Part shown: piece after piece, positions 1-64,000 of the stretch
Layout of the letters: each line of letters begins with the position of its first letter
Position numbering within the stretch: position 1 is the first letter of the stretch
Source: Ostreococcus lucimarinus
Lineage: Eukaryota
Strand: one strand, 5' to 3'
Length of the DNA: 64,000 nucleotides
NCBI GenBank assembly: GCA_000092065.1
Contig: CP000600.1
Notes under the pieces: model-generated
The model's input: the letters and a program-made list of their open reading frames with translations, nothing else
The model's database searches: none
Told to the model about the DNA's origin: nothing
Program-made: the position numbers and the translations under genes

Positions 1-5
1 CGGAG

Positions 6-647
6 TTGTGCGTGTTGGAATCGTTCGTGCGAGAGACGGCGGTGCCGTTCGTGCGAGAGAAGGGCTTGGGATGGGTGCTGCCGAGGAGAGAGACGAGCGA
101 GACGTATCTCGCGGGCGTGGTGTTCATGCTCGGCGCGAATTTCATTTTGCTCGGTTCGACCAAGGTTGTGGCCATCATGGCCATCTATCACGATCTGAGT
201 CTTGGGTTGGCGACGCGCTTGTTTGGCTCGGCGCTCGGCGCGCTCGGGCCGACGAATGAGCGAGAAAAGCGCGAGAAGGAGTTGAACAAGGTGATGGATG
301 AACAGATGAACGAGCTAAAGGGGGTGATGTCGAACTGGACGATCGGTAAAGACGATCGCGCGAGGAAGACGCAGGAAATTAACGACAAGTACGCGACGAA
401 ACTGGAAGCTTTGCGCGGTTCGCAAGAGGAGCGAAGCGATCGCGACGACGCCGTCGGGTTGAGTAAATTCAGACAAGTCGCCGGCGTAGTCGCAGTTCCG
501 CTCAAGGTGTACGGCACCGTCAGTTCGAAAGGCCGCCAAGTCTTAGAGGTCTTCGACACGTTCTGTTCGCGATATTTTGTCGCCTTCACGGTGACGTACA
601 TAATCATCAAAACCGCGCATTACACGGTGTTGAAAGATTTCCCGTGA
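6..647 (+). CDS. 3' part of a gene whose 5' end lies outside the window. Hypothetical protein with a hydrophobic stretch followed by a coiled-coil and charged segment.
   Basis: Open frame runs from the window edge to a stop at 647. Amino-acid composition is diverse, unlike the Arg/Ala-only antisense frames. No family recognised. Confidence 0.35.
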   Translation: MCVLESFVRETAVPFVREKGLGWVLPRRETSETYLAGVVFMLGANFILLGSTKVVAIMAIYHDLSLGLATRLFGSALGALGPTNEREKREKELNKVMDEQMNELKGVMSNWTIGKDDRARKTQEINDKYATKLEALRGSQEERSDRDDAVGLSKFRQVAGVVAVPLKVYGTVSSKGRQVLEVFDTFCSRYFVAFTVTYIIIKTAHYTVLKDFP

Positions 648-708
648 TTCGAGACGGTTAGTAATACATTGTAGTCTACACATCCACGCGCACCGTGCGG
701 TGCCGATT

Positions 709-1303
709 TCACGTTTTCGGACGTCGAACGTAACGCGCCAACCGAGTGGCGTGCGCCCCCGTCGACGCGGCCAGCGCGCTCTCGCACGCGTCCTTCAGCG
801 CCTTGAGCGTTTGATAATCCGTCTCCGCGAGCGTCGTCTTCTTCGTCCCGCCGTCGTCGCCGCGCGCCAATCCCAGTTTCAACAAATACTTCGCCTCGCT
901 CTCCACCAGCGACGCTCGACTCGAGACGTTCGCATCTAATCGCCACTCCAACCCATCGTACGCGTCGCTTCTGTTCGTCGCCGTCCCTCGTCGCGTCGCC
1001 GCGCCTCGTTCGCCCCGCAGCGCCTCCTCCGCGTACCGCCTCGTCAGCGTCTCCGCCTTGGCGTCGTCGAACCCGAATCCCCGCATGCGCTTCCCGAACG
1101 CATCGCTCGTCACGCATCCTCGCGCGCACTCCGCGAACGCCCACGCGAGCGCCCTCGCGTCGCTCGCCGCGCGCTCGACCGCGCGCTCGCCCGACGCCAG
1201 CGCCATGGCGTCCTCGCACGCCGCGTCGACGACGTCGAGCGATCGCGCGGCGAGCGCGCGCAGGTCGCGCTCGATCGCTTTCGTCCACACCACGGGTTCC
1301 ATG
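709..1303 (-). CDS. Hypothetical protein of about 198 aa.
   Basis: ATG at 1303-1301 on the minus strand, reading MEPVVWTKAIERDL..., through to a stop at 709. The long minus ORF 709..2508 beyond 1303 runs antisense to the transporter gene and is treated as an artefact. Balanced composition. No family recognised. Confidence 0.4.
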
Positions 1304-1551
1304 GCGCCGCGCGCGAGGCGACGCGCGACGCGACCGCGCGAACGTCTGCCGTCGATGGACGACGCCCAACACCCTCCGTTTGAGGACCGCAGTGCGCGAC
1401 GGTCGGACCGCGCGCGACGACGCGCGAGGCGGCGACGACGCGCGAACCGAAAGAAAGAACGAACGAACGCGCGCGCGCGACGACGCGCGGGTCGAACGCG
1501 CGCGAACGAAGCGACGACGCGCGCGCGAAAGAAGCGACGAGGGCGAACACC

Positions 1552-2562
1552 ATGAGCGACGTCGGCGGGAAGAGCGCGAAAGAGCTGTCGATGTCGGCGT
1601 ATCTCACGGCGATGACGTATGGGGTGGCGTACATCACCGCCGCGACGACGATCATCATGCTGAATAAGTACATGCTGAGCGTGACGGCGTTTCATTATCC
1701 CATCGTGTTGTCGTCGCTGGGCGTCGTCTGCGGGTGGACGCTGAGCCTGATCGGCGTGCACGTGACGAAGACGGTGGATATCTCCACGCACGGTGATATT
1801 ACGTTTACGACGTGGGTGAAGAACGTGTTGCCGATCGGGTTTTTTCAAGGAACGACGCTGATGCTCGGGAACATGGCGTACTTTCATCTCACGCTGTCGT
1901 TTTTGCAAATGGTCAAGGCGCTGTCGCCGGCGGTGTTGTTCTTCATCTTGTATCTCACTGGGTTGGATAAGTGGCACGCCAAAGTCGCCATGGCGGTGGC
2001 TGTTATTATTGGCGGTACGTTGATCGCGTCGCTCGGCGAGACGAGCTTCACGTGGGTCGGATTCGCTTTGATTTTTGGCGCAGAATTGACAGAGGCGTTT
2101 AAGAACGCGTTGATGCAATTCTTGCTCGCGAATAAAAAGTTCAGCATGTGGGAAGGGATGTACTTCATCTCCCCCGCCTCGCTTATCTTTCTTCTTCTCG
2201 CCGCGACGGCGTTCGAATTCAAGCACATGCGTGAGAACGACGCTTGGGGCATGATGGTGGACAAGCCTTACTTGTTCGTCGCCGCCGGCTTTTTGGGCTT
2301 CGTCGTCAACTTTTGTTCCCTCGGCGTCATCAAGCACATCGGTTCTCTCACCCTCAAAGTCCTCGCTCAGCTCCGATCGATTCTCATCATCGTCTTCGGC
2401 GTCGTCTTCTACCACGACGTCGTCACCCCGATGCAAATGTTCGGTTACGGCGTCGCCCTCGTCGGTTTCACCGCATACAACGTCGCCAAGGTGCAGGCCA
2501 AGGAGCAAGAGATTTTAGAAGAACAGCGCGAGGCGGGACTGAGCAAGCCGCTCTTACCCTGA
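1552..2562 (+). CDS. Sugar-phosphate or nucleotide-sugar transporter of the TPT/DMT superfamily, 336 aa, multi-pass membrane protein.
   Basis: Several predicted transmembrane helices and overall similarity to triose-phosphate/nucleotide-sugar translocators (the GTTLMLGNMAYFHLTLSFLQMVKALSP core). Lower-GC codon usage typical of real membrane genes in this genome. Confidence 0.75.
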   Translation: MSDVGGKSAKELSMSAYLTAMTYGVAYITAATTIIMLNKYMLSVTAFHYPIVLSSLGVVCGWTLSLIGVHVTKTVDISTHGDITFTTWVKNVLPIGFFQGTTLMLGNMAYFHLTLSFLQMVKALSPAVLFFILYLTGLDKWHAKVAMAVAVIIGGTLIASLGETSFTWVGFALIFGAELTEAFKNALMQFLLANKKFSMWEGMYFISPASLIFLLLAATAFEFKHMRENDAWGMMVDKPYLFVAAGFLGFVVNFCSLGVIKHIGSLTLKVLAQLRSILIIVFGVVFYHDVVTPMQMFGYGVALVGFTAYNVAKVQAKEQEILEEQREAGLSKPLLP

Positions 2563-2724
2563 GCGCCGAACGATCGCATCTGATGTGTGTAGCTTTTCGT
2601 AGTCATGTATTCACTGATCTAGCTCTTCTTCCAATCGTTTCATCCGTCCCGCGCCGCCGCCTCGCGCGCGCGGTTTGAATGTCACCACGCATTCAAACCG
2701 CACTCGCGGTCGCGTCGGCTCGCC

Positions 2725-3499
2725 ATGGCGAGCACGAGCTTCGGCAAGAAGGCGTGCGAACTCGTGCGAGAGATCGCGGAGAGCGAGGCCGGGACGCTAC
2801 CGCCGTACAATCAGGATTTAATGCGCACGATCGCCGATCAGTGCGCGGACCACGGCGAGGCTATGCAGACGCTGGCGGTTCAGATTAACGAAGTGAACGA
2901 CGCCGAGGACGACGGCGCCGAGGACGCGGACGCGAGAGAAGATAAGACAGGGTCGTTGCGCACGGGGATGTTCGCGCATCATCAGGTGAGCGCGAGAGAT
3001 GCGGGAATCGAGGCGGCGAATCGAAGACGCGCGAGACGCGAGCGAAACGAATCAAACGAACGAACGAACGAACGAACGACGAACGAGCGACTGACTGCGT
3101 TTGCGTCGCGAATAGGCGATATTGCGGAATAAACGCGCGATGTTGGTGTACCTGAACGAGCGCATGAACAGGATAAAAGATCTTCGATGGCAAATCGGCA
3201 CCGGTTTGCCGGACAACGTGTCCTCCAACCTGAGTCACGGCGAACGCGCCTTCTTCACCAAGTACTCGGAAAATCTGAACGAATACATGCGAGAGGTGGA
3301 TTTGAACTTGACGTTAGATTTAGAACCGCCGAAGCATCACAAGATACAGGTGCGATGCTTGGAAGATCGCGGGGAGTTGTTCACCAGGGACGGCTCGGTG
3401 GATCTCAAGCGCAACACGGTGCACTTGATGTGGAGAGAGGAAGCGCAGCCGCTCATCCGCGAGGGCGTCCTCGAGCAGCTCGACGACGATGGGTGTTAG
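2725..3499 (+). CDS. GINS1: GINS complex subunit 1 (PSF1), two exons: 2725..2985 and 3116..3499, with a 130-nt intron at 2986..3115.
   Basis: Exon 1 (MASTSFGKKACELVREIAESEAGTLPPYNQD...) and exon 2 (RNKRAMLVYLNERMNRIKDLRWQIGTGLPDN...IQVRCLEDRGELF...LIREGVLEQL) align with the PSF1 N-terminal and central regions, including the conserved R-R-x-x-x-A-Y-L-x-x-R-L-x-R-I-x-x-L-R-W segment. Donor CAG|GTGAGC at 2986, branch-like CTGAC, acceptor AATAG|GCG at 3115. Both junctions are phase 0. Confidence 0.8.
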
Positions 3500-3610
3500 C
3501 GGCGTGTAGAATCAATTGAATTATAGGGAAGTAATATGCTATCCGTTCGTCGTTCGCGCTCGACGCGTCGTAATCCATTCCGTTTTCCGTCGGCTCGCTC
3601 CGCGACTCGC

Positions 3611-4117
3611 TCAAATCGCGAGCGGCGAGAGCACTCTCGGCAGCGCCTCGACGTTGGCCAAAAACGCGAAGAGCGAAAACAGCACCCCGAGCGTCGGCAT
3701 CAATCGCGGTCCCGGCCACTCGAGCGGATTTCTCGGCGTCTCGTCGAATCTCTTCGCGTACTGATAGCCCAACGCGAGCGTCGCGACCGCCCCCAGCGCC
3801 AGTCCCGCGGGCGACGCCAGTTCGTTATCGCTCTGGATCAGCGCGAACGCCCCGCACAGCGCACCGCTCGCCGGGCCGACGAACGCGAGATTCGGTCGTC
3901 CCGGCGTGCCCTCCGCGACGTTTTCCCGCGTGTTCAGCGCTTCGCCCATCACGCACAGCGCGAACGCGACGTCTTGCTGCGCCACGGCGTAGGCGACGTT
4001 CGCGTCCACCGCGCGCGCGGCGGTGCGTTCACCGCGCGCGAGCGACGCGCGCCTCGAGACGCGCGCGACGCGCGCTCGCGCGAGCGTCGTCGTCGTCGTC
4101 GACGTCGTCATCGCCAT
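3611..4117 (-). CDS. Small four-helix membrane protein with a Thr-rich presequence, TMEM14/FAX-like. Tentative.
   Basis: Begins MAMTTSTTTTT... followed by Gly/Ala-rich helices (GALCGAFALIQSDNELASPAGLALGAVATLALGYQYAKRF) that resemble the TMEM14 family. Family assignment is inference from motif resemblance only. Confidence 0.4.
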   Translation of the reverse strand: MAMTTSTTTTTLARARVARVSRRASLARGERTAARAVDANVAYAVAQQDVAFALCVMGEALNTRENVAEGTPGRPNLAFVGPASGALCGAFALIQSDNELASPAGLALGAVATLALGYQYAKRFDETPRNPLEWPGPRLMPTLGVLFSLFAFLANVEALPRVLSPLAI

Positions 4118-4118
4118 C

Positions 4119-4882
4119 GCCGCAGAATGAGGCGCACCGCCGCGCGCGCGGCGCGCGCGTCTCGAAGCGCGCGCGAGTACCTGCCGAAGGCGTTTCCGTC
4201 GCTCGACGCCGACGACGTCGCGCGCGAGCTCTTCGACGACGCGCGCGCGGTGGCGACGTTCGGCGCGAGCGACGAGGCGACGGCGCGAAAACAGCTGGGA
4301 CACGCGTGCGCGCAGGCGATCGGAGGCGAAGCGCGCCGGTGCAGGCACGGATACAGTCGCGCGCTGCTGTACGCGCCGGCGTCGACGACGACGACGGACG
4401 CGAGGGCGGCGCTCAAGGCGGAGCACGCGCTGTCGAGACTGAGCTGTCCCGAACTCATCGAAGCCGTCGACGCGTGGGAGCGCGAGGGAGGGATACACGC
4501 CGTCGCGGCGGCGTGCGACGCGGACGAAAGTTTATTCCAAAGCCTGGAGCGGGCGCATCGAGACGCGCCGAGGGTGCGAAACTGGTTGGTGGGCGAGGAG
4601 ACGAGCGCGCGGGTGCGCGAAGGCGAGACGAAAACGGATTTCATCGTCAACAGAACGGGGTTAGTTGGGGTGAGTTTAGAGGCGCTGACGAGCCAGAAGA
4701 CGTGGAAGAAGGTGAAATGTCTTCACGCGCACATAGCGGACACTTTGGTGCGGGGGAGAGGGAAGAATGCGGTCGGCGCGTTTGCGCTCGACGTTCTTCG
4801 CACGAGAAGAGGCGTCGACGTCGACGGAACGCCCGAGTGCTGGCGCAGATGCGCGCCAGGGGTAGCGGAGAGTAGAAAGTAG
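4119..4882 (+). CDS. Conserved hypothetical protein of about 254 aa, possibly organellar.
   Basis: Only in-frame ATG is at 4119. Balanced composition in the C-terminal two-thirds (...KTDFIVNRTGLVGVSLEALTSQKTWKKVKCLHAHIADTLV...). Head-to-head with the preceding gene with essentially no spacer, so the 5' end is uncertain. Confidence 0.4.
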
Positions 4883-4946
4883 AATGCGCTAGGGTAGAGT
4901 ATTAATAGAAAATAGCATAGCTGCGAGGGAACGAGCGGGGCGAGCG

Positions 4947-5990
4947 CTATCGACAAAACGACGAACTCAACGCTTTGGAGACGGAAATTCTCTGCGACCT
5001 GTTCGCCACGAGACCGCACACTAATTTCCAACCCGCCCCGTCGTTTTCATCGAGAATCGCGAAATCGCTTTGCCTGCGCTCGGGCAGGCTCGCTCGCCAG
5101 GCTTCGCAGTCGTACGCCCAAGTTTTCAATTCTCCTCGAACGCCCTTCATGCCATTCTTTTTCCGAAACGCCGGAACGCTCACTTGCAAGATCACCATGC
5201 CCACCGAGAACGCGTCGAATAAATCGGGTTTATTCTTGTTCCACTCCCCAGCCCCTCCACCGCCGCCAAACTTCCCCGTGAGATATCGCTCGGGCGGCCC
5301 GTAGACGGGATCGAAAACCGTCTCCGCCTCGTCGTAGTTTTGCCCCGTCTTCAAATCTGCCGCCCCACCGAGATCGATCAGCCGCAATCCGTTCTTCGTG
5401 AGCAACACGTTGTTAGGTTTCACGTCCCTGTGAATGATCTTTTTGTCGTGAAGCCCCTTGACGCACTTGAGGAGTTCGCGACTCACCTTCTTGCACGCCT
5501 GCGCCTCCGTGGCGCACCCCAGCGCCTCCGCGAACGCCGCGCCGTCTCGTCCGCCTCCGAACACTCCCCCGAGTCCACCACCGCCGAGCGCGCCCTCGAG
5601 CGTGTCGCGTCCCTCGTCTTCGAACACGAGGTACGCGTTCGCGCCCGCGACGCCCAGAAACGTCGCGCCGCCGCGCCACCCCCTCGCGCGCCGCCAGATT
5701 CGCCCCTCCGCCTCGACGAACCGCGCGCCGCCTCGAAACGCGCTGCCCTCTTTCAGCACCACCGCCGTGCGCCCGCGGAGCGTGCCCGCGAAGACGTCGC
5801 CGAACGAGCCCGCGCCGATCTTCTCGCCGCGTCGCACGTCCGCGAGCGCGATGTCCCCGGCAAAGTCGCGCCCGCCGTCGTCGGACTCCGCGAACGCGCG
5901 CGGCGGCGGCGGCGACGCGCGGCGCGTCGAGCGGCGCGGCGCGCGCGCGCGCGGGGTCGTCGGAACGCGCGAGGTCGAGGCGACGCGCAT
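4947..5990 (-). CDS. Serine/threonine protein kinase.
   Basis: Gly-rich loop GAGSFGDVF, catalytic loop HRDVKPNNVLL, DLG (DFG-like) motif and APE-like PPE motif, all in canonical order. Confidence 0.8.
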   Translation of the reverse strand: MRVASTSRVPTTPRARAPRRSTRRASPPPPRAFAESDDGGRDFAGDIALADVRRGEKIGAGSFGDVFAGTLRGRTAVVLKEGSAFRGGARFVEAEGRIWRRARGWRGGATFLGVAGANAYLVFEDEGRDTLEGALGGGGLGGVFGGGRDGAAFAEALGCATEAQACKKVSRELLKCVKGLHDKKIIHRDVKPNNVLLTKNGLRLIDLGGAADLKTGQNYDEAETVFDPVYGPPERYLTGKFGGGGGAGEWNKNKPDLFDAFSVGMVILQVSVPAFRKKNGMKGVRGELKTWAYDCEAWRASLPERRQSDFAILDENDGAGWKLVCGLVANRSQRISVSKALSSSFCR

Positions 5991-6034
5991 GGGTGTGACG
6001 CCGCAGAGCGCGACGGCGAGCGCGCGCGCGCGGC

Positions 6035-7717
6035 ATGGCGAGCGAACGCGCGCGCGACGGCGACGACGGCGACGATGCGATGCGCGCGATGGGGACGCAG
6101 CGCGCGCGCGCGGTGACGCTCGTCGCGCGCGCGCGCGCGGAAGATGCCGCGGACGTCGAGCGCGAATCCGAAGACTTTGACGACGCGCGGCGACGCGCGC
6201 GGCGCGAGGCGAGCGGTGCGGAGGGCGGGAAGAGCGCGCGCGAGGGCGCGATGACGCCCGCGGGGTACAGAGCGACGCTGCGCGACGAGGACGGGGAAGA
6301 TTACGCGTCGATGCGACACGCCCTCGACGCGCTTCGGAACATCGATAAAGTCGACGCGTCGGGAGGTGCGGACGCGCGCGGTGCGTCGAACGCGGCGCGC
6401 GAGGGATGGGCGAGCGCGCGGGCGAGCGCGATCGCGGGCGACGCGGACCGCGGGACGTACGAGGTGGTCGAGACGCTGCGCGCGGGCGGAGCGGCGTCGA
6501 GCGCGAGTTTTAGTAAAGTCGGCGAGAGGAGTCTGGCGATCGGTGATCGCGCTGGATCGATCCTCGTGAGGCGATGCGCGACGGATGATATGGCGTGCGC
6601 GTCGACGAGCGAGGTCGGGGCGCACGATGGGGAGATTGTTGGCATGGATTGGAGTTTGAACGGCGGACGCCTGGTAACTGTAGGCAAGGTGGGGGAAGTG
6701 AAAACGTGGAACGTGACGCACACGTCCAAGACGACGATACAAATGACGAAGCAGAGCGCTTTTAAGGTGCATACTGAGGTGACGTGTGTTCTGTTTCACG
6801 CGGCGAAAGACGATCTCGTTTTTGTGGGCACGAAGTTGCGAGAGGTGCTCGTCGTCGACGTCCAGGTCGGAGTCCTCTTGGACAAGTTCACGATGAACGC
6901 GGTACCGCTTTGCATGGAATCCAACACATCAGGGTGTGTTCTGTTCGTCGGTGACGCTGAGGGCAATATCAGCGTGTTGACGTGCGACGCTCGAATGAAG
7001 AAGACGCTGTCACTCAAGTCTGAAGGCGACGCTGCGGTTGAAAATCCACTTCAGCGCGTCATCAATGAAAGATCGGCGAGTCAATCAGAGAGGATGAGCG
7101 TGGTCGGGCATCAACAGCTGCCTGATGAAGATGGAAGTGACCCGTCGACGGTAGGATCGAAACTCCGCTCGACACTCGCATCGATGCTTTCAAAGGCAAA
7201 AACCGCGGTGCCCGTGCCGCGGGTGGCTCAAGTGAAGACTGGGTATCGCTTGCGAGCGGCAAAAACGATTTCTGCAGAAAAATCGCCGATTCGCGCGATA
7301 CGCTATTGTCCGTTCGTTACAATCACGGGTAGAGCTGCGTTGTTGAGCTTCCATGAGTGCGGTATCGTGCGTATGTATCACGCAAACGATTTGCGGTACT
7401 CGTCTTTTAACTCTTTCACCCACGGACAAATACACGATTGGACCACTCCGGCCCGCGGTAGTGGCGCCGTTTCTTTCGCACACGGACACTCCATCGATCT
7501 GCCCCTCTTATCCGCCTCTAGAGCCAATCGAACGGCACTATACGTCATGCCCACTATTCCCGAAGCACCGATCCAGGCCTTGCAGTTCACCGACGATGTA
7601 GAAGAGAATAGCGAACAAGCTGTGGATATTGCAACCGTATCGGAATGGTCGCACGATTCCACCGAGCTTGTTATCGGTTATGCGTCGGGTAAATTGGTCG
7701 TCTGGCGCAAGATGTGA
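6035..7717 (+). CDS. WD40-repeat protein of 560 aa.
   Basis: Repeated WD-like units (HDGEIVGMDWSLNGGRLVTVGKVGEVKTWNV; ...VIGYASGKLVVWR). The N-terminal 150 aa is low-complexity and GC-rich, so the start is uncertain. Confidence 0.6.
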   Translation: MASERARDGDDGDDAMRAMGTQRARAVTLVARARAEDAADVERESEDFDDARRRARREASGAEGGKSAREGAMTPAGYRATLRDEDGEDYASMRHALDALRNIDKVDASGGADARGASNAAREGWASARASAIAGDADRGTYEVVETLRAGGAASSASFSKVGERSLAIGDRAGSILVRRCATDDMACASTSEVGAHDGEIVGMDWSLNGGRLVTVGKVGEVKTWNVTHTSKTTIQMTKQSAFKVHTEVTCVLFHAAKDDLVFVGTKLREVLVVDVQVGVLLDKFTMNAVPLCMESNTSGCVLFVGDAEGNISVLTCDARMKKTLSLKSEGDAAVENPLQRVINERSASQSERMSVVGHQQLPDEDGSDPSTVGSKLRSTLASMLSKAKTAVPVPRVAQVKTGYRLRAAKTISAEKSPIRAIRYCPFVTITGRAALLSFHECGIVRMYHANDLRYSSFNSFTHGQIHDWTTPARGSGAVSFAHGHSIDLPLLSASRANRTALYVMPTIPEAPIQALQFTDDVEENSEQAVDIATVSEWSHDSTELVIGYASGKLVVWRKM

Positions 7718-7787
7718 TGTTTTCTGTATTCAAATTATCCTGTTGTTGCAATTTTAAATTTGAGCTCGCTGCGCGATGTTTTCTTTT

Positions 7788-7864
7788 CCTCTTCCAATCC
7801 TCTTCCAATCCTCTTCCAATCCTCTTCCAATCCTCTTCCAATCCTCTTCCAATCCTCTTCCAAA
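7788..7864. repeat. Tandem 11-mer (CCTCTTCCAAT), about 7 copies.
   Basis: Read directly from the sequence. Lies in the 3' intergenic region between two convergent genes. Confidence 0.95.
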
Positions 7865-7963
7865 TCCCATATCTCTCCTTCAACCATCTCCCTACTTCCT
7901 AAACAATTCCTAAAAGTCCTTACCCTGACCTTTTCCAATCTGGCTGCGTCCTCATGCAACCGC

Positions 7964-8113
7964 TTCCTCTTCCTCTTCCTCTTCCTCTTCCTCTTCCTCT
8001 TCCTCTTCCTCTTCCTCTTCCTCTTCCTCTTCCTCTTCCTCTTCCTCTTCCTCTTCCTCTTCCTCTTCCTCTTCCTCTTCCTCTTCCTCTTCCTCTTCCT
8101 CTTCCTCTTCCTC
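7964..8113. repeat. Perfect hexanucleotide microsatellite (TTCCTC), about 25 copies over 150 bp.
   Basis: Read directly from the sequence. Abuts the stop codon of the transportin gene at 8117. Confidence 0.95.
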
Positions 8114-8116
8114 CAC

Positions 8117-10849
8117 TTAAACGCCGTACTGCTCAGCTAATTTTCTCATCACACCAGGTTCGAGATCCCGTACAACCATCGCCCACTGGTCGGTCCCAAC
8201 GTGATCCTTGAAGCCGCGCACAAGTTGACCCATGGTCGCGACGAGTTCATTGTTGCGGCACTGTCTCCACGACGCAACGGCCTCGACAAATGCGCTCAAA
8301 CCACTCGTCGCGCCCGACGGATTCATCTGAATCAACTTGCAAAGCCCCATGAAGCCGTGTTCTTTTTCAACGCCATCGCGAAGTCGTCTCAGAGCAGAGC
8401 ACCAAGACGTGATGAAATGCGCGAGACCACCTTGTAATTCTTCAGGACACGTCATCGAAAGTCGACCAAGACTTATGGCGGCATTTTCGCCAAGGGCTCT
8501 GTTCACCATTCGCATGTCGAGAATTTGAACCAAACATTGCGCCAGTGGCGCTACAAATGGACGCAATACGTCGCTTGACGTTCGAATGGCGATCTCGCCG
8601 GCGGCCCAGCTTGCGTTATTGCATACAGACATGTTCATGGATATGACCATCGCTGGCTGCAACTGCGCAACAATGAGCTCCATCAACTGTTGCAAAGACG
8701 GAGTCAAGTGCGCAGTACTCGAACGTGTGAGATCGCCCACGAGTGCGAATGCGCTACGTCTGACTCCTGGGGACTCATCCATGCACGAAGCGATGAGAAT
8801 ATCTCGAATAGGCGACTGCGCGACGAGCGGCTCGATGGCTTGTCCCATGCCTTCGCATAAACCAGAAAGCAAGTCCAAGGTACAAATGACGATGTCGATT
8901 GCGTACTCTTCGGCTGGCATCTCGCCGCGTTGCACTGCAGTGCGCTGCTGAAGCTGGTATGTCAAAGCGGAAATGCATTTTGCGAAAATCCCAGACGAGA
9001 ACTCGGCCGATGCCTGCCCGAGGCCGACGATTATCGCCGTGAGGCACTCGAGCAAATGATACAGCTCAGGGTCCACCTTGTTCGCATTCTCCCACTTTTG
9101 AAGCATTCCTGGTAAGATCGCACCGGCGTACCGCGCATCCTCAATCGACGGACCGATATTCTCCGCGAGCATGGTCAGTGCGTCGTACAAGTTGCGCATA
9201 TTCTTCCGCTGGTATGTAGCCAGCGCCTGGGTGAGCGTCTGCACGATAGTTTCGGTCCAAGGCGCCAGCGTGTCTTGACCTTCGGCGAGAAGGGTCGCGA
9301 TCGCGCCGCAAGCTGCGGCTTGAACGTGTTTGTTGTGATCCAAGCACCTCTTGCAAAGCGCTGTCGTCAGCGTGTTGAGCTGCTCCATACCTTGCTGCTG
9401 GGGCATCGCGTTTGGATCGTTCGACGGCCTCGCGCACTGCAACGTCCATCGAGAGAATCGACTGAGCGTCCAGCAAGTCGTTGAGCGCACCAACGGACGG
9501 GCGTCATCCAGCATCGGTAAGAGGAAATTGATTAGCATCGGGAGGTATTGCAGCAAGCCGCCTGAACAGCCCTCAGCGACGGCGCCAAGGGCCAAAATAG
9601 CGCTCTCACGGATCTCCCACCTCGACTCGCGTAGTCTCTGCTCGACGACGGGTAGCAGAAGAGGCAGAAGCTCGTCGCCAAAGACGTTCGACAGGATGTC
9701 CAAACCATTTGCAGAACTCTTTCGGAGGTTCCACACGAAGTCATCGCTGTCGTCTTGGCCGTCATCCTCTCCTTCTCCTTGTGAGCCTTTATCCTTGGTA
9801 TCACGAAACGTGGGTTTGATGTCTTGATCTCTGTCTTCCCTTCCCACGTTCACTTCGTCGTCCTCGGCCGAAATCACTTCCTCGTCGTCCTCCGTGTACG
9901 CCATGTTTGTCAACAACACTGGGATGAGTCTCGGCGTAAACTCGCGCAAAATTTGCACATAATCATCACCCAGTTCGGCCTCACAGAACGCTCCCCAGAA
10001 CTCGCACGACTCCATGGCGACGTCTTTATCCTCGTCGTCCTGCCTTTCGAGCATGTACACGATGATTTCCCGCAAATTCGGCGCCAACTTTTCTGGACAA
10101 ATGTGAATCAACATGACCAAGCCCGAGCACACCAGCCTTCGAACGTCGTTGTCCGGATCGTTCGCGAGCGAAAACAATCCTTGCAAGTAACTATCCAACA
10201 GCGCGTAGTGGTTTTCCGGCCAGCACGGCGCGATCATGTTCACCACGCCGACCGCTTGCTGGCGCACCTTGGCCGCCGGCGAGGAGAACAACGCGAACAG
10301 TCGCGGAATCACCATCCCCGCGGGCGAATCCGGCAACCCGGGCACTTTGACGTCCAATCTCCCGTTCACCTCCTCGCACGCCTTGTACAGCGCGCCCAGG
10401 GCACCGTCTCGAGAATTCTCGTCCCCCGCCTCGACCGCTCTCACGAGCGTCGGCCACAGGTCGCCCCAATTTTCAACCCCCCCGCACCGCACGATCACCG
10501 CCACGCACGTCCCGCACGTCCCCCTGATCAATCTCGACGGGTGTCCCAGCGCTCTCAGCAGCGTTTCTCGCACGTACGTCCTGTACTCTTCGCTCATCGT
10601 CGTCGTCCACGACGTCTTCAGATTATTCTTCAACAGCAGTCCCGCGCTCTGTCGCACGTCCTCCCTCCGTCCCGCGTCCTCGTCGCTCGTCAGCACGTGC
10701 GCGAGGTAGTTATTAAAGTCCGGAAACCCCGCGCATTGCTCCAGCCTGCCCAGCATCTCTCGCTGATTCGCGCGCGGGTCCAAGTATTCGGCGATCATCT
10801 GAATGATTCGCGCCGCCCCGTCCCCGTTCGGGGTCCACGCCGTCGCCAT
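8117..10849 (-). CDS. TNPO1: Transportin-1 / karyopherin beta-2, 910 aa.
   Basis: N-terminus MATAWTPNGDGAARIIQMIAEYLDPRANQREMLGRLEQCAGFPDFNNYLAHVL matches the transportin-1 N-terminal signature (...QYPDFNNYLIFVL). HEAT-repeat architecture, an acidic loop, and an ~900-aa length fit. Confidence 0.9.
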   Translation of the reverse strand: MATAWTPNGDGAARIIQMIAEYLDPRANQREMLGRLEQCAGFPDFNNYLAHVLTSDEDAGRREDVRQSAGLLLKNNLKTSWTTTMSEEYRTYVRETLLRALGHPSRLIRGTCGTCVAVIVRCGGVENWGDLWPTLVRAVEAGDENSRDGALGALYKACEEVNGRLDVKVPGLPDSPAGMVIPRLFALFSSPAAKVRQQAVGVVNMIAPCWPENHYALLDSYLQGLFSLANDPDNDVRRLVCSGLVMLIHICPEKLAPNLREIIVYMLERQDDEDKDVAMESCEFWGAFCEAELGDDYVQILREFTPRLIPVLLTNMAYTEDDEEVISAEDDEVNVGREDRDQDIKPTFRDTKDKGSQGEGEDDGQDDSDDFVWNLRKSSANGLDILSNVFGDELLPLLLPVVEQRLRESRWEIRESAILALGAVAEGCSGGLLQYLPMLINFLLPMLDDARPLVRSTTCWTLSRFSRWTLQCARPSNDPNAMPQQQGMEQLNTLTTALCKRCLDHNKHVQAAACGAIATLLAEGQDTLAPWTETIVQTLTQALATYQRKNMRNLYDALTMLAENIGPSIEDARYAGAILPGMLQKWENANKVDPELYHLLECLTAIIVGLGQASAEFSSGIFAKCISALTYQLQQRTAVQRGEMPAEEYAIDIVICTLDLLSGLCEGMGQAIEPLVAQSPIRDILIASCMDESPGVRRSAFALVGDLTRSSTAHLTPSLQQLMELIVAQLQPAMVISMNMSVCNNASWAAGEIAIRTSSDVLRPFVAPLAQCLVQILDMRMVNRALGENAAISLGRLSMTCPEELQGGLAHFITSWCSALRRLRDGVEKEHGFMGLCKLIQMNPSGATSGLSAFVEAVASWRQCRNNELVATMGQLVRGFKDHVGTDQWAMVVRDLEPGVMRKLAEQYGV

Positions 10850-11037
10850 CGCGCGCGGGAGCGCGCGTCGCGCGTCGCGTCGCGTCGCTCGACGCGCTCG
10901 CGTCGCGGTCGCGCTCGCGTCGCGCTGTGCGGGACGACGGATCGATCGCCGCGCGCGTCGGCGTCGGATAACCTCACGGCGCGACGCGCGACGCGCGCTC
11001 CGCGAGCGCGCGTCGAGCGACGACGACGACGCGCGCG

Positions 11038-12138
11038 ATGACGACGATGATGACGCGCGCGACGGCGACGACGCGCGCGACGGCGGGCGGACGCGCGAGC
11101 GGGAGCGCGGACGCGCGGACGACGCGACGCGTCGCGATGCCGAGCCGGGACGCGGCGACGACGGCGCGCGCGCGACGCGACGCGCGAGCGCGAGCGATGA
11201 AGCGGGTGTTCATCGATGGCGAGGCCGGAACCACGGGGCTTCAGGTGCGCGAACGGTTGGAGGCGCGAGGGGACGTCGAGCTGATTCAACTGGATGAGGG
11301 CTCGAGAAAGAATCTCGAGGCGAGACGCGCGGCGTTGAACGAGTGCGACGCGGCGATTCTGTGCCTTCCCGATCAGGCGGCGGAGGAGGCGGTGAAATTG
11401 GTGGAGAATGAGACGACGGTGGTGATCGATGCGTCGACGGCTTTTCGCGTCGCCGATGGTTGGACGTACGGATTCCCGGAGCTGGCGCCAGGGCATCGAG
11501 AGTTGGTCAAGGCGTCGAAGAGAATCTCAAATCCGGGGTGCTATCCCACCGGGTTCATCGCACTCACTAGACCATTGGTTGACGCGGGCATCCTGTCTCC
11601 AGGCGCGGCGTTGACGGTGAACGCGGTGAGCGGGTACACGGGCGGCGGTAAGGCGCTCATCAAGGTGTACGAGGAGGAAGAACACGAGCCGTGGGGCGCT
11701 TACGGATTTAATCTCGAACACAAGCACTTGCCAGAGATGGCGAAATGGAGCATGATCGGTCGTGAACCAATTTTCATGCCATCTGTCGGTTCCTTCGCGC
11801 AAGGTATGGTGGTGAGCGTACCGTTGCATTACGATCAACTTGCCGCCGACGCTCGCAGCGCCAAGCGTCTGCATGAGTGCTTACGCGCGCGGTACGCGCA
11901 GAGTACGTACGTTTCGGTGCGAGATTTGAACAAGATGGACGACCTCGAGCGTGGAGCTTTCATGAGACCAGACTCTTTGGCGAACACGAACAAGCTCGAG
12001 TTAAGTGTTTACGCCAACGACTCAAAGCGAACCGCCGTTCTCGTGGCAAGGTTAGATAATTTGGGCAAAGGTGCTTCGGGTGCGGCGGTGCAAAACATGA
12101 ACTTGGCGCTTGGACTGGATGAAACAATGGGATTGTAG
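11038..12138 (+). CDS. argC: N-acetyl-gamma-glutamyl-phosphate reductase of the short bacterial uncommon form (ArgC type 2), with a 53-aa Arg/Ala/Thr-rich N-terminal extension.
   Basis: MKRVFIDGEAGTTGLQVRERL..., the catalytic NPGCYPTG motif, VNAVSGYTGGGK, and the C-terminal LDNLGKGASGAAVQNMNLALG are collinear with the ~310-aa ArgC uncommon-form family. The domain alone would start at the ATG at 11197. The upstream extension looks like a transit peptide. Confidence 0.8.
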   Translation: MTTMMTRATATTRATAGGRASGSADARTTRRVAMPSRDAATTARARRDARARAMKRVFIDGEAGTTGLQVRERLEARGDVELIQLDEGSRKNLEARRAALNECDAAILCLPDQAAEEAVKLVENETTVVIDASTAFRVADGWTYGFPELAPGHRELVKASKRISNPGCYPTGFIALTRPLVDAGILSPGAALTVNAVSGYTGGGKALIKVYEEEEHEPWGAYGFNLEHKHLPEMAKWSMIGREPIFMPSVGSFAQGMVVSVPLHYDQLAADARSAKRLHECLRARYAQSTYVSVRDLNKMDDLERGAFMRPDSLANTNKLELSVYANDSKRTAVLVARLDNLGKGASGAAVQNMNLALGLDETMGL

Positions 12139-12263
12139 GCATTACGAGACAGTATGTTAACATATTATGCTAAGATATACCACGATGAACCATGAAAATA
12201 TTATAGTACCACTAGAATCGTAGTGGCAGAGAATCAGAGCGACGCGCGGTCGCACAAGCTATC

Positions 12264-12587
12264 TCACTTATCAAATAGTGATGGGCGAATCGCGCCGCCA
12301 AGATTCGACGGGAACAACTTCCTCACAAAGCAACCCACTTTCGAACGGTGCTTGTAAATTTTCGTCCGGATTCTGTTGAATGCCTCCGGTGAGCGGACAG
12401 AATCGAATGTTCCAGTGCGTAAGAACATTCCTTCTAGCGCGCGCGCGTACTTTTCTAGAGTGTCAAGATCTTCCAGCAAATCCGTCATAGCGTAATCCAT
12501 CCTGAGAAACGCCGAGCGCGCACGGTGCGAATAATAATTCACATCGCACATCTCCATATCATCGATGCTGTATTCAAACTGCGCCAA
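12264..12587 (-). CDS. Terminal exon of a small hypothetical gene.
   Basis: Ends at a stop at 12264. The M shown in the ORF track is a TTG. An in-frame stop lies immediately upstream, so an acceptor (candidate CGCAG| at about 12583) is required. Probably the last exon of a gene whose other exons are 12627..12902 and 12893..13213. Splice sites not resolved. Confidence 0.3.
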   Translation of the reverse strand: MAQFEYSIDDMEMCDVNYYSHRARSAFLRMDYAMTDLLEDLDTLEKYARALEGMFLRTGTFDSVRSPEAFNRIRTKIYKHRSKVGCFVRKLFPSNLGGAIRPSLFDK

Positions 12588-12892
12588 CGTATGCTATCGT
12601 GTCACGCACGCATATTGTTACTTTAGTCAGTCATCAATCTCTCCGTGCGTCGTCGAAATCACGACTCGCGTGTAGTCGTATCGCTCGCATCGCTCGTCCC
12701 GTCGCACCTGCATGAGCTGCGCAATGTATTCGTGGCAACCCACCACCGCTTGCGCGTGACGATGCGGCCATCGCGTTACGCCCGCTTTTCTACACCTACA
12801 CTCACCGCGAACCAGACGCGCATCGTCAGTCACGCGGTCCGTGCGAGCGACAAAGACTCTCAAAAAAGTCAAAAAAAAATCGCGCGCTGGGC

Positions 12893-13213
12893 TCAAAAAC
12901 ACAATAAAGCGACGAAAGACACGTGCGCTTTGACGTACTGCAGCCTGAATGATCCAGAGGGCATCCCAAACGCCTTCGCGACTTTGTCCGCGGGCATCAT
13001 CAGGAACGCGTACAGCTCGTGCAAGTCGAACGGCTCGTCCAACTCCTCGTCGATCGCCAACGCCTCGCGTTCGGCAAACTGTTTCGCGACGAGCGCCGCT
13101 CGCCTCGCCCGTTGATCATCATCGATTATCCCCAATCGATGATCTAAGATCGCGCGCGCCGCGCGCGCCTCCGTCGCCGCGAGCGCGTCGCGTTCGTTCG
13201 CAATCGTTCTCAT
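12893..13213 (-). CDS. Probable first exon of the same small hypothetical gene (...FDLHELYAFLMMPADKVAKAFGM...).
   Basis: ATG at 13213. Balanced composition. The frame closes at 12893 while an adjacent frame (12627..12902) continues, so an intron or frame change is needed. No family recognised. Confidence 0.3.
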   Translation of the reverse strand: MRTIANERDALAATEARAARAILDHRLGIIDDDQRARRAALVAKQFAEREALAIDEELDEPFDLHELYAFLMMPADKVAKAFGMPSGSFRLQYVKAHVSFVALLCF

Positions 13214-13507
13214 CGCGCGTGCGCGCGCGTCGCAGCCACGCGCGCCGCGCCGGGCGAGCGCACCACGGCCTCGCGCCTCGGAATAAAAAAACCCTCCGGT
13301 GGCATCGCGCGCGCCTTCCCGCGTCGCGCGCTTTCACTCGGCACGTTCATCGCACCGTCGATACCCTTTCGATTCGCGCTTGTACGGCGTCTTCGCCGCG
13401 CGCGGTGGCGATAAACGTTCGTGCGCTTTTTCGCCACTTTTTCGGTCTTTTCGGTCTGTTCGACGGCGACCGGTCGACAGTCGGAGATTTAACTTGTCGT
13501 ATGCGTA

Positions 13508-13550
13508 AACAGTCAGAATAAGGACGTATGCGTAAACAGTTCGAGACCCG
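13508..13550. promoter_or_regulatory. Two tandem copies of CGTATGCGTAAACAGT (13508-13525 and 13533-13550) in a divergent intergenic region.
   Basis: Read directly from the sequence. The same 16-mer recurs at 39377..39394, and the AAACAGTCAG core recurs at about 27030 (reverse strand) and at 45251 and 45356. Confidence 0.35.
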
Positions 13551-13592
13551 TGCGCGCGCGCGCCGGGCGCGCCGGCGTCCCGGACCGCACTC

Positions 13593-13626
<34 letters not shown>

Positions 13627-13631
13627 GCGCC

Positions 13632-14918
13632 ATGCGCCGCGCGCTGGACGACGACGATGATCTCGGAGGCGCGCGTCGACGACGCGACGGCGCGCGAGCG
13701 CGCGCGGGGGCGCGAACGAGCGCGGCGAAGGCGGATGGGGACGGTTGCGCCGCGCGCGGTGCGTCGGCGGCGGCGCGCGAGGAGAACGGCGGCGCGGCGG
13801 CGCCGGGCGAGGGCGAGGGCGCGGGAGGGGCGATGCGCGTCGCGCGCGAGTGGGTCGGGGGTGATGGCGCGAAGGCGCGCGCGAGGGGCGTGGGGAGCGG
13901 GGGCGCGGCGAGGCGGGCGGCGCGCGGGCTAAATATAGCGACGACGACCGCGGTCGGGATGTACGTGTATTGGATACTCATGGGGACGGTGGCTTGGATC
14001 TCGCACTTGGGCGAACGCGCGCCGTGGTTGAGGTTCGCGCTACCGGCGGAAGGATATCCGGGAAACGCGCCGTCGAGCGCGGGGGCGCTCGGATTCGTCG
14101 CGAGAAACGTGCCGCTGAGTCTCATCTTTGTCGTGCCGCATTCAGTGTTTTTGCCGAGTCGATTGCGGAAGATTTTCGGAAAACATGGGCGTTTGATGTA
14201 TAATTTCGTGTCTGCGGCGACGTTGCACTTCTTCTTGTTGAATTTTACGCCGTTGAAGACGCCGGTGGTGATGACGATTCCATTCAACACGAATTTTCAC
14301 AACGCGCTCTCGATTGGATGTCTCGCTTACGCGTCGTATGCGTTCCTCAGCTCACCCGCAACGTTAGGTTTATTAGGTGTGAGCTCGGCGCTCGAGCTTC
14401 GCGACAGTAAATACTCCAATCCAGCGGCTGGCATGGACGCCATCACGTGGATGGGCGTGACGACGTGGCGGCTCGGCGGCGCCTCCGCCTTTGTATTGTT
14501 CACCGGTCTATCCATCATCCCGCGCGAGCTCACGTTGGGTGACTGCATCACGAGATGTGTTGCTGCGGTGTATTTACGTCAGCGCTCGCGATCGTTCCGC
14601 GAGTGGGTGGAAAAGATCGAGGGCGTCCACCTCTTGACGTGGATTTTACGAGGCACGCTCTTGTCCTTCGCGTGTCACGGCGCCTTGCAAGGCGGTGGAA
14701 ACGTTCGCACAGTGGGATGGATTTTATTCGGCGCCGCGAGTTTAGCGGGAATTCTGCGTCTCGCCGAGTCAGAGAGTCCGAACGCTAAGAAGAAACCCAT
14801 TTCTCGCGCCGCGTCCTTTGACGTCGCCGAAGCCGCGCCCGCGGCGCTCGACGACGTCGCCCGAGTCAATCGCCCGGAGCGCTGGCACGCGTGGAACCCG
14901 CACGCTCGCATGACGTGA
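13632..14918 (+). CDS. Multi-pass membrane protein with a low-complexity N-terminus. Family not assigned.
   Basis: At least 6 hydrophobic helices (YVYWILMGTVAWISHL..., LSLIFVVPHSVFLP..., ATLHFFLLNFTPL...). The start within the GC-rich Arg/Ala/Gly N-terminal 100 aa is uncertain. Confidence 0.5.
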   Translation: MRRALDDDDDLGGARRRRDGARARAGARTSAAKADGDGCAARGASAAAREENGGAAAPGEGEGAGGAMRVAREWVGGDGAKARARGVGSGGAARRAARGLNIATTTAVGMYVYWILMGTVAWISHLGERAPWLRFALPAEGYPGNAPSSAGALGFVARNVPLSLIFVVPHSVFLPSRLRKIFGKHGRLMYNFVSAATLHFFLLNFTPLKTPVVMTIPFNTNFHNALSIGCLAYASYAFLSSPATLGLLGVSSALELRDSKYSNPAAGMDAITWMGVTTWRLGGASAFVLFTGLSIIPRELTLGDCITRCVAAVYLRQRSRSFREWVEKIEGVHLLTWILRGTLLSFACHGALQGGGNVRTVGWILFGAASLAGILRLAESESPNAKKKPISRAASFDVAEAAPAALDDVARVNRPERWHAWNPHARMT

Positions 14919-15084
14919 CGCGACAAAGCGTTCGTTCTGTTGTCAACTTTAGTTTACCGCTCACTCGCGTTCGCGCGAATCGTTTCGCCTTCGACGCCGC
15001 GCTTCGCGCTCGCGTCCCGCTCGCCCGAGCGCAGCCGCCACTCGCCGACGCGTCGTTCGCGCTTTCGCTTTCGCGCGACGGGTC

Positions 15085-17046
15085 ATGGCCGCGCCCGCGC
15101 CGTGGGAGCCCGCGGCGGCTAAAGCCGAGGGTCCACCGTTCGAAGATCTCGTCCCCGCCCTGCGCGCGTCCTCGCTCGCCGTCCTCGAGCGCGCCGGTTT
15201 CGCGCGCTCGACGCCGGTCCAGGCCGCCACCGTCCCGCTGCTCTGCTCGCACAAGGACGTCTCCGTCGAGGCGTGCACGGGGTCGGGGAAGACGCTGGCG
15301 TTCGTGCTGCCGATGATTGAGATTCTGGCGCGAGCGAAGCGCGAGCTGAAGCGATACCAGGTCGGGGCGGTGATCGTGAGCCCGACGCGAGAGCTGGCAA
15401 AGCAAATTCACGAAGTCGCGGCGCCGTTCGTGCGGACGCTGGGGAAAGAACGGAGCGAGACGAATGAGGGTGAAGGAGATTTAGCGATGTTGCTCGTGGG
15501 AGGAACGGATGTGGCGAAGGATGTGGCGACGTTCGCGGCGACGTCGCCGCTGGTGCTCATCGCGACGCCGGGGCGCTTGTGGGACGTGATGCAGCGAAGC
15601 AAAGAGCTGGACGGGAAGAAGTGTGAATTGCTCATATTGGACGAAGCCGATCGATTGCTCGGGATGGGATTCATGGCGACTTTGAATAATATTATATCGC
15701 GACTACCCAAGCAGCGAAGGACTGGGTTGTTCAGTGCGACACAGACGGAAGAGGTGGCGGAACTCGCGAGAGCGGGCTTGCGGAACCCGGTGCGAGTGAC
15801 GGTGCGAGACGCGTTGAACTCGGCTGCAAAGGCGGCGGGTGAGAAGGCTGGGAAGCTTCCGACGCAGCTGCAGCTGCTTTATCGTATATGTTCCGTAGAT
15901 TCCAAGCTGTGGCATTTCGTGAACTTCATCAAGGAGCATCGCGAGTGTAAAGTCATCGTCTACTTTTTGACATGCGCGTGCGTGGACTTTTACGAATCGG
16001 CGCTCAAAGAACTTTTGCCAGAGTCCACCGCCATCGCGCTGCACGGAAAAATGAAACAAAGCGCCCGGGAAAGCGCTTTGGGTAAATTCACCGAACAAAA
16101 GTCGGGTATTCTGATGTGTACTGACATCGCGGCTCGCGGTTTAGACATTCCAGGCGTCGATTGGATTGTGCAATTTGATCCACCGCAAGACCCGGCGGCG
16201 TTTGTGCATCGTGTCGGAAGAACTGCGCGCATGGGTCGAGATGGAAGTGCATTAGTGTTTTTATCGCCGAATTCGGAGGCCAGCTATGTGGACTTTTTGC
16301 GAATTCGCGGTGTAGAGATCAAGCCGGCTCCGGGAACGCGCGAAGGTTACGCCGAGGAGGCAGCCGCGGCAAAGGATGGCGGCGACGACAACGGCGAAAT
16401 TGAACTAGCATCAGAGATCGTCGACGCTTTGGAGAAAGATGCGAGCGATGAGAGAAAAGGTGCGGCGCACGTGCATGCGGTGTTGCGAAAAGCGAGCGAA
16501 AAAAAACGGGAAATTATGGAGAAGGGCGTGCGAGCGTACGTCTCATTCATTCGCGGGTACAAGGAGCATCACTGTCGATTCATTTTCCGATTTAAAGAGC
16601 TCGAATACGGCGCGCTCGCCATGTCCATGGGTCTGCTTCGTCTTCCGAAGATGAAGGAAATTCGCAAGGCACCGAAAAAGTTTATGGAATGCTTCGTCGA
16701 ATCATCCGTCCACGCCGATTCGGTGGCTTTCGAGGACAAGGCTCGCGAAAAGCAACGTCAAAGAACCCTCAAGGAGCAAGAAGAAGCGGCCGAGGCGCAG
16801 CGTTTATTGGATGCGGATAAACCCAAACCTAAGAAGGAAAAGGTCAAGGAGGAAAAGCGCCAGACAGCCTTCAAACGTCGCAAGGAAGAGTCCAGAGCCG
16901 ACATCGAAGAGATGGAGGACGATTACCGCGCCCTCAAAAAGTTGAAAAAGGGCAAGATGACGGAGGAAGAGTTCGATCTCGAGATCGGTTTTGACGAAGT
17001 CGAGAAGTCAAACAACAAGAAACCTAGCAAGCGCGCGGGGCGATAG
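15085..17046 (+). CDS. DEAD-box ATP-dependent RNA helicase, DDX55/Spb4-like ribosome-biogenesis type.
   Basis: Q-motif region, Walker A (GSGKTLAF), PTRELA, DEAD-box (DEADRLL), SAT, HGKMKQ, ARGLD and HRVGRTAR motifs in canonical order. Lys/Glu-rich C-terminal tail typical of Spb4/DDX55. Confidence 0.85.
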   Translation: MAAPAPWEPAAAKAEGPPFEDLVPALRASSLAVLERAGFARSTPVQAATVPLLCSHKDVSVEACTGSGKTLAFVLPMIEILARAKRELKRYQVGAVIVSPTRELAKQIHEVAAPFVRTLGKERSETNEGEGDLAMLLVGGTDVAKDVATFAATSPLVLIATPGRLWDVMQRSKELDGKKCELLILDEADRLLGMGFMATLNNIISRLPKQRRTGLFSATQTEEVAELARAGLRNPVRVTVRDALNSAAKAAGEKAGKLPTQLQLLYRICSVDSKLWHFVNFIKEHRECKVIVYFLTCACVDFYESALKELLPESTAIALHGKMKQSARESALGKFTEQKSGILMCTDIAARGLDIPGVDWIVQFDPPQDPAAFVHRVGRTARMGRDGSALVFLSPNSEASYVDFLRIRGVEIKPAPGTREGYAEEAAAAKDGGDDNGEIELASEIVDALEKDASDERKGAAHVHAVLRKASEKKREIMEKGVRAYVSFIRGYKEHHCRFIFRFKELEYGALAMSMGLLRLPKMKEIRKAPKKFMECFVESSVHADSVAFEDKAREKQRQRTLKEQEEAAEAQRLLDADKPKPKKEKVKEEKRQTAFKRRKEESRADIEEMEDDYRALKKLKKGKMTEEEFDLEIGFDEVEKSNNKKPSKRAGR

Positions 17047-17102
17047 AGCCTCAGTGGAGAGATTCATCTTTAGTAGAACAAGTTTAGATAGTACAACACG
17101 CG

Positions 17103-17670
17103 TCAATCTCTCGAAAGCTGTTTGCGAATCACGCCGCCCCACTTTGCCAACAACGCGTCCACGTCGCCATTCATTCGCGTTCCCACGCCACCCCACACCA
17201 ATAAATCCGGTATATCGCGCAATCCGTTCTCGCCCACCACGCGCACGGTTTCAAACCCCAATCGACCGTAATACCTCACCAATTTCTCCGCGTACCCGTT
17301 CCCGTCGTCGATCGCGAGCAACTCGCACTTTTTACACCCCGCCTCCGCCCCCTCGAGCAGAGACATCGTCCCGAGCAAAATCGCGATCCCAAACGTGCTT
17401 CGCATCTTCCCGCGCTCGCGCTCGCTCACTTTAGAGTTATACACGCGCATGCTATCCATGTGCAATATCCCAAACGGCGGCGGCGCCACGAACCCGTCGT
17501 GCGTCGCCACGACGTCCGCCTCTCCCTCCCCCCCCCGCCCCGTCCTCATCCGTCGCGCCTCCATCTTGAACACCGGTCCGTAAAACTTCGTCTCCAGCGT
17601 CAATCCTCGCGCGTTCGCCGCGCGTTCGATCTCTTCCCGCGTCACGCGCGTCCCGTCGCCGCGTCCTCGT

Positions 17671-17703
<33 letters not shown>

Positions 17704-17891
17704 TCGCGCCTTCCCGTCGCGCGCGCGACGCGCGCCGCGCGCCGTCGCCTCGCCCGCGTCGCCCGCGTCGTCCGCGTCGCGCATCGCGTCGACTCGGCGC
17801 GCGTCGACGGCCGTCGCGCGCGCATCGCGCGTCGCCGAGCGTCGCGCAGTCGCGCGTAACAACCTCGGCGTCGTCGTCGTCGTCGTCGCAC
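17103..17891 (-). CDS. GNAT-family N-acetyltransferase with a poly-acidic (DEDEDE) and Arg-rich N-terminus.
   Basis: GNAT motif-A-like segment (ERERGKMRSTFGIAILLG) and a motif-B-like segment (NGYAEKLVRYYGRLGFETV). Start uncertain; an alternative ATG lies 66 nt downstream. Confidence 0.5.
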
Positions 17892-17907
17892 AGCGCGACG
17901 CGACGCG

Positions 17908-18030
17908 ATGCGCGCGAGCGGCGCGTCGTCGTCGCTCGAGCGCGGCGTCGTCGTCGATGGACGACGCGCGCGACCGCGCGACGCGCGCGCGACGGCGACG
18001 GCGAGGACGCGGATCGCGACGACGCGAATC

Positions 18031-18065
<35 letters not shown>

Positions 18066-19548
18066 ACGGACGAGGACGAGGACGCGCGCGACGGCGACGC
18101 GCGTCGATGAGAAAGACGTCGATGAGGACGACGAGGAGGACGACGCGTACTACACGTGGCGCGTGGGGGGGGCGAACGATTTGAAGATCACGCACCTGCG
18201 GGACGTGCATCGCGGCGACGCGCCGCCGCGAGCGAGGCCGAGCCCGTTCTGCACGAAGAGCTCGTGCCCGCTGAACGTCGGACCGAGAACGTCGCTGACG
18301 TTTAATAGTAACTTTGTGAGCAATAGTGATCGGATATTGCTGAACTCGGTGGCGTACGGGAGCGCGGCGGATCCGACGCAGACGTGCTCGTTGTCGAGCG
18401 ACGTGTACGACCCGAGCGGGTGCGATTACGTGCCGGAGTGGGTCGTCCGGGCGGGACCGAGGGCGGAGGTTTATTTCGATCCAGAGGAAGTGCACGCGGC
18501 GGTGGTGACGTGCGGAGGATTGTGCCCGGGAATCAATGACGTCATTCGATCGCTCGTGAACACCCTGGAGGTTGGCTACGGGGTGAAGAAGATTAGCGGC
18601 GTGCGATACGGATTTAAAGGGTTCTTCTCCGGCGACGAATTCATGCCGTTGAACAGGAAGGTGGTGAGAAACATTCACAACATCGGTGGGTCTGCGCTTG
18701 GATCCGGCAGAGGCGGTGGAGACGTGGAGAAAATCGTGGAATCTATCGTAAATAACGGAATCAACATGGTTTTCGTCATCGGCGGCAACGGCACGCACGC
18801 CGGGGCAAACGCGATAAGTAATGAATGCGCCAAGCGAGGGGTCAAGGTCTCCGTAGTGGGCGTCCCGAAGACGATAGATAACGATATCCTTCTTCTGGAT
18901 AAGACTTTTGGGTTCGACACCGCGGTCGAAGAGGCACAGAAAGCGATTCAAGCCGCGGCCATTGAGGCGCAGAGCGCCTATCGCGGCGTCGGCGTGGTGA
19001 AGCTCATGGGACGTCAGAGCGGATTTATAGCCATGTTCGCGACGCTGGCGAACGGACAAGTCGATTGCTGTTTGATTCCCGAGATTAGCTGGGCGGCACA
19101 CGGCCCGAATGGCGTGGTCGAGTACGTTCGAAACATGTTGGACGCTCAAGGTCACGCCGTCGTCGTCCTCGCCGAGGGCGCCGGCCAAGAGTTCGTCTCC
19201 GCCGGCGGCACCGACGCCGGCGGTAACCCCAAGCTCGGTGACATCGGTCAATGGTTTTGCAAGCAACTCAAAGCCGAGATCAAGTGCGACGTCAAGTACA
19301 TCGATCCCACGTACATGGTTCGCGGTTGCGTCGCCAACGCCCACGATTCCATCATGTGCACCGTCCTCGGCCAAAACGCCGTCCACGGCGCCTTCGCCGG
19401 TTTCACCGGCATCTCCGTCGGCTCCGTCAGCGCGCACACCGCGTTTTTACCGATCCCTCGCATGATCGAGCGCGAGCGTTTGGTCGATCCCGACGGTCGC
19501 ATGTGGCACCGCACCCTGGCCAGCACCGGGCAGCCAGACTTCTTCTGA
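17908..19548 (+). CDS. PFK: ATP-dependent 6-phosphofructokinase, plant/algal PFK type.
   Basis: GPRAEVYFDPEEVHAAVVTCGGLCPGINDVIR, IGGNGTHAGANAIS, PKTIDNDI and MGRQSGFIAM motifs. Long N-terminal extension with Thr/Arg repeats. Confidence 0.85.
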
Positions 19549-19657
19549 CTTTGTCTGTTTGTAACGCCACGCACCCGCGACGCGGATTCAAACCCTGTGT
19601 TTTTTGTCCCGCGTCGACGCGACGCGACGCGCGACAGCGACGCGCGCGCGATCGAAC

Positions 19658-21578
19658 ATGGCCGACGCCGCCGATGAACCGACGCTGAAGGAGTTCCCGG
19701 AGTTCCCGGGCGAGCCGATGAGCAAGAGGTGCGGCGCGACGCGCGCGAAAGACGCGACGACGACGGCGGATGGCGCGATGGCTGGCGCGATGGATGGATG
19801 GCGCGACGGCGCGACGGTGACGCGCGACGCGAACGAGGACGACGACGACGGACGCGAGACTGACGACGCACTCGCGCGCGCGATGACGACGACGGCGCAG
19901 TGAGTATAAGAAACGGCTGAAACAGAGACAAAACGAAGAGAAGAAGGCGGCCAAGGACGCGGCCAAGGCGGAGGCGGAGGCGGCAAAGCCGAAGAAGGAG
20001 AAGAGCGAAGAGGACGACGAAGCGGATTTGGACCCGACGCAGTACACGCAAAATCGAATTAATAAGGTGCTTAGCGCGAAAGCGAAGGGAGAGTCGCCGT
20101 ATCCGCACAAGTATCACGTCGATACGCGCGTGGGGGAGTTTATCGAAAAGTATTCCGGGTTGGCGGATGGGACGACGGCCGAGGGCGAGAGCGCGTCCGT
20201 GGCGGGACGCATCATGTCTAAACGGGCGAGCGGGAAGAAATTGTACTTTTACGATCTTATTGCGGATGGTAAGAAGATTCAAGTGACCGCGGATGAGGGT
20301 GCGGCATCGGGATATGATTTCCAAAAGATTCACAGCGCGACGAGACGCGGGGACATTGTCGGCGTCAAGGGTACGCCCGGGAAGACGAAACGTGGGGAGC
20401 TCTCGCTGTTCCCGTCTAATTTTGAGATCTTGACCCCGTGCTTGAAGATGCTTCCCGGTTTTTCGGGGTTGAAGGATGTCGAAACGCGCTTCCGCATGCG
20501 CTTTTTGGATTTGATGATGAACAACGAAGTTCGCGACACGTTTTACATCCGATCCAACATCATTCGATACATCCGCAAGTACTTGGATGATCGCGATTTC
20601 CTTGAGGTTGAGACGCCGATGATGAATATGATCGCCGGTGGTGCCACCGCGCGACCGTTCATCACCCACCACAACGACTTGAACATGACGCTCTACATGC
20701 GCATCGCGCCCGAGCTTTACCTCAAACAGCTCGTCGTCGGAGGTATCGAGCGCGTGTACGAAATCGGTCGTCAGTTCCGTAACGAAGGGATCGATATGAC
20801 GCATAACCCTGAGTTTACCACTTGTGAGTTCTATCAAGCGTACGCCGATTACGATGACTTGATGCAAATGACTGAAGAGATGATCTCCGGCATGGTGTAC
20901 GCCATCAAGGGCTCGTACAAGATTCAATACCACGCCAAGGGCCCGGATGAGGATCCGATTGAGATTGATTTCACGCCGCCGTTCCGCCGCATCTCCATGG
21001 TTAGCGGTCTCGAAGAAGCGCTCAACATCAAGTTCCCATCCACTGACTTCTCTACGCAAGAAAACGAAGATTTCTTGAAGGAATTAATCAAGAAGTTGGG
21101 CGTCGAAATGTCTCCACCGTACACCACGGCGCGTATGCTCGATGAGCTCGTCGGCGAATACTTGGAGTCTCAACTCGTCAACCCGGGTTTCATTTGCGAC
21201 CATCCGCAAATTATGTCCCCTTTGGCCAAGTATCATCGCAATATTCCCGGTATGACCGAGCGTTTCGAGCTCTTCGTGAACACGAAGGAGCTTTGCAACG
21301 CGTACACCGAGTTGAACGATCCTATCGATCAACGCGAGCGCTTTGACGAGCAAGCCAAGGCGAAATCTAGCGGCGATGACGAAGCGATGCTTATCGATGA
21401 AGTGTTCGTGCAATCTTTGGAGTACGGTTTGCCGCCCACCGGGGGCTGGGGCTTGGGCGTCGATCGCCTCACGATGCTTCTCGCGGACAAGAACAACATC
21501 AAGGAGGTCTTGCTCTTCCCGGCGATGAAACCGGAAGAAAACATCCCGGCCGACGGGATGAAGAATCTGTCCGTGTAA
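19658..21578 (+). CDS. KARS: Lysyl-tRNA synthetase, class II eukaryotic type. Two exons, 19658..19728 and 19901..21578, with a 172-nt phase-2 intron at 19729..19900.
   Basis: Spliced N-terminus [24 protein letters not shown]|[15 protein letters not shown]... reproduces the Lys-rich eukaryotic LysRS appendage (cf. EPKLSKNELKRRLKAEKK). The body has PYPHKY, the class II motifs, [18 protein letters not shown], and [14 protein letters not shown]. Donor AG|GTGCGG, acceptor GCGCAG|T. Confidence 0.9.
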
Positions 21579-21708
21579 CCCCTACGCGATGGACGCGCAC
21601 GATTAAGAGATATCTACAGACGACGAATGAAATAATTAATTCCTAGAAAAGTGAGTCTCAAATCACAACAAATTATAAAAGCCACGGCGCGCGTTCGCTC
21701 GGCGCCGT

Positions 21709-21984
21709 TTACTCCTTCTTCACCGGCGAATCCATGGTTTCGACCGCCGAGAGGTCACCGAGGTCGCCGAAGCGATTGGCGAAGCGGCTCACTTGACCCG
21801 CATCCGTCATGATCGCCGACGATCGTCCTTGAAAGAACGGGTGGTTGCCGCTCCAAATATCCACGACGTACTCCGCTTGCGTGCCTCCCACCGTCATGAC
21901 TTCCTCCCCGTTGCAGAAAACCTTCGCTTCCTCGAACCACTCCGGCTGTTCCTTCGCGCCTTCCTTCTTCGCGTGCATCTTCAC
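21709..21984 (-). CDS. rpl31: Organellar ribosomal protein bL31. Terminal exon or whole domain; an upstream targeting exon is probably missing from this model.
   Basis: EWFEEAKVFCNGEEVMTVGG...VVDIWSGNHPFFQG...VSRFANRFG matches the bL31 fold, including the HPFYTG-type motif. Only about 10 residues precede the mature domain, and a good acceptor (TTTCGTTTCGATGATGCGCAG|) sits at 22000-22002. An upstream exon carrying the presequence is therefore likely but was not located. Confidence 0.65.
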   Translation of the reverse strand: MKMHAKKEGAKEQPEWFEEAKVFCNGEEVMTVGGTQAEYVVDIWSGNHPFFQGRSSAIMTDAGQVSRFANRFGDLGDLSAVETMDSPVKKE

Positions 21985-22511
21985 CGACGCCCGTCGGGCC
22001 TGCGCATCATCGAAACGAAACGCTCAAAGTCAGTCTCCCTCGCGGCGCGAATAGGTTTTATTTTATCTACGCCAGCCATCCACCGCGCGCGTCCCGCGGT
22101 CGTCTCCCGCGCCCCGCGCCCGATCTCGCGTTCGTTTCCGCGCGCGCGCGAGATTTAAAATTATCCCGCGCCCCGTCCTCGCGCCGCCGTCCTCGCCCGA
22201 TCCCGCGCGCGCGCGTCCCTCGTCCGTCGTCGTCGCGCGCGCGTCGCTAGGGTCGTCCCCGTCGTGACGTCGCGCCGCGTTCGCGGTCGCTCGCGTCGTC
22301 GTCGCGCACCTCTCGTCGCTGCGCGCGCGCGCCGGCGGTGGCGGTAAATCTCGTCGTCGTCGTCGTCGTCGTCGCGTGCATCGCGTCGATCGCGTCGCGC
22401 GTCGCGGTGTCCCAATCGCGTCGCCGCGCGCGACGCCCGGCGTCGCCGAGCGAGACCTTCCCGTGAACGCGCCACACGGATCTTTTGAGACCACGAGACG
22501 GCGACGTCCCG

Positions 22512-22549
<38 letters not shown>

Positions 22550-22586
22550 CGCGCAGACGACGACGCGCGCGCGGACGACGGGCGCG

Positions 22587-23519
22587 ATGTCCGCGCACGC
22601 GGTGACGGCGACGACCGCGAGCGATGGGACGTGCGCGACGACGGACGAGCCGAGCGAGTGCGCGTCGAGGAAGCGCGGACGCGGTGGCGCGACGGCGACG
22701 ACGACGAGCGAACGCGACTGCGGGACGAGGGACGGACCGGAGTCGAGCGCGGGACAGGGGACGACGCTGTATAAGCGACGACAGCGACAGGCGCGGAGAA
22801 GCGTGAATGGACGAGAGTTCGCGCGGCGATTGATTGATTTTCGAGGATTTGACTTGAGCGAGACGCAGGCGAACGACATCGCGCGGTTTATTGAATTGTT
22901 GCCGGAGGAGATGGAAGAACGCGTGCGTGAGACGCTGGAGAATTGTAGTGATATTGATGATGCGATCGGGAAGCTGGCGAGCGTGAAGATGGTGGAGCAG
23001 ACGGCGCAGTGCTCGGTGGGCGATTTCGTGAGCGAGGCGGCGATCTCCGAGGCGGCGAATAGCGCGGGAGGCGAGGGGAACGCGGGAGATGTTGGTGAAC
23101 GCGAAATGGGGACGGCCACGTCGAGCGCGCCCGTGTTGACGATGGAGTGGGTAAACGCGATCGTGAACGAGATGGGAGCCTCGGTGGACGTGTCGGATGC
23201 GCAGAATCGCGCTTCGCGAGTCTTGCAAACATTTGAGGGCGCCGTGAGACAGAGATGCGCGGAGTTTAACGATTATAGCAAAGTGATGAAGATGAAGCGA
23301 GAGAACGCTTTGTTGAAGCGTGCGGTGGCGATTCAGAACTCACGCATGCAAGACTTGGCGCCGCTTCAGGCCCGCGTGCGCGAACTCGAAGCCGCGTGCG
23401 CGCAGTACGACGACAGGCTCAAGACGGCGGAGAGACAAAATTACTCGCTCAGCGTCAACTTAAGGCTCGCTATGGCGGAACAGTCGCCGTTTGGTTCGAA
23501 AAACCACGATGTATTTTGA
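22587..23519 (+). CDS. Coiled-coil protein with an N-terminal CUE/UBA-like helical segment. Hypothetical.
   Basis: First ATG is at 22587; the ORF-track start at 22485 is non-ATG and lies in a (GGCGAC)n repeat. C-terminal heptad-rich region (...KMKRENALLKRAVAIQNSRMQDLAPLQARVRELEAACAQYDDRLKTAERQ...). Function is inferred only loosely. Confidence 0.45.
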   Translation: MSAHAVTATTASDGTCATTDEPSECASRKRGRGGATATTTSERDCGTRDGPESSAGQGTTLYKRRQRQARRSVNGREFARRLIDFRGFDLSETQANDIARFIELLPEEMEERVRETLENCSDIDDAIGKLASVKMVEQTAQCSVGDFVSEAAISEAANSAGGEGNAGDVGEREMGTATSSAPVLTMEWVNAIVNEMGASVDVSDAQNRASRVLQTFEGAVRQRCAEFNDYSKVMKMKRENALLKRAVAIQNSRMQDLAPLQARVRELEAACAQYDDRLKTAERQNYSLSVNLRLAMAEQSPFGSKNHDVF

Positions 23520-23606
23520 TAGAGAGTGCGGACGTTGACGCTGCAAAAGCGCGATAGCTTTCCAACTCTACGATGTAATAAATGTACACAAAAATCGCTA
23601 CTATTG

Positions 23607-25334
23607 TTATACTTGCGACGTCGTCGCGTCGTCGTCGTCCTGGCGCCATCCCGGTGGACCTCTAAGGTATCGAAACGTGATATTGATTCGTTCTTTTCCG
23701 TTCGTCGGGACGCGATTCTTCGGCACCGCGTGATAATGAGTGTGCTGCAAGGAACCGTCCATCACCATCAGCGAGCCGTGCTCGAGAAAGATTGATGTCT
23801 TCTTCTTCGCTCGAGATTTCACCTGAACGTCAAACTTTCTCGTGTGACCGACGCTCACGGCCGCGATACACGCGTTTTTACCGAGTTCGGGTTCGTCATC
23901 GGCGTGAAACGCCATGGAATCGTCCCCATCGCGATAACGATTTAAAAGTATATGGTTGAACGTCGCGCCGCATTTCGCCTCAACCGCGGTCTGCAGGCGG
24001 CGCAACACCTCAGGCACGGGTACCGGATCGAGCGTCTGGCCACTATATTTGTACGGTAGATCGCCCGCCCACGACACGAGTCTCGGTTGGACGACTTCTT
24101 TCGTGACGCCTTTGTCGGGTTGCCAAACGACGATGGAGCGCTGCGCCCATGTCACGGGCGGCGACGACACGAGGCTAGACAACAGTTCGTTCGCCGCGTC
24201 TTCGTCGAGGAATTGACGACAAATGCCTAATCTCCCATCGGACTCCTCTGGGTCGACGACTTTGTACACTAACTCGGTCGGATTGTCGTCGAATCCTTCG
24301 AAACTGCTAACGATTTGCCGCTCGAGTTCCGCCTCGACGTTGCGTCGCTGTTCTTCCACGTTCACGCCGAAAAATTCGAGCAAAATCGCTTCCATCTCGT
24401 CGTAGTGCGCAACATCTTCCCGTAATCGTGAAACAGCGACGGCGTCGCCCGCGTCCGCGAGCCGCTCGAGTCGCGTCAAGTTTAGGCTCGACTGCCTGCG
24501 CACCTCGCGAACCCATTCCAGACGTTTTTTGACGTACAACTTGAGCAACGGCGACTCTTTCGGAGATTGTGCGCCCAAACACGGGCCTATGATTTCATCT
24601 CTCATCGTGAACGGTCGTTTCGTCGCAGCCGTCTCGTTCTCCGCGCACAGAATCAGATGCATCGTTCCGTTTTCCACGACGAGCCGCTCGTCGACGACGC
24701 GATAGTCGTTCGCGCGCAACCATCGACGCACTTGCGCGCCATCTTTCGCCGGCGGATTCAACACTACGCGCTTTAAACTTCCGCGTCGGTTTCCCGACCC
24801 CCCACACCCGCCCTCCTCGAGCACGCGCGCCATGGTATTCGCCCCCACGCCCGCGACGACCAAGACGTCGACGCGCTCGTCGTCCCGCAGCGCCGACAAC
24901 CCGTCGCCCAGTCTCAAATCCACCGTATCCACCGCCGCGCCATCACCGCCGACCATCTCCACTTCTTTTTTCGCCCTCGCCACGTTCTTTTTCGCGCGTT
25001 CAATCTCCGCCTCGCTTCGATCGATCGCGACGACTCGCGTCGCGTTCGCCTCGGACGCGCAGCCGAGCGCCAGCAGCGCGTGTCCGCAGCAGCAATCCAC
25101 CACGACGCCCTCCCCGTCGCCGTCTTCGATCGCGCTCATCGCTCGCAGCGCTTGCAACCGAGACGACCACGCCCACGACGCCGCGCGCGGGACGTCGTCG
25201 CGGTCGAGCGCGGGCGCGTCCGGGGCGTCGCGCGCTCTGAACCGCGCGCGCGCGTCCCCGCGGCGGCGACGTCCCGCCGCGCGACGAGGCGTCGACGTCG
25301 ACGTCGCGCTCGACGCGCGCGCGCTCGACCGCAT
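23607..25334 (-). CDS. Fusion protein: N-terminal TrmK-like tRNA (adenine-N1)-methyltransferase domain plus a C-terminal AlkB-family Fe(II)/2-oxoglutarate dioxygenase domain.
   Basis: N-terminal half is collinear with bacterial TrmK (LQALRAMSAIEDG..VVVDCCCGHALLALGC; VDLRLGDGLSALRDDERVDVLVVAGVGANTMARVLEEG; RVVLNPP). C-terminal half carries AlkB motifs: FNHILLNRYRDGDDSMAFHADDEPELG, the H-x-D iron ligands, HGSLMVMDGSLQHTHYHAVP, and RINITFR. Start taken at the ATG at 25334, in frame with the TrmK N-terminal LSKRLQ-equivalent. The long low-complexity extension of the ORF track beyond 25334 was rejected as antisense to MAD2. Confidence 0.75.
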   Translation of the reverse strand: MRSSARASSATSTSTPRRAAGRRRRGDARARFRARDAPDAPALDRDDVPRAASWAWSSRLQALRAMSAIEDGDGEGVVVDCCCGHALLALGCASEANATRVVAIDRSEAEIERAKKNVARAKKEVEMVGGDGAAVDTVDLRLGDGLSALRDDERVDVLVVAGVGANTMARVLEEGGCGGSGNRRGSLKRVVLNPPAKDGAQVRRWLRANDYRVVDERLVVENGTMHLILCAENETAATKRPFTMRDEIIGPCLGAQSPKESPLLKLYVKKRLEWVREVRRQSSLNLTRLERLADAGDAVAVSRLREDVAHYDEMEAILLEFFGVNVEEQRRNVEAELERQIVSSFEGFDDNPTELVYKVVDPEESDGRLGICRQFLDEDAANELLSSLVSSPPVTWAQRSIVVWQPDKGVTKEVVQPRLVSWAGDLPYKYSGQTLDPVPVPEVLRRLQTAVEAKCGATFNHILLNRYRDGDDSMAFHADDEPELGKNACIAAVSVGHTRKFDVQVKSRAKKKTSIFLEHGSLMVMDGSLQHTHYHAVPKNRVPTNGKERINITFRYLRGPPGWRQDDDDATTSQV

Positions 25335-25524
25335 GGTCGACGCCGCGACGCGCCGGCGCCCGCGAGCGCGCGACGTCGGCGTGTGCGCGGCGTCGCGAGG
25401 GCGACGGACGCTCGCGCTCGACCTCGACGTCCAGGCGCCGACGTCGAGCGCGGGATCGGTTTGAATCGAAACCGCAGTGAAACGCGCGCTCGAGCGCGCC
25501 GACGCCGCGACGCTCGAACGCGAC

Positions 25525-25893
25525 ATGGCGCAAGAGCAACGGCGCGGCGCGACGTCGAGCGCGATCACGCTCCGAGGGTCGACCGAGCTCGTGACGGAGT
25601 TTTTCGGGTACGCGGTGAACACCATCTTGTACCAGCGCGGGGTGTACCCGGCGGAGGAGTTTGAACGAAAGAAAAAGTACGGACTCGGGGTGATGGTGAC
25701 GAACGAACCGAAATTAAAGGAATACTTGGTCGCCGCGCTCGAACGCGTGAACGCGTGGTTGATGGAGAAGGATTTGAAAAAGTTGGTGCTGGTGCTCGCG
25801 GACGCGAAGACTGGGGAGACGCTGGAGCGCTGGACGTTCGACGTGGAGACGGATGCGGAGATCGTGGATGAGAACGGTGGTGATGCGAACGGA

Positions 25894-25943
<50 letters not shown>

Positions 25944-26208
25944 GGAGAAGCCGGAGAAGGAAATTATGCAAGAGATACAAGCCATCATTCGGCAAATCAC
26001 GGCTTCGGTGACGTTTTTGCCTCTGCTCGATCGCGAGTGCGCGTTCGAACTCTTGGCGTACACGGACGCGGCGAGCGCGACGCCGGAGGAGTGCGAAGAG
26101 AGCGATCCGAAGTATGTTCGAGACGGCGTCGAGATGCGGTTGCGTTCGTTTAGCACGAAGATCCATACCGTCGACGCGGGGGTGTCGTACAAGACGGAGG
26201 ACGACTGA
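25525..26208 (+). CDS. MAD2: Mitotic spindle assembly checkpoint protein MAD2 (HORMA domain), with a 16-residue poly-Thr insertion.
   Basis: ITLRGSTELVTEFFGYAVNTILYQRGVYPAEEFERKKKYGL...LERWTFDVE...IRQITASVTFLPLL...EVRLRSFSTKIHTVDAGVSYK is collinear with MAD2 over its whole length. An (ACG)16 array at 25894..25941 encodes the poly-Thr. Confidence 0.9.
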
Positions 26209-27144
26209 ACCGCGAGCGAGAGCGACATTTGTAATATCAACCAACGAAGCCGACGCAACGCGCAGCGCGTACGGTGAATGCGGTACGCGCTCGACGCCCA
26301 ATTCAACTCGCATCGTCCGACGAACGCTAAGTCTTTACGTACAAGCCGAAATTAAACGCGCCGACGTCGGCCGGCGCGCGCGACGCGACGCGCGACGTTG
26401 ACCGAGCTCACCCCGAATCGGCGTCCGATGTCGACGAAAAGTTAGGACAAGCTAGAACGTGTAACTCTCGTGTCGTCACAAAAGTTTCGGCGACGTTCGC
26501 GCCGTCGAGCGGTGCGAAGTCGCGCCGAACCATCGCGAGCAAACCATCACACACCATCTCAAATGATGCAAAATCCATCATTCGGGCGCTTAAATCGCGT
26601 CCGAATTCGACGAAAAGTTGGGAAAAGCTGGAGAACGAAAAGTTCTCGCCGTCGGCGCGAAAAGCATAAAGAAACCAAGCGATACCGGGGGTTCCTGACG
26701 TCTTCCGACATCGGTACTTATCCGGCCCACGCGGTCTTAACTGAGAAGTTCCGATGGGTTTCTGTGATTTTCCGCGGGTGTGGTCGCTTGATGACACCAT
26801 GTGCCGCACGACCCTTTAGCCGCGCACCACGCGGGGTCACGGCGCGAACGTTACGGGTACTTTTGACGCCGTGTCGGTACTTTAAGAGTCGAAAACCTAT
26901 ACATTCACAAAATGCACCCCTCAATTATCGCGTCATCGCATCGCCGCTCGCGATTAGGCGCTTAAAAACCTCGATGTACGTGAATTCATCGCCCTTTTTT
27001 CGTTTCGTTCCCTGACTTTACCCTGTTTACCCCGTCTGACTGTTTACCCATAGATACCATAGAATTCAAGCGGTCGCAAACAACAACACGGATCCCCACC
27101 CCCCCTCGACACGCGCGCATGCCCCCCTGTGCCGCGGTCGTTGA

Positions 27145-28350
27145 GTGGATAATCGCGATCGGTCGACGATCGACGCCGCGCGACGCCGCACATTCGCGCG
27201 CCGAATCCACACCGCACACGCTCTCACGCACACGATGCACGCCGCTCGAGCGCTCCCGACGCAGTTCGCGAACGCGAAGACTTTCGTCGCGAACGCGAAC
27301 GCGACGACACCGACACGTCACGGACGACGGGCGACGATGACGACGACGCGCGCGACGATGGTGCCGATCGAAGAGCTGAAGACGACGACGACGAAGGCGA
27401 TTCGAGGGATCGGGTACAACGAAAAGGACGCCAAGGTGATTTTGGACGTGCTCATGTACGCGCAGTTGCGAGGGAACAACCAAGGGATCATCAAGGTGAC
27501 GACGAACGGGCTCGCGATGGCGCCGGACGCGGAACCGATGGTGGTGACGCACGAAACGAAGCTTTCGGCGGCGATCGACGGTAAGAAAACGCAAGGTATG
27601 CTTGTTTTGGCCGAAGCGACGCGCGTGGCGCACGAAAAGGCGAAGGAACACGGGTTCGGGATCGTGGGGACGTGCAACACGAGCACGTCCACGGGGGCGC
27701 TCGGGTATTATTGCAAATCCGTCGCCGACCAAGGCATGATCTCCATCTGCTTCGCGCAATCCCCGGAATTCGTCGCCCCGGCCGGGAGCTCGAAGGCTAT
27801 TTTCGGCACCAACCCGATCGGCGTGGGCATTCCCTCGTCCGAAGGCGCCATGGTGCTCGACATGGCCACGAGCGCGTACAGCTGGTTCGGCGTGCTCGAG
27901 GCGAAGACCGCGGGACGCGAACTCCCGGATGGTGCGGCTCAAGACAAGAACGGCGTGTTGACCAAGGACCCGAATGAAGTTCTCGACGGTGGTGCCATCC
28001 GAACTTTCGATGGTGGTTACAAGAGCAGCAACTTGGCGCTCGTCATCGAGCTCCTCGCCGGTCCGCTCGTCGGCGCCGCCATCGAAGGCAAGCTCGCGGC
28101 GAAGAACTGGGGTAACTTGATCATGGTGATCGACCCGAAGATGCTCGGCCAAGCTGATTTCGAGAAGAACGCCGCGTTCGTGATGAACCGCGTGCGCAAC
28201 GCGCCCAAGCAACCGGGCGTCGATGCCATCAACCTTCCGGGCGAGCGCGGCGACGCCATCGCCAAGGCGAACGAAGCAAAGGGCGAAATTGACGTCGAGA
28301 CCAACCTCTGGAACAATTTGAAGAAGGCTGCCGAGGCGTTCTCGGGCTAA
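27145..28350 (+). CDS. Oxidoreductase of the malate/L-lactate dehydrogenase (Ldh_2) family, i.e. the sulfolactate / ureidoglycolate / Pip2C-reductase type.
   Basis: Similarity to the Ldh_2 (COG2055) fold across the domain (GIGYNEKDAKVILDVLMYAQLRGNNQG..., GFGIVGTCNTSTSTGALGYY, NPIGVGIP, GYKSSNLALVIELLAGPL). The N-terminal 70 aa is presequence-like and the start is uncertain; an alternative ATG at about 27343 reads MTTTRATMVP. Confidence 0.7.
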   Translation: MDNRDRSTIDAARRRTFARRIHTAHALTHTMHAARALPTQFANAKTFVANANATTPTRHGRRATMTTTRATMVPIEELKTTTTKAIRGIGYNEKDAKVILDVLMYAQLRGNNQGIIKVTTNGLAMAPDAEPMVVTHETKLSAAIDGKKTQGMLVLAEATRVAHEKAKEHGFGIVGTCNTSTSTGALGYYCKSVADQGMISICFAQSPEFVAPAGSSKAIFGTNPIGVGIPSSEGAMVLDMATSAYSWFGVLEAKTAGRELPDGAAQDKNGVLTKDPNEVLDGGAIRTFDGGYKSSNLALVIELLAGPLVGAAIEGKLAAKNWGNLIMVIDPKMLGQADFEKNAAFVMNRVRNAPKQPGVDAINLPGERGDAIAKANEAKGEIDVETNLWNNLKKAAEAFSG

Positions 28351-28491
28351 GCACGCGCGCATTGTTGGAATATTATCCTCTTCATCACGATTTCAAACGA
28401 TGATTTCATTTAATTAAACTGTTTCTAAATTCCTCAACTCATGAACGCTTGCAAGCATTTTTTGCGTACGACGCCGCGCCGCGCTATGGAT

Positions 28492-31400
28492 TTAAGCAGT
28501 GGCTTCAACTCCAGCCTTAACATCGTTCGTCGCCTCCGGCGTGTTCGCCTCAGACGGCGGAACTAACTGCCAGAACTTGGGCAAATAGTTGGCCCAGTCA
28601 GCGAGGATAGCCTTCGCCTTCGGCGAGTTCGTCTTCTCGGCGTGCGCGGAGATGAGACCCTTGAGTTGGGCCTCACCCGCCGGCGTGATCACGCGCTGCA
28701 TGGCGACAATCTCGCCGTTCACCTTGGATTCGAACGTACCGTCTTCGTCGAGGAAGTAACCGATGCCACCAGTCATACCCGCGCCAACGTTGCGGCCAAC
28801 CTTGCCGATCGCGACGACGCAACCACCCGTCATGTATTCGCAGCAGTGGTCGCCAGTGCCTTCAACGACCGCTTCACCGAGCGAGTTACGGACGGCGAAG
28901 CGTTCACCAGCGCGACCGCTGATAAACACTTGACCACCAGTGGCGCCGTACAAGCACGCGTTACCCGCGATGCTCGCCGACTCCGGCGCGAACGGAGAGT
29001 TCGGAGGAGGCATGATGGCAATCTCACCGCCACTCATGCTCTTCGCCACGTAATCGTTCGCTTCACCCACAAGTCGCACTTTCAGGCCACCGACAACGAA
29101 AGCACCGAAAGATTGACCGCTGGAACCCTCGATGTCTAAGGTGAGAGAACCAGCGAAGCCATTGTCGCCGTACTTCTTGGCGATTTGACCGGCGACGCGC
29201 GCCGTCGCGCAACGGTCGACGTTGACAATCTCCACCTTCTTCGTGTACGTGCCTTCGGTTTCGATGCACTTTTGGACTTCCGGATCGCTAAGGATCTTGT
29301 CATCGAGAACGATACCGTCGTTGTGCACCGGTTGCGCGATGCGGTCCGAGGAAGCGCCAGCCTCGCCAGAGGACGTGGTGAGGAAGGACAAGTCGAGAGA
29401 CGAAGTCTTCGCCGGCGCCTTGTCAATTTGGCTGAGCAAGTCGTTGCGACCGATGATCTCATCGAGAGATCTGTAACCCATTTGGGCGAGGATCTCGCGC
29501 ACTTCTTGCGCGGCGTACATGAAGAAGTTGACAAGATCGCTTGGCGCACCGGGGAAGCGCGCGCGAAGCTCTTCGCGCTGGGACGCAACACCAACGGGGC
29601 AGTTGTTGGTGTGGCAAATACGAGCCATGACGCAGCCAGTGGCAATCATCGCAACGGTACCGAAACCGTATTCATCGGCACCCATGAGAGCGGTTTGGAT
29701 GACGTCAAGACCGGAGCGGCAGCCACCATCGGCGCGCAAGACGACGCGCTCGCGAAGGCCATTCTCAACGAGAGTTCTGTGCGATTCGACGAGACCCATC
29801 TCCAACGGACCACCGCAGTGCTTGATGGACGACAAAGGAGACGCGCCGGTACCACCATCGCCACCCGAAATTTGGATGATGTCGGCGTTCGCCTTGGCGA
29901 CGCCGGACGCCACCGTGCCGATGCCCGCTTGGGACACGAGCTTCACGGACACCTTCGAGTTCTTGTTGACCATGTGCAAGTCATAGATGAGCTGCGCGAG
30001 ATCCTCAATGGAGTAGATGTCGTGATGCGGCGGCGGGGAGATGAGCGGGACACCAGCCTTGGATCGGCGGAGCCAGGCAATGTACGGGGAAACCTTCTTA
30101 CCCGGAAGCTGACCACCTTCTCCCGGCTTGGCACCTTGCGCCACCTTGATTTCGGTCTGGTTGGCAGACATCAAGAACGACGTCGTGACACCAAAGCGAC
30201 CGGAAGCGACTTGCTTGATAGCGGAAGACGCGACGTCGCCATTCTCCATGCCTCGAAGGTACGGGAACGTTTCAGACTTGCCATCCGCGGTGGCGTCAGT
30301 GATGGTTTCGAATCGCTTCGGGTCTTCGCCACCTTCACCAGAGTTGGATTTACCACCGATGCGGTTCATCGCGATGGCGATAGATTCGTGGCACTCTTGG
30401 GAGATAGCACCGAGAGACATACCACCCGTGCAGAAGCGCGTGCAAATGTCAGCGACGGATTCGACCTCATCGACGGAGATCGGTTGGCGGTCAGACTTGA
30501 TTTCGAGTTGATCGCGCAAGCACGTGTACGGACGATCGTTGCGGTGCGCTTGGTAGGCGCTCCAGAACTCATCATTCTTTTCACCACCACCGAGGCCAAC
30601 AGCCTTGTGAAGAAGCTTAGACATCTCTTGGTTGTTGCCGTGGTATTCCAATCCCGGCTTGACTTGGAACATACCGCGCGCCTCAACCTTGGCCATCTCT
30701 TCAGCCTCACCCGGGAAAGCGGACTGGACAAACATGTGCGTCTCCGCGGCAACTTCATCCATGGTGAGACCACCGATGCGGGAAACGGTGCCCTTGAAGG
30801 CGGTGTTGATGACTTCAGGCCCAAGACCGTAGCACTCGAAAATTTGCGCGCCTTGGTACGAGGTGATCAAAGAGATACCCATCTTAGACAAGATCTTCTT
30901 GAGACCCTTGTTGAGGGCATTCTTGAAGTTGACTTGCACACCTTCCACAGAGACATCACCCATCTTACCGCGCTGGATGGCGGTCTCGACCTTCGGGGAC
31001 TTTCTCCATGACCGGCAGGTTTCCAAAGCCAACCACGGGCACACAGCGTGTGCGCCGAAACCAACCAAGGTGGCAATGTGGTGCGTGCTGAACGCCGAAG
31101 CAGACTCCACGACGATAGACGCGCGGGTTCGAAGACCTTGCGCGATCAAGTAGTGGTGCACGGTACCAACAGCGAGAAGCGAGGGAATCGCGGGCGAGTC
31201 CGGACCTTGATCCGGACGATCCGTGATGACGATGCACTCGCTGCCGGCGCGAATCGCCGCGGCGGCCTCTTCGCAAAGCTTGTCAAGGCCAGCCTTGAGG
31301 GCACCAGCGGCACCACCAGCGGCGTAACGCGCGGCAATAGTTTGCGTCTTCAGCTTCGGGTGGTTCTTAATGTGCTCCAACTCAGAGTCGAAGAGGACCG

Positions 31401-33258
31401 GGGAGTCGAGCATGACCGGCGGCGTTTCCTTGCCTTGCGTGTCGAGCAAGTTGCCCTTCGCACCAAGAGTCATGGCCAAGGACATGACGAGACCCTCGCG
31501 AAGAGGGTCGATGGCGGGGTTGGTAACTTGCGCGAAGCGTTGCTTGAAGTAGTCATAAAGCAAGCGCGGTCGGCCAGACAAGACGGGCATCGGGGTGTCG
31601 TCGCCCATCGACCAAGTGGGTTCGATGGCATCGGACGCCATCGATTCAATGATCATCGTGATGTCTTCGGCGGCGTAACCGGCGCGAGCTTGGCACTCGA
31701 TGAGTTGGATCGGGTCCAGTTGCGTCGCGCCAATGGGTTCGATGCCCTTGACGCGATCGATGGCCTTCATCCATTCGCCGTACGGGAGGCGCGCGGAGAC
31801 TTCCTTCGCGATTTCCGTATTTTCCTTGAACTCGCCCGTCTCCAAATCAGCGTAAATCATCATACCCGGGCCGAGACGGCCCTTGGAGACGACATTGGAC
31901 GCGTTGGACATGACATCACCGAGGACACCAACTTCCGAGGCGACGTAGATGTAATCATCGGACGTGCGCCAGAAGCGCGCCGGGCGCAACCCGTTGCGGT
32001 CGAGGCGGGCGCCGAGCTGCTTGCCATCGGAGAAGACGAGCAACGCTGGACCATCCCACGCTTCTTGCATCCCAGCGTAATAATCGTAGAAATCATGAAC
32101 TTCCGGGAACGTCGCATCGAGTTCGGGGTGGTTGCGGTGCGCTTCTGGCACAAGCAACATCATAGTCTCCGCCGGCGCGCGGCCGGTTCTCACCAGGAGC
32201 TCCGCGACTCTGTCGAGGTTGGCGGAATCGGAGGCAGCCGGATTACAGATCGGGCGGAATTCCGGTTCACGACCGCCCCAGATCGGGTTCTCCATATCAG
32301 CTTCCTTAGACGCCATCCAGTTCAAGTTACCTTGAAGGGTGTTGATCTCACCGTTGTGTCCCAAGAAACGCATCGGTTGCGAGAGTGGCCACTTCGGCGT
32401 CGTGTTCGTGGAGAAACGGCGGTGGTAAATCGAGAACTGCGACTCGTAGTCGGGGTCTTCCAAATCCTTGTAGAACTTGCCCAACACCGCGGATCGAAGC
32501 ATACCCTTGTACACAATCGTGCGGGAGCTCAAGGTGCAAATGTAGAAGCTCTCAGCTAACACGGCGTCGGAGCTCGCCGACTTTTCGCACGTCTTGCGCG
32601 CGATGAACAACTTGCGCTCGAGCTCTTCGCGTTCCAAGCCCGCCCCGTCGACGAGAATCTGTTCGTGCACCGGGCACGTCATCTTCGCGAGCGGACCGAC
32701 GACGGAGTTGTCCACCGGAACCGCACGCCAACCGAGCACCTTGAGGCCTTCGGCGACGCAGCTCGCCTCAAGAATCTTCTTCGCCTCAGCCGCCTTGGCA
32801 CCGTCGGTGGGCAACATAACCATACCGACCGCCGAGGAGCCTTCAGAGAATCCACTGATACCATTCGCCGCGCACCACTTGTCCAAAAGCTTCCACGGAA
32901 TGTGCGTCATGACACCGACACCATCACCAGAGTCGTTGTCCGCCGAGCACGCCCCGCGGTGCTCCATGCACCCGACAGCCATCAAGGAATCTTTCACAGT
33001 CTTGTGCGTGCGCTCACCCTTCAACGAAGCGATGAAACCGACCCCGCACGCATCATGCTCTTCCAAAAGCTGCGTGTTATCCACCGCACCGCCTTCATAC
33101 ACGGGCCAATCGCCGTACACCGACCCTCGCTCCGCCAGGCACACCGTCTTCGCGCGGTCGCGTCCCGGCACGCGCACCGTCGAGCACTTGGGCAACGCCG
33201 CGGGCTTACGCAACGTCACCGGGGACGGAGTAAACTTCTGCGCGATGTAAATGATCAC
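28492..33258 (-). CDS. GLU1: Ferredoxin-dependent glutamate synthase (Fd-GOGAT), single 1588-aa polypeptide.
   Basis: Amidotransferase N-terminus with catalytic Cys (..[10 protein letters not shown]), central domain, FMN/Fe-S domain (..GGTGASP.., Cys cluster) and C-terminal GXGXG beta-helix domain. The length is typical of the Fd type rather than the NADH type. About 70-aa presequence. Confidence 0.9.
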
Positions 33259-33962
33259 ACTCTACCGTCAGTCTTCTTCGTTCGACGTTCGATCGACGCC
33301 TTCGCGCCTCGCCTTCGGCCCGTCTTTTAAACGCGCATTCGCCGTTCGTGATTCGTCGCGGGGTGACTCTTGGAAAACAAGCCCTAACCCCCTTCGCGCG
33401 TCGTCGCGCGCGTCTTACGCACCGCTTGGTTCCCCAACGCGCGCATCGTGCCCGCGCTCGCGCTCGCGACGTTTTTGTTACGCATCGCCTGCGCGTGTGC
33501 ACCATTTTTCGCCCCCACGCGCGCGCGATGGCGACGCGCGCGCGCATCCGTCACCGCGACGGGGCTTACGCGCGCGCCCATCGCTTGCATCGCCTTCGCT
33601 CGCTCGCGCGCCCTTCCGGCGCGCGCACGATCGCGACGACGATCAAAGAATTAACCAACCGTTCGTTCGTCCGCTTCGCGCACGACCGATCGTCAAGTCG
33701 CGACGTCACCGGTCGCGTTCTGACGTCGCGCGCGCGCAATCGCGTCGCCTTCGCGAAACGGTTCCGGTCGCCGTCGTCGTTTTTTTCATCACAAAGGCGA
33801 ATTCGTGTCTTCTCTACGCGAGTTTTGCGATCGACCGCGGTGACGTCGCGCGAGTGGATCGAATGTCGGGTGTCTCGGCACCTCGCCTGTGTGACAGTGT
33901 GACACCTGCGACACGGCCAGCATTGCGCGTCGCGCGCGCGGTGGGACGCGGAAGCCGAAAGA

Positions 33963-36506
33963 ATGGAGTCGAAAAATAAAGCTTCGCGTGAACGGACGCG
34001 AACGCGGCGAGCGCGGCGAGCGTCGATTGGGTGTCGCGCTTTCGCGGCGTTGGCGAGTTGGTGCTGCGCGTCGCGGGCGCGAGGCGCGCACGGACGCTCG
34101 TGCGGGACGTGGGACGTCGCGCGGGTGGCGAACGTGGTGAATGGAATTGAAATTATGATCAGTGGGGGCTCGAGGGTGGAGGAAGCGCCGCGGACGGTGT
34201 GGGTGAATGGACGAGAGCGCTGCGCGAGCGAGTCGTTCTCGACGACGGCGACGACGGCGACATGCGTCATCGTCGAAGCGAACGAAAGAGCGCTGCGTGC
34301 GGCGAGAGATTTTGTGCGAGAGTTTACGTCAGTAGGTCGTGTGCAAGTGTGGGTGGCGAGTTTGCCGCCACGACTGATCGTGGACGCAACGACGAATACG
34401 CGGCACGCGTTGCGTACGATGGACGACGTCCTGAACGCGACGCGGACGGAGACGGAGACGAAAGAAGCGGATTTCAGGGTTGCTACCACCCGTGTTTACG
34501 CGTCATTCACCGTCGATGATCGCCAGTACGAAGAGAGCGCGGAGTATAAAGCCTTTGTCATCGCAACGAGTCACGCGCTCGATTCAACATCAAGGATGAG
34601 AACGCCAATCGATCCGCCTCGCGCGGGTGGCGCCGAAATATTTCGTCTCGACCTTGCAAACGCAACAAAGACGATCGAATTCATTGATCATCACCGAACG
34701 CGGTCGTTTTATCGCGTGACGTGTTGCGTTTCGGTTGGGCGATCGACTTTTGTACTATCCTTCGACGACGGCTCAGAGTGCACCGTGCGGTCGCCGAGTC
34801 GCGATCCAGTAAGACACTTGCGAGGAACAACCAATGATCCTTGCGTCGCCAAAGATCTCAGCCTACCTTATCCGGACGATATCACGTTAGAGTTTACGCC
34901 AAGCGAGCGAGCGACGTTCGACGAGTACCGAGGATTTTATCGTGGAAGTTACGAGAAAATGATGCGAGCCAAATCGAAATTTGCGCTCGCGGTGAGATTT
35001 GATGAAGGCCCGCGCTTGAGAGCTACGGCGCGTTTTCGAGGTGTATCCTCATTTCGAGATTGTGAACGGCGAAAGAGTCTCACCGTAGAGCTCGACGGGC
35101 GAGGCGTGCGCTTGATGCCTGGTTCCTTCGGGACAAAATTCCTGCTGATCAGCCTGTGCATCGATGATCGATACGTAAAGACACACCTCGTGTTGTCGAT
35201 GGCGAAGGCGCTCGGGACGTTTCCGCACGCTTTTCGATACGTCAGGTTAAAAATACGCACACGTGGTCAGAAAAGAGTGGAACATTCTGGCTTATACCTG
35301 CTCATGGATGACCCAAAGTCTTCGCTCGAGCGCGCGCACAATCAGCTCTCCGTCGTCGTGCGCCGACGGTTCGATCCAGCGAGGAAGAATTTTACCAGTT
35401 CCAAGGGTGTGCCCGAAGTGAAATCTTATCCAAATACAGATATTGAAGCAATCGCAGGTCGCGTACGATACGAACGCGTCGTTCTCGCAAGCGAGAGCTG
35501 CGAAGATAAAGCTTGTTTCGACGTTTTGAACAATTTGATCGACCTAGAAGGCTACCTTAGTTGGATGGCGCTGATGACGTGGGTCGAGTCGGGCGATTAC
35601 GTCGATGAACTCTGGTTATACGCATCAAATGAGAATGATGGGAAGCACCGTTTCAAAGTTCACGCGTGGGACCCTGACGATTCTTTTGAGTCTTGTCATC
35701 ACGGCGGCGAAGATGCAATCGTTGGGCTAGGCAATCTCCTGTACTGCGCGGAGGGCGCCATCGATCGCGTACTCGTACGATCTGAAAGCATGCGTGCTCA
35801 TTACATCAAGATTCTCAACGAAGTTCTTCGAGATAGACTAAACGAGCGAGCACTTCGGGAGATCGTTGATGCGCAAGAAGGACAAATTCGTCGGCTCCTC
35901 AACGACGATGACACCGCTCTCGGCCTGCTTGAGCTTCGGGAAATCGAGCCATCGATCGATAGCGCGACGGAGGCTGTGAGTGAAATCATCGGTTCATTGC
36001 GTTATTACAGAGACGTGATAAATTTTCGCAGACGTTCCTTGTTGCGCGACGCAGAAGCTTACGCATCATTCGACCCGAGCGCCACGGCGTGGACGTCGCA
36101 ACCAACGGCGGACGATTGCGACGATGGTGCGCCTACATTAGTGACGCAAGTACGAAGTTATGATAGGATTGATCAAGATATTTTGCTCAAAGTCAGTGGT
36201 AATGGTGGATCATACGCGCTGAACGTGTCTTTTGATCCCATCGTTGTCTACAATGGCTCGACGTACGTCGCCACGCGAGACGAGTTCGTGCTGGAGAGAT
36301 GGTCTTCTGAACAACACGAAAATGTCACACGCATGGCGATGTCATCGCCATGCGTGAGAACTTTCATCGGGGGTGGATACATCGTTCTGAGTTCCATTTG
36401 CGATGACTCAATCCCTCACATGTTTTCACTGCATCATCGATTCTGGCATGGTTTTGCCAACGCGTCTTCGCCGATGATAGTTAGTCGCCTACTCGGATGT
36501 GTGTGA
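33963..36506 (+). CDS. CotH-like protein (atypical-kinase fold) with a signal-peptide-like N-terminus. Tentative.
   Basis: Hydrophobic N-terminal segment (RAFAALASWCCASRARGA). The central region (VELDGRGVRLMPGSFGTKFLLISLCIDDRYVKTHLVLSMAKALG...YVRLKIRTRGQKRVEHSGLYLLMDDPKSSL; WDPDDSFESCHHGGEDAIVGLGNL) resembles CotH-domain proteins. Family assignment is from motif-level resemblance only. Confidence 0.45.
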   Translation: MESKNKASRERTRTRRARRASIGCRAFAALASWCCASRARGAHGRSCGTWDVARVANVVNGIEIMISGGSRVEEAPRTVWVNGRERCASESFSTTATTATCVIVEANERALRAARDFVREFTSVGRVQVWVASLPPRLIVDATTNTRHALRTMDDVLNATRTETETKEADFRVATTRVYASFTVDDRQYEESAEYKAFVIATSHALDSTSRMRTPIDPPRAGGAEIFRLDLANATKTIEFIDHHRTRSFYRVTCCVSVGRSTFVLSFDDGSECTVRSPSRDPVRHLRGTTNDPCVAKDLSLPYPDDITLEFTPSERATFDEYRGFYRGSYEKMMRAKSKFALAVRFDEGPRLRATARFRGVSSFRDCERRKSLTVELDGRGVRLMPGSFGTKFLLISLCIDDRYVKTHLVLSMAKALGTFPHAFRYVRLKIRTRGQKRVEHSGLYLLMDDPKSSLERAHNQLSVVVRRRFDPARKNFTSSKGVPEVKSYPNTDIEAIAGRVRYERVVLASESCEDKACFDVLNNLIDLEGYLSWMALMTWVESGDYVDELWLYASNENDGKHRFKVHAWDPDDSFESCHHGGEDAIVGLGNLLYCAEGAIDRVLVRSESMRAHYIKILNEVLRDRLNERALREIVDAQEGQIRRLLNDDDTALGLLELREIEPSIDSATEAVSEIIGSLRYYRDVINFRRRSLLRDAEAYASFDPSATAWTSQPTADDCDDGAPTLVTQVRSYDRIDQDILLKVSGNGGSYALNVSFDPIVVYNGSTYVATRDEFVLERWSSEQHENVTRMAMSSPCVRTFIGGGYIVLSSICDDSIPHMFSLHHRFWHGFANASSPMIVSRLLGCV

Positions 36507-36529
36507 TGCATCTAAGTTGTATAGCAATC

Positions 36530-37459
36530 CTACTGCGGCGCTTCTGGGACCGGCGCCGCGGATTTCCACTCTGGTTTGAGCCCCCACAAACCCATATTCG
36601 GCCCACGTCTCGTCAAAAGCGCGATTTCGCCCAAGTTTGTCTTTAGCCAATCCACCGGTTGCTTCGTCTCGAGGATCAGCTGCTTCAGACTCCAATACGG
36701 TTGTCGCTCGAACAACCCGAAGAGGACATTTTCCAGGGCCTTCTTTTCCATGCGTTCCTTCTTTTCCTTCTTATTTGATGCGGCGTCGGTGAACCGAATC
36801 AAGTTTCTCGCCTTGGGCAGCGGCGCGAAACGCATCTCAGACGAGCTCTGCGTTACTCTCGTCTTAGTCTGTGCCTGAATCATGCGATCTTTACTAACTC
36901 TATGGTAATCGACATCGTCGATCGATGTCGGACGCATGTCTAACTTCAAGTCCACTTTGGCCTCGAGGGTGATGTCCGCCTGCCCGCTCGTCGTCCCCTC
37001 GCGAACGTCGGAAAACACGCGCATCGGCATATCACTCGGCTGATTGGCTAAAATGTACTGCTTCGGCACGCCGTTCGCCTCTTTTCCGGTGAGTTCCATG
37101 ATCGCGTGCGTCATGTGCTTGGTTTTGTCCTCCTGGAACGGGTCGACGAAGACGCGAACTGTGCCGATGGCGGGCTCGTCCTCCTCCTTGGTGTCCGTAT
37201 CCATGTCATCATCATCCGCCATCGCCTGCTTACTCGCCGCCGCGGCTTCGTGGAACACTCGCGAAACAAATTTCGGCACCTTGACTAACCACGCGTTGCG
37301 ATCGCCCCGCGTGGTGTCGAGCGCGGTGGGCCACAAATACGCCTTGAGCGCGTCGACGACGGCTTCTGGAATGTCCGCCTCCTTAATCCCGAGAATCTTG
37401 CACGCCTGGTGTCGCCAGTGCGCGCGATACATCGACGGTGGACCATCCTTTCTCCACAC
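36530..37459 (-). CDS. GTF2F2: Transcription initiation factor IIF subunit beta (TFIIF-beta/RAP30), with an unusual ~45-aa N-terminal extension.
   Basis: ...NAWLVKVPKFVSRVF... matches the N-terminal VWLVKVPKYL motif. The C-terminal winged helix (KALENVLFGLFERQPYWSLKQLILETKQPVDWLKTNLGEIALL...WGLKPEWK) matches the RAP30 C-terminus (LFSAFEKHQYYNLKDLVDITKQPVVYLKEIL...WELKPEY). Confidence 0.75.
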   Translation of the reverse strand: MWRKDGPPSMYRAHWRHQACKILGIKEADIPEAVVDALKAYLWPTALDTTRGDRNAWLVKVPKFVSRVFHEAAAASKQAMADDDDMDTDTKEEDEPAIGTVRVFVDPFQEDKTKHMTHAIMELTGKEANGVPKQYILANQPSDMPMRVFSDVREGTTSGQADITLEAKVDLKLDMRPTSIDDVDYHRVSKDRMIQAQTKTRVTQSSSEMRFAPLPKARNLIRFTDAASNKKEKKERMEKKALENVLFGLFERQPYWSLKQLILETKQPVDWLKTNLGEIALLTRRGPNMGLWGLKPEWKSAAPVPEAPQ

Positions 37460-37792
37460 TGGATCGTCATACTTCTCCGCACCCGCCCTGTGATGGATGA
37501 AACGCGCGCGTCGCTCGGTCAGTCGGCCCGTTCGCCCGGCGAGATCGACTCAAAACTTCCCCATCATCGCCCTCAACCTCCCTCCCGCCGCGCGTCGCGA
37601 CCGCGCACTGCGCGCACACGTACCCTAATCGCTCGTGATTCAACAATCCGAGCACCTGTTTCACCTTCCCCGCCGCCGTTCGCTTCTTCGTCAACCAATC
37701 CTTGATCGCCTGTTGCAACTCCTCCGAGTTCGCCGGCAACTCCTCGTCCTGCGTTCGCCATCGCGGCATCGCGCGCGCGTCGTCAGTCACCA

Positions 37793-37824
<32 letters not shown>

Positions 37825-38288
37825 CCTCGCGTCCCGCGCGTCGTCCGTCTCGTCCCCGCGCGCGTTCGCCTCCGCCCATCCATCCGTCGTCGTCGTTTCC
37901 TCGTCGTTTCCTCCCCCCCCCGCGCCGTCGCCGACGTCCTCGCGCGCGCGCGTCGCACCTCTTCGCTCATCCTCGCGCCTCCGCGCCGTCGCGCGCCCGT
38001 CGTCGTGTGCGGCGGCGTCCCGCGCGCGCGCGACGTCGCCGCGCCGAAATCCTCGCCTCGGCGCCCGCCGCCGACGTCGTCGCTGTGTACCCATACACCC
38101 GTACCCTTGAGTCGTGAACCGTCGACAAAAAGCACGGTCGCGCATCCATCGATCGCGTCGATCGCTCGCGCGCGCGCGACCCGCGCGGCGTCGATCGCTC
38201 GCGCGCGCCCGACCTCGCGACGCGGGTCGACGACGATCGCGCGTCGCGATCCGACGAACCGGGCACCCTCGACCGCACCGCGCGACCG

Positions 38289-39344
38289 ATGGATCGACAC
38301 GCGTTCTTCGCCGCGCAGGCGTGGTTGACGGCGACGACGACGCGCGCGCGCGACGGCGCGCGTGCGAGCGACGACGGCGACGGCGACGACGGCGCGACGC
38401 GCGAGCGCGAGGAGATATACGCCGGGACGTGCTCGTTTTCGTGCGCGGACGAGGAGCAGTACGAGACGCGGGCGATCGCGACGATGGACGGCGACGACGC
38501 GGCGGACGACGGGGAGGACGACGCGGCGGACGACGGGGAGGAGGACGCGGCGGAGAATGGAAGAGGGCGACGGCGCGCGCGGCCGCGCGGCGCGCTGGCG
38601 AGAGATGCGCAGCACTTGACGTTCGGGACGACGGCGACGCTGCGCGACCCGGCGAGCGTTCGAGTGTCGTTCGCGGCGGTGAAAACGACGTTCGGAGCGA
38701 GCTCGGGAACGGGGTCGGGATCGACGAGCGTGGGGGATGCGACGACGGCGAACGCGCGCGCGCGAATTGAGCTCGAGTGTGAGCTCGACGGTCAGACGTA
38801 CAGGATGTCGACGCGAACGTGCCGCGCCGTCGTGAAATCGTTCAAGGAGACGGCGCGATCGGGGCACACCGAGGCTTTTCCGCGGTATTTGAGCGTCATT
38901 TTCCCTCACGTCACCATGAACGTATACTCTGCCGCGGAATCCGACGCTTCGTGGGACGGTTTGCGCGCGCTCGCGCGCGCTTTGACGGACCCCGCGCTCG
39001 CGACGACGAAGACGACGACGACGACGAGCGAAAACTACGACGACGGACACGACACCGACCCCGACGGAAACGATCCGAGTCCAGTGGGCGTGGGGAAGCC
39101 GAATCCTCTTCCACGTTCGATCGGGAACGAGATCGATCTCGAGACTGTCGCGCTCGCGGACGCCGACGCCTTTGCCGCGCAGCGTTTCGCCGCCGACGCT
39201 CTCTGCGACGCCGCTCGGCTCCTCGTCGCCGACGGCGATCCGTGGCGAACGCTTTCGCACGACTTGCTCGCTCACGGCGTGCGCGACGTTTTCGCGGACG
39301 ATCCATCCGCGTACGCCGGGCGCGCTTTTCCAGGCGACAAGTAA
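38289..39344 (+). CDS. Hypothetical protein of 351 aa with an acidic N-terminal third and a Thr-rich linker.
   Basis: Balanced composition in the core (IELECELDGQTYRMSTRTCRAVVKSFKETARSGHTEAFPRYLSVIFPHVTMNVYSAAESDASWDG). The overlapping minus-strand 629-aa ORF is Arg-rich and was rejected. No family recognised. Confidence 0.4.
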   Translation: MDRHAFFAAQAWLTATTTRARDGARASDDGDGDDGATREREEIYAGTCSFSCADEEQYETRAIATMDGDDAADDGEDDAADDGEEDAAENGRGRRRARPRGALARDAQHLTFGTTATLRDPASVRVSFAAVKTTFGASSGTGSGSTSVGDATTANARARIELECELDGQTYRMSTRTCRAVVKSFKETARSGHTEAFPRYLSVIFPHVTMNVYSAAESDASWDGLRALARALTDPALATTKTTTTTSENYDDGHDTDPDGNDPSPVGVGKPNPLPRSIGNEIDLETVALADADAFAAQRFAADALCDAARLLVADGDPWRTLSHDLLAHGVRDVFADDPSAYAGRAFPGDK

Positions 39345-39703
39345 AAGCGTGGACATCCAACCGGGCGATGCGAATCGTCGTATGCGTAAACAGTATGCTC
39401 ATGCGAATCGACAGGGGAGGGCGCCAGCGTGGTTGTCGCGAGGCGCGCCCGCGCCCGTACACCGAGTCGTGCGCTTTCGTCCTGTCGGCGATCGCGCGCG
39501 CGCGGCGCCGAGCGCTCGATCGCGAACGTTCATCCGTAAACGTCTCGATCGCACGCGCGCGCGTCGCGGACGGACGCGTCGTCGCGCGAGCCAGGCGACG
39601 CGCAAAGATCGACGCTCACGCGTTTTCACCCTTCGCGCGTCGTTCACGCGTTTTCCGCGCTTGACGACGCCGCGCGCATCGCACGCGCGCGCATCGACGC
39701 GAA

Positions 39704-40801
39704 ATGAGCGGTGATGGTTTTTTTACGTTCACCGACGCCGATCCGAGCCAGTGGCTGCCCAAAGGGATCGTGGACGAGCGCGAGGAACACGATGCGGGGG
39801 CGTACGCGTCGTTCGCGCTCCCGCAAGGCTCGGCGAGCAGGAGCGCGAGCGACGACAATTCTAGAGGCTCGTTCGATTCGTTTGGGGTGAAATCAAAAGT
39901 GCTCGGGAGCGTGTTGTACGATGATGAAGGATTGATTCCGCTGGGGCTCGGTGGACACGCGTACGTGGACAAGTCGACGTCGCCGAAGAGCACGGCGTCG
40001 CCGACGGCGGCGTTCGTGGCGGATGCGGAGTTCGGCGCGGCGGCGGCGAGTGGATCGAGATTACGTGGGCCTTCTGGTCCTCGACGCGCTGGTCAAGGAG
40101 TCGAGGAAGAAGAACAGCAAGTGGCATCCATAGAGGTCATGGCGAACGGTGGTTTGCGACTGCGCGTGACGCTGCTCGCGGCGGGATTCGTCATCGGCGC
40201 CAGCGGAGCGTCGATTCGAGAAATTATGCGTCACACCGGTTCGACGATTCAGTCTTGGACGCAGCAACCCGAAATGGGGGTATATCATCGTCCATGCCGC
40301 GTTTTCTGCATCCAAGGCTTGCCCGAATCCGTCATGGCGGCCTCGAATATCATCCACGAAGCCGTCGAGCGATACAAGGAGTTGTGCGAAGGGAAGCGCC
40401 GCGGAGAGTTTGTGCAGCGATTGCAGTACATTCGCGGCGTTGAATTCTCGTACCAACCGCCTCCGAAAAATGCTGTACCAAATGCTGCCTCCGTGAATGG
40501 CGCCACTCGTCAAGGTACGAATCCACTCCTGATGCCGAGGCAACCGACGAATGCGGCGAATGAAACCATGCGCCTCCTCGCCGCCGCGCAGGCGCAGCGA
40601 GCCGCTATGCAACATTACCAAAACCTTGCGACACAATCCTACGCCGCGGGGTTAGCCGCCGGTGCTAAGATGGGTCATGTTCCGGCGATATCGGCGATGT
40701 CGGCGATGCCAGACTCTGAGAATCCTTTTGCCGCCGCTCAAATGCCGAACCCAAGTGATTTTTTCACCGCGTTCAGCGCGCAAACTCGCCCGAATGTTTG
40801 A
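39704..40801 (+). CDS. KH-domain RNA-binding protein.
   Basis: Type-I KH domain (LRLRVTLLAAGFVIGASGASIREIMRHTGSTIQSWTQ...RVFCIQGLPESVMAASNIIHEAVERY) followed by a Gln/Ala/Pro-rich low-complexity tail. Confidence 0.7.
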   Translation: MSGDGFFTFTDADPSQWLPKGIVDEREEHDAGAYASFALPQGSASRSASDDNSRGSFDSFGVKSKVLGSVLYDDEGLIPLGLGGHAYVDKSTSPKSTASPTAAFVADAEFGAAAASGSRLRGPSGPRRAGQGVEEEEQQVASIEVMANGGLRLRVTLLAAGFVIGASGASIREIMRHTGSTIQSWTQQPEMGVYHRPCRVFCIQGLPESVMAASNIIHEAVERYKELCEGKRRGEFVQRLQYIRGVEFSYQPPPKNAVPNAASVNGATRQGTNPLLMPRQPTNAANETMRLLAAAQAQRAAMQHYQNLATQSYAAGLAAGAKMGHVPAISAMSAMPDSENPFAAAQMPNPSDFFTAFSAQTRPNV

Positions 40802-40932
40802 TTGTACTGTCCAAGCGACGAATCTCAAGATTGTTGAACGAAGAGTTGATATTGAAGATATATAGCCAACCTTGGCGAATTCGCATGTAACCATTAGCGC
40901 CTTGAAAACTGATATTTTGTTTCTACAACAGT

Positions 40933-41622
40933 CTACGGCCTCGAAAAACGCAGAGGCTTGTCTCGCAAGTAATAAAGCTTTGCTCTGCGCACTTTCCTAC
41001 GCTCGACGACTTCCATCGCCTTAATATTCGGCGTGAACAGCGGAAACGACCGCTCGACGACGAGATTTCCTATCGCGCTTCGCAAGGTAAAGCTAGATCC
41101 CATCCCTCTGTGCCGCTTGGCGATGCAAATCCCCGTAAACGTCTGCGTGCGCCTGTTATTCTCCGGCACTTCGAGCGTCAACTTCACCACATCTCCCGGT
41201 CGAAACGGTACGATCGCGCGTTCTTTCGCCAACTCCTTCATGTGTTCCCTCTCAAGCGTCTCCATGATGTGTCCACATCGCTTAAAATAGCTCTTCCTTT
41301 TCCGCAGCGCCCGCGTCGGCGTCCACGGCGCCGCGCCGCCGCCCGCTTTCCCCCATCCCTCTTGCGTCGCCCCGGCCTCGAAGCTCGTCATCGGCGCCTC
41401 CATCCCGCGCGCCTCCGGTTTCAGTTTCTTCGTCGCGTTCGATCGATCGTGTTTGATCGCGCTCGCCGTCGACGTCGCGATCGCGCGTCGTCCCGTCGTC
41501 GCGCATCCGCGCGCATCGATCGTCGTCCCCGTCGTCGCGCGTCCCGCCTCGCGCGCGCCGCGCTCGCCCGCGCGCGCGCACCGCTCGAGCGCGCGTCCGA
41601 GCGCGCGCCACGCGAACGTCAT
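40933..41622 (-). CDS. rpl19: Organellar ribosomal protein bL19 with an ~110-aa presequence.
   Basis: FRPGDVVKLTLEVPENNRRTQTFTGICIAKRHRGMGSSFTLRS..GNLVVERSFPLFTPNIKAMEVVERRKVRRAKLYYLR is collinear with bacterial L19. An alternative start at the ATG at 41403 is possible. Confidence 0.8.
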   Translation of the reverse strand: MTFAWRALGRALERCARAGERGAREAGRATTGTTIDARGCATTGRRAIATSTASAIKHDRSNATKKLKPEARGMEAPMTSFEAGATQEGWGKAGGGAAPWTPTRALRKRKSYFKRCGHIMETLEREHMKELAKERAIVPFRPGDVVKLTLEVPENNRRTQTFTGICIAKRHRGMGSSFTLRSAIGNLVVERSFPLFTPNIKAMEVVERRKVRRAKLYYLRDKPLRFSRP

Positions 41623-41736
41623 TTCGCGCCTCGCCGCCGTCCCTCGGCCGCGCCGCGTCCGATCGCGTCGTCGCGCTGTGCCGCCGCCCGAGGGTTACGC
41701 GCGCGACCGCACCGCGCGGCGCGCGTCGCGCTCGGC

Positions 41737-42930
41737 ATGCTGCGCGCGCGGCGCGCGTGCGAGGCGCTGATGCGCGCGACCGCGCGCGCGACGGCGTCGA
41801 CGCCCGAGGCGCGGGCCGGGGCGACGCCGACGCGCGCGGGACGCCGACGCGCGCGAAGGACGGTGACGCGGCGAACGACGACGACGCGCGCGACGGGACG
41901 CGAGGACGCCGATGGGGCGACGAGGAAACGACGCGTGGTGTTTCTCGGGACGCCGGAGTGCGCGAAGGAGGTGCTGGCGCGGGTGCTGGACGCGGCGGAG
42001 GGGAGGGAGAGCGCGTTCGAGGTCGCGGCGGTGGTGTCGCAGCCGGGACGACCGCGAGGGCGAGGAAGGAAGAGCGATGAAGCGGCGCCGAGCCCGGTGG
42101 CGGAGTTGGCGCTGCGGCGAGGGATGGCGGAAGACAGGGTGCTTTGTCCGGAGAAGGCGAACGAGGAGTGGTTTCTGGACGCGCTGCGCGCGCTCGACGT
42201 CGACTTGGCGGTGACGGCGGCGTACGGGAACTTTTTACCGCAGAAATTCTTGGATATTCCGAAATTAGGGACGTTGAACATCCATCCGAGTTTGTTGCCG
42301 CAGTGGCGAGGGGCGGCGCCCGTGCAACGCGCGTTGGAGAGTGGACAGAGCGAGACCGGCGTGTCGGTGGCGTACACCGTGCTCAAAATGGACGCCGGTC
42401 CCGTCCTCAGACAAGTCACTCGACCGCTTAAAGGGGATGAAAAGGCGCCTGATCTCTTGACTGAGCTCTTCGAGACGGGCGTGGGGGCGTTGTTGGAGGA
42501 ATTACCGTCGGTATTTGCCGGCGACGCGGCGGCTCGAGCGGTGCCTCAGAGCGAGGAAACGCTCAGCCACGCCGCGAAAGTGAGCCCAGAGGAGGGTGAA
42601 TTAGACTTCACGAAACAGTCCGCACTGGAGTGTCACAATAAAGTGCGTGCATTTGCGGGTTGGCCCGGAACGAAAGCGACTTTGAAGATTAAGGCAAACG
42701 GGGACGAAGAATCGAAAGAGGTGGTGCTCAAAATCATCACCACTCGTGTCTCTGCCGAGGGAGATGAAAAGGCGGCGAACGGTCAAGTCGAGGTAACGAA
42801 AAAATTACTTCGCGTACCATGTGCAGGGGGCGGTTGGTTAGAGGTGCTCGAGGTTCAGCCCCCCGGAAAGAAAGCGATGCCGGCGAACGCTTTCATCAAC
42901 GGGATCAAAGGCTCAACCGTCTTCATTTAA
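41737..42930 (+). CDS. fmt: Methionyl-tRNA formyltransferase (Fmt), organellar, with an Arg/Ala/Thr presequence.
   Basis: RVVFLGTPECAKEVL..., the catalytic HPSLLPQWRGAAPVQRAL segment with the N/H/D triad context, and a C-terminal beta-barrel domain. The ORF-track extension upstream of 41737 is antisense to bL19 and was rejected. Confidence 0.85.
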   Translation: MLRARRACEALMRATARATASTPEARAGATPTRAGRRRARRTVTRRTTTTRATGREDADGATRKRRVVFLGTPECAKEVLARVLDAAEGRESAFEVAAVVSQPGRPRGRGRKSDEAAPSPVAELALRRGMAEDRVLCPEKANEEWFLDALRALDVDLAVTAAYGNFLPQKFLDIPKLGTLNIHPSLLPQWRGAAPVQRALESGQSETGVSVAYTVLKMDAGPVLRQVTRPLKGDEKAPDLLTELFETGVGALLEELPSVFAGDAAARAVPQSEETLSHAAKVSPEEGELDFTKQSALECHNKVRAFAGWPGTKATLKIKANGDEESKEVVLKIITTRVSAEGDEKAANGQVEVTKKLLRVPCAGGGWLEVLEVQPPGKKAMPANAFINGIKGSTVFI

Positions 42931-42972
42931 TCTCTAGCTCATTATCATAGCACAGCAGCTAAAGCTAAAACG

Positions 42973-43896
42973 CTAAAAGTCGTCATCGTCGTAATCACCA
43001 TCCGAATCATCCGCCCTTCGCATCGACTCGCCCGGACGTAACGCCCGTATGTGCTTGTGCGGGTACGTCCGACCGCACGTCTCGCATGGTTTATTCACTC
43101 CAAATAACTCCTCATCGCTAGCATCATCGTTCTCTTCGTCCGATGATGCATCGCTATCGACGTTTGTGACGGTTTTTTCAGCGAACGGATGTCCAGGAAG
43201 CGCGTCGTGCTTCGCCAACCATCGCGTCACGCGTTCTTCTTCAAAGTTTTCCGCGCCACCGAAGTCGTCGAGCGCGCACGTCGTAAACGTCAATCGCCCG
43301 CGCCTAAATATCAGCATCGCCGGAAGCGCGCTGATACGATGTTGTCGCATCAACGCCGAGTCGTGACTTGGCCTTATGCGCACGAACTTCGTTTTAGCGA
43401 ACACGGGCGCCAAGTCATCGCACACCTCGTCGATGCGAGCGCACTGCTCCGCGCCCTCCAACACCAGGTGCGCCACCACCCTCGAGCTCGCCCGCACGGT
43501 CTCCCCCAGCGCACTCTCTTTTATTTCCACGTATCTCGCTCTTCGTGCCTCCGCCGCGGCGATCGCCGCCGCGCCTTTAAGCTCTCGTAAGCGCGCCTCT
43601 TGAATCTCTCGCAGCGCCTCGTCGTCGTCGTCGTCACCGTCTGATCTCGCCCAATCTTCGTCGTCCGCGTCTTCTTCGCCGCATTCCCCGACCACGCCTT
43701 CCGCGATTCGCATCCTCGCCGTCGAGCGATCGACTTCGCGCAGCTCGCCGAGCATGCGCGCCGCTTCTTTTTGTTTCTTCACGTCCTCCTCGCAGCATCC
43801 ACCTGGCCGAGGAATGTGCGCGCCCGCCTCCCCCATGGCGTCCAGTTCATCGTCCACCCACGTGCGACACGCGCCGGCTTGACAGTCCACGCCCAT
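42973..43896 (-). CDS. Phosducin-like thioredoxin-fold protein (PhLP/TXNDC9-like) with a C-terminal Cys/His zinc-ribbon-like tail.
   Basis: Acidic N-terminal region plus a thioredoxin-like core (YVEIKESALGETVRASSRVVAHLVLEGAEQCARIDEVCDDLAPVFAKTKFVRIRPSH...ALPAMLIFRRGRL), then CETCGRTYPHKH. Confidence 0.6.
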   Translation of the reverse strand: MGVDCQAGACRTWVDDELDAMGEAGAHIPRPGGCCEEDVKKQKEAARMLGELREVDRSTARMRIAEGVVGECGEEDADDEDWARSDGDDDDDEALREIQEARLRELKGAAAIAAAEARRARYVEIKESALGETVRASSRVVAHLVLEGAEQCARIDEVCDDLAPVFAKTKFVRIRPSHDSALMRQHRISALPAMLIFRRGRLTFTTCALDDFGGAENFEEERVTRWLAKHDALPGHPFAEKTVTNVDSDASSDEENDDASDEELFGVNKPCETCGRTYPHKHIRALRPGESMRRADDSDGDYDDDDF

Positions 43897-44008
43897 GAGG
43901 TCGCCGAGCGCGTCGTCCGAGCGCGCGCGCGCGTGTGACGACGGGCCGATGATGCCGCGTAAACCCTAGGTCGGGCCGCCCGCGCGGCTCGGCAGAGCGC
44001 GAAGCGCG

Positions 44009-45196
44009 ATGCTCGTCCGACGCCCGCGCCGAACGGCGCGCGCGAGTGCGATCGAAAATGTGTTTCGAGCGCGATGCGCGCGGTTCGCGGACGCGGCGCG
44101 CGGTGGCGAGGCGAGCACGAGCGGAAAGATGCCAGAGAAAGATGGTGTCGTCGACGTCGAGGGAGCGAAAGCGAGAGCTCGCGCGCGCGCTGAGATGCTC
44201 AAAGATGAGGAGTTGGCGTCGAAAGTGCGAGCGATGATGGTTTTTGATCGAGACGTCGTGCGCGCGCACAGAGATCGAGCGGCGTACTTGCAGAATGAGG
44301 CGCTGAAACGCAGGCCCGAGCGCGCGCCGGATGGGTTGTTGGACGAGCTCGCGAGGCGTTTGTTGGATCGGTTGTTCGATATCAAACGCGGATTTAAGCG
44401 CGTGGTCGTGCTTGGTGGTGCGAGCGAAGCGATCACGCGCAGATTATTAGCGGAAAGGGACGATGTGGAGAAGATTGTCGTCGTGGATTTGTCTCAAGAT
44501 ATGCTCAATTTCGTCGAGCGGCGCATCGGAGCCGAGCCAAGACGGCGAGACGGAGCGCCTGTGGAGGTATTGTACGTGCAAGGAGACGAAGAGAATTTGC
44601 CCATTCAAGAAAATTCGGTAGATGCCGTGATTAGTTGCTTAGGATTGCACTGGGTGAACGATTTACCCGGCGCCATGTCGCGCGCGGCGGCGGCGCTCGT
44701 TCCGGATGGTCTCTTCTTGTCGTGTATTTTTGGTGGTAACACTTTACAGGAGCTTCGTGTGGCGTGCGCGCTCGCCGAGACCGAGCATGAGGGTGGTGTT
44801 AGCCCTCGAGTCTCGCCTTTAGCGCACGTGCGCGATTGTGGGAGCTTGCTCGGTCGAGCCAACCTCACGCTTCCCGCCGTCGACGTCGACATCGTCACCG
44901 TCGGCTACGCCTCTCCCGACGAGCTCGTCGAGCATTTGCGCGCCATGGCCGAGACCAACTCTGGGTTAATGCGTCGTCATCTTCTCCCTCGCGCCACCGC
45001 GCGCGCGGCGAGCGCGATGTATTCCCAAAAGTTCCCCGCCCCCGACGCCCCCGACCCCGGCGCCGTCGAAGCCACGTTTGAGATCCTGTACATGACCGGC
45101 TGGCGTCCTCATTCGAGTCAGCAGACGGCCAAGCAGCGCGGCACCGCCACGGTGTCTCTGAGCGACTTGCAAAAGCACCTCGACGGCGACGCGTGA
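44009..45196 (+). CDS. NDUFAF5: NDUFAF5-like class I SAM-dependent methyltransferase, a mitochondrial complex I assembly factor type.
   Basis: Methyltransferase motif I (VVVLGGASEAITRRL), motif post-I (VVVDLSQDM), LHWVNDLPG, and the C-terminal ATFEILYMTGWRPHSSQ...RGTATVSL signature shared with NDUFAF5 orthologues. Confidence 0.75.
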   Translation: MLVRRPRRTARASAIENVFRARCARFADAARGGEASTSGKMPEKDGVVDVEGAKARARARAEMLKDEELASKVRAMMVFDRDVVRAHRDRAAYLQNEALKRRPERAPDGLLDELARRLLDRLFDIKRGFKRVVVLGGASEAITRRLLAERDDVEKIVVVDLSQDMLNFVERRIGAEPRRRDGAPVEVLYVQGDEENLPIQENSVDAVISCLGLHWVNDLPGAMSRAAAALVPDGLFLSCIFGGNTLQELRVACALAETEHEGGVSPRVSPLAHVRDCGSLLGRANLTLPAVDVDIVTVGYASPDELVEHLRAMAETNSGLMRRHLLPRATARAASAMYSQKFPAPDAPDPGAVEATFEILYMTGWRPHSSQQTAKQRGTATVSLSDLQKHLDGDA

Positions 45197-45225
45197 CGCT
45201 CGACGCAAGCCGCGCCGCCGCGACG

Positions 45226-45375
45226 GAGCGCGCCTTGTAACGCGTACGAGCAAACAGTCAGCCCAACCCGATGTGAAGTTTTATGATTCACGAAAAAGTC
45301 GGACAAAAGATTCGTTCCCGCGCATTTTCGGAGCGCGCCTTGTAACGCGTACGAGCAAACAGTCAGCCCAACCCG
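45226..45375. repeat. Pair of identical 45-bp direct repeats (GAGCGCGCCTTGTAACGCGTACGAGCAAACAGTCAGCCCAACCCG) at 45226..45270 and 45331..45375.
   Basis: Read directly from the sequence. Lies between the NDUFAF5-like stop (45196) and the bHLH gene start (45669). Contains the AAACAGTCAG motif seen in other promoters. Confidence 0.9.
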
Positions 45376-45668
45376 CCGCGACGCCATCTCGATCGAAATC
45401 CGACGCGGTCCGACCGACCGCGGCGGTCGGATCGGCGGCGCGGGTGCCGCGCGCGCGGCCGGCTCGTCCGCACACGACGACGGTCGTCGCGATCCGCGAG
45501 CGCACGAACGCGTCGAACGACGGACGACCGCGCACGTCAACGTCTCTCTCGCGCGCGCGGTGCACCGCGCGCGCGCGCCGACGAACGCGCGTCGACGGAC
45601 GTCGATCGCGAGACGTTGGAAACCCTCGCGATCAGAGGACGACGAGCGCGATCGGCGACGCGCGCGCG

Positions 45669-46442
45669 ATGGACGGCGCGACGCCGACGGCGGATTGGTT
45701 GAGCGACTTTTTTGACTCCTTTGACGCGGATGACGTCGGGGCGTTCGACGGCGCGAACGCGTTCGCGGACGTGCCGACGGAGGTGATCGGGGGTGAGGGC
45801 CCTAGGGTTCGAGCGGCGGGGACGAAACGAAAGGCGACGGAGGAGGCTGACGGGAGTCAGGATGAACGCGTCGCGGTGACGGCGACCTCGGTGGCGGCGA
45901 CCTCGGTGGCGGCGACCACGGCGGCGGCGACCACGGCGACGGGACGCTCGAATGTGTTGAGCGAAGGGGCGAAGAAGACGAAGAGCACGCGGGAGAAGCG
46001 TCGACGCGACGTTTTGAACAGTCGCTTTGAGGAGCTCAGCGCGGTGCTCGAACCGGGTGAGTCGCAGGGTGAGTCGCAGTCGAAGGCGACGGTGGTGTTC
46101 GCGGCGACGGAGTTGATCAAGCGACTGCGTGTCGAACACGCGAGGTTAGCGAACATGATCATGCGATTCCAAGAGGATAACCTGCTAAAGACGGAGCTCA
46201 CCCAAAAGCTCGCTGCGGAACGCGATCAACTCATGCAAGAAAAGACGCATTTATTGCGAGAGAAGCTTCGCATCGAGGCACAGTTACAAGGTTTCTTGAC
46301 GAGCATGCCGTTTGCGTCTCCCGCGGATGGCATGGTGTCCACGAAATCGGCGAGCGGCGTCGCGGCGTGGACCGTGCCCATGCCCTTCATGCCGGCGAGC
46401 GAAGAAGGAGAAGACGTCACCTTGCGCGCCCCTGTGGCGTAA
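45669..46442 (+). CDS. bHLH-leucine-zipper transcription factor.
   Basis: Basic region and helix 1 (KSTREKRRRDVLNSRFEELSAVL), a loop, helix 2 and a heptad Leu zipper (LIKRLRVEHARLANMIMRFQEDNLLKTELTQKLAAERDQLMQEKTHLLREKLRIE). Start is at the first ATG downstream of the repeat-bearing leader. Confidence 0.6.
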   Translation: MDGATPTADWLSDFFDSFDADDVGAFDGANAFADVPTEVIGGEGPRVRAAGTKRKATEEADGSQDERVAVTATSVAATSVAATTAAATTATGRSNVLSEGAKKTKSTREKRRRDVLNSRFEELSAVLEPGESQGESQSKATVVFAATELIKRLRVEHARLANMIMRFQEDNLLKTELTQKLAAERDQLMQEKTHLLREKLRIEAQLQGFLTSMPFASPADGMVSTKSASGVAAWTVPMPFMPASEEGEDVTLRAPVA

Positions 46443-46544
46443 CCAATTGTCTTATGACAAATCGACATGATTTACAATTGTACCTAAAATATCCTAGTCC
46501 TAGTAATTTGTGATCATTTGTAATTTGTGATCGCAGAAAACGAA

Positions 46545-49500
46545 TCACGTGAGCCCGAGTACGGTGCGGTAATCTCGTCCAGGTTTACACACGATGAAAT
46601 CCGCCATATCGTCATACTCATCTTGCGCGCCGCCTTCTTGCGCCACGACGGCGTCCAAGTAAGGATTTCGTATGCGTTTACGAGGCTTTGATGCAGAATT
46701 TTCCCGAGACGAAACGTTCGACGGGCAGCATTTCAACACCTCTCCGTCGACGTTTTGCACGCTCTCACCGAGACGCGACAAATTTTCGCTGTAGAGTTCG
46801 ATGTCATCCATCGCGAGCGCGTTACCAATAGCCACTAAACCGCGATCAAGCGGCGTGCCACTGTTCTTCACGAGCTGAAGCGCCCTTAAGTTGGTGAAAA
46901 CTCCGGCGCAAACAACCATAAACTGTCGTCGTTTGAGTTCAAACGACCTGAGCACCTTGACGTCGTACAGATGTGACATCTTATCCGTGTTGTGATGCAA
47001 GCGAATGCCAGCGAGGACTAACGATGCATTTCGACGTTGACTTTCCAAATGTTTTTGATTTCCATCCGTGCGCGAAAGCTTCGAAGCCGCGGAAATGCAA
47101 CGTTCGAATGAATGCGTAGCCAACGACACGAAGTTTGCCTCGACGTCGTCCAACGACTTCTGCTTTGAGTGCACATGGCGCCACAATATATCACCCGACT
47201 TGACTAGAATCGTCGTCAGAGCGATGAACGCATCTTGTTTCTCAATTTTACCGTGCTGATCGTTGTCAGATGATAAATCTGTGACGATTTCATTCAAGAC
47301 ACTGAGCAAATCGTTGAGCTCATCGGGTATGGATGTCAAGGAATAGCTCAAGGCCATTTTCAACATCTCTGACGCGGTCTTGACGCAATCTGGCAGAGGG
47401 AATCGTCGACGATGATACTGTAAGATCGTGCAAGCGATGTGACACGTAGGCTCGATGGGCAACTCACGCAATTGAATAATATCGTCCTCAAGCATGACGA
47501 CAGAAGCCGACGCCAAGTCTGCATTTTCCACCAATGGCAGCATAGTGTCCAGCAAGTTCAAAACTTCATTGATGATCCGATCCCACGTATCGATCACGGT
47601 GCGTGAATTATACGTCTCTTGGAGCTGATGGTGCAAAGATGTCACGAGCGCGGCAACAACACCTGAGACTGGGGCCTCTACGCCTGCGCGTCCGGCGGCT
47701 TCGTAATCACTTCTCGCAAGATGAGGTTTACCGTAAGACGCGACTTCCTTTGCGGCGTTTTCTAATTCATCATCCGTGAAAGAAGCGCGCATCAAGTCTT
47801 GTAAAACGCCAAGATCTGGTCCGTACGACGCATTACGGCTGACAGCGAGTTCGCACAGCGCTCTGAGCGTTTGAAGAGCATCCAAAGTGGTCTTTGTCGA
47901 CCACAAATCTGAGTTCGGCGCCAATTCCTTCTTATCGAAAGCAAACCAGTTGTCTCGCAATGTTTCGACGCATTGACGCGCGCATGTATTCATAAGTGTC
48001 GCGTACTGATTAGAAGCACGCATATCACCGGAAGAAACGCGCGCCACGCGCAACGTGTGGGCACAAATTTGCGTGATGTGACGCTGCAATTCCGGAGACC
48101 ATTCCGCATCGTCAGACGAGAGCCTGACGCAACTATCAATGCACAAAGCAGATGACACGTTCCCAGCCCGCGTGTTCTCAGAACCGCAACTGAGCTGAAG
48201 ATGCATGAAAAGTAATCGCGTGATCCAACTCTCCAGCGTCTCGCTCGTACCCTCGTCGATCTTAGGGTGTTCTAATTGTTCCAACATCTCCTTGAACCAC
48301 GTCGAGTACGACAGCATGGAATCGAGGACGACTTCAACGACTGGTACAAGTTTAGCCAATACGTGCGACTCCACTTTGTCGTTTGCATCATCGAAAGCAT
48401 CGGCGTCGACGAAGTTGATTTGTTCACCATCTGTGTCTCTGGCTGACTCGGCTTGAAGGATGAGACACTCGCTCAGAGCCGATAGCAATCGAAGCGAGTT
48501 CCGCAAAATTTCTCTATTCTTGACAGATTTGCCGCTCACGTCGAGCGCCAAAATCAATCCGAGCGAGCTCGTGAGGGATTGAATCGTCGCAAAACTCAGC
48601 GTAGGGGTCTCTCTTCGCTGCGATAACGCTCTCAAGATTTCATTGATCGATAAGATGGCGTCAACCTTTGCTTCTGCCTCAGCCTTTTGCAGCATCGCTT
48701 CGTCCGCAATGGACTCGCTCGTAATCAACGTCGTCGCGACGACGAAAGCGTGTTGTCGGACACTCGAGCGGTCATCCACCATCGCGCGTTCTAAAGCCGC
48801 GATACCTGCGTCAAGATGATTGCCGGCTCGCATCATGTCACCGAGCATTTGCAAGCCTAAAATAGTTTTCGAGCAGTCGTCCTCGACGCTTTCGAACAAA
48901 GCCATCACCGGCGCGACGCCAGAGATTTTGGAGAGCGCCGCTACCGCCCTGCGCGCGATATCTCCCCCCTCTTTGACGCTCAACTGGGGTAAATATTCAA
49001 CCGCTCGCTGAATTTCACTCGACATTCTGTCGACGTGCGGCGCCGCGTCCATCTGGACAATCTCCTCGAGCGCGCGAAGCGCCGCGCGCGTTTGAACGCC
49101 CGTCGACAGCCGAGACAACAACGCGCCGAGAATTTCCACGCAAATCTCCGAATCTCTGCGCGCGATCGCTCGCAATACGTGTGCGTCGCTTTCTTTCACC
49201 TCCTCGAGCACGTATTTCGCCATGCTCTCCAACGATCTCGCATCACACGCTCTCAGCGCTCGCTCGACGTCGCTCGCGCTCGCGCTCGCCTCTCGCGCGC
49301 GTCCCCACGCCCTCGCCTCGATCAACACCGCCAACGTCGCATCCTTCGCGTCCCCTAACCGACGCACGCTCGCGTCGTACTCTTCGCACACGCGCGTCGT
49401 GAACCTCTCGTCCATCGCCGCCGCCCTTCGCGTCGCTTCGAGCGCCCGTTCGAGCGCCCGCCCGCTCGTCGACGCCGTCGCGCACAGCGTCCCCAACCAC

Positions 49501-49913
49501 GTCTCCGTCTCCGTCTCCCTCTCCTCCGCCGTTTCCTCGTCCTCGTCCGCCCGTCCGTCCGTTGCATCGTCGCACGTCCGCATCATCGCTTCGCAACACG
49601 CCCGCGCGACGATTTCGAGCGCCTCGTCGTCGTCGTCGTCCCTCGTCGCCGTCGCCATCGCGCGCGCGCCCTCGAGCGCGCGTCGTCGACATCGCGCGTC
49701 GTCGTCTCGCGTCATCCCTCGTCCGTTCGCCACGCATCGCATCGCTCGCGCGAGGTTCTCGCGCGTCCACGCCGCGTCGACGATCGCGCGCGGCGTCGAC
49801 ATCGCGCGTCGTCGGTCGGCGTCGTCGAGTGTCGCGCGCGGCGTCGTCGTTTGAATCCGACGCGCCGTCTGAATCCGACGGACGCGCACACGGACGCGCG
49901 CGGAACTCGACAA
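46545..49913 (-). CDS. Large (1122 aa) alpha-helical repeat protein (HEAT/ARM-like). Function unknown.
   Basis: Continuous ORF with balanced, AT-richer codon usage across more than 3 kb. Predicted all-helical. No confident family assignment from memory. Confidence 0.5.
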   Translation of the reverse strand: MSSSARVRVRVRRIQTARRIQTTTPRATLDDADRRRAMSTPRAIVDAAWTRENLARAMRCVANGRGMTRDDDARCRRRALEGARAMATATRDDDDDEALEIVARACCEAMMRTCDDATDGRADEDEETAEERETETETWLGTLCATASTSGRALERALEATRRAAAMDERFTTRVCEEYDASVRRLGDAKDATLAVLIEARAWGRAREASASASDVERALRACDARSLESMAKYVLEEVKESDAHVLRAIARRDSEICVEILGALLSRLSTGVQTRAALRALEEIVQMDAAPHVDRMSSEIQRAVEYLPQLSVKEGGDIARRAVAALSKISGVAPVMALFESVEDDCSKTILGLQMLGDMMRAGNHLDAGIAALERAMVDDRSSVRQHAFVVATTLITSESIADEAMLQKAEAEAKVDAILSINEILRALSQRRETPTLSFATIQSLTSSLGLILALDVSGKSVKNREILRNSLRLLSALSECLILQAESARDTDGEQINFVDADAFDDANDKVESHVLAKLVPVVEVVLDSMLSYSTWFKEMLEQLEHPKIDEGTSETLESWITRLLFMHLQLSCGSENTRAGNVSSALCIDSCVRLSSDDAEWSPELQRHITQICAHTLRVARVSSGDMRASNQYATLMNTCARQCVETLRDNWFAFDKKELAPNSDLWSTKTTLDALQTLRALCELAVSRNASYGPDLGVLQDLMRASFTDDELENAAKEVASYGKPHLARSDYEAAGRAGVEAPVSGVVAALVTSLHHQLQETYNSRTVIDTWDRIINEVLNLLDTMLPLVENADLASASVVMLEDDIIQLRELPIEPTCHIACTILQYHRRRFPLPDCVKTASEMLKMALSYSLTSIPDELNDLLSVLNEIVTDLSSDNDQHGKIEKQDAFIALTTILVKSGDILWRHVHSKQKSLDDVEANFVSLATHSFERCISAASKLSRTDGNQKHLESQRRNASLVLAGIRLHHNTDKMSHLYDVKVLRSFELKRRQFMVVCAGVFTNLRALQLVKNSGTPLDRGLVAIGNALAMDDIELYSENLSRLGESVQNVDGEVLKCCPSNVSSRENSASKPRKRIRNPYLDAVVAQEGGAQDEYDDMADFIVCKPGRDYRTVLGLT

Positions 49914-50050
49914 AGCGCGGCGCGGACGAACGCGTCGACGTCGGCGCTCGCGTCGGCGGCGCGCCTACACTCGACGGCGCCCACGCGCGAGTCGGCATGG
50001 CGCGCGCGCGCGCGCTCGCGCGATTGATGACGACGACGACGCGAGGCGTC

Positions 50051-50096
<46 letters not shown>

Positions 50097-50281
50097 CGCG
50101 GCGACGCGCGATGCCGATGCCGATGACGATGACGATGGGACGCGAGACGGTGACGCGCGCGCGCGCGAGCGCGAGTCGACGCGCGGTGCGCGAGTTTACG
50201 TCGCTCGGACGGCGCGGATGGGACGCGACGAGCGCGAACGCGACGACGAACGCGGCGACGAACGCGGCGACGAACGCGGCG

Positions 50282-51463
50282 ATGGCGAGCGCGGCGACGC
50301 GAGCGATGGTGAGAAGGATGCGGTCGACGATGGCGACGACGGCGCAGGCGACGCCGTCGATGACGTTGGTCGTCGGAGGCGAACGGGCGACGCGACGGGT
50401 GGCGTGGTGGCTCGGCGGAGGGTGCGCGTGGGTGTTCTCCATGGTCGTCCTGGGAGGGATGACGAGGCTGACGAGGAGCGGATTGTCGATGACGGATTGG
50501 AAGTTTGAGTACGAGCATCCACCGCTCACGGACGAGGATTGGGCGAAAGAGTTTGAAAAGTACAAGCAAAGCCCAGAGTACAAGAAGTCGAACTTGGGGA
50601 TGACGGTGGAGGAGTACAAATTTATTTATTGGATGGAGTACGGGCACCGCATGTGGGGGCGCGTTTTGGGGTTGTACTTCGTCGCCCCGCTCGCGTACTT
50701 TGCGTCGAAAGGGTACGTCACCTCGGCGTTGGCGAAGCGATTGGGAGTCTTCTTCGTTCTCGGCGCGGCGCAAGGCATGATTGGCTGGTGGATGGTGAAG
50801 AGCGGTCTCGAGGAGCAAGAGTTTTCGTACGACGTGCCGCGAGTGAGTCCGTATCGACTCGCCACACACTTGACGGGAGCGTTTACCATTTACACCGGTA
50901 TGCTTTGGACGACTTTGAACGTCATCTATCCCGTTTCGCCGAGTCAAAGCGCTGGAGCGAGCAAGGCGCTCATCGACGCGACGAAGCGTTTGCATCGCGT
51001 GGTGCACCCGCTCGCCGGTCTAATCGGCGTGACGGCCATCTCTGGAGCTTACGTCGCGGGCATGGATGCAGGTCGTGCTTACAACACATTTCCTTTGATG
51101 GGCGGACGCTGGATTCCAGAAGAGTACCTCGACCAGTGGGAGCAGAAAGGCTGGAGAAATTTCTTTGAAAACACCGCCGCGGTGCAGTTTGATCATCGCG
51201 TCCTCGCCTTGACCACCTTGGCGAGCGTATCAGCCGTTTGGCTCGGTCATCGAAATTCTACCGCATTGCATCCGAGAACTAGAATGCTTCTCCACGCCCT
51301 CCTCGCCACGACCGCGGGGCAGGTGACTCTCGGAGTCACCACGCTCCTTCATCATGTGCCCGTCGAGCTCGGCTCGGCGCACCAAGCGGGAGCGTTAACT
51401 CTGTTCACCGTTGTCTTAGCCTTAATGCACTCCTTAAGAGGGCCTAAACGCTTGCGAATTTAG
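50282..51463 (+). CDS. COX15: Heme A synthase COX15.
   Basis: WWLGGGCAWVFSMVVLGGMTRLTRSGLSMTDWKFEYEHPPLTDEDW...YKFIYWMEYGHRMWGR... and conserved His-containing helices (HLTGAF, HRVLALTT, LLHHVPV). The GC-rich leader upstream of 50282 carrying a (GAC)n array was not called. Confidence 0.85.
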   Translation: MASAATRAMVRRMRSTMATTAQATPSMTLVVGGERATRRVAWWLGGGCAWVFSMVVLGGMTRLTRSGLSMTDWKFEYEHPPLTDEDWAKEFEKYKQSPEYKKSNLGMTVEEYKFIYWMEYGHRMWGRVLGLYFVAPLAYFASKGYVTSALAKRLGVFFVLGAAQGMIGWWMVKSGLEEQEFSYDVPRVSPYRLATHLTGAFTIYTGMLWTTLNVIYPVSPSQSAGASKALIDATKRLHRVVHPLAGLIGVTAISGAYVAGMDAGRAYNTFPLMGGRWIPEEYLDQWEQKGWRNFFENTAAVQFDHRVLALTTLASVSAVWLGHRNSTALHPRTRMLLHALLATTAGQVTLGVTTLLHHVPVELGSAHQAGALTLFTVVLALMHSLRGPKRLRI

Positions 51464-51504
51464 ACTGCTTGCTTGCTTTAATTGATTCATCGCTATTGAT
51501 TCTA

Positions 51505-52578
51505 TTACTGTTGATTTCCTAGCTCGCCTCGCGCTGCTCGCCACGAGAAGCTTCCCGTTTGCCTTCCAGGCAGCGATTCCCCGATGTCTACGGCTGGTTT
51601 ATCGAGCTCGAGCGACTCCATCGCATCTTGGGCCTCGAGCTCTTTCACCTCATTCGCCGGTATTTGCATCCTGAGCTCGCGCGTCAGGGCGTCGCAGCGA
51701 CTCTTGAGCCACGGCTCGTACACCTCGCCGCGACGACGGTAGAGCGGCTTCATATCCTTCGTGTAACGTTTAGTCACATCCACCACGCCTTCGACTGAAA
51801 AGGCGATGACGTACGACAATTGTTTGCCCCAACCCTGTTCGTACAGCAACGGCTTATCGCACACGTTCTCGCAAGGATCGCAGTGTAACCACCGCTTTTG
51901 GCGTTCCGAATACACCTCGGTCCACACGTGGTCGGTCCAGTCGAGGACCCAACGCGCGCGATACCCCATCGCTCGGCAGCACAGCGTGAACGCGTTCGCC
52001 CACTCCCCGCATCTACCGCGACGCGTGTCGAGCAGTTTGATTGCGGAATTATACCGCGGAAATCGCGTCTCGGCGCGACACGTCGAGCACTCGTACACCT
52101 CCGCGCGACTCGCTTCGCCCTCGCGCTCTTCCGCGCGCAGCGCTTCGCCTTGATCGGTGCGTTTCAACCTCGTCTCCGCGTTCCCGCACTTTTCGCACTT
52201 CGGTTTATCCACCCACTCGAAAAAATCTTCCTTGAACCAGCGCAAGAGCGCGAGCAGCGTGGCGTCCTCCAGACTCACGCCGTCCCCCTCGTCCGCGCCC
52301 GTCGTCGCCGTCGTCGCCGTCGTCCCGTCCGTCGCCTCCCTCTCCCTCTCCCTCGCCGTCGTCGCGCTCAATCGCATCACCGTTCTCTCTCCCTCGCGCC
52401 GCAGCGTCTCCGTCGGCATCGCGCTCGTCGCGCACGTCGTCGCGAGCTCGTCCTCGTGCGACGCCACCTGCGCCGCGCCCGCGCGCAGTCGCGCGTCGAA
52501 TCGCGCGCGCGCGGGCGTCGTCGTCGCGGCGTCGACGCGCGCGAACGCGTCTCGCAGCGCGCGCGCGTCGATCGTCAT
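51505..52578 (-). CDS. PNG1: Peptide:N-glycanase (PNGase/PNG1), transglutaminase-like core.
   Basis: Zinc-binding CEKCG...CSTC, catalytic-triad context RGRCGEWANAFTLCCRAMGYRARWVLDWTDHVWTEVY...WLHCDPCE. Start at the ATG at 52578. Confidence 0.8.
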   Translation of the reverse strand: MTIDARALRDAFARVDAATTTPARARFDARLRAGAAQVASHEDELATTCATSAMPTETLRREGERTVMRLSATTAREREREATDGTTATTATTGADEGDGVSLEDATLLALLRWFKEDFFEWVDKPKCEKCGNAETRLKRTDQGEALRAEEREGEASRAEVYECSTCRAETRFPRYNSAIKLLDTRRGRCGEWANAFTLCCRAMGYRARWVLDWTDHVWTEVYSERQKRWLHCDPCENVCDKPLLYEQGWGKQLSYVIAFSVEGVVDVTKRYTKDMKPLYRRRGEVYEPWLKSRCDALTRELRMQIPANEVKELEAQDAMESLELDKPAVDIGESLPGRQTGSFSWRAARGELGNQQ

Positions 52579-52743
52579 GCGCCGCACCGTGACGACATCG
52601 GCGACGCCGGAGACGCCGCATCGCGTCGCGTCGTCCTGGAGACGCTGGGTCGAAATCGCATCGTCCTGGAGACGCCGCGACGCCCGCGCGGCGCCAGATC
52701 GAGCGGCGACGCGCGTCGCGCCGCGCGTCCGGGACGCGTCGCG

Positions 52744-53694
52744 ATGACGAGCGAGGGCGCGACGACGACGACGACGGCGGCGGCGGCGGCGACGCGCGAA
52801 CCGCGGGTCGGCGAGAAACGCGCGCGACGCGACGACGACGACGACGAGGCGAACGGGCGACGCGACGGTGGGAAGACGACGACGGACGACGAGCGCGGCG
52901 GTGACGACGCGCGCGAGGACGGGAAAACGAACGAGGGGAAGACGAACGACGTCGCGAGCGAGGACGCGGCGAAAGCGACGACGAGCGGGTTCGGGAGCGC
53001 GCTCGCGAACGCGGGCTTCGGCGGCTTCGGCGGTTTGAAGAGCGCGGCGGCGAGCGGAGGGGGATTCGGAGGGTTCGCCGCGGCGAGCGCGAGCGCTGGA
53101 ACGGGTGGATTCGCGTCGAAAGCGGCGACGCCAGTGTTCGGTGGCGCGGTGGCCGCGCCCGTGGCGCTGTTCGGGGCGGGGAAGAAGAAGGAAACGACGA
53201 CGGAGGAGGACGAAGAGGGCGACGACGACCCAGAGCGCGAAGTCGCGAACGATTCTATCAAGCCAGTGGTGGAGTTGGAAGTCATCGAGACGAAAACTGG
53301 TGAGGAAGGTGAAACGTGTGCGTTTCGCACCGAAGGCGCGCTGTTTGAGTACGTCAACGACGCCGAGAATGGGTCGCGTTGGGTCGAGCGCGGCCGAGGA
53401 GACGTGAGGCTCAACGAGGGTGAAAACGGCTCTCGACTCGTCATGCGAGCTAAGGGAAACTTTCGTCTGATGCTCAACGCGGCGCTTTTCAAAGGTCAAA
53501 AGTTTCAGTTGATGGAAGGGGGCAAGGGGGTGTCGTTTACGTGCGTAAACGCGGCGTCTGGTGCCGACGCAAAGATGAGCACGTTTGCTCTGAAGATGCG
53601 CGCGGCGGCATCAAACGCGCAATCTCAGGCGGAGAACTTTCACGTAGCCGCGAAGAAAGCGATCGAAAAGCTATCCGAAGAAACACACAACTAA
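52744..53694 (+). CDS. FG-repeat protein with a C-terminal Ran-binding domain (NUP50/RanBP-like).
   Basis: N-terminal FG/GFG repeats (SGFGSALANAGFGGFGG...GGFGGFAAAS), then a RanBD1-like domain (ETCAFRTEGALFEYVNDAENGSRWVERGRGDVRLNEGENGSRLVMRAKGNFRLMLNAALFKGQKF). Confidence 0.7.
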   Translation: MTSEGATTTTTAAAAATREPRVGEKRARRDDDDDEANGRRDGGKTTTDDERGGDDAREDGKTNEGKTNDVASEDAAKATTSGFGSALANAGFGGFGGLKSAAASGGGFGGFAAASASAGTGGFASKAATPVFGGAVAAPVALFGAGKKKETTTEEDEEGDDDPEREVANDSIKPVVELEVIETKTGEEGETCAFRTEGALFEYVNDAENGSRWVERGRGDVRLNEGENGSRLVMRAKGNFRLMLNAALFKGQKFQLMEGGKGVSFTCVNAASGADAKMSTFALKMRAAASNAQSQAENFHVAAKKAIEKLSEETHN

Positions 53695-53728
53695 CTACAA
53701 CTAGTCTACTAGCGAGTGCAATATACTT

Positions 53729-55903
53729 CTACGTTTGTACGAGAGCGTCCAGAGCTGTGAGGAGCGAGCGAATCTGCACTTTCGGCGCTTGTTCCAATCC
53801 TTTTCTGAATCTCCAGATCAACTTGAGCGCATCGTTGGCGGTATAATTGATCACAATTGGCAGATTTAAAGTTCTGTTACCGCCTTTTAACGATACGACG
53901 AGCGAACCAGGAGATAAAGCCCGAATCGCTGCGCGCGAATTCGGCGCAAACAAGTCCACTGGGACTTCGCGGCCGAGCGCTTCAAGAACCTTTTTCAGCT
54001 CCGATCGAGACAATTCAATTTTCCGCTTCGTGTTCATTAACGGCTCAATGATATGCATGCCATCTTGAGTCAGCATATAAAAGTCATCACGCTCTGATTG
54101 CTCCCAAATCTTGACACCCGACCAAACGCAGCTCATTCGCTTTGCGCCAGGTGAATCTATGCAGTGCTTCTTGACTCCTTCAGCGATATACACGATAGAC
54201 TTCTGTTGATTTGAGCGCGCGTAGAGGCAAGGGGCGATTTTTTCCGAGAATTTATCACCAAGACCAAACTCTTTTGCCAACTTTTTCACCAATGTGCTCG
54301 AAACTTTTGAGTAGACGTGCTTTGGTTCCGTGCGCTCATAAGCGCGGTCGACTTTTTCTGCGGTCGACTCCTTCGCCTGTGGTCCGGGAATCGGCGCCAC
54401 CTTTTTCAATAAGACTGCAAAAAATCCGCCCATGTCTTGTAAGTGAGGTACGAGCCTCATGCAGTGCTGCAATGGGATCGCCGTCGACTTGATGCGTTTT
54501 CCGAGATGGCCCATTCGCGCCAGCGACTGCGCCGGCGGCCACATCGATTTCGCAAACTTTCGCTTCAATCCAATGGGCACGGTCGAAGCTTGACTATCCT
54601 CGTACTTTGGATATTCTACTACGTTCCCTTCGACCATGGTCATCACGTTCCAAGTCGATATTCCCGGTCTGCGCAGTAACTCGGGAATTCGATCAGAAGC
54701 GTCGACAATTTCTAGCGCTCCACCGCACCGTTTGATGAGCTCTGCGACGACAGCCTCGTTTTCCACTGGGTTGAATGAGCACGTACTGTAAACCATATAT
54801 CCACCAACATTAAGGAGTGCCGCGCCACGCTGCGCAATGCGTAGCTGTAGCTTGTGAAGGCCCATGGCGAATTCGGGGCGCCATTCGGACCAAATCTGTG
54901 GGTTTTTCCTAAGCGTTCCGTCACCACTGCACGGAACATCACAAATGATACGATCGTAAGAGCCTTCTGGATATCTTCCTCCGCGTTCAGTCAATGCCTT
55001 ATCGGTGGTAGGTACGTTGATATTTGGATACCATTGAGCTTGGTGCGTCGTCACCATCAAATTCGCAGTGGCGTTGCGAAGCGCTGCACAGCGTCGTACT
55101 AGGAAATAACATCGCATCGGATTAATATCGTTCGCGATGACGCATCCAGACGCCGATCCTTCCTCTCCATTGACGTTGAGTGCCTCAAGTGCCTGCGTAG
55201 TTTTCGATCCAGGACTTGCGCAAAGGTCGAGCACGCGATGGTGCGGCTCGACTTGTAAAATTGCCGCGGGAACCATGGAATCCACCGCCTGTCGAGTGAG
55301 AACGCCGGTATTGTTGCACTTCACCAACCAACGCTGCAAATCTCTCAACATTGGATTTCGAGAGAACTTCAGGCTCATCTTGTCCACGCCGAGCTGCCAT
55401 CCGTCACACCACGGCAGGCGTGTTGGCGGCGGTATCAACCGTCCCCGGTCGTCCCTCGTTTCTCTCGCGTTTTGCAGAAAGTGTTTCGCCACGTTCAGCG
55501 CTTCGCGCACTTCTTCTCGTCTCGACGCCATAACGTTCATCCTAAATGTCACCGGTAAAGGCAATCGAAGGTACCTCAAAAAGTCTCTCCACTCGCCCTC
55601 GTCCACTATGCCCTGTCGTCTGTAGTACGTCTCAAACGACGTCTCCTCGTGCACCGAAAGCGTGCGCGAGAACCAAGGCGCGGACGTCCGCGGAAGCATG
55701 ATCGTTTCTGTCGTCGTCGTCGCCTCGTTCGCGCTGTTTCGTCGCCCAGCGTCATCAGCGTCATCGTCGTTCCTCGTCGCTTTCGCCGCCGCCTCGAGCG
55801 CCCTCGCGCGTTTCCTCGCGCGCACCATGCGCTTCGATCGCGATCGCTTCCCCGACACCGACGCACCGCCGATCGTGTCGTCATTCCACGCGTCGTGCTG
55901 CAT
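53729..55903 (-). CDS. NSUN2: NOL1/NOP2/Sun-family RNA (cytosine-5)-methyltransferase, NSUN2/Trm4-like.
   Basis: FETYYRRQGIVDEGEWRDFLRYLRLPLPVTFRMN, SAM-binding VLDLCASPGSKT, IANDIN, catalytic DRIICDVPCSGDGTLRKNPQIW and STCSFNPVENEAVV motifs. Start placed at the internal ATG at 55903. The ORF-track start at 56131 would overlap the divergent SWIP gene start at 56069. Confidence 0.75.
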   Translation of the reverse strand: MQHDAWNDDTIGGASVSGKRSRSKRMVRARKRARALEAAAKATRNDDDADDAGRRNSANEATTTTETIMLPRTSAPWFSRTLSVHEETSFETYYRRQGIVDEGEWRDFLRYLRLPLPVTFRMNVMASRREEVREALNVAKHFLQNARETRDDRGRLIPPPTRLPWCDGWQLGVDKMSLKFSRNPMLRDLQRWLVKCNNTGVLTRQAVDSMVPAAILQVEPHHRVLDLCASPGSKTTQALEALNVNGEEGSASGCVIANDINPMRCYFLVRRCAALRNATANLMVTTHQAQWYPNINVPTTDKALTERGGRYPEGSYDRIICDVPCSGDGTLRKNPQIWSEWRPEFAMGLHKLQLRIAQRGAALLNVGGYMVYSTCSFNPVENEAVVAELIKRCGGALEIVDASDRIPELLRRPGISTWNVMTMVEGNVVEYPKYEDSQASTVPIGLKRKFAKSMWPPAQSLARMGHLGKRIKSTAIPLQHCMRLVPHLQDMGGFFAVLLKKVAPIPGPQAKESTAEKVDRAYERTEPKHVYSKVSSTLVKKLAKEFGLGDKFSEKIAPCLYARSNQQKSIVYIAEGVKKHCIDSPGAKRMSCVWSGVKIWEQSERDDFYMLTQDGMHIIEPLMNTKRKIELSRSELKKVLEALGREVPVDLFAPNSRAAIRALSPGSLVVSLKGGNRTLNLPIVINYTANDALKLIWRFRKGLEQAPKVQIRSLLTALDALVQT

Positions 55904-56068
55904 CGCGTCGTCGCGCCTCGACGCGTCGACGTCCGCGCGCGCGCGTCTGCAGCGCTCGTCCGCACACGTCGACCGCGGGCGCGGCGAAGCGACGCGAGAG
56001 GCGGCGCGAGCGAGCGCTCGAGCGAGGGCGACGTCGTCAGTCGTCGAATTCTGACGCTCGACCGCGCG

Positions 56069-59000
56069 ATGACGACCGCGAGCCTCGCGTCGCCGCGCGA
56101 CGTCGCGGAGGAGGAGGACCGACGGGACCAACGACCATCGGCGACGAAACGAAGCGATGACGCGGCGTCTACGAGCGAGAACGACGTGCCTGAAGAATAC
56201 GCTGAGAACGCGAGTGCGGTGATACGCGAAACGCTCGATGGCTTCCTCGAGTACGTCGAGACGTGGGCGCAGAAGACGAGGGAGACCGCAGACAACTTGG
56301 GGGAGGAGGGTGTTTCAAATCGCGGGCCGCGCGCGAGCGGGAACGGGGCGAAGGATGCGATCGTCCTGAACGGCGATCCGCGCGAAAATATACGGATTGA
56401 AGATCTCGTCACGTGCGAAAATGCGCTGTTGAGCAAGACGACGATGATTTTAGCGCATTTAGGCGGCGAAGTCGAGCGGTTGAGCGCCGTGGCAGACGAA
56501 ACAATTTATCCGATGCTTACGACTTTCGGCGAGAGAGCGAATGATGCGGACGTGATGTCCGATGCAGAGTTACGAGATGCATTCGTTGGGAAATTAGAGC
56601 CGCTTCAAGACGCACTGTTATTCATGGATCAAGTCAGAGCGGTCGTGTGTAACTTGTTCACGCAACTCACGGTGGTGTATTCGACGTTCGCGGCATACAC
56701 GCCGTATCAAACTGTGCGTTTGGCGTGGTCATTCGATATGCTCGGTCGTGCACTAGCAATTGGAGTCGGAATTGATGAGGTGGTTAGGAACAATAGGGCG
56801 TTGCGGTCGGCGCTGATGAATTTCAAACGCGTGGTGCTGCTCCTTCGAGCCAATCCCGAGCAGTTCGGCATGAACGAAGTCGACGTCGTGAGCTTGGATT
56901 CGGCGGTTGCGATCATCGAAAATCAATTGCTCTCATCTTCATTCTTTGCCTCAGTGCTCACACAGCTCACAGAAACCGAACAACCTGATCGATTTATCAA
57001 GGAGCTCGCCGGCACAACTCTCGAGCTTCTCGAAAGCACGACGGCTCGATTGAATACCGACTCGGAGCGGTTGAACGATAAACGCACACTGCTGTCGTGT
57101 CTTTGCTTGACTATGCTTCATTCAGGATTAGTTCCCGATATAGCCGATAGAAAACTCTGCATGAAGGCGTGGGAAGTCTACAAGGTGTGCGTGCTGGTGT
57201 CGGTGACGACGACGGTTTCAGTGTGTCCAGGGGCAATACTAGAAGCGCATCTATCTCCAGCCGCACGAGAGTGCTTTCCTGATAATGGTTTAGAATCAGT
57301 GATCTCGTTTCGTCGAGAGACGCTCGAGACTCTGGATGAGACTTTCCCTGCGAAGCTCCTCGATTTGTTGTCGGCTTCAGTCGCCTGGCTCACCAAGTTT
57401 ACGGCGACACCAAACGTCTCGCATAGCTTATCGAGCACAATGAACGCTCGCACGAGTTTGTTTCAGGAGGGTATGAGACTGGTAAATCGACTGCGCCACT
57501 ATACTCAGGAGATCATACACCTCCACGTGTCTCTGGAGGCCCCGGTCACGAAGCGGCGGGTGCGACTCATCGCTCGCGCCGTGGAAATGTTGCAAGCCAT
57601 GTGCGAAGCTTTCACTCAAAATCTCAATTTGAGTTTGGAAGTGCAGCACGTGCTGAAATTTCTAGCAGATAGAATACATCGCATGATGGTACGTTTGAAA
57701 CGCTTCTGAGATCGATCGGCTCACATCTGACCTTTTCACGCAGGTTCCTACTCGGGAATTATTAGAAAACAAAATTTCGACGACGACGACGTCGAGTGGA
57801 TGGGAACGCTTAAAGGCTCAAATTTCGTCGGGAAAAGCCGAAAACAATAAACAGGACACCCTCGCGACGGTCAATATCGCAGGTAAGCTTTTCATTCTCC
57901 GTCTAGATGACGTACAAATTAAATTAATTATTTCATTTATTTAGTGCATGTTTTGTCTGGGCCGGCGACTCGAAAAAGGATGCATGTTCTTCGAATCTGC
58001 CTCGATGCGATCCGTGGAGCGAGTCTTCTCAGTGATGAAGATGTCGTGCTCGCATCTGAGTTCGTGGAACTCGTAGAAGTGCTCTCCACGTACCGCAAAA
58101 GCGTTCAAGATCAATGTGATACTTCCTTTTTATTTTTCACGAGGGAATTATTTCCGGTGTGTTTGGCTGATATTTACGTCAAGCCGAACGAATCTGGACG
58201 TCTTACTTTGCTTGTGAGTGCGTTTCGCAATTGTGAAACGTTATTAATGCGTGCTGGAGCGAGCGATAGCGAAGTGGCGACGTTTGACAATTATATTCGA
58301 ACGTCACTGGAGCGAGAAATAATTCAACCGCTTTGTCGAGATATTGAGACAGATTTGAGGTTGCATCTTCATTCTGCGCGCATAGCAGGCGTCATGAACA
58401 CGAATCCGTTCAAGGATGGCGTTCGAGACTTGTCGTTGTTCACGAATCTGCCGCCAATCTACACGTTGAAGCACCAGGTGCGAATATTATTTATTTAATT
58501 AATTGTGGCGAATTTGAAACTGACCGGATTTCGTCCTCGTCGTTGACAGATCGACATTCGTAATCGCGTCGAAGGTTATTTAAATCAGACCTTCCACAAT
58601 CACACGGCGATTGCTCTTCATAACTGGAAGGTGAGTGATAAAATAATTAATTTGTCCTACTTCGCAACCGAGCGAGCTGCCTTTTACGAAAACGACGACT
58701 AACGATCTATTCGCGCGCAGTCTTACGTGGAAATGAGAAATCTTGCGATAGAAAAGTACGGCTTACGCTGCGCCGAGATTGAGCTTCCGAGCCAGACGCT
58801 CGAACAAGGCTTGGATGTGTTGGAGCTGATGCGCAATATCCACGTCTTCGTGTCGAGGTACAACTACAACTTGAACACACAGTGCTTTGTCGAGAAGGCG
58901 AGCGCGGCGCTCGATCGCAAGCATCTGAACACCATAAGTATTCGGCATGTCGCCAACTCTATCAGAACGCACGGAACGGGCATCACGCACACGACCATCA

Positions 59001-59965
59001 ACTTTGCCTATCAGTACCTGGCGCAAAGATTTCAGATTTTCAACCAGTTTCTCTTTGACGACCACATCAGAAGTCAACTCATGAAAGAAGCTCGAATGGT
59101 GCACGCCGAGACAAAGGCTAAGAGTGATACTATCAAGTTAAGCTCAAAGCAAGCAGGATATCGCGCATCGACTGTGGACGAAAAGTTTGAGTACCCAGTC
59201 GAACGCGCCCTTCGAGTGATGCGCGACATTCGAAAGCTCGGTTTATCGAAGGACGGCTCTTCGTTCATCGACGAGTTCCGTGTGTTAGTGACTGAAATCG
59301 GTAATGCGCTCGGTTTTGTTCGCATGGTTCGTCTCGGTGCGATGCACTACAGCACCAACGCCGCCAAGTTTGTACCGAGTGCGCGCGGGTCGAAGTTCGC
59401 CCTCGATGAGAGCCTCGACGCCGACGGTTTGTCCGAGTGGACAAAGACGGCACTGAAAAATCTGCAGAGTGAATTAAAAGCCTTAAGCACAGGCGGTACC
59501 GATGGTACTGACTATTTTCAAGTCCTCGTATCGGTTTTTTCGACCGAGCTTCGAAAGGGTCACGAACACCTAAAAGACTTTTACTTGGTGCTTCCAGCGC
59601 TCACGATGAGCGCCGCTGAAACCATCCTGGCTTCAAAAGACAAGCTCGTGCGACGTGGTAAAGATTCACAGACCGCCACTTTCACCGATGATGGTTTAGC
59701 ACTTGGGATCGTGTACCTGCTGAGCGTCCTCGATCAACACGAAGCCTTCGATGCGCTGCATTGGTTTGAGTCCGCCTCGCACCACTTCGAAGCGGAGGAG
59801 AAGCGCGCAAACGAGGAAACCGGTGGCACTTTCGGCATTTTAGGTCGTAGCATCGACGAAAAGACCAAGCTTCAGGTCAAGTTGGATAAGATTGACGCGT
59901 TAAGGCGCGAGTTTGTACACTTGAAGCATTCACTCGTCGGCGCGCGAAGCTTTGTGAATTTGTAA
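56069..59965 (+). CDS. WASHC4: WASH complex subunit SWIP/WASHC4 orthologue, about 1205 aa, in five exons: 56069..57688, 57744..57882, 57945..58477, 58550..58630 and 58721..59965.
   Basis: The last three exons are collinear with the highly conserved SWIP C-terminal region (...DIETDLRLHLHSARIAGVMNTNPFKDG...|IDIRNRVEGYLNQTFHNHTAIALHNWK|SYVEMRNLAIEKYGL...LPSQTLEQGLDVLELMRNIHVFVSRYNYNLNTQ...HLNTISIRHVANSIRTHGTGITHTTINF...DDGLALGIVYLLSVLDQHEAFDALHWF). Introns are GT-AG with good signals: GTACGT..CTGAC..CACGCAG; GTAAGC..TTTATTTAG; GTGCGA..TTGACAG; GTGAGT..CTAAC..GCGCGCAG. They are short (55-90 nt) and AT-rich, and the reading frame is preserved across all junctions. Confidence 0.7.
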
Positions 59966-60124
59966 TTGTAGACGCCTCGCCGCACTCAGCCACAGACGCT
60001 GTGAAAACCTCAGCTTTTCATCGTCATCTTCCAAACGTCATCGTCCGCCACATCACAGTCGCGCGCGCGTCGTCGTCGTAAAGTAAGTGATACTCTGCTC
60101 CAATACAACATCGCACGCCTCGTC

Positions 60125-61555
60125 ATGTCGTGCCAAGCGATGTTAAACACGCCCGCGCTCGCGCCGGCGGTGACATCCGTCGCCCACCGTCGCCCTAGCC
60201 GCCGAGGTGCTCGCGCGTTGACGCGCGCCAACGCCGGTGGTGCCATGGAGCAGCTCACGTTGAAGCCGATGAAGAAAATTGAAGGCACGGTTCGATTGCC
60301 GGGGTCTAAGTCGCTGTCAAACCGCATTCTGCTCCTCGCGGCGCTCGCAGAAGGAACGACCAAGGTGGAAAACTTGTTGGATAGCGACGACATTCGTTAC
60401 ATGGTTGACGCGCTTAAAGTTCTGGGGCTGTCCTTCACGGAAGACAGAGAGAACAACATTTTGGAAATCACCGGTTGTGGGGGTAAGCTCCCGGTCGAGG
60501 GCGCGGAGTTGTTCCTCGGTAACGCCGGGACGGCGATGCGACCGCTCACCGCCGCCGTGGCTGCGGCGGGTAAAGGCACGTTCATCCTCGATGGTGTCGA
60601 GCGTATGCGTGAAAGACCAATTCAAGATCTTGTTGATGGTTTGGTTCAGCTTGGTGTCAAGGCGGAGTGCACGATGGGTACGGGTTGCCCGCCGGTGAAG
60701 GTTGAGGCGAACGGCTTGCCTGGCGGTCGCGTCGAGCTCAGCGGTTCCGTGAGCTCGCAATACCTCACCGCGCTCCTCATGGCGGCCCCACTTTGCGAAG
60801 GGTCGATTGAAATCGTAATTGTCGATGAGCTCATCTCCAAACCGTACGTTGAGATGACTATCACACTCATGGAACGCTTCGGTGTCAAGGTAGAAAAGGC
60901 GGACGACCTCCAGAGCTTTAAGATTCAAGGCGGACAAAAGTACATCTCCCCGGGCAGTGCATTTGTTGAAGGCGATGCTTCGTCCGCTTCCTACTTCCTC
61001 GCCGGTGCCACCATCACCGGTGGTACCGTCACTGTCATCGGTTGCGGTTCGGAGAGCATCCAAGGCGACACAAACTTTGCGTACACGATGGAGCAAATGG
61101 GCGCGACGCTCGAGTGGGGTCCGAACTCGGTCACCTGCACCGGTCCCAAGGGCCCGCTCAAGGCGATTGATGTGAACATGAACGCCATGCCCGACGCTGC
61201 GATGACTCTTGCCGTCGCTGCACTCTTCGCTGACGGCATCACTACCATTCGTGATGTCGCGAGCTGGCGCGTGAAGGAAACCGAGCGCATGATTGCGATT
61301 TGCACCGAGCTGCGCAAGCTCGGTTGCGACGTCTTCGAAGGCGCGGATTACTGCGTCATCACCCCTCCTCACAAGCTCGACCCCCCGGCCAAGATGAAGG
61401 CCAACGTTGACATCGATACCTACGACGATCACCGCATGGCCATGGCTTTCGCCTTGGCCGCGTGCGGCGACGTCGACGTCGTCATCAACGACCCGAAGTG
61501 CACGAAGAAGACTTTCCCGACGTACTTTGACGTCCTCAAGTCCGTCGCCAAGTGA
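60125..61555 (+). CDS. aroA: 3-phosphoshikimate 1-carboxyvinyltransferase (EPSP synthase) with a plastid-targeting-like N-terminus.
   Basis: [22 protein letters not shown]...[16 protein letters not shown]..., the two-domain architecture, the conserved RPI/KxxR and [12 protein letters not shown] motifs. Confidence 0.9.
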
Positions 61556-61663
61556 GCGTCGCGCGCATCTTCGACGTATTAGCTATTATAGAATTGGTGC
61601 AAGCTATCGTATATGAATCATTGGATAAATTTGTCTACCGTCCCCTCTCGCGAGTCGCGAAAC

Positions 61664-61951
61664 CTACTGCGGCGGCCCGCCCATTTGTTGCATCGATTGC
61701 GCGTTTAATTCCGCGAACCGCACCGACGTTCGCGCCGAGTGCTTCAGGAACTTTTCGCAGCACTTCGACACGCATCGCTCTTCGTCCTTCTCCAGCGTTT
61801 TCCTCCGAAACGACTGCACGCACGTCGAGAAGCACCGCTCCACCAAGTTGTTATACATCTTCAGGCTGTCTCGCGTCTGCATCGCTTCGATCATGCCCAT
61901 CATCTTCGCCTTGTCTTCCTCCGGGAACCCATCGAGCATGGCTGGGTCCAT
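61664..61951 (-). CDS. TIM9: Small Tim protein of the mitochondrial intermembrane space (Tim9-like), with twin CX3C motifs.
   Basis: CFSTC...(x15)...CVSKC twin CX3C motif, ~95 aa, collinear with TIMM9. Confidence 0.8.
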   Translation of the reverse strand: MDPAMLDGFPEEDKAKMMGMIEAMQTRDSLKMYNNLVERCFSTCVQSFRRKTLEKDEERCVSKCCEKFLKHSARTSVRFAELNAQSMQQMGGPPQ

Positions 61952-62412
61952 GGCGACCTCGGTTTCGCTCGAGTCCGTCGCCGCGTCGCTCGGCGGCGTC
62001 TGCGGTGCCGCCGTCGCGGGCCGCCTTTCGACCCCGACCTAGGGTTCGGGCGCGCCCTCGATCGCGCGCGAAATCCGAGGCGCGGGCGTCCGAATGTGCC
62101 GGGGCGGGCGGGGCGGGTGTCCGAATGTCCGAATTGCGCGCACGTCCGCACTGTTTGCGCACACGATACAGACGTCCGCGCGCGCGTGTGATCTTTCGCG
62201 CCGACGTCACGCGCGTCGAGAGGGCGCGCGCTCGGACGCGTCGCGCGCGAGCGGGGACGGGGCACAGCGCGACGCGACGGCGAGGAACGACGCGAAAGAT
62301 TGAGTCGCATCACCGCGCGCGCCGGGCGAGGACGACGCGCGCGAACGACGGCGAGAAGACGCGCGGAAGACGAGGGCGAAAGAGCGAGGGCGAAGGGCTC
62401 GGTGGGGGGAGT

Positions 62413-63528
62413 ATGAAGACGCGGGGACGGACGACGCGGGCGCGGTCGGAGGACGCGGGGGAAGAAAACGAGGGCGCGCGAGATGGAGACGCGGGGAAGG
62501 CGCCCGAGGGAGCGACGGAGGAAGCGGCGGTGCCGAATGATGATTTTCTGTGCCTGTTCGACGAGAGCGCGCGAGAAGAGCCGGCGACGCTGAACGGGGC
62601 GTGGGAGGACGTGTTCGCGCAGCATCATCACGCGAACGCACCGCAAGGCGGTGTGGAAGGAGGGTTTCATCAAGGCAGTGAAGACGCGGGTGAACACTTT
62701 CCACAATCTGGATACGTGGACACGGTGCAGTACAAGCTTCCGACGACGCGCCCAGGGGTGGCGTCGACGTCGAGAGGGCGCGTGACAAAATCGCGCAGCG
62801 GCACTAGAACGTCAGGTTCGAGGAAGCCAAAGCCGATATCTCAATCTTTACCACCACGCCCGCAAGCGATGATGGCTCCGCTACCTCAGCCGATGTCACC
62901 GATGATGTACCGTTCGCCGGGGGGCAAGCCGAGGTCTTCGAGGTACAACGGCGTGTGCCGCCACGCCAAGTCTGGGCGTTACGAGGCGCACGTCTGGTTG
63001 AGAGAGTCACGACGGCAAGTTTACCTAGGTGGACACCTGGAGGAAGAGTTTGCCGCCGAGGCTTTTGATATCATTGTGTTGAAGCTCGCACGCATCGGCG
63101 ATCGCTCTCGAACAGGAACGCGTCCGCTTAAAATGAACTTTCCCGAGTCTCGTTACGCAAACTTGATCGGTTTCATTGATTCTCTTACGCTCGATGAACT
63201 GATCATGGAGGTTCGCCGACATTCCGAAGGTTTTGCGAGGGGTAATTCGGGATACAGAGGGGTCACGCAACACTCGCCTAAGAAGTTTGAGGCGAGAGTC
63301 GGAGTGCCCCCGCAAAGCAAACACGTGTACTTGGGGCTCTACGATTCTGCCGAGAAAGCTGCGGTGGCGTACGACACCGCTCTCGTTCAAGCGAGGGGAC
63401 GGAGAGCTTCGACGAACTTTCCAATTTACAACTACGACGAGCACATTCGCCAATACGAAGAAGCAGTGGCGAGGAATCCGGCGCTCGAGCAACACGAGCA
63501 CGGGCAGTACGAAGATTTACAACGATGA
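62413..63528 (+). CDS. AP2/ERF transcription factor with two AP2 domains (AP2-subfamily architecture).
   Basis: Two AP2 domains (SSRYNGVCRHAKSGRYEAHVWL...QVYLGGHLEEEFAAEAFD; SGYRGVTQHSPKKFEARVGVPPQSKHVYLGLYDSAEKAAVAYDTALVQARGRRASTNF). Start uncertain. The ORF-track start at 61552 overlaps TIM9 on the other strand, so I used the ATG at 62413. Confidence 0.6.
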   Translation: MKTRGRTTRARSEDAGEENEGARDGDAGKAPEGATEEAAVPNDDFLCLFDESAREEPATLNGAWEDVFAQHHHANAPQGGVEGGFHQGSEDAGEHFPQSGYVDTVQYKLPTTRPGVASTSRGRVTKSRSGTRTSGSRKPKPISQSLPPRPQAMMAPLPQPMSPMMYRSPGGKPRSSRYNGVCRHAKSGRYEAHVWLRESRRQVYLGGHLEEEFAAEAFDIIVLKLARIGDRSRTGTRPLKMNFPESRYANLIGFIDSLTLDELIMEVRRHSEGFARGNSGYRGVTQHSPKKFEARVGVPPQSKHVYLGLYDSAEKAAVAYDTALVQARGRRASTNFPIYNYDEHIRQYEEAVARNPALEQHEHGQYEDLQR

Positions 63529-63619
63529 AACGACCACGAACGACGACCACGATGATGTGACTTTTGAACCAAATGAAATGTAAAACATGTACAAAACGCA
63601 CGCAAATAAATAAGCTATC

Positions 63620-64000
63620 CTACTTCATCGTAAACTCGTCGCCCTCTTCAAGCGCGGGCCAGAGCTCGAGCGGCCCGGCGTCGAAAGCTTTTCCGACATC
63701 GTCGCCCTCACCCCAACGCACTTTTTGCACCAAAACTCGAACGCCCTTGCGCTGAGCCCGCGATAAATGTTTTGCGAACGATGGGCACGCCGCACCGTTA
63801 GGACGCATACCCATTGCGTCTGCTCTACTACAAATAAAAAGCACCGCCGGGTGGACGTCGGGACTCTTGGACGCGAGTTCGCTGAGCTCGCGCAAGTGCT
63901 CGATCGCCCTGGCGCTCACCACTTTTTCACCATCCGGGCCTTTCTGACCTCGTTTTCCCCATGGAAATATTCCCGCGCGCGCGTATGGCTCACCTTTCTT
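63620..64000 (-). CDS. sfsA: SfsA-like protein (sugar fermentation stimulation protein A family). The 3' part of the gene is here; the 5' end lies beyond the window.
   Basis: HLRELSELASKSPDVHPAVLFICSRADAMGMRPNGAACPSFAKHLSRAQRKGVRVLVQKVRW...GPLEL is collinear with the SfsA C-terminal domain (RGRKHLRELIEAVKQGYRAVVLFVVQR...DPKFAEALREAVKAGVEVLAY...). The minus-strand frame stays open to the window edge. Confidence 0.5.
   Translation of the reverse strand, partial: KKGEPYARAGIFPWGKRGQKGPDGEKVVSARAIEHLRELSELASKSPDVHPAVLFICSRADAMGMRPNGAACPSFAKHLSRAQRKGVRVLVQKVRWGEGDDVGKAFDAGPLELWPALEEGDEFTMK

What the first reader, a model, noticed from the sequence alone, without database searches (positions are those of the whole stretch)
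56069..59965. WASH-complex subunit SWIP/WASHC4 orthologue in a green alga, built from five exons with short AT-rich introns
The C-terminal 600 aa align residue-for-residue with the most conserved block of metazoan and amoebozoan SWIP (LPSQTLEQGLDVLE, SRYNYNLN, IRH.ANSIRTHGTGI). The WASH complex is absent from land plants and fungi, so a full-length subunit here points to retention of WASH-dependent endosomal actin regulation in this lineage. The gene has four introns of 55-90 nt that are much more AT-rich than the surrounding ~65% GC DNA (for example TTTTCATTCTCCGTCTAGATGACGTACAAATTAAATTAATTATTTCATTTATTTAG). Almost every other gene in the window is intronless. This raises the question of whether these are ancient introns retained in a conserved gene or members of a lineage-specific intron family.
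Basis: partly seen in the sequence, partly recalled or inferred. Interest (0 to 1): 0.7.

Follow-up and report, generated by a model that had tools for sequence, protein, structure and literature searches.

The report
SWIP (WASHC4) gene of Ostreococcus lucimarinus
This is an intact, selectively maintained gene for SWIP, a subunit of the WASH actin-regulating complex, in the tiny marine green alga Ostreococcus lucimarinus; its presence there was already published, and the only fresh detail is a conserved AT-rich block in three of its four short introns.

Summary
Splicing five exons (56069-59965, + strand) removes four GT..AG introns of 55, 62, 72 and 90 nt. The product is one 1205-aa ORF that matches all three SWIP/WASHC4 Pfam domains end to end (E 6e-69, 4e-124, 6e-42), with no CYFIP hit. 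The window matches Ostreococcus lucimarinus CCE9901. Six divergent Ostreococcus sequence types keep the same four intron positions, exact exon lengths and splice sites. dN/dS is 0.08-0.11, so the gene is functional.

The identity is not new. Kollmar 2012 and Yanagisawa 2013 report that O. lucimarinus encodes WASH, Arp2/3 and all five WASH regulatory complex subunits. WASH also survives in mosses, lycophytes and conifers, so "absent from land plants" is overstated.

The AT-richness claim is only partly right. Window GC is 59.5%, not 65%, the gene's exons are 43-54% GC, and only introns 2 and 3 are clearly AT-rich.

The introns are singletons, not a repeat family. A 23-mer from intron 2 occurs in metagenomes only at orthologous SWIP loci (14/14). 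Introns 3 and 4 are not at animal intron positions.

A conserved AATTAATT-containing block in introns 2-4 is a minor new detail. No transcript evidence could be obtained.

The parts
55904..56068 (.). 165-nt divergent intergenic region between the NSUN2-like tRNA methyltransferase gene (- strand) and SWIP (+ strand); presumed shared promoter region
   Evidence: Gene calls on identical metagenome contigs place the NSUN2-like start 165 nt upstream of the SWIP ATG. There is no in-frame ATG upstream of 56069. A promoter role is inferred, not tested.
56069..57688 (+). Exon 1, codons 1-540 (most of the WASH-4_N domain)
   Evidence: The same ATG is used by the 546-aa ORF calls on hundreds of environmental contigs.
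57689..57743 (+). Intron 1: 55 nt, phase 0, GTACGT..CAG, GC 0.49, CTGAC branch-point-like motif at 57727-57731
   Evidence: Position and GT..AG are conserved in 6 sequence types; length ranges 55-64 nt.
57744..57882 (+). Exon 2, 139 nt
   Evidence: Length is exactly conserved in all clades examined.
57883..57944 (+). Intron 2: 62 nt, phase 1, GTAAGC..TAG, GC 0.26, no CTRAC motif. The AT block at 57916-57943 forms the 3' end of the intron.
   Evidence: The 23-mer AATTAATTATTTCATTTATTTAG is identical in clades with only 63-88% protein identity, and in metagenomes it is found only at orthologous loci.
57945..58477 (+). Exon 3, 533 nt
   Evidence: Length is exactly conserved. JGI names the corresponding 172-aa ORF calls 'WASH complex subunit 7'.
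58478..58549 (+). Intron 3: 72 nt, phase 0, GTGCGA..CAG, GC 0.375. AT block at 58483-58504 lies directly after the 5' splice site; CTGAC at 58520-58524.
58550..58630 (+). Exon 4, 81 nt (27 codons)
   Evidence: Length is exactly conserved; nucleotide identity 0.77-0.85 between clades.
58631..58720 (+). Intron 4: 90 nt, phase 0, GTGAGT..CAG, GC 0.44. AT block at 58638-58653 lies directly after the 5' splice site; CTAAC at 58699-58703.
58721..59965 (+). Exon 5, codons 792-1205 plus the stop codon (rest of WASH-7_mid, and WASH-7_C)
   Evidence: 46-47% identity to animal WASHC4.

Best explanation
The region is the nuclear gene for SWIP (WASHC4, 'WASH complex subunit 7') of Ostreococcus lucimarinus.

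Gene expression. It is transcribed from a short divergent intergenic region shared with an NSUN2-like gene. The pre-mRNA needs four short spliceosomal introns removed to give a 1205-aa protein.

Protein role, by homology. SWIP is the large scaffold subunit of the pentameric WASH regulatory complex, the counterpart of CYFIP/Sra1 in the WAVE complex. With strumpellin, FAM21, CCDC53 and WASH1 it controls Arp2/3-dependent actin patches on endosomes.

Introns. They are old singleton introns fixed before the Ostreococcus clades diverged. Introns 1, 3 and 4 use the canonical Mamiellophyceae CTRAC branch motif. Intron 2 resembles the short, AT-rich, motif-less 'BOC1-type' introns. I infer that the conserved AU-rich blocks act as intron-definition or splicing-enhancer signals. 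Two analogies support this: the U-rich elements that TIA-1/Nam8/UBP1-type proteins bind next to weak 5' splice sites, and the AU-richness needed to recognise plant introns. The blocks lie just downstream of the 5' splice sites of introns 3 and 4, and they replace the branch/polypyrimidine region of intron 2.

Shown here: gene structure, family membership, conservation and purifying selection. Inferred: complex assembly, endosomal function and the role of the AT blocks.
For: - Spliced ORF of 1205 aa.
- Pfam: WASH-4_N 6e-69 (66-647; model 7-572 of 572), WASH-7_mid 3.6e-124 (1-343 of 346), WASH-7_C 6.2e-42 (1-173 of 175). Nothing else at E<=0.01.
- Organism: three window proteins are identical to O. 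lucimarinus CCE9901 RefSeq entries.
- Synteny NSUN2-SWIP-EPSPS is conserved in other Ostreococcus clades.
- Intron positions, GT..AG, exon lengths 139/533/81 and branch motifs are conserved in six sequence types, while intron lengths vary by non-multiples of 3.
- The spliced orthologue from L021 is an intact ORF of about 1201 aa.
- dN/dS is 0.08-0.11 with saturated synonymous sites between clades.
- Retaining any intron truncates the protein.
- AATTAATT occurs 4 times in the window against 0.34 expected, and 3 of these are in introns 2-4.
- The intron 2 23-mer is perfectly conserved across clades with about 73% nucleotide identity.
- Literature: all five WASH complex subunits are reported in O. 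lucimarinus (PMC3689024); WASH and Arp2/3 are reported in Ostreococcus (PMC3298513); intron classes of Mamiellophyceae are described in PMC3879977 and PMC3491373.
Against: - No transcript evidence. No spliced Ostreococcus product spanning any junction was found in the protein collection.
- The exact 1205-aa product is not on record, so the reference annotation may be absent or different.
- The other four subunits were not re-found here; that rests on the literature.
- There is no biochemical or cell-biological evidence for a WASH complex, or for classical endosomal sorting, in this alga, which is about 1 micrometre across.
- The function of the AT blocks is pure inference. AT-rich low-complexity sequence aligns easily, and a lower mutation rate could contribute to its apparent conservation.
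Confidence: 0.92

Rival explanations
1. The gene is a decaying relic or pseudogene, like the fragmentary WASH genes reported in some angiosperms, and is not a working subunit.
For: WASH complex genes are widely lost or fragmented in the plant kingdom (PMC3689024; PMC3298513). No transcript evidence was obtained here.
Against: The ORF is intact in the window and in a divergent clade. Exon lengths are exactly conserved and Pfam coverage is full. dN/dS is 0.08-0.11, both within the species complex and between clades. The locus is present with near-identical sequence in hundreds of environmental contigs.
Confidence: 0.02
2. The exon-intron model is wrong in detail, for example through different splice sites, a retained intron or additional small exons.
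For: The model rests on sequence signals and comparison only. The exact product is not in the protein collection.
Against: Each junction has GT..AG exactly where the frame must be restored, and no alternative keeps the ORF open. Flanking codons align without gaps to animal SWIP at introns 3 and 4. Boundaries are conserved in six sequence types, while intron interiors diverge and change length by non-multiples of 3.
Confidence: 0.05
3. The four introns belong to a lineage-specific mobile intron family, like the introner elements of Micromonas.
For: Three introns share an AATTAATT-containing AT block. Introner elements exist in the sister genus Micromonas (PMC3879977).
Against: The four introns show no alignable similarity beyond the splice sites and the short AT block. 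The 23-mer of intron 2 occurs in metagenome contigs only at orthologous SWIP loci, 14 of 14. AATTAATT is absent from the other candidate introns of the window. All four positions predate the divergence of the Ostreococcus clades. Introner elements are reported absent from mamiellophycean genomes other than Micromonas, and they prefer high-GC regions.
Confidence: 0.02
4. The conserved AT blocks are a gene-specific regulatory device, not generic AU-rich splicing signals. Examples would be regulated intron retention with NMD to set SWIP dosage, or pairing between the complementary blocks of introns 2 and 4.
For: The blocks are conserved although synonymous sites are saturated. Within the species complex, introns differ at 4.7% of sites against 13.7% at synonymous sites. 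The intron 2 and intron 4 blocks are 15/16 complementary (pair I7). Retention of any intron gives an early stop.
Against: No covariation is available, because both partners are simply conserved. An all-A-U 16-mer duplex is weak, and many equally long inverted pairs occur by chance in the same 5 kb. Stops are unavoidable in any AT-rich sequence. The same octamer also sits in an ordinary 3' intergenic AT island.
Confidence: 0.2

Closest known systems
SWIP / WASHC4 (KIAA1033) of animals and Dictyostelium, subunit of the WASH regulatory complex
   Same: Same three-domain architecture (WASH-4_N, WASH-7_mid, WASH-7_C) over the full length. 1205 aa against about 1170 aa in animals. 46-47% identity over the C-terminal 410 aa.
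   Different: A divergent, partly low-complexity N-terminal stretch of about 65 aa lies outside the Pfam match. The gene has 4 introns, against 13-15 in just the C-terminal part covered by the partial animal gene models (649-715 aa), and none of the comparable positions is shared. Function in a wall-less picoalga about 1 micrometre across is untested.
Published WASH complex inventory of Ostreococcus lucimarinus (Kollmar et al. 2012, PMC3298513; Yanagisawa, Zhang and Szymanski 2013, PMC3689024)
   Same: Same organism and same conclusion: a complete WASH regulatory complex and Arp2/3 are retained.
   Different: In the passages I read, those papers do not describe the SWIP exon-intron structure or its intron sequences.
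CYFIP1/Sra1/PIR121 of the WAVE regulatory complex
   Same: Regarded as the structural analogue of SWIP in the sister complex (Jia et al. 2010, as cited in PMC3689024).
   Different: No sequence-level match: no CYFIP family hit at E<=0.01. The fold was not compared here.
BOC1 introns of Mamiellophyceae (short, AT-rich, no branch motif, confined to the low-GC region of the big outlier chromosome)
   Same: Intron 2 (62 nt, 26% GC, no CTRAC) fits the length, composition and signal-poor criteria. Intron 3 fits length and GC.
   Different: The window has normal GC (59.5%) and single-ORF neighbours, so it is not a BOC1-like region. Introns 1, 3 and 4 carry the canonical CTRAC branch motif.
Canonical Mamiellophyceae introns (donor AG|GTGCGT, branch NCTGAC / GACTGACG)
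   Same: Introns 1, 3 and 4 have GTRNG donors and CTGAC/CTAAC 13-26 nt from the acceptor, conserved across clades.
   Different: They are shorter and more AT-rich than the candidate canonical introns elsewhere in the window (130-185 nt, GC 0.58-0.68). They also carry an extra conserved AT block.

Membership tests
SWIP / WASHC4 (WASH complex subunit 4/7) | WASH-4_N, WASH-7_mid and WASH-7_C domains, in that order, each above the Pfam gathering score | tested here: met
   233.5, 414.8 and 143.7 bits against a cutoff of 25. Each covers nearly the whole model.
SWIP / WASHC4 (WASH complex subunit 4/7) | Full-length protein of about 1100-1200 aa, with an intact ORF under purifying selection | tested here: met
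   1205 aa. The orthologue from L021 is intact. dN/dS is 0.08-0.11.
SWIP / WASHC4 (WASH complex subunit 4/7) | Not the paralogous or analogous CYFIP/PIR121 family | tested here: met
   No CYFIP or any other family at E<=0.01.
SWIP / WASHC4 (WASH complex subunit 4/7) | Co-occurrence with WASH1, FAM21, strumpellin, CCDC53 and Arp2/3 in the same genome | not tested
   The genome outside the window could not be searched with these tools. The literature reports all five subunits and Arp2/3 in O. lucimarinus.
SWIP / WASHC4 (WASH complex subunit 4/7) | Physical assembly into the pentameric complex and endosomal localisation | not testable with these tools
   Needs co-purification or imaging.
SWIP / WASHC4 (WASH complex subunit 4/7) | Spliced mRNA exists with the predicted junctions | tested here: inconclusive
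   No junction-spanning Ostreococcus product was found in the protein collection. Comparative evidence supports the junctions.
Introner elements (repeat introns, Micromonas type) | Many near-identical copies at non-orthologous loci | tested here: not met
   The introns are dissimilar to each other. The intron 2 23-mer is found only at orthologous SWIP loci, 14/14.
BOC1 introns of Mamiellophyceae | Short (<75 nt), <43% GC, no branch-point motif | tested here: met
   Met by intron 2 only (62 nt, 26% GC, no CTRAC). Intron 3 meets length and GC but has CTGAC. Introns 1 and 4 do not meet the criteria.
BOC1 introns of Mamiellophyceae | Located in the low-GC BOC1 region, whose genes carry many such introns | tested here: not met
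   Window GC is 0.595, typical of normal chromosomes. The neighbouring genes are single ORFs. The chromosome identity was not determined directly.
Canonical Mamiellophyceae spliceosomal introns | GT..AG with a GTRNG-type donor and an NCTGAC-type branch motif upstream of the acceptor | tested here: met
   Introns 1, 3 and 4 have CTGAC/CTAAC 13-26 nt from the 3' splice site, conserved across clades. Intron 2 lacks the motif.

The most novel reading that the evidence does not exclude
The AATTAATT-containing AU-rich blocks in three consecutive SWIP introns are kept across all Ostreococcus clades even though synonymous sites are saturated. They could be a previously undescribed intronic signal in Mamiellophyceae. 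One possibility is a splicing enhancer that lets BOC1-like short AT-rich introns work outside the outlier chromosome. Another is a gene-specific switch that controls SWIP dosage through intron retention.
Probability: 0.2. Interest if true: 0.4.

Novelty: already known. Interest (0 to 1): 0.2.

Why it matters
The gene confirms that Ostreococcus keeps the WASH scaffold subunit, unlike angiosperms, fungi and reportedly its relative Micromonas. That makes it a minimal photosynthetic cell in which WASH/Arp2/3 function could be studied. This was already stated in the literature in 2012-2013, so the finding adds no new biology at the protein level.

The intron analysis adds a small, testable point. 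In an intron-poor genome, four short introns have been held at fixed positions and nearly fixed lengths, and they carry conserved AU-rich blocks. This bears on how short AT-rich introns are recognised in Mamiellophyceae.

Tried and rejected
- The full-length 1205-aa query in the search for homologous proteins returned nothing. This looks like a candidate-cap artefact, because the exon 5 query found 244 homologues. Hits in that tool were all 721 aa or shorter, so full-length annotated proteins could not be seen.
That search and structure prediction of the whole protein were therefore not done.
- I tried to see the NCBI annotation of the locus through the look-up of encoding contigs. Only metagenome contigs with prokaryote-style gene calls were returned.
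- Animal genomic loci: P0102 was not on record and the P0123 gene was too long. Crab and bird loci worked.
- Longer members of the exon-3 cluster looked as if they might be spliced transcripts. They turned out to be exon-1 fragments.
- The junction-spanning query found no spliced Ostreococcus product.
- A pattern scan for other introns in the window was too noisy to count introns reliably.
- Rfam found no RNA family, such as an intronic snoRNA, in 55500-60500.
- No PDB sequence relative was found.
- Literature searches for Derivery and Gautreau 2010, and for 'Ostreococcus' together with 'strumpellin', found nothing in the held library.
Full report
**1. Observation**

Reading 55500-60500 and listing ORFs shows three long same-strand ORFs: 55649-57709, 57944-58498 and 58727-59965. 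They are separated by short stretches that carry stop codons.

Joining 56069-57688, 57744-57882, 57945-58477, 58550-58630 and 58721-59965 gives a 3618-nt CDS with one terminal stop.

| Intron | Coordinates | Length | Ends | GC | Position in CDS |
|---|---|---|---|---|---|
| 1 | 57689-57743 | 55 nt | GTACGT..CAG | 0.49 | after codon 540, phase 0 |
| 2 | 57883-57944 | 62 nt | GTAAGC..TAG | 0.26 | in codon 587, phase 1 |
| 3 | 58478-58549 | 72 nt | GTGCGA..CAG | 0.375 | after codon 764, phase 0 |
| 4 | 58631-58720 | 90 nt | GTGAGT..CAG | 0.44 | after codon 791, phase 0 |

Retaining any single intron produces a stop 7-24 codons later. ATG 56069 is the first in-frame ATG, and gene callers use the same start on identical environmental contigs.

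The composition statement needs correcting. The window is 59.5% GC, the neighbouring kilobases are 57-59%, and the SWIP exons are only 43-54%. Only introns 2 and 3 stand out as AT-rich overall.

**2. Identity of the protein**

Pfam gives three hits and nothing else at E<=0.01:
- WASH-4_N: E 6e-69, residues 66-647, model positions 7-572 of 572.
- WASH-7_mid: E 3.6e-124, residues 648-1011, model 1-343 of 346.
- WASH-7_C: E 6.2e-42, residues 1032-1202, model 1-173 of 175.

The exon 5 product is 46-47% identical to animal 'WASH complex subunit 4' proteins. No relative with a solved structure was found by sequence.

**3. Organism and locus**

Three window proteins are residue-for-residue identical to Ostreococcus lucimarinus CCE9901 RefSeq entries XP_001422715, XP_001422564 and XP_001422725, which lie on a chromosome of about 549 kb.

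The same locus occurs in hundreds of marine metagenome contigs. There, prokaryote-style gene callers split SWIP into ORFs of 546, 172 and 410 aa. JGI names the 172-aa and 410-aa ORFs 'WASH complex subunit 7' and the 546-aa ORF 'hypothetical protein'.

The exact 1205-aa product is not in the protein collection. I could not see how, or whether, the reference annotation models this gene.

**4. Comparative test of the gene model**

Orthologous loci from other Ostreococcus sequence types were fetched. Their exon 5 protein identity to the window is 84%, 81% and 77%. An additional type is 95.6% identical at the nucleotide level. The gene order NSUN2-like, SWIP, EPSP synthase is conserved.

Findings:
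- All four introns sit at the same positions in every type.
- Exons 2, 3 and 4 are exactly 139, 533 and 81 nt everywhere.
- GT..AG is kept.
- Intron lengths vary only slightly, and by non-multiples of 3: 55-64, 60-62, 69-72 and 88-94 nt.
- Intron interiors diverge more than exons: 0.42-0.67 identity against 0.66-0.85.
- Splicing the L021 orthologue at the homologous sites gives an intact ORF of about 1201 aa.

A Nei-Gojobori estimate gives dN/dS = 0.10 against the 95.6% type and 0.08-0.11 against the distant clades. Synonymous sites are saturated between the distant clades (pS 0.67-0.76). The gene is therefore under strong purifying selection and is not a relic.

No transcript-level evidence could be obtained. 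No Ostreococcus product in the collection spans a junction.

**5. What kind of introns**

The literature describes three intron classes in Mamiellophyceae (PMC3879977 and PMC3491373):
- Canonical singleton introns, with donor AG|GTGCGT and branch motif NCTGAC (GACTGACG in Ostreococcus).
- BOC1 introns: under 75 nt, under 43% GC, no branch motif, confined to the low-GC part of the big outlier chromosome.
- Repeat 'introner elements', found in Micromonas only.

How the SWIP introns fit:
- Introns 1, 3 and 4 carry CTGAC, CTGAC and CTAAC at 13, 26 and 18 nt from the acceptor. These motifs are conserved across clades, so the three introns are canonical in their signals, although short.
- Intron 2 has no such motif and is 26% GC. 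It looks like a BOC1-type intron, yet the window has normal GC and single-ORF neighbours.
- They are not a repeat family. The four introns do not align with each other beyond the splice sites and an AT block.
- The 23-mer at the 3' end of intron 2 (AATTAATTATTTCATTTATTTAG) occurs in the metagenome collection in 14 stretches. All 14 are orthologous SWIP loci.

**6. Age of the introns**

I reconstructed exon boundaries of the partial SWIP genes of a crab (Portunus, L027) and a bird (Charadrius, L028) from genomic DNA. I then mapped them onto the alga through a multiple protein alignment.

The two animals share many positions with each other (equivalents of alga residues 674, 710/711, 768 phase 1, 820, 883 and 1119 phase 1). 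None coincides with introns 3 (764, phase 0) or 4 (791, phase 0). The nearest is 4 codons and one base away. Introns 1 and 2 lie outside the animal fragments or at their edge.

Several uncultured eukaryotes have single ORFs that run across all four positions (for example P0260, 99% query coverage).

So the introns predate the Ostreococcus radiation and are not shared with animals. Whether they are ancient and lost elsewhere, or gained in the green lineage, needs gene structures from other algae and early-diverging plants.

**7. The conserved AT blocks**

AATTAATT occurs four times in the 64-kb window against 0.34 expected (0 of 100 shuffles reach 4). Three of the four copies lie in introns 2, 3 and 4. 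The fourth is in an ordinary AT-rich 3' intergenic island at 21634.

- In introns 3 and 4 the block starts 6-8 nt after the 5' splice site (58483-58504 and 58638-58653).
- In intron 2 the block forms the last 29 nt (57916-57943).
- Across six sequence types these blocks, the splice sites and the branch motifs are the only conserved intron columns.
- The intron 2 23-mer is identical in clades with about 73% nucleotide identity over the gene.
- Within the species complex, introns differ at 4.7% of sites against 13.7% at synonymous sites.

I infer AU-rich intron-definition or splicing-enhancer elements. The analogies are the U-rich enhancers next to weak 5' splice sites bound by TIA-1/Nam8/UBP1-type proteins, the AU-richness requirement of plant introns, and the GC drop proposed to mark BOC1 introns. 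This is inference only.

The intron 2 and intron 4 blocks are 15/16 complementary (pair I7). Comparable inverted pairs are common by chance in the same 5 kb, and no covariation is available.

**8. Comparison with what is known, and novelty**

- Kollmar et al. 2012 (PMC3298513) identified WASH and Arp2/3 in Ostreococcus species but not in Micromonas, Chlorella, Chlamydomonas or Volvox. They also found WASH in Physcomitrella, Selaginella and conifers.
- Yanagisawa et al. [quoted passage not shown]
- Bock et al. 2021 (PMC8245530) detect WASH subunits 1 and 4 in other prasinophyte datasets.

The homologue list drops from 77% identity (other Ostreococcus types) straight to 47%. That is consistent with the reported absence from Micromonas, but I did not test it directly.

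**9. Verdict**

This is a real, functional and ordinary gene whose identity is already known. The intron architecture, and the conserved AU-rich blocks in particular, is a modest new detail worth a genome-wide check, not a discovery. Interest 0.2.

Noticed in passing
window 57921-57936 and 58638-58653: The AT block of intron 2 (AAATTAATTATTTCAT) and that of intron 4 (ATAAAATAATTAATTT) are 15/16 reverse-complementary, 701 nt apart, and bracket exons 3-4. It is probably a by-product of the palindromic AATTAATT core; no covariation is available.
   Followed up: partly
window 21634-21641: The only AATTAATT outside the SWIP introns lies in the AT-rich convergent intergenic region between a lysyl-tRNA synthetase gene (+, ends 21578) and a small minus-strand gene. 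Its flank (AATTAATTATTTCATT on the minus strand) resembles the intron 2 block.
   Followed up: partly
L026 198-1679 and L030 (an Ostreococcus clade with about 81% exon 5 identity): In this clade intron 4 is 90 nt (a multiple of 3) and free of in-frame stops, so gene callers read through it and report a 493-aa ORF. The splice signals are nevertheless conserved.
   Followed up: partly
window 33238-33422(-), 37488-37623(-), 2986-3115(+), about 21985-22056(-): These are candidate canonical GC-rich introns in other genes: the 5' end of the glutamate synthase gene, a TFIIF-beta-like gene and others. They have GTGCGT-type donors and ACTGAC branch motifs. They are 130-185 nt with GC 0.58-0.68, unlike the short AT-rich SWIP introns. 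Not verified.
   Followed up: no
window 60125-61555: EPSP synthase: the RefSeq protein XP_001422572 is 436 aa, starting at Met41 of the ORF. The ORF from the upstream ATG is 476 aa with a transit-peptide-like N-terminus, and most environmental gene calls use that longer form. The reference start may be annotated too far downstream.
   Followed up: no
one search hit list (homologues of window 58727-59965): Identity falls from 77% (other Ostreococcus types) directly to 47%, with no intermediate class that would fit Bathycoccus or Micromonas. This is consistent with the reported loss of WASH/Arp2/3 in Micromonas. Bathycoccus status is unknown.
   Followed up: no
window 57689-58720 compared with L039: Between O. 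lucimarinus-like types that are 95.6% identical, the four introns differ at 4.7% of sites while synonymous sites differ at 13.7%. The introns evolve more slowly than silent coding sites.
   Followed up: partly
window 53729-61555; L021, L022, L026: The gene order NSUN2-like methyltransferase (-), SWIP (+), EPSP synthase (+) is conserved in all Ostreococcus clades recovered. A divergent NSUN2-SWIP spacer of only about 165 nt is present in the window and in identical environmental contigs.
   Followed up: partly
(tool behaviour): The full-length query found nothing, whereas the exon 5 query found 244 homologues. No listed hit exceeded 721 aa, so full-length annotated SWIP proteins, including any O. 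lucimarinus RefSeq model, appear to be invisible to that search.
   Followed up: no
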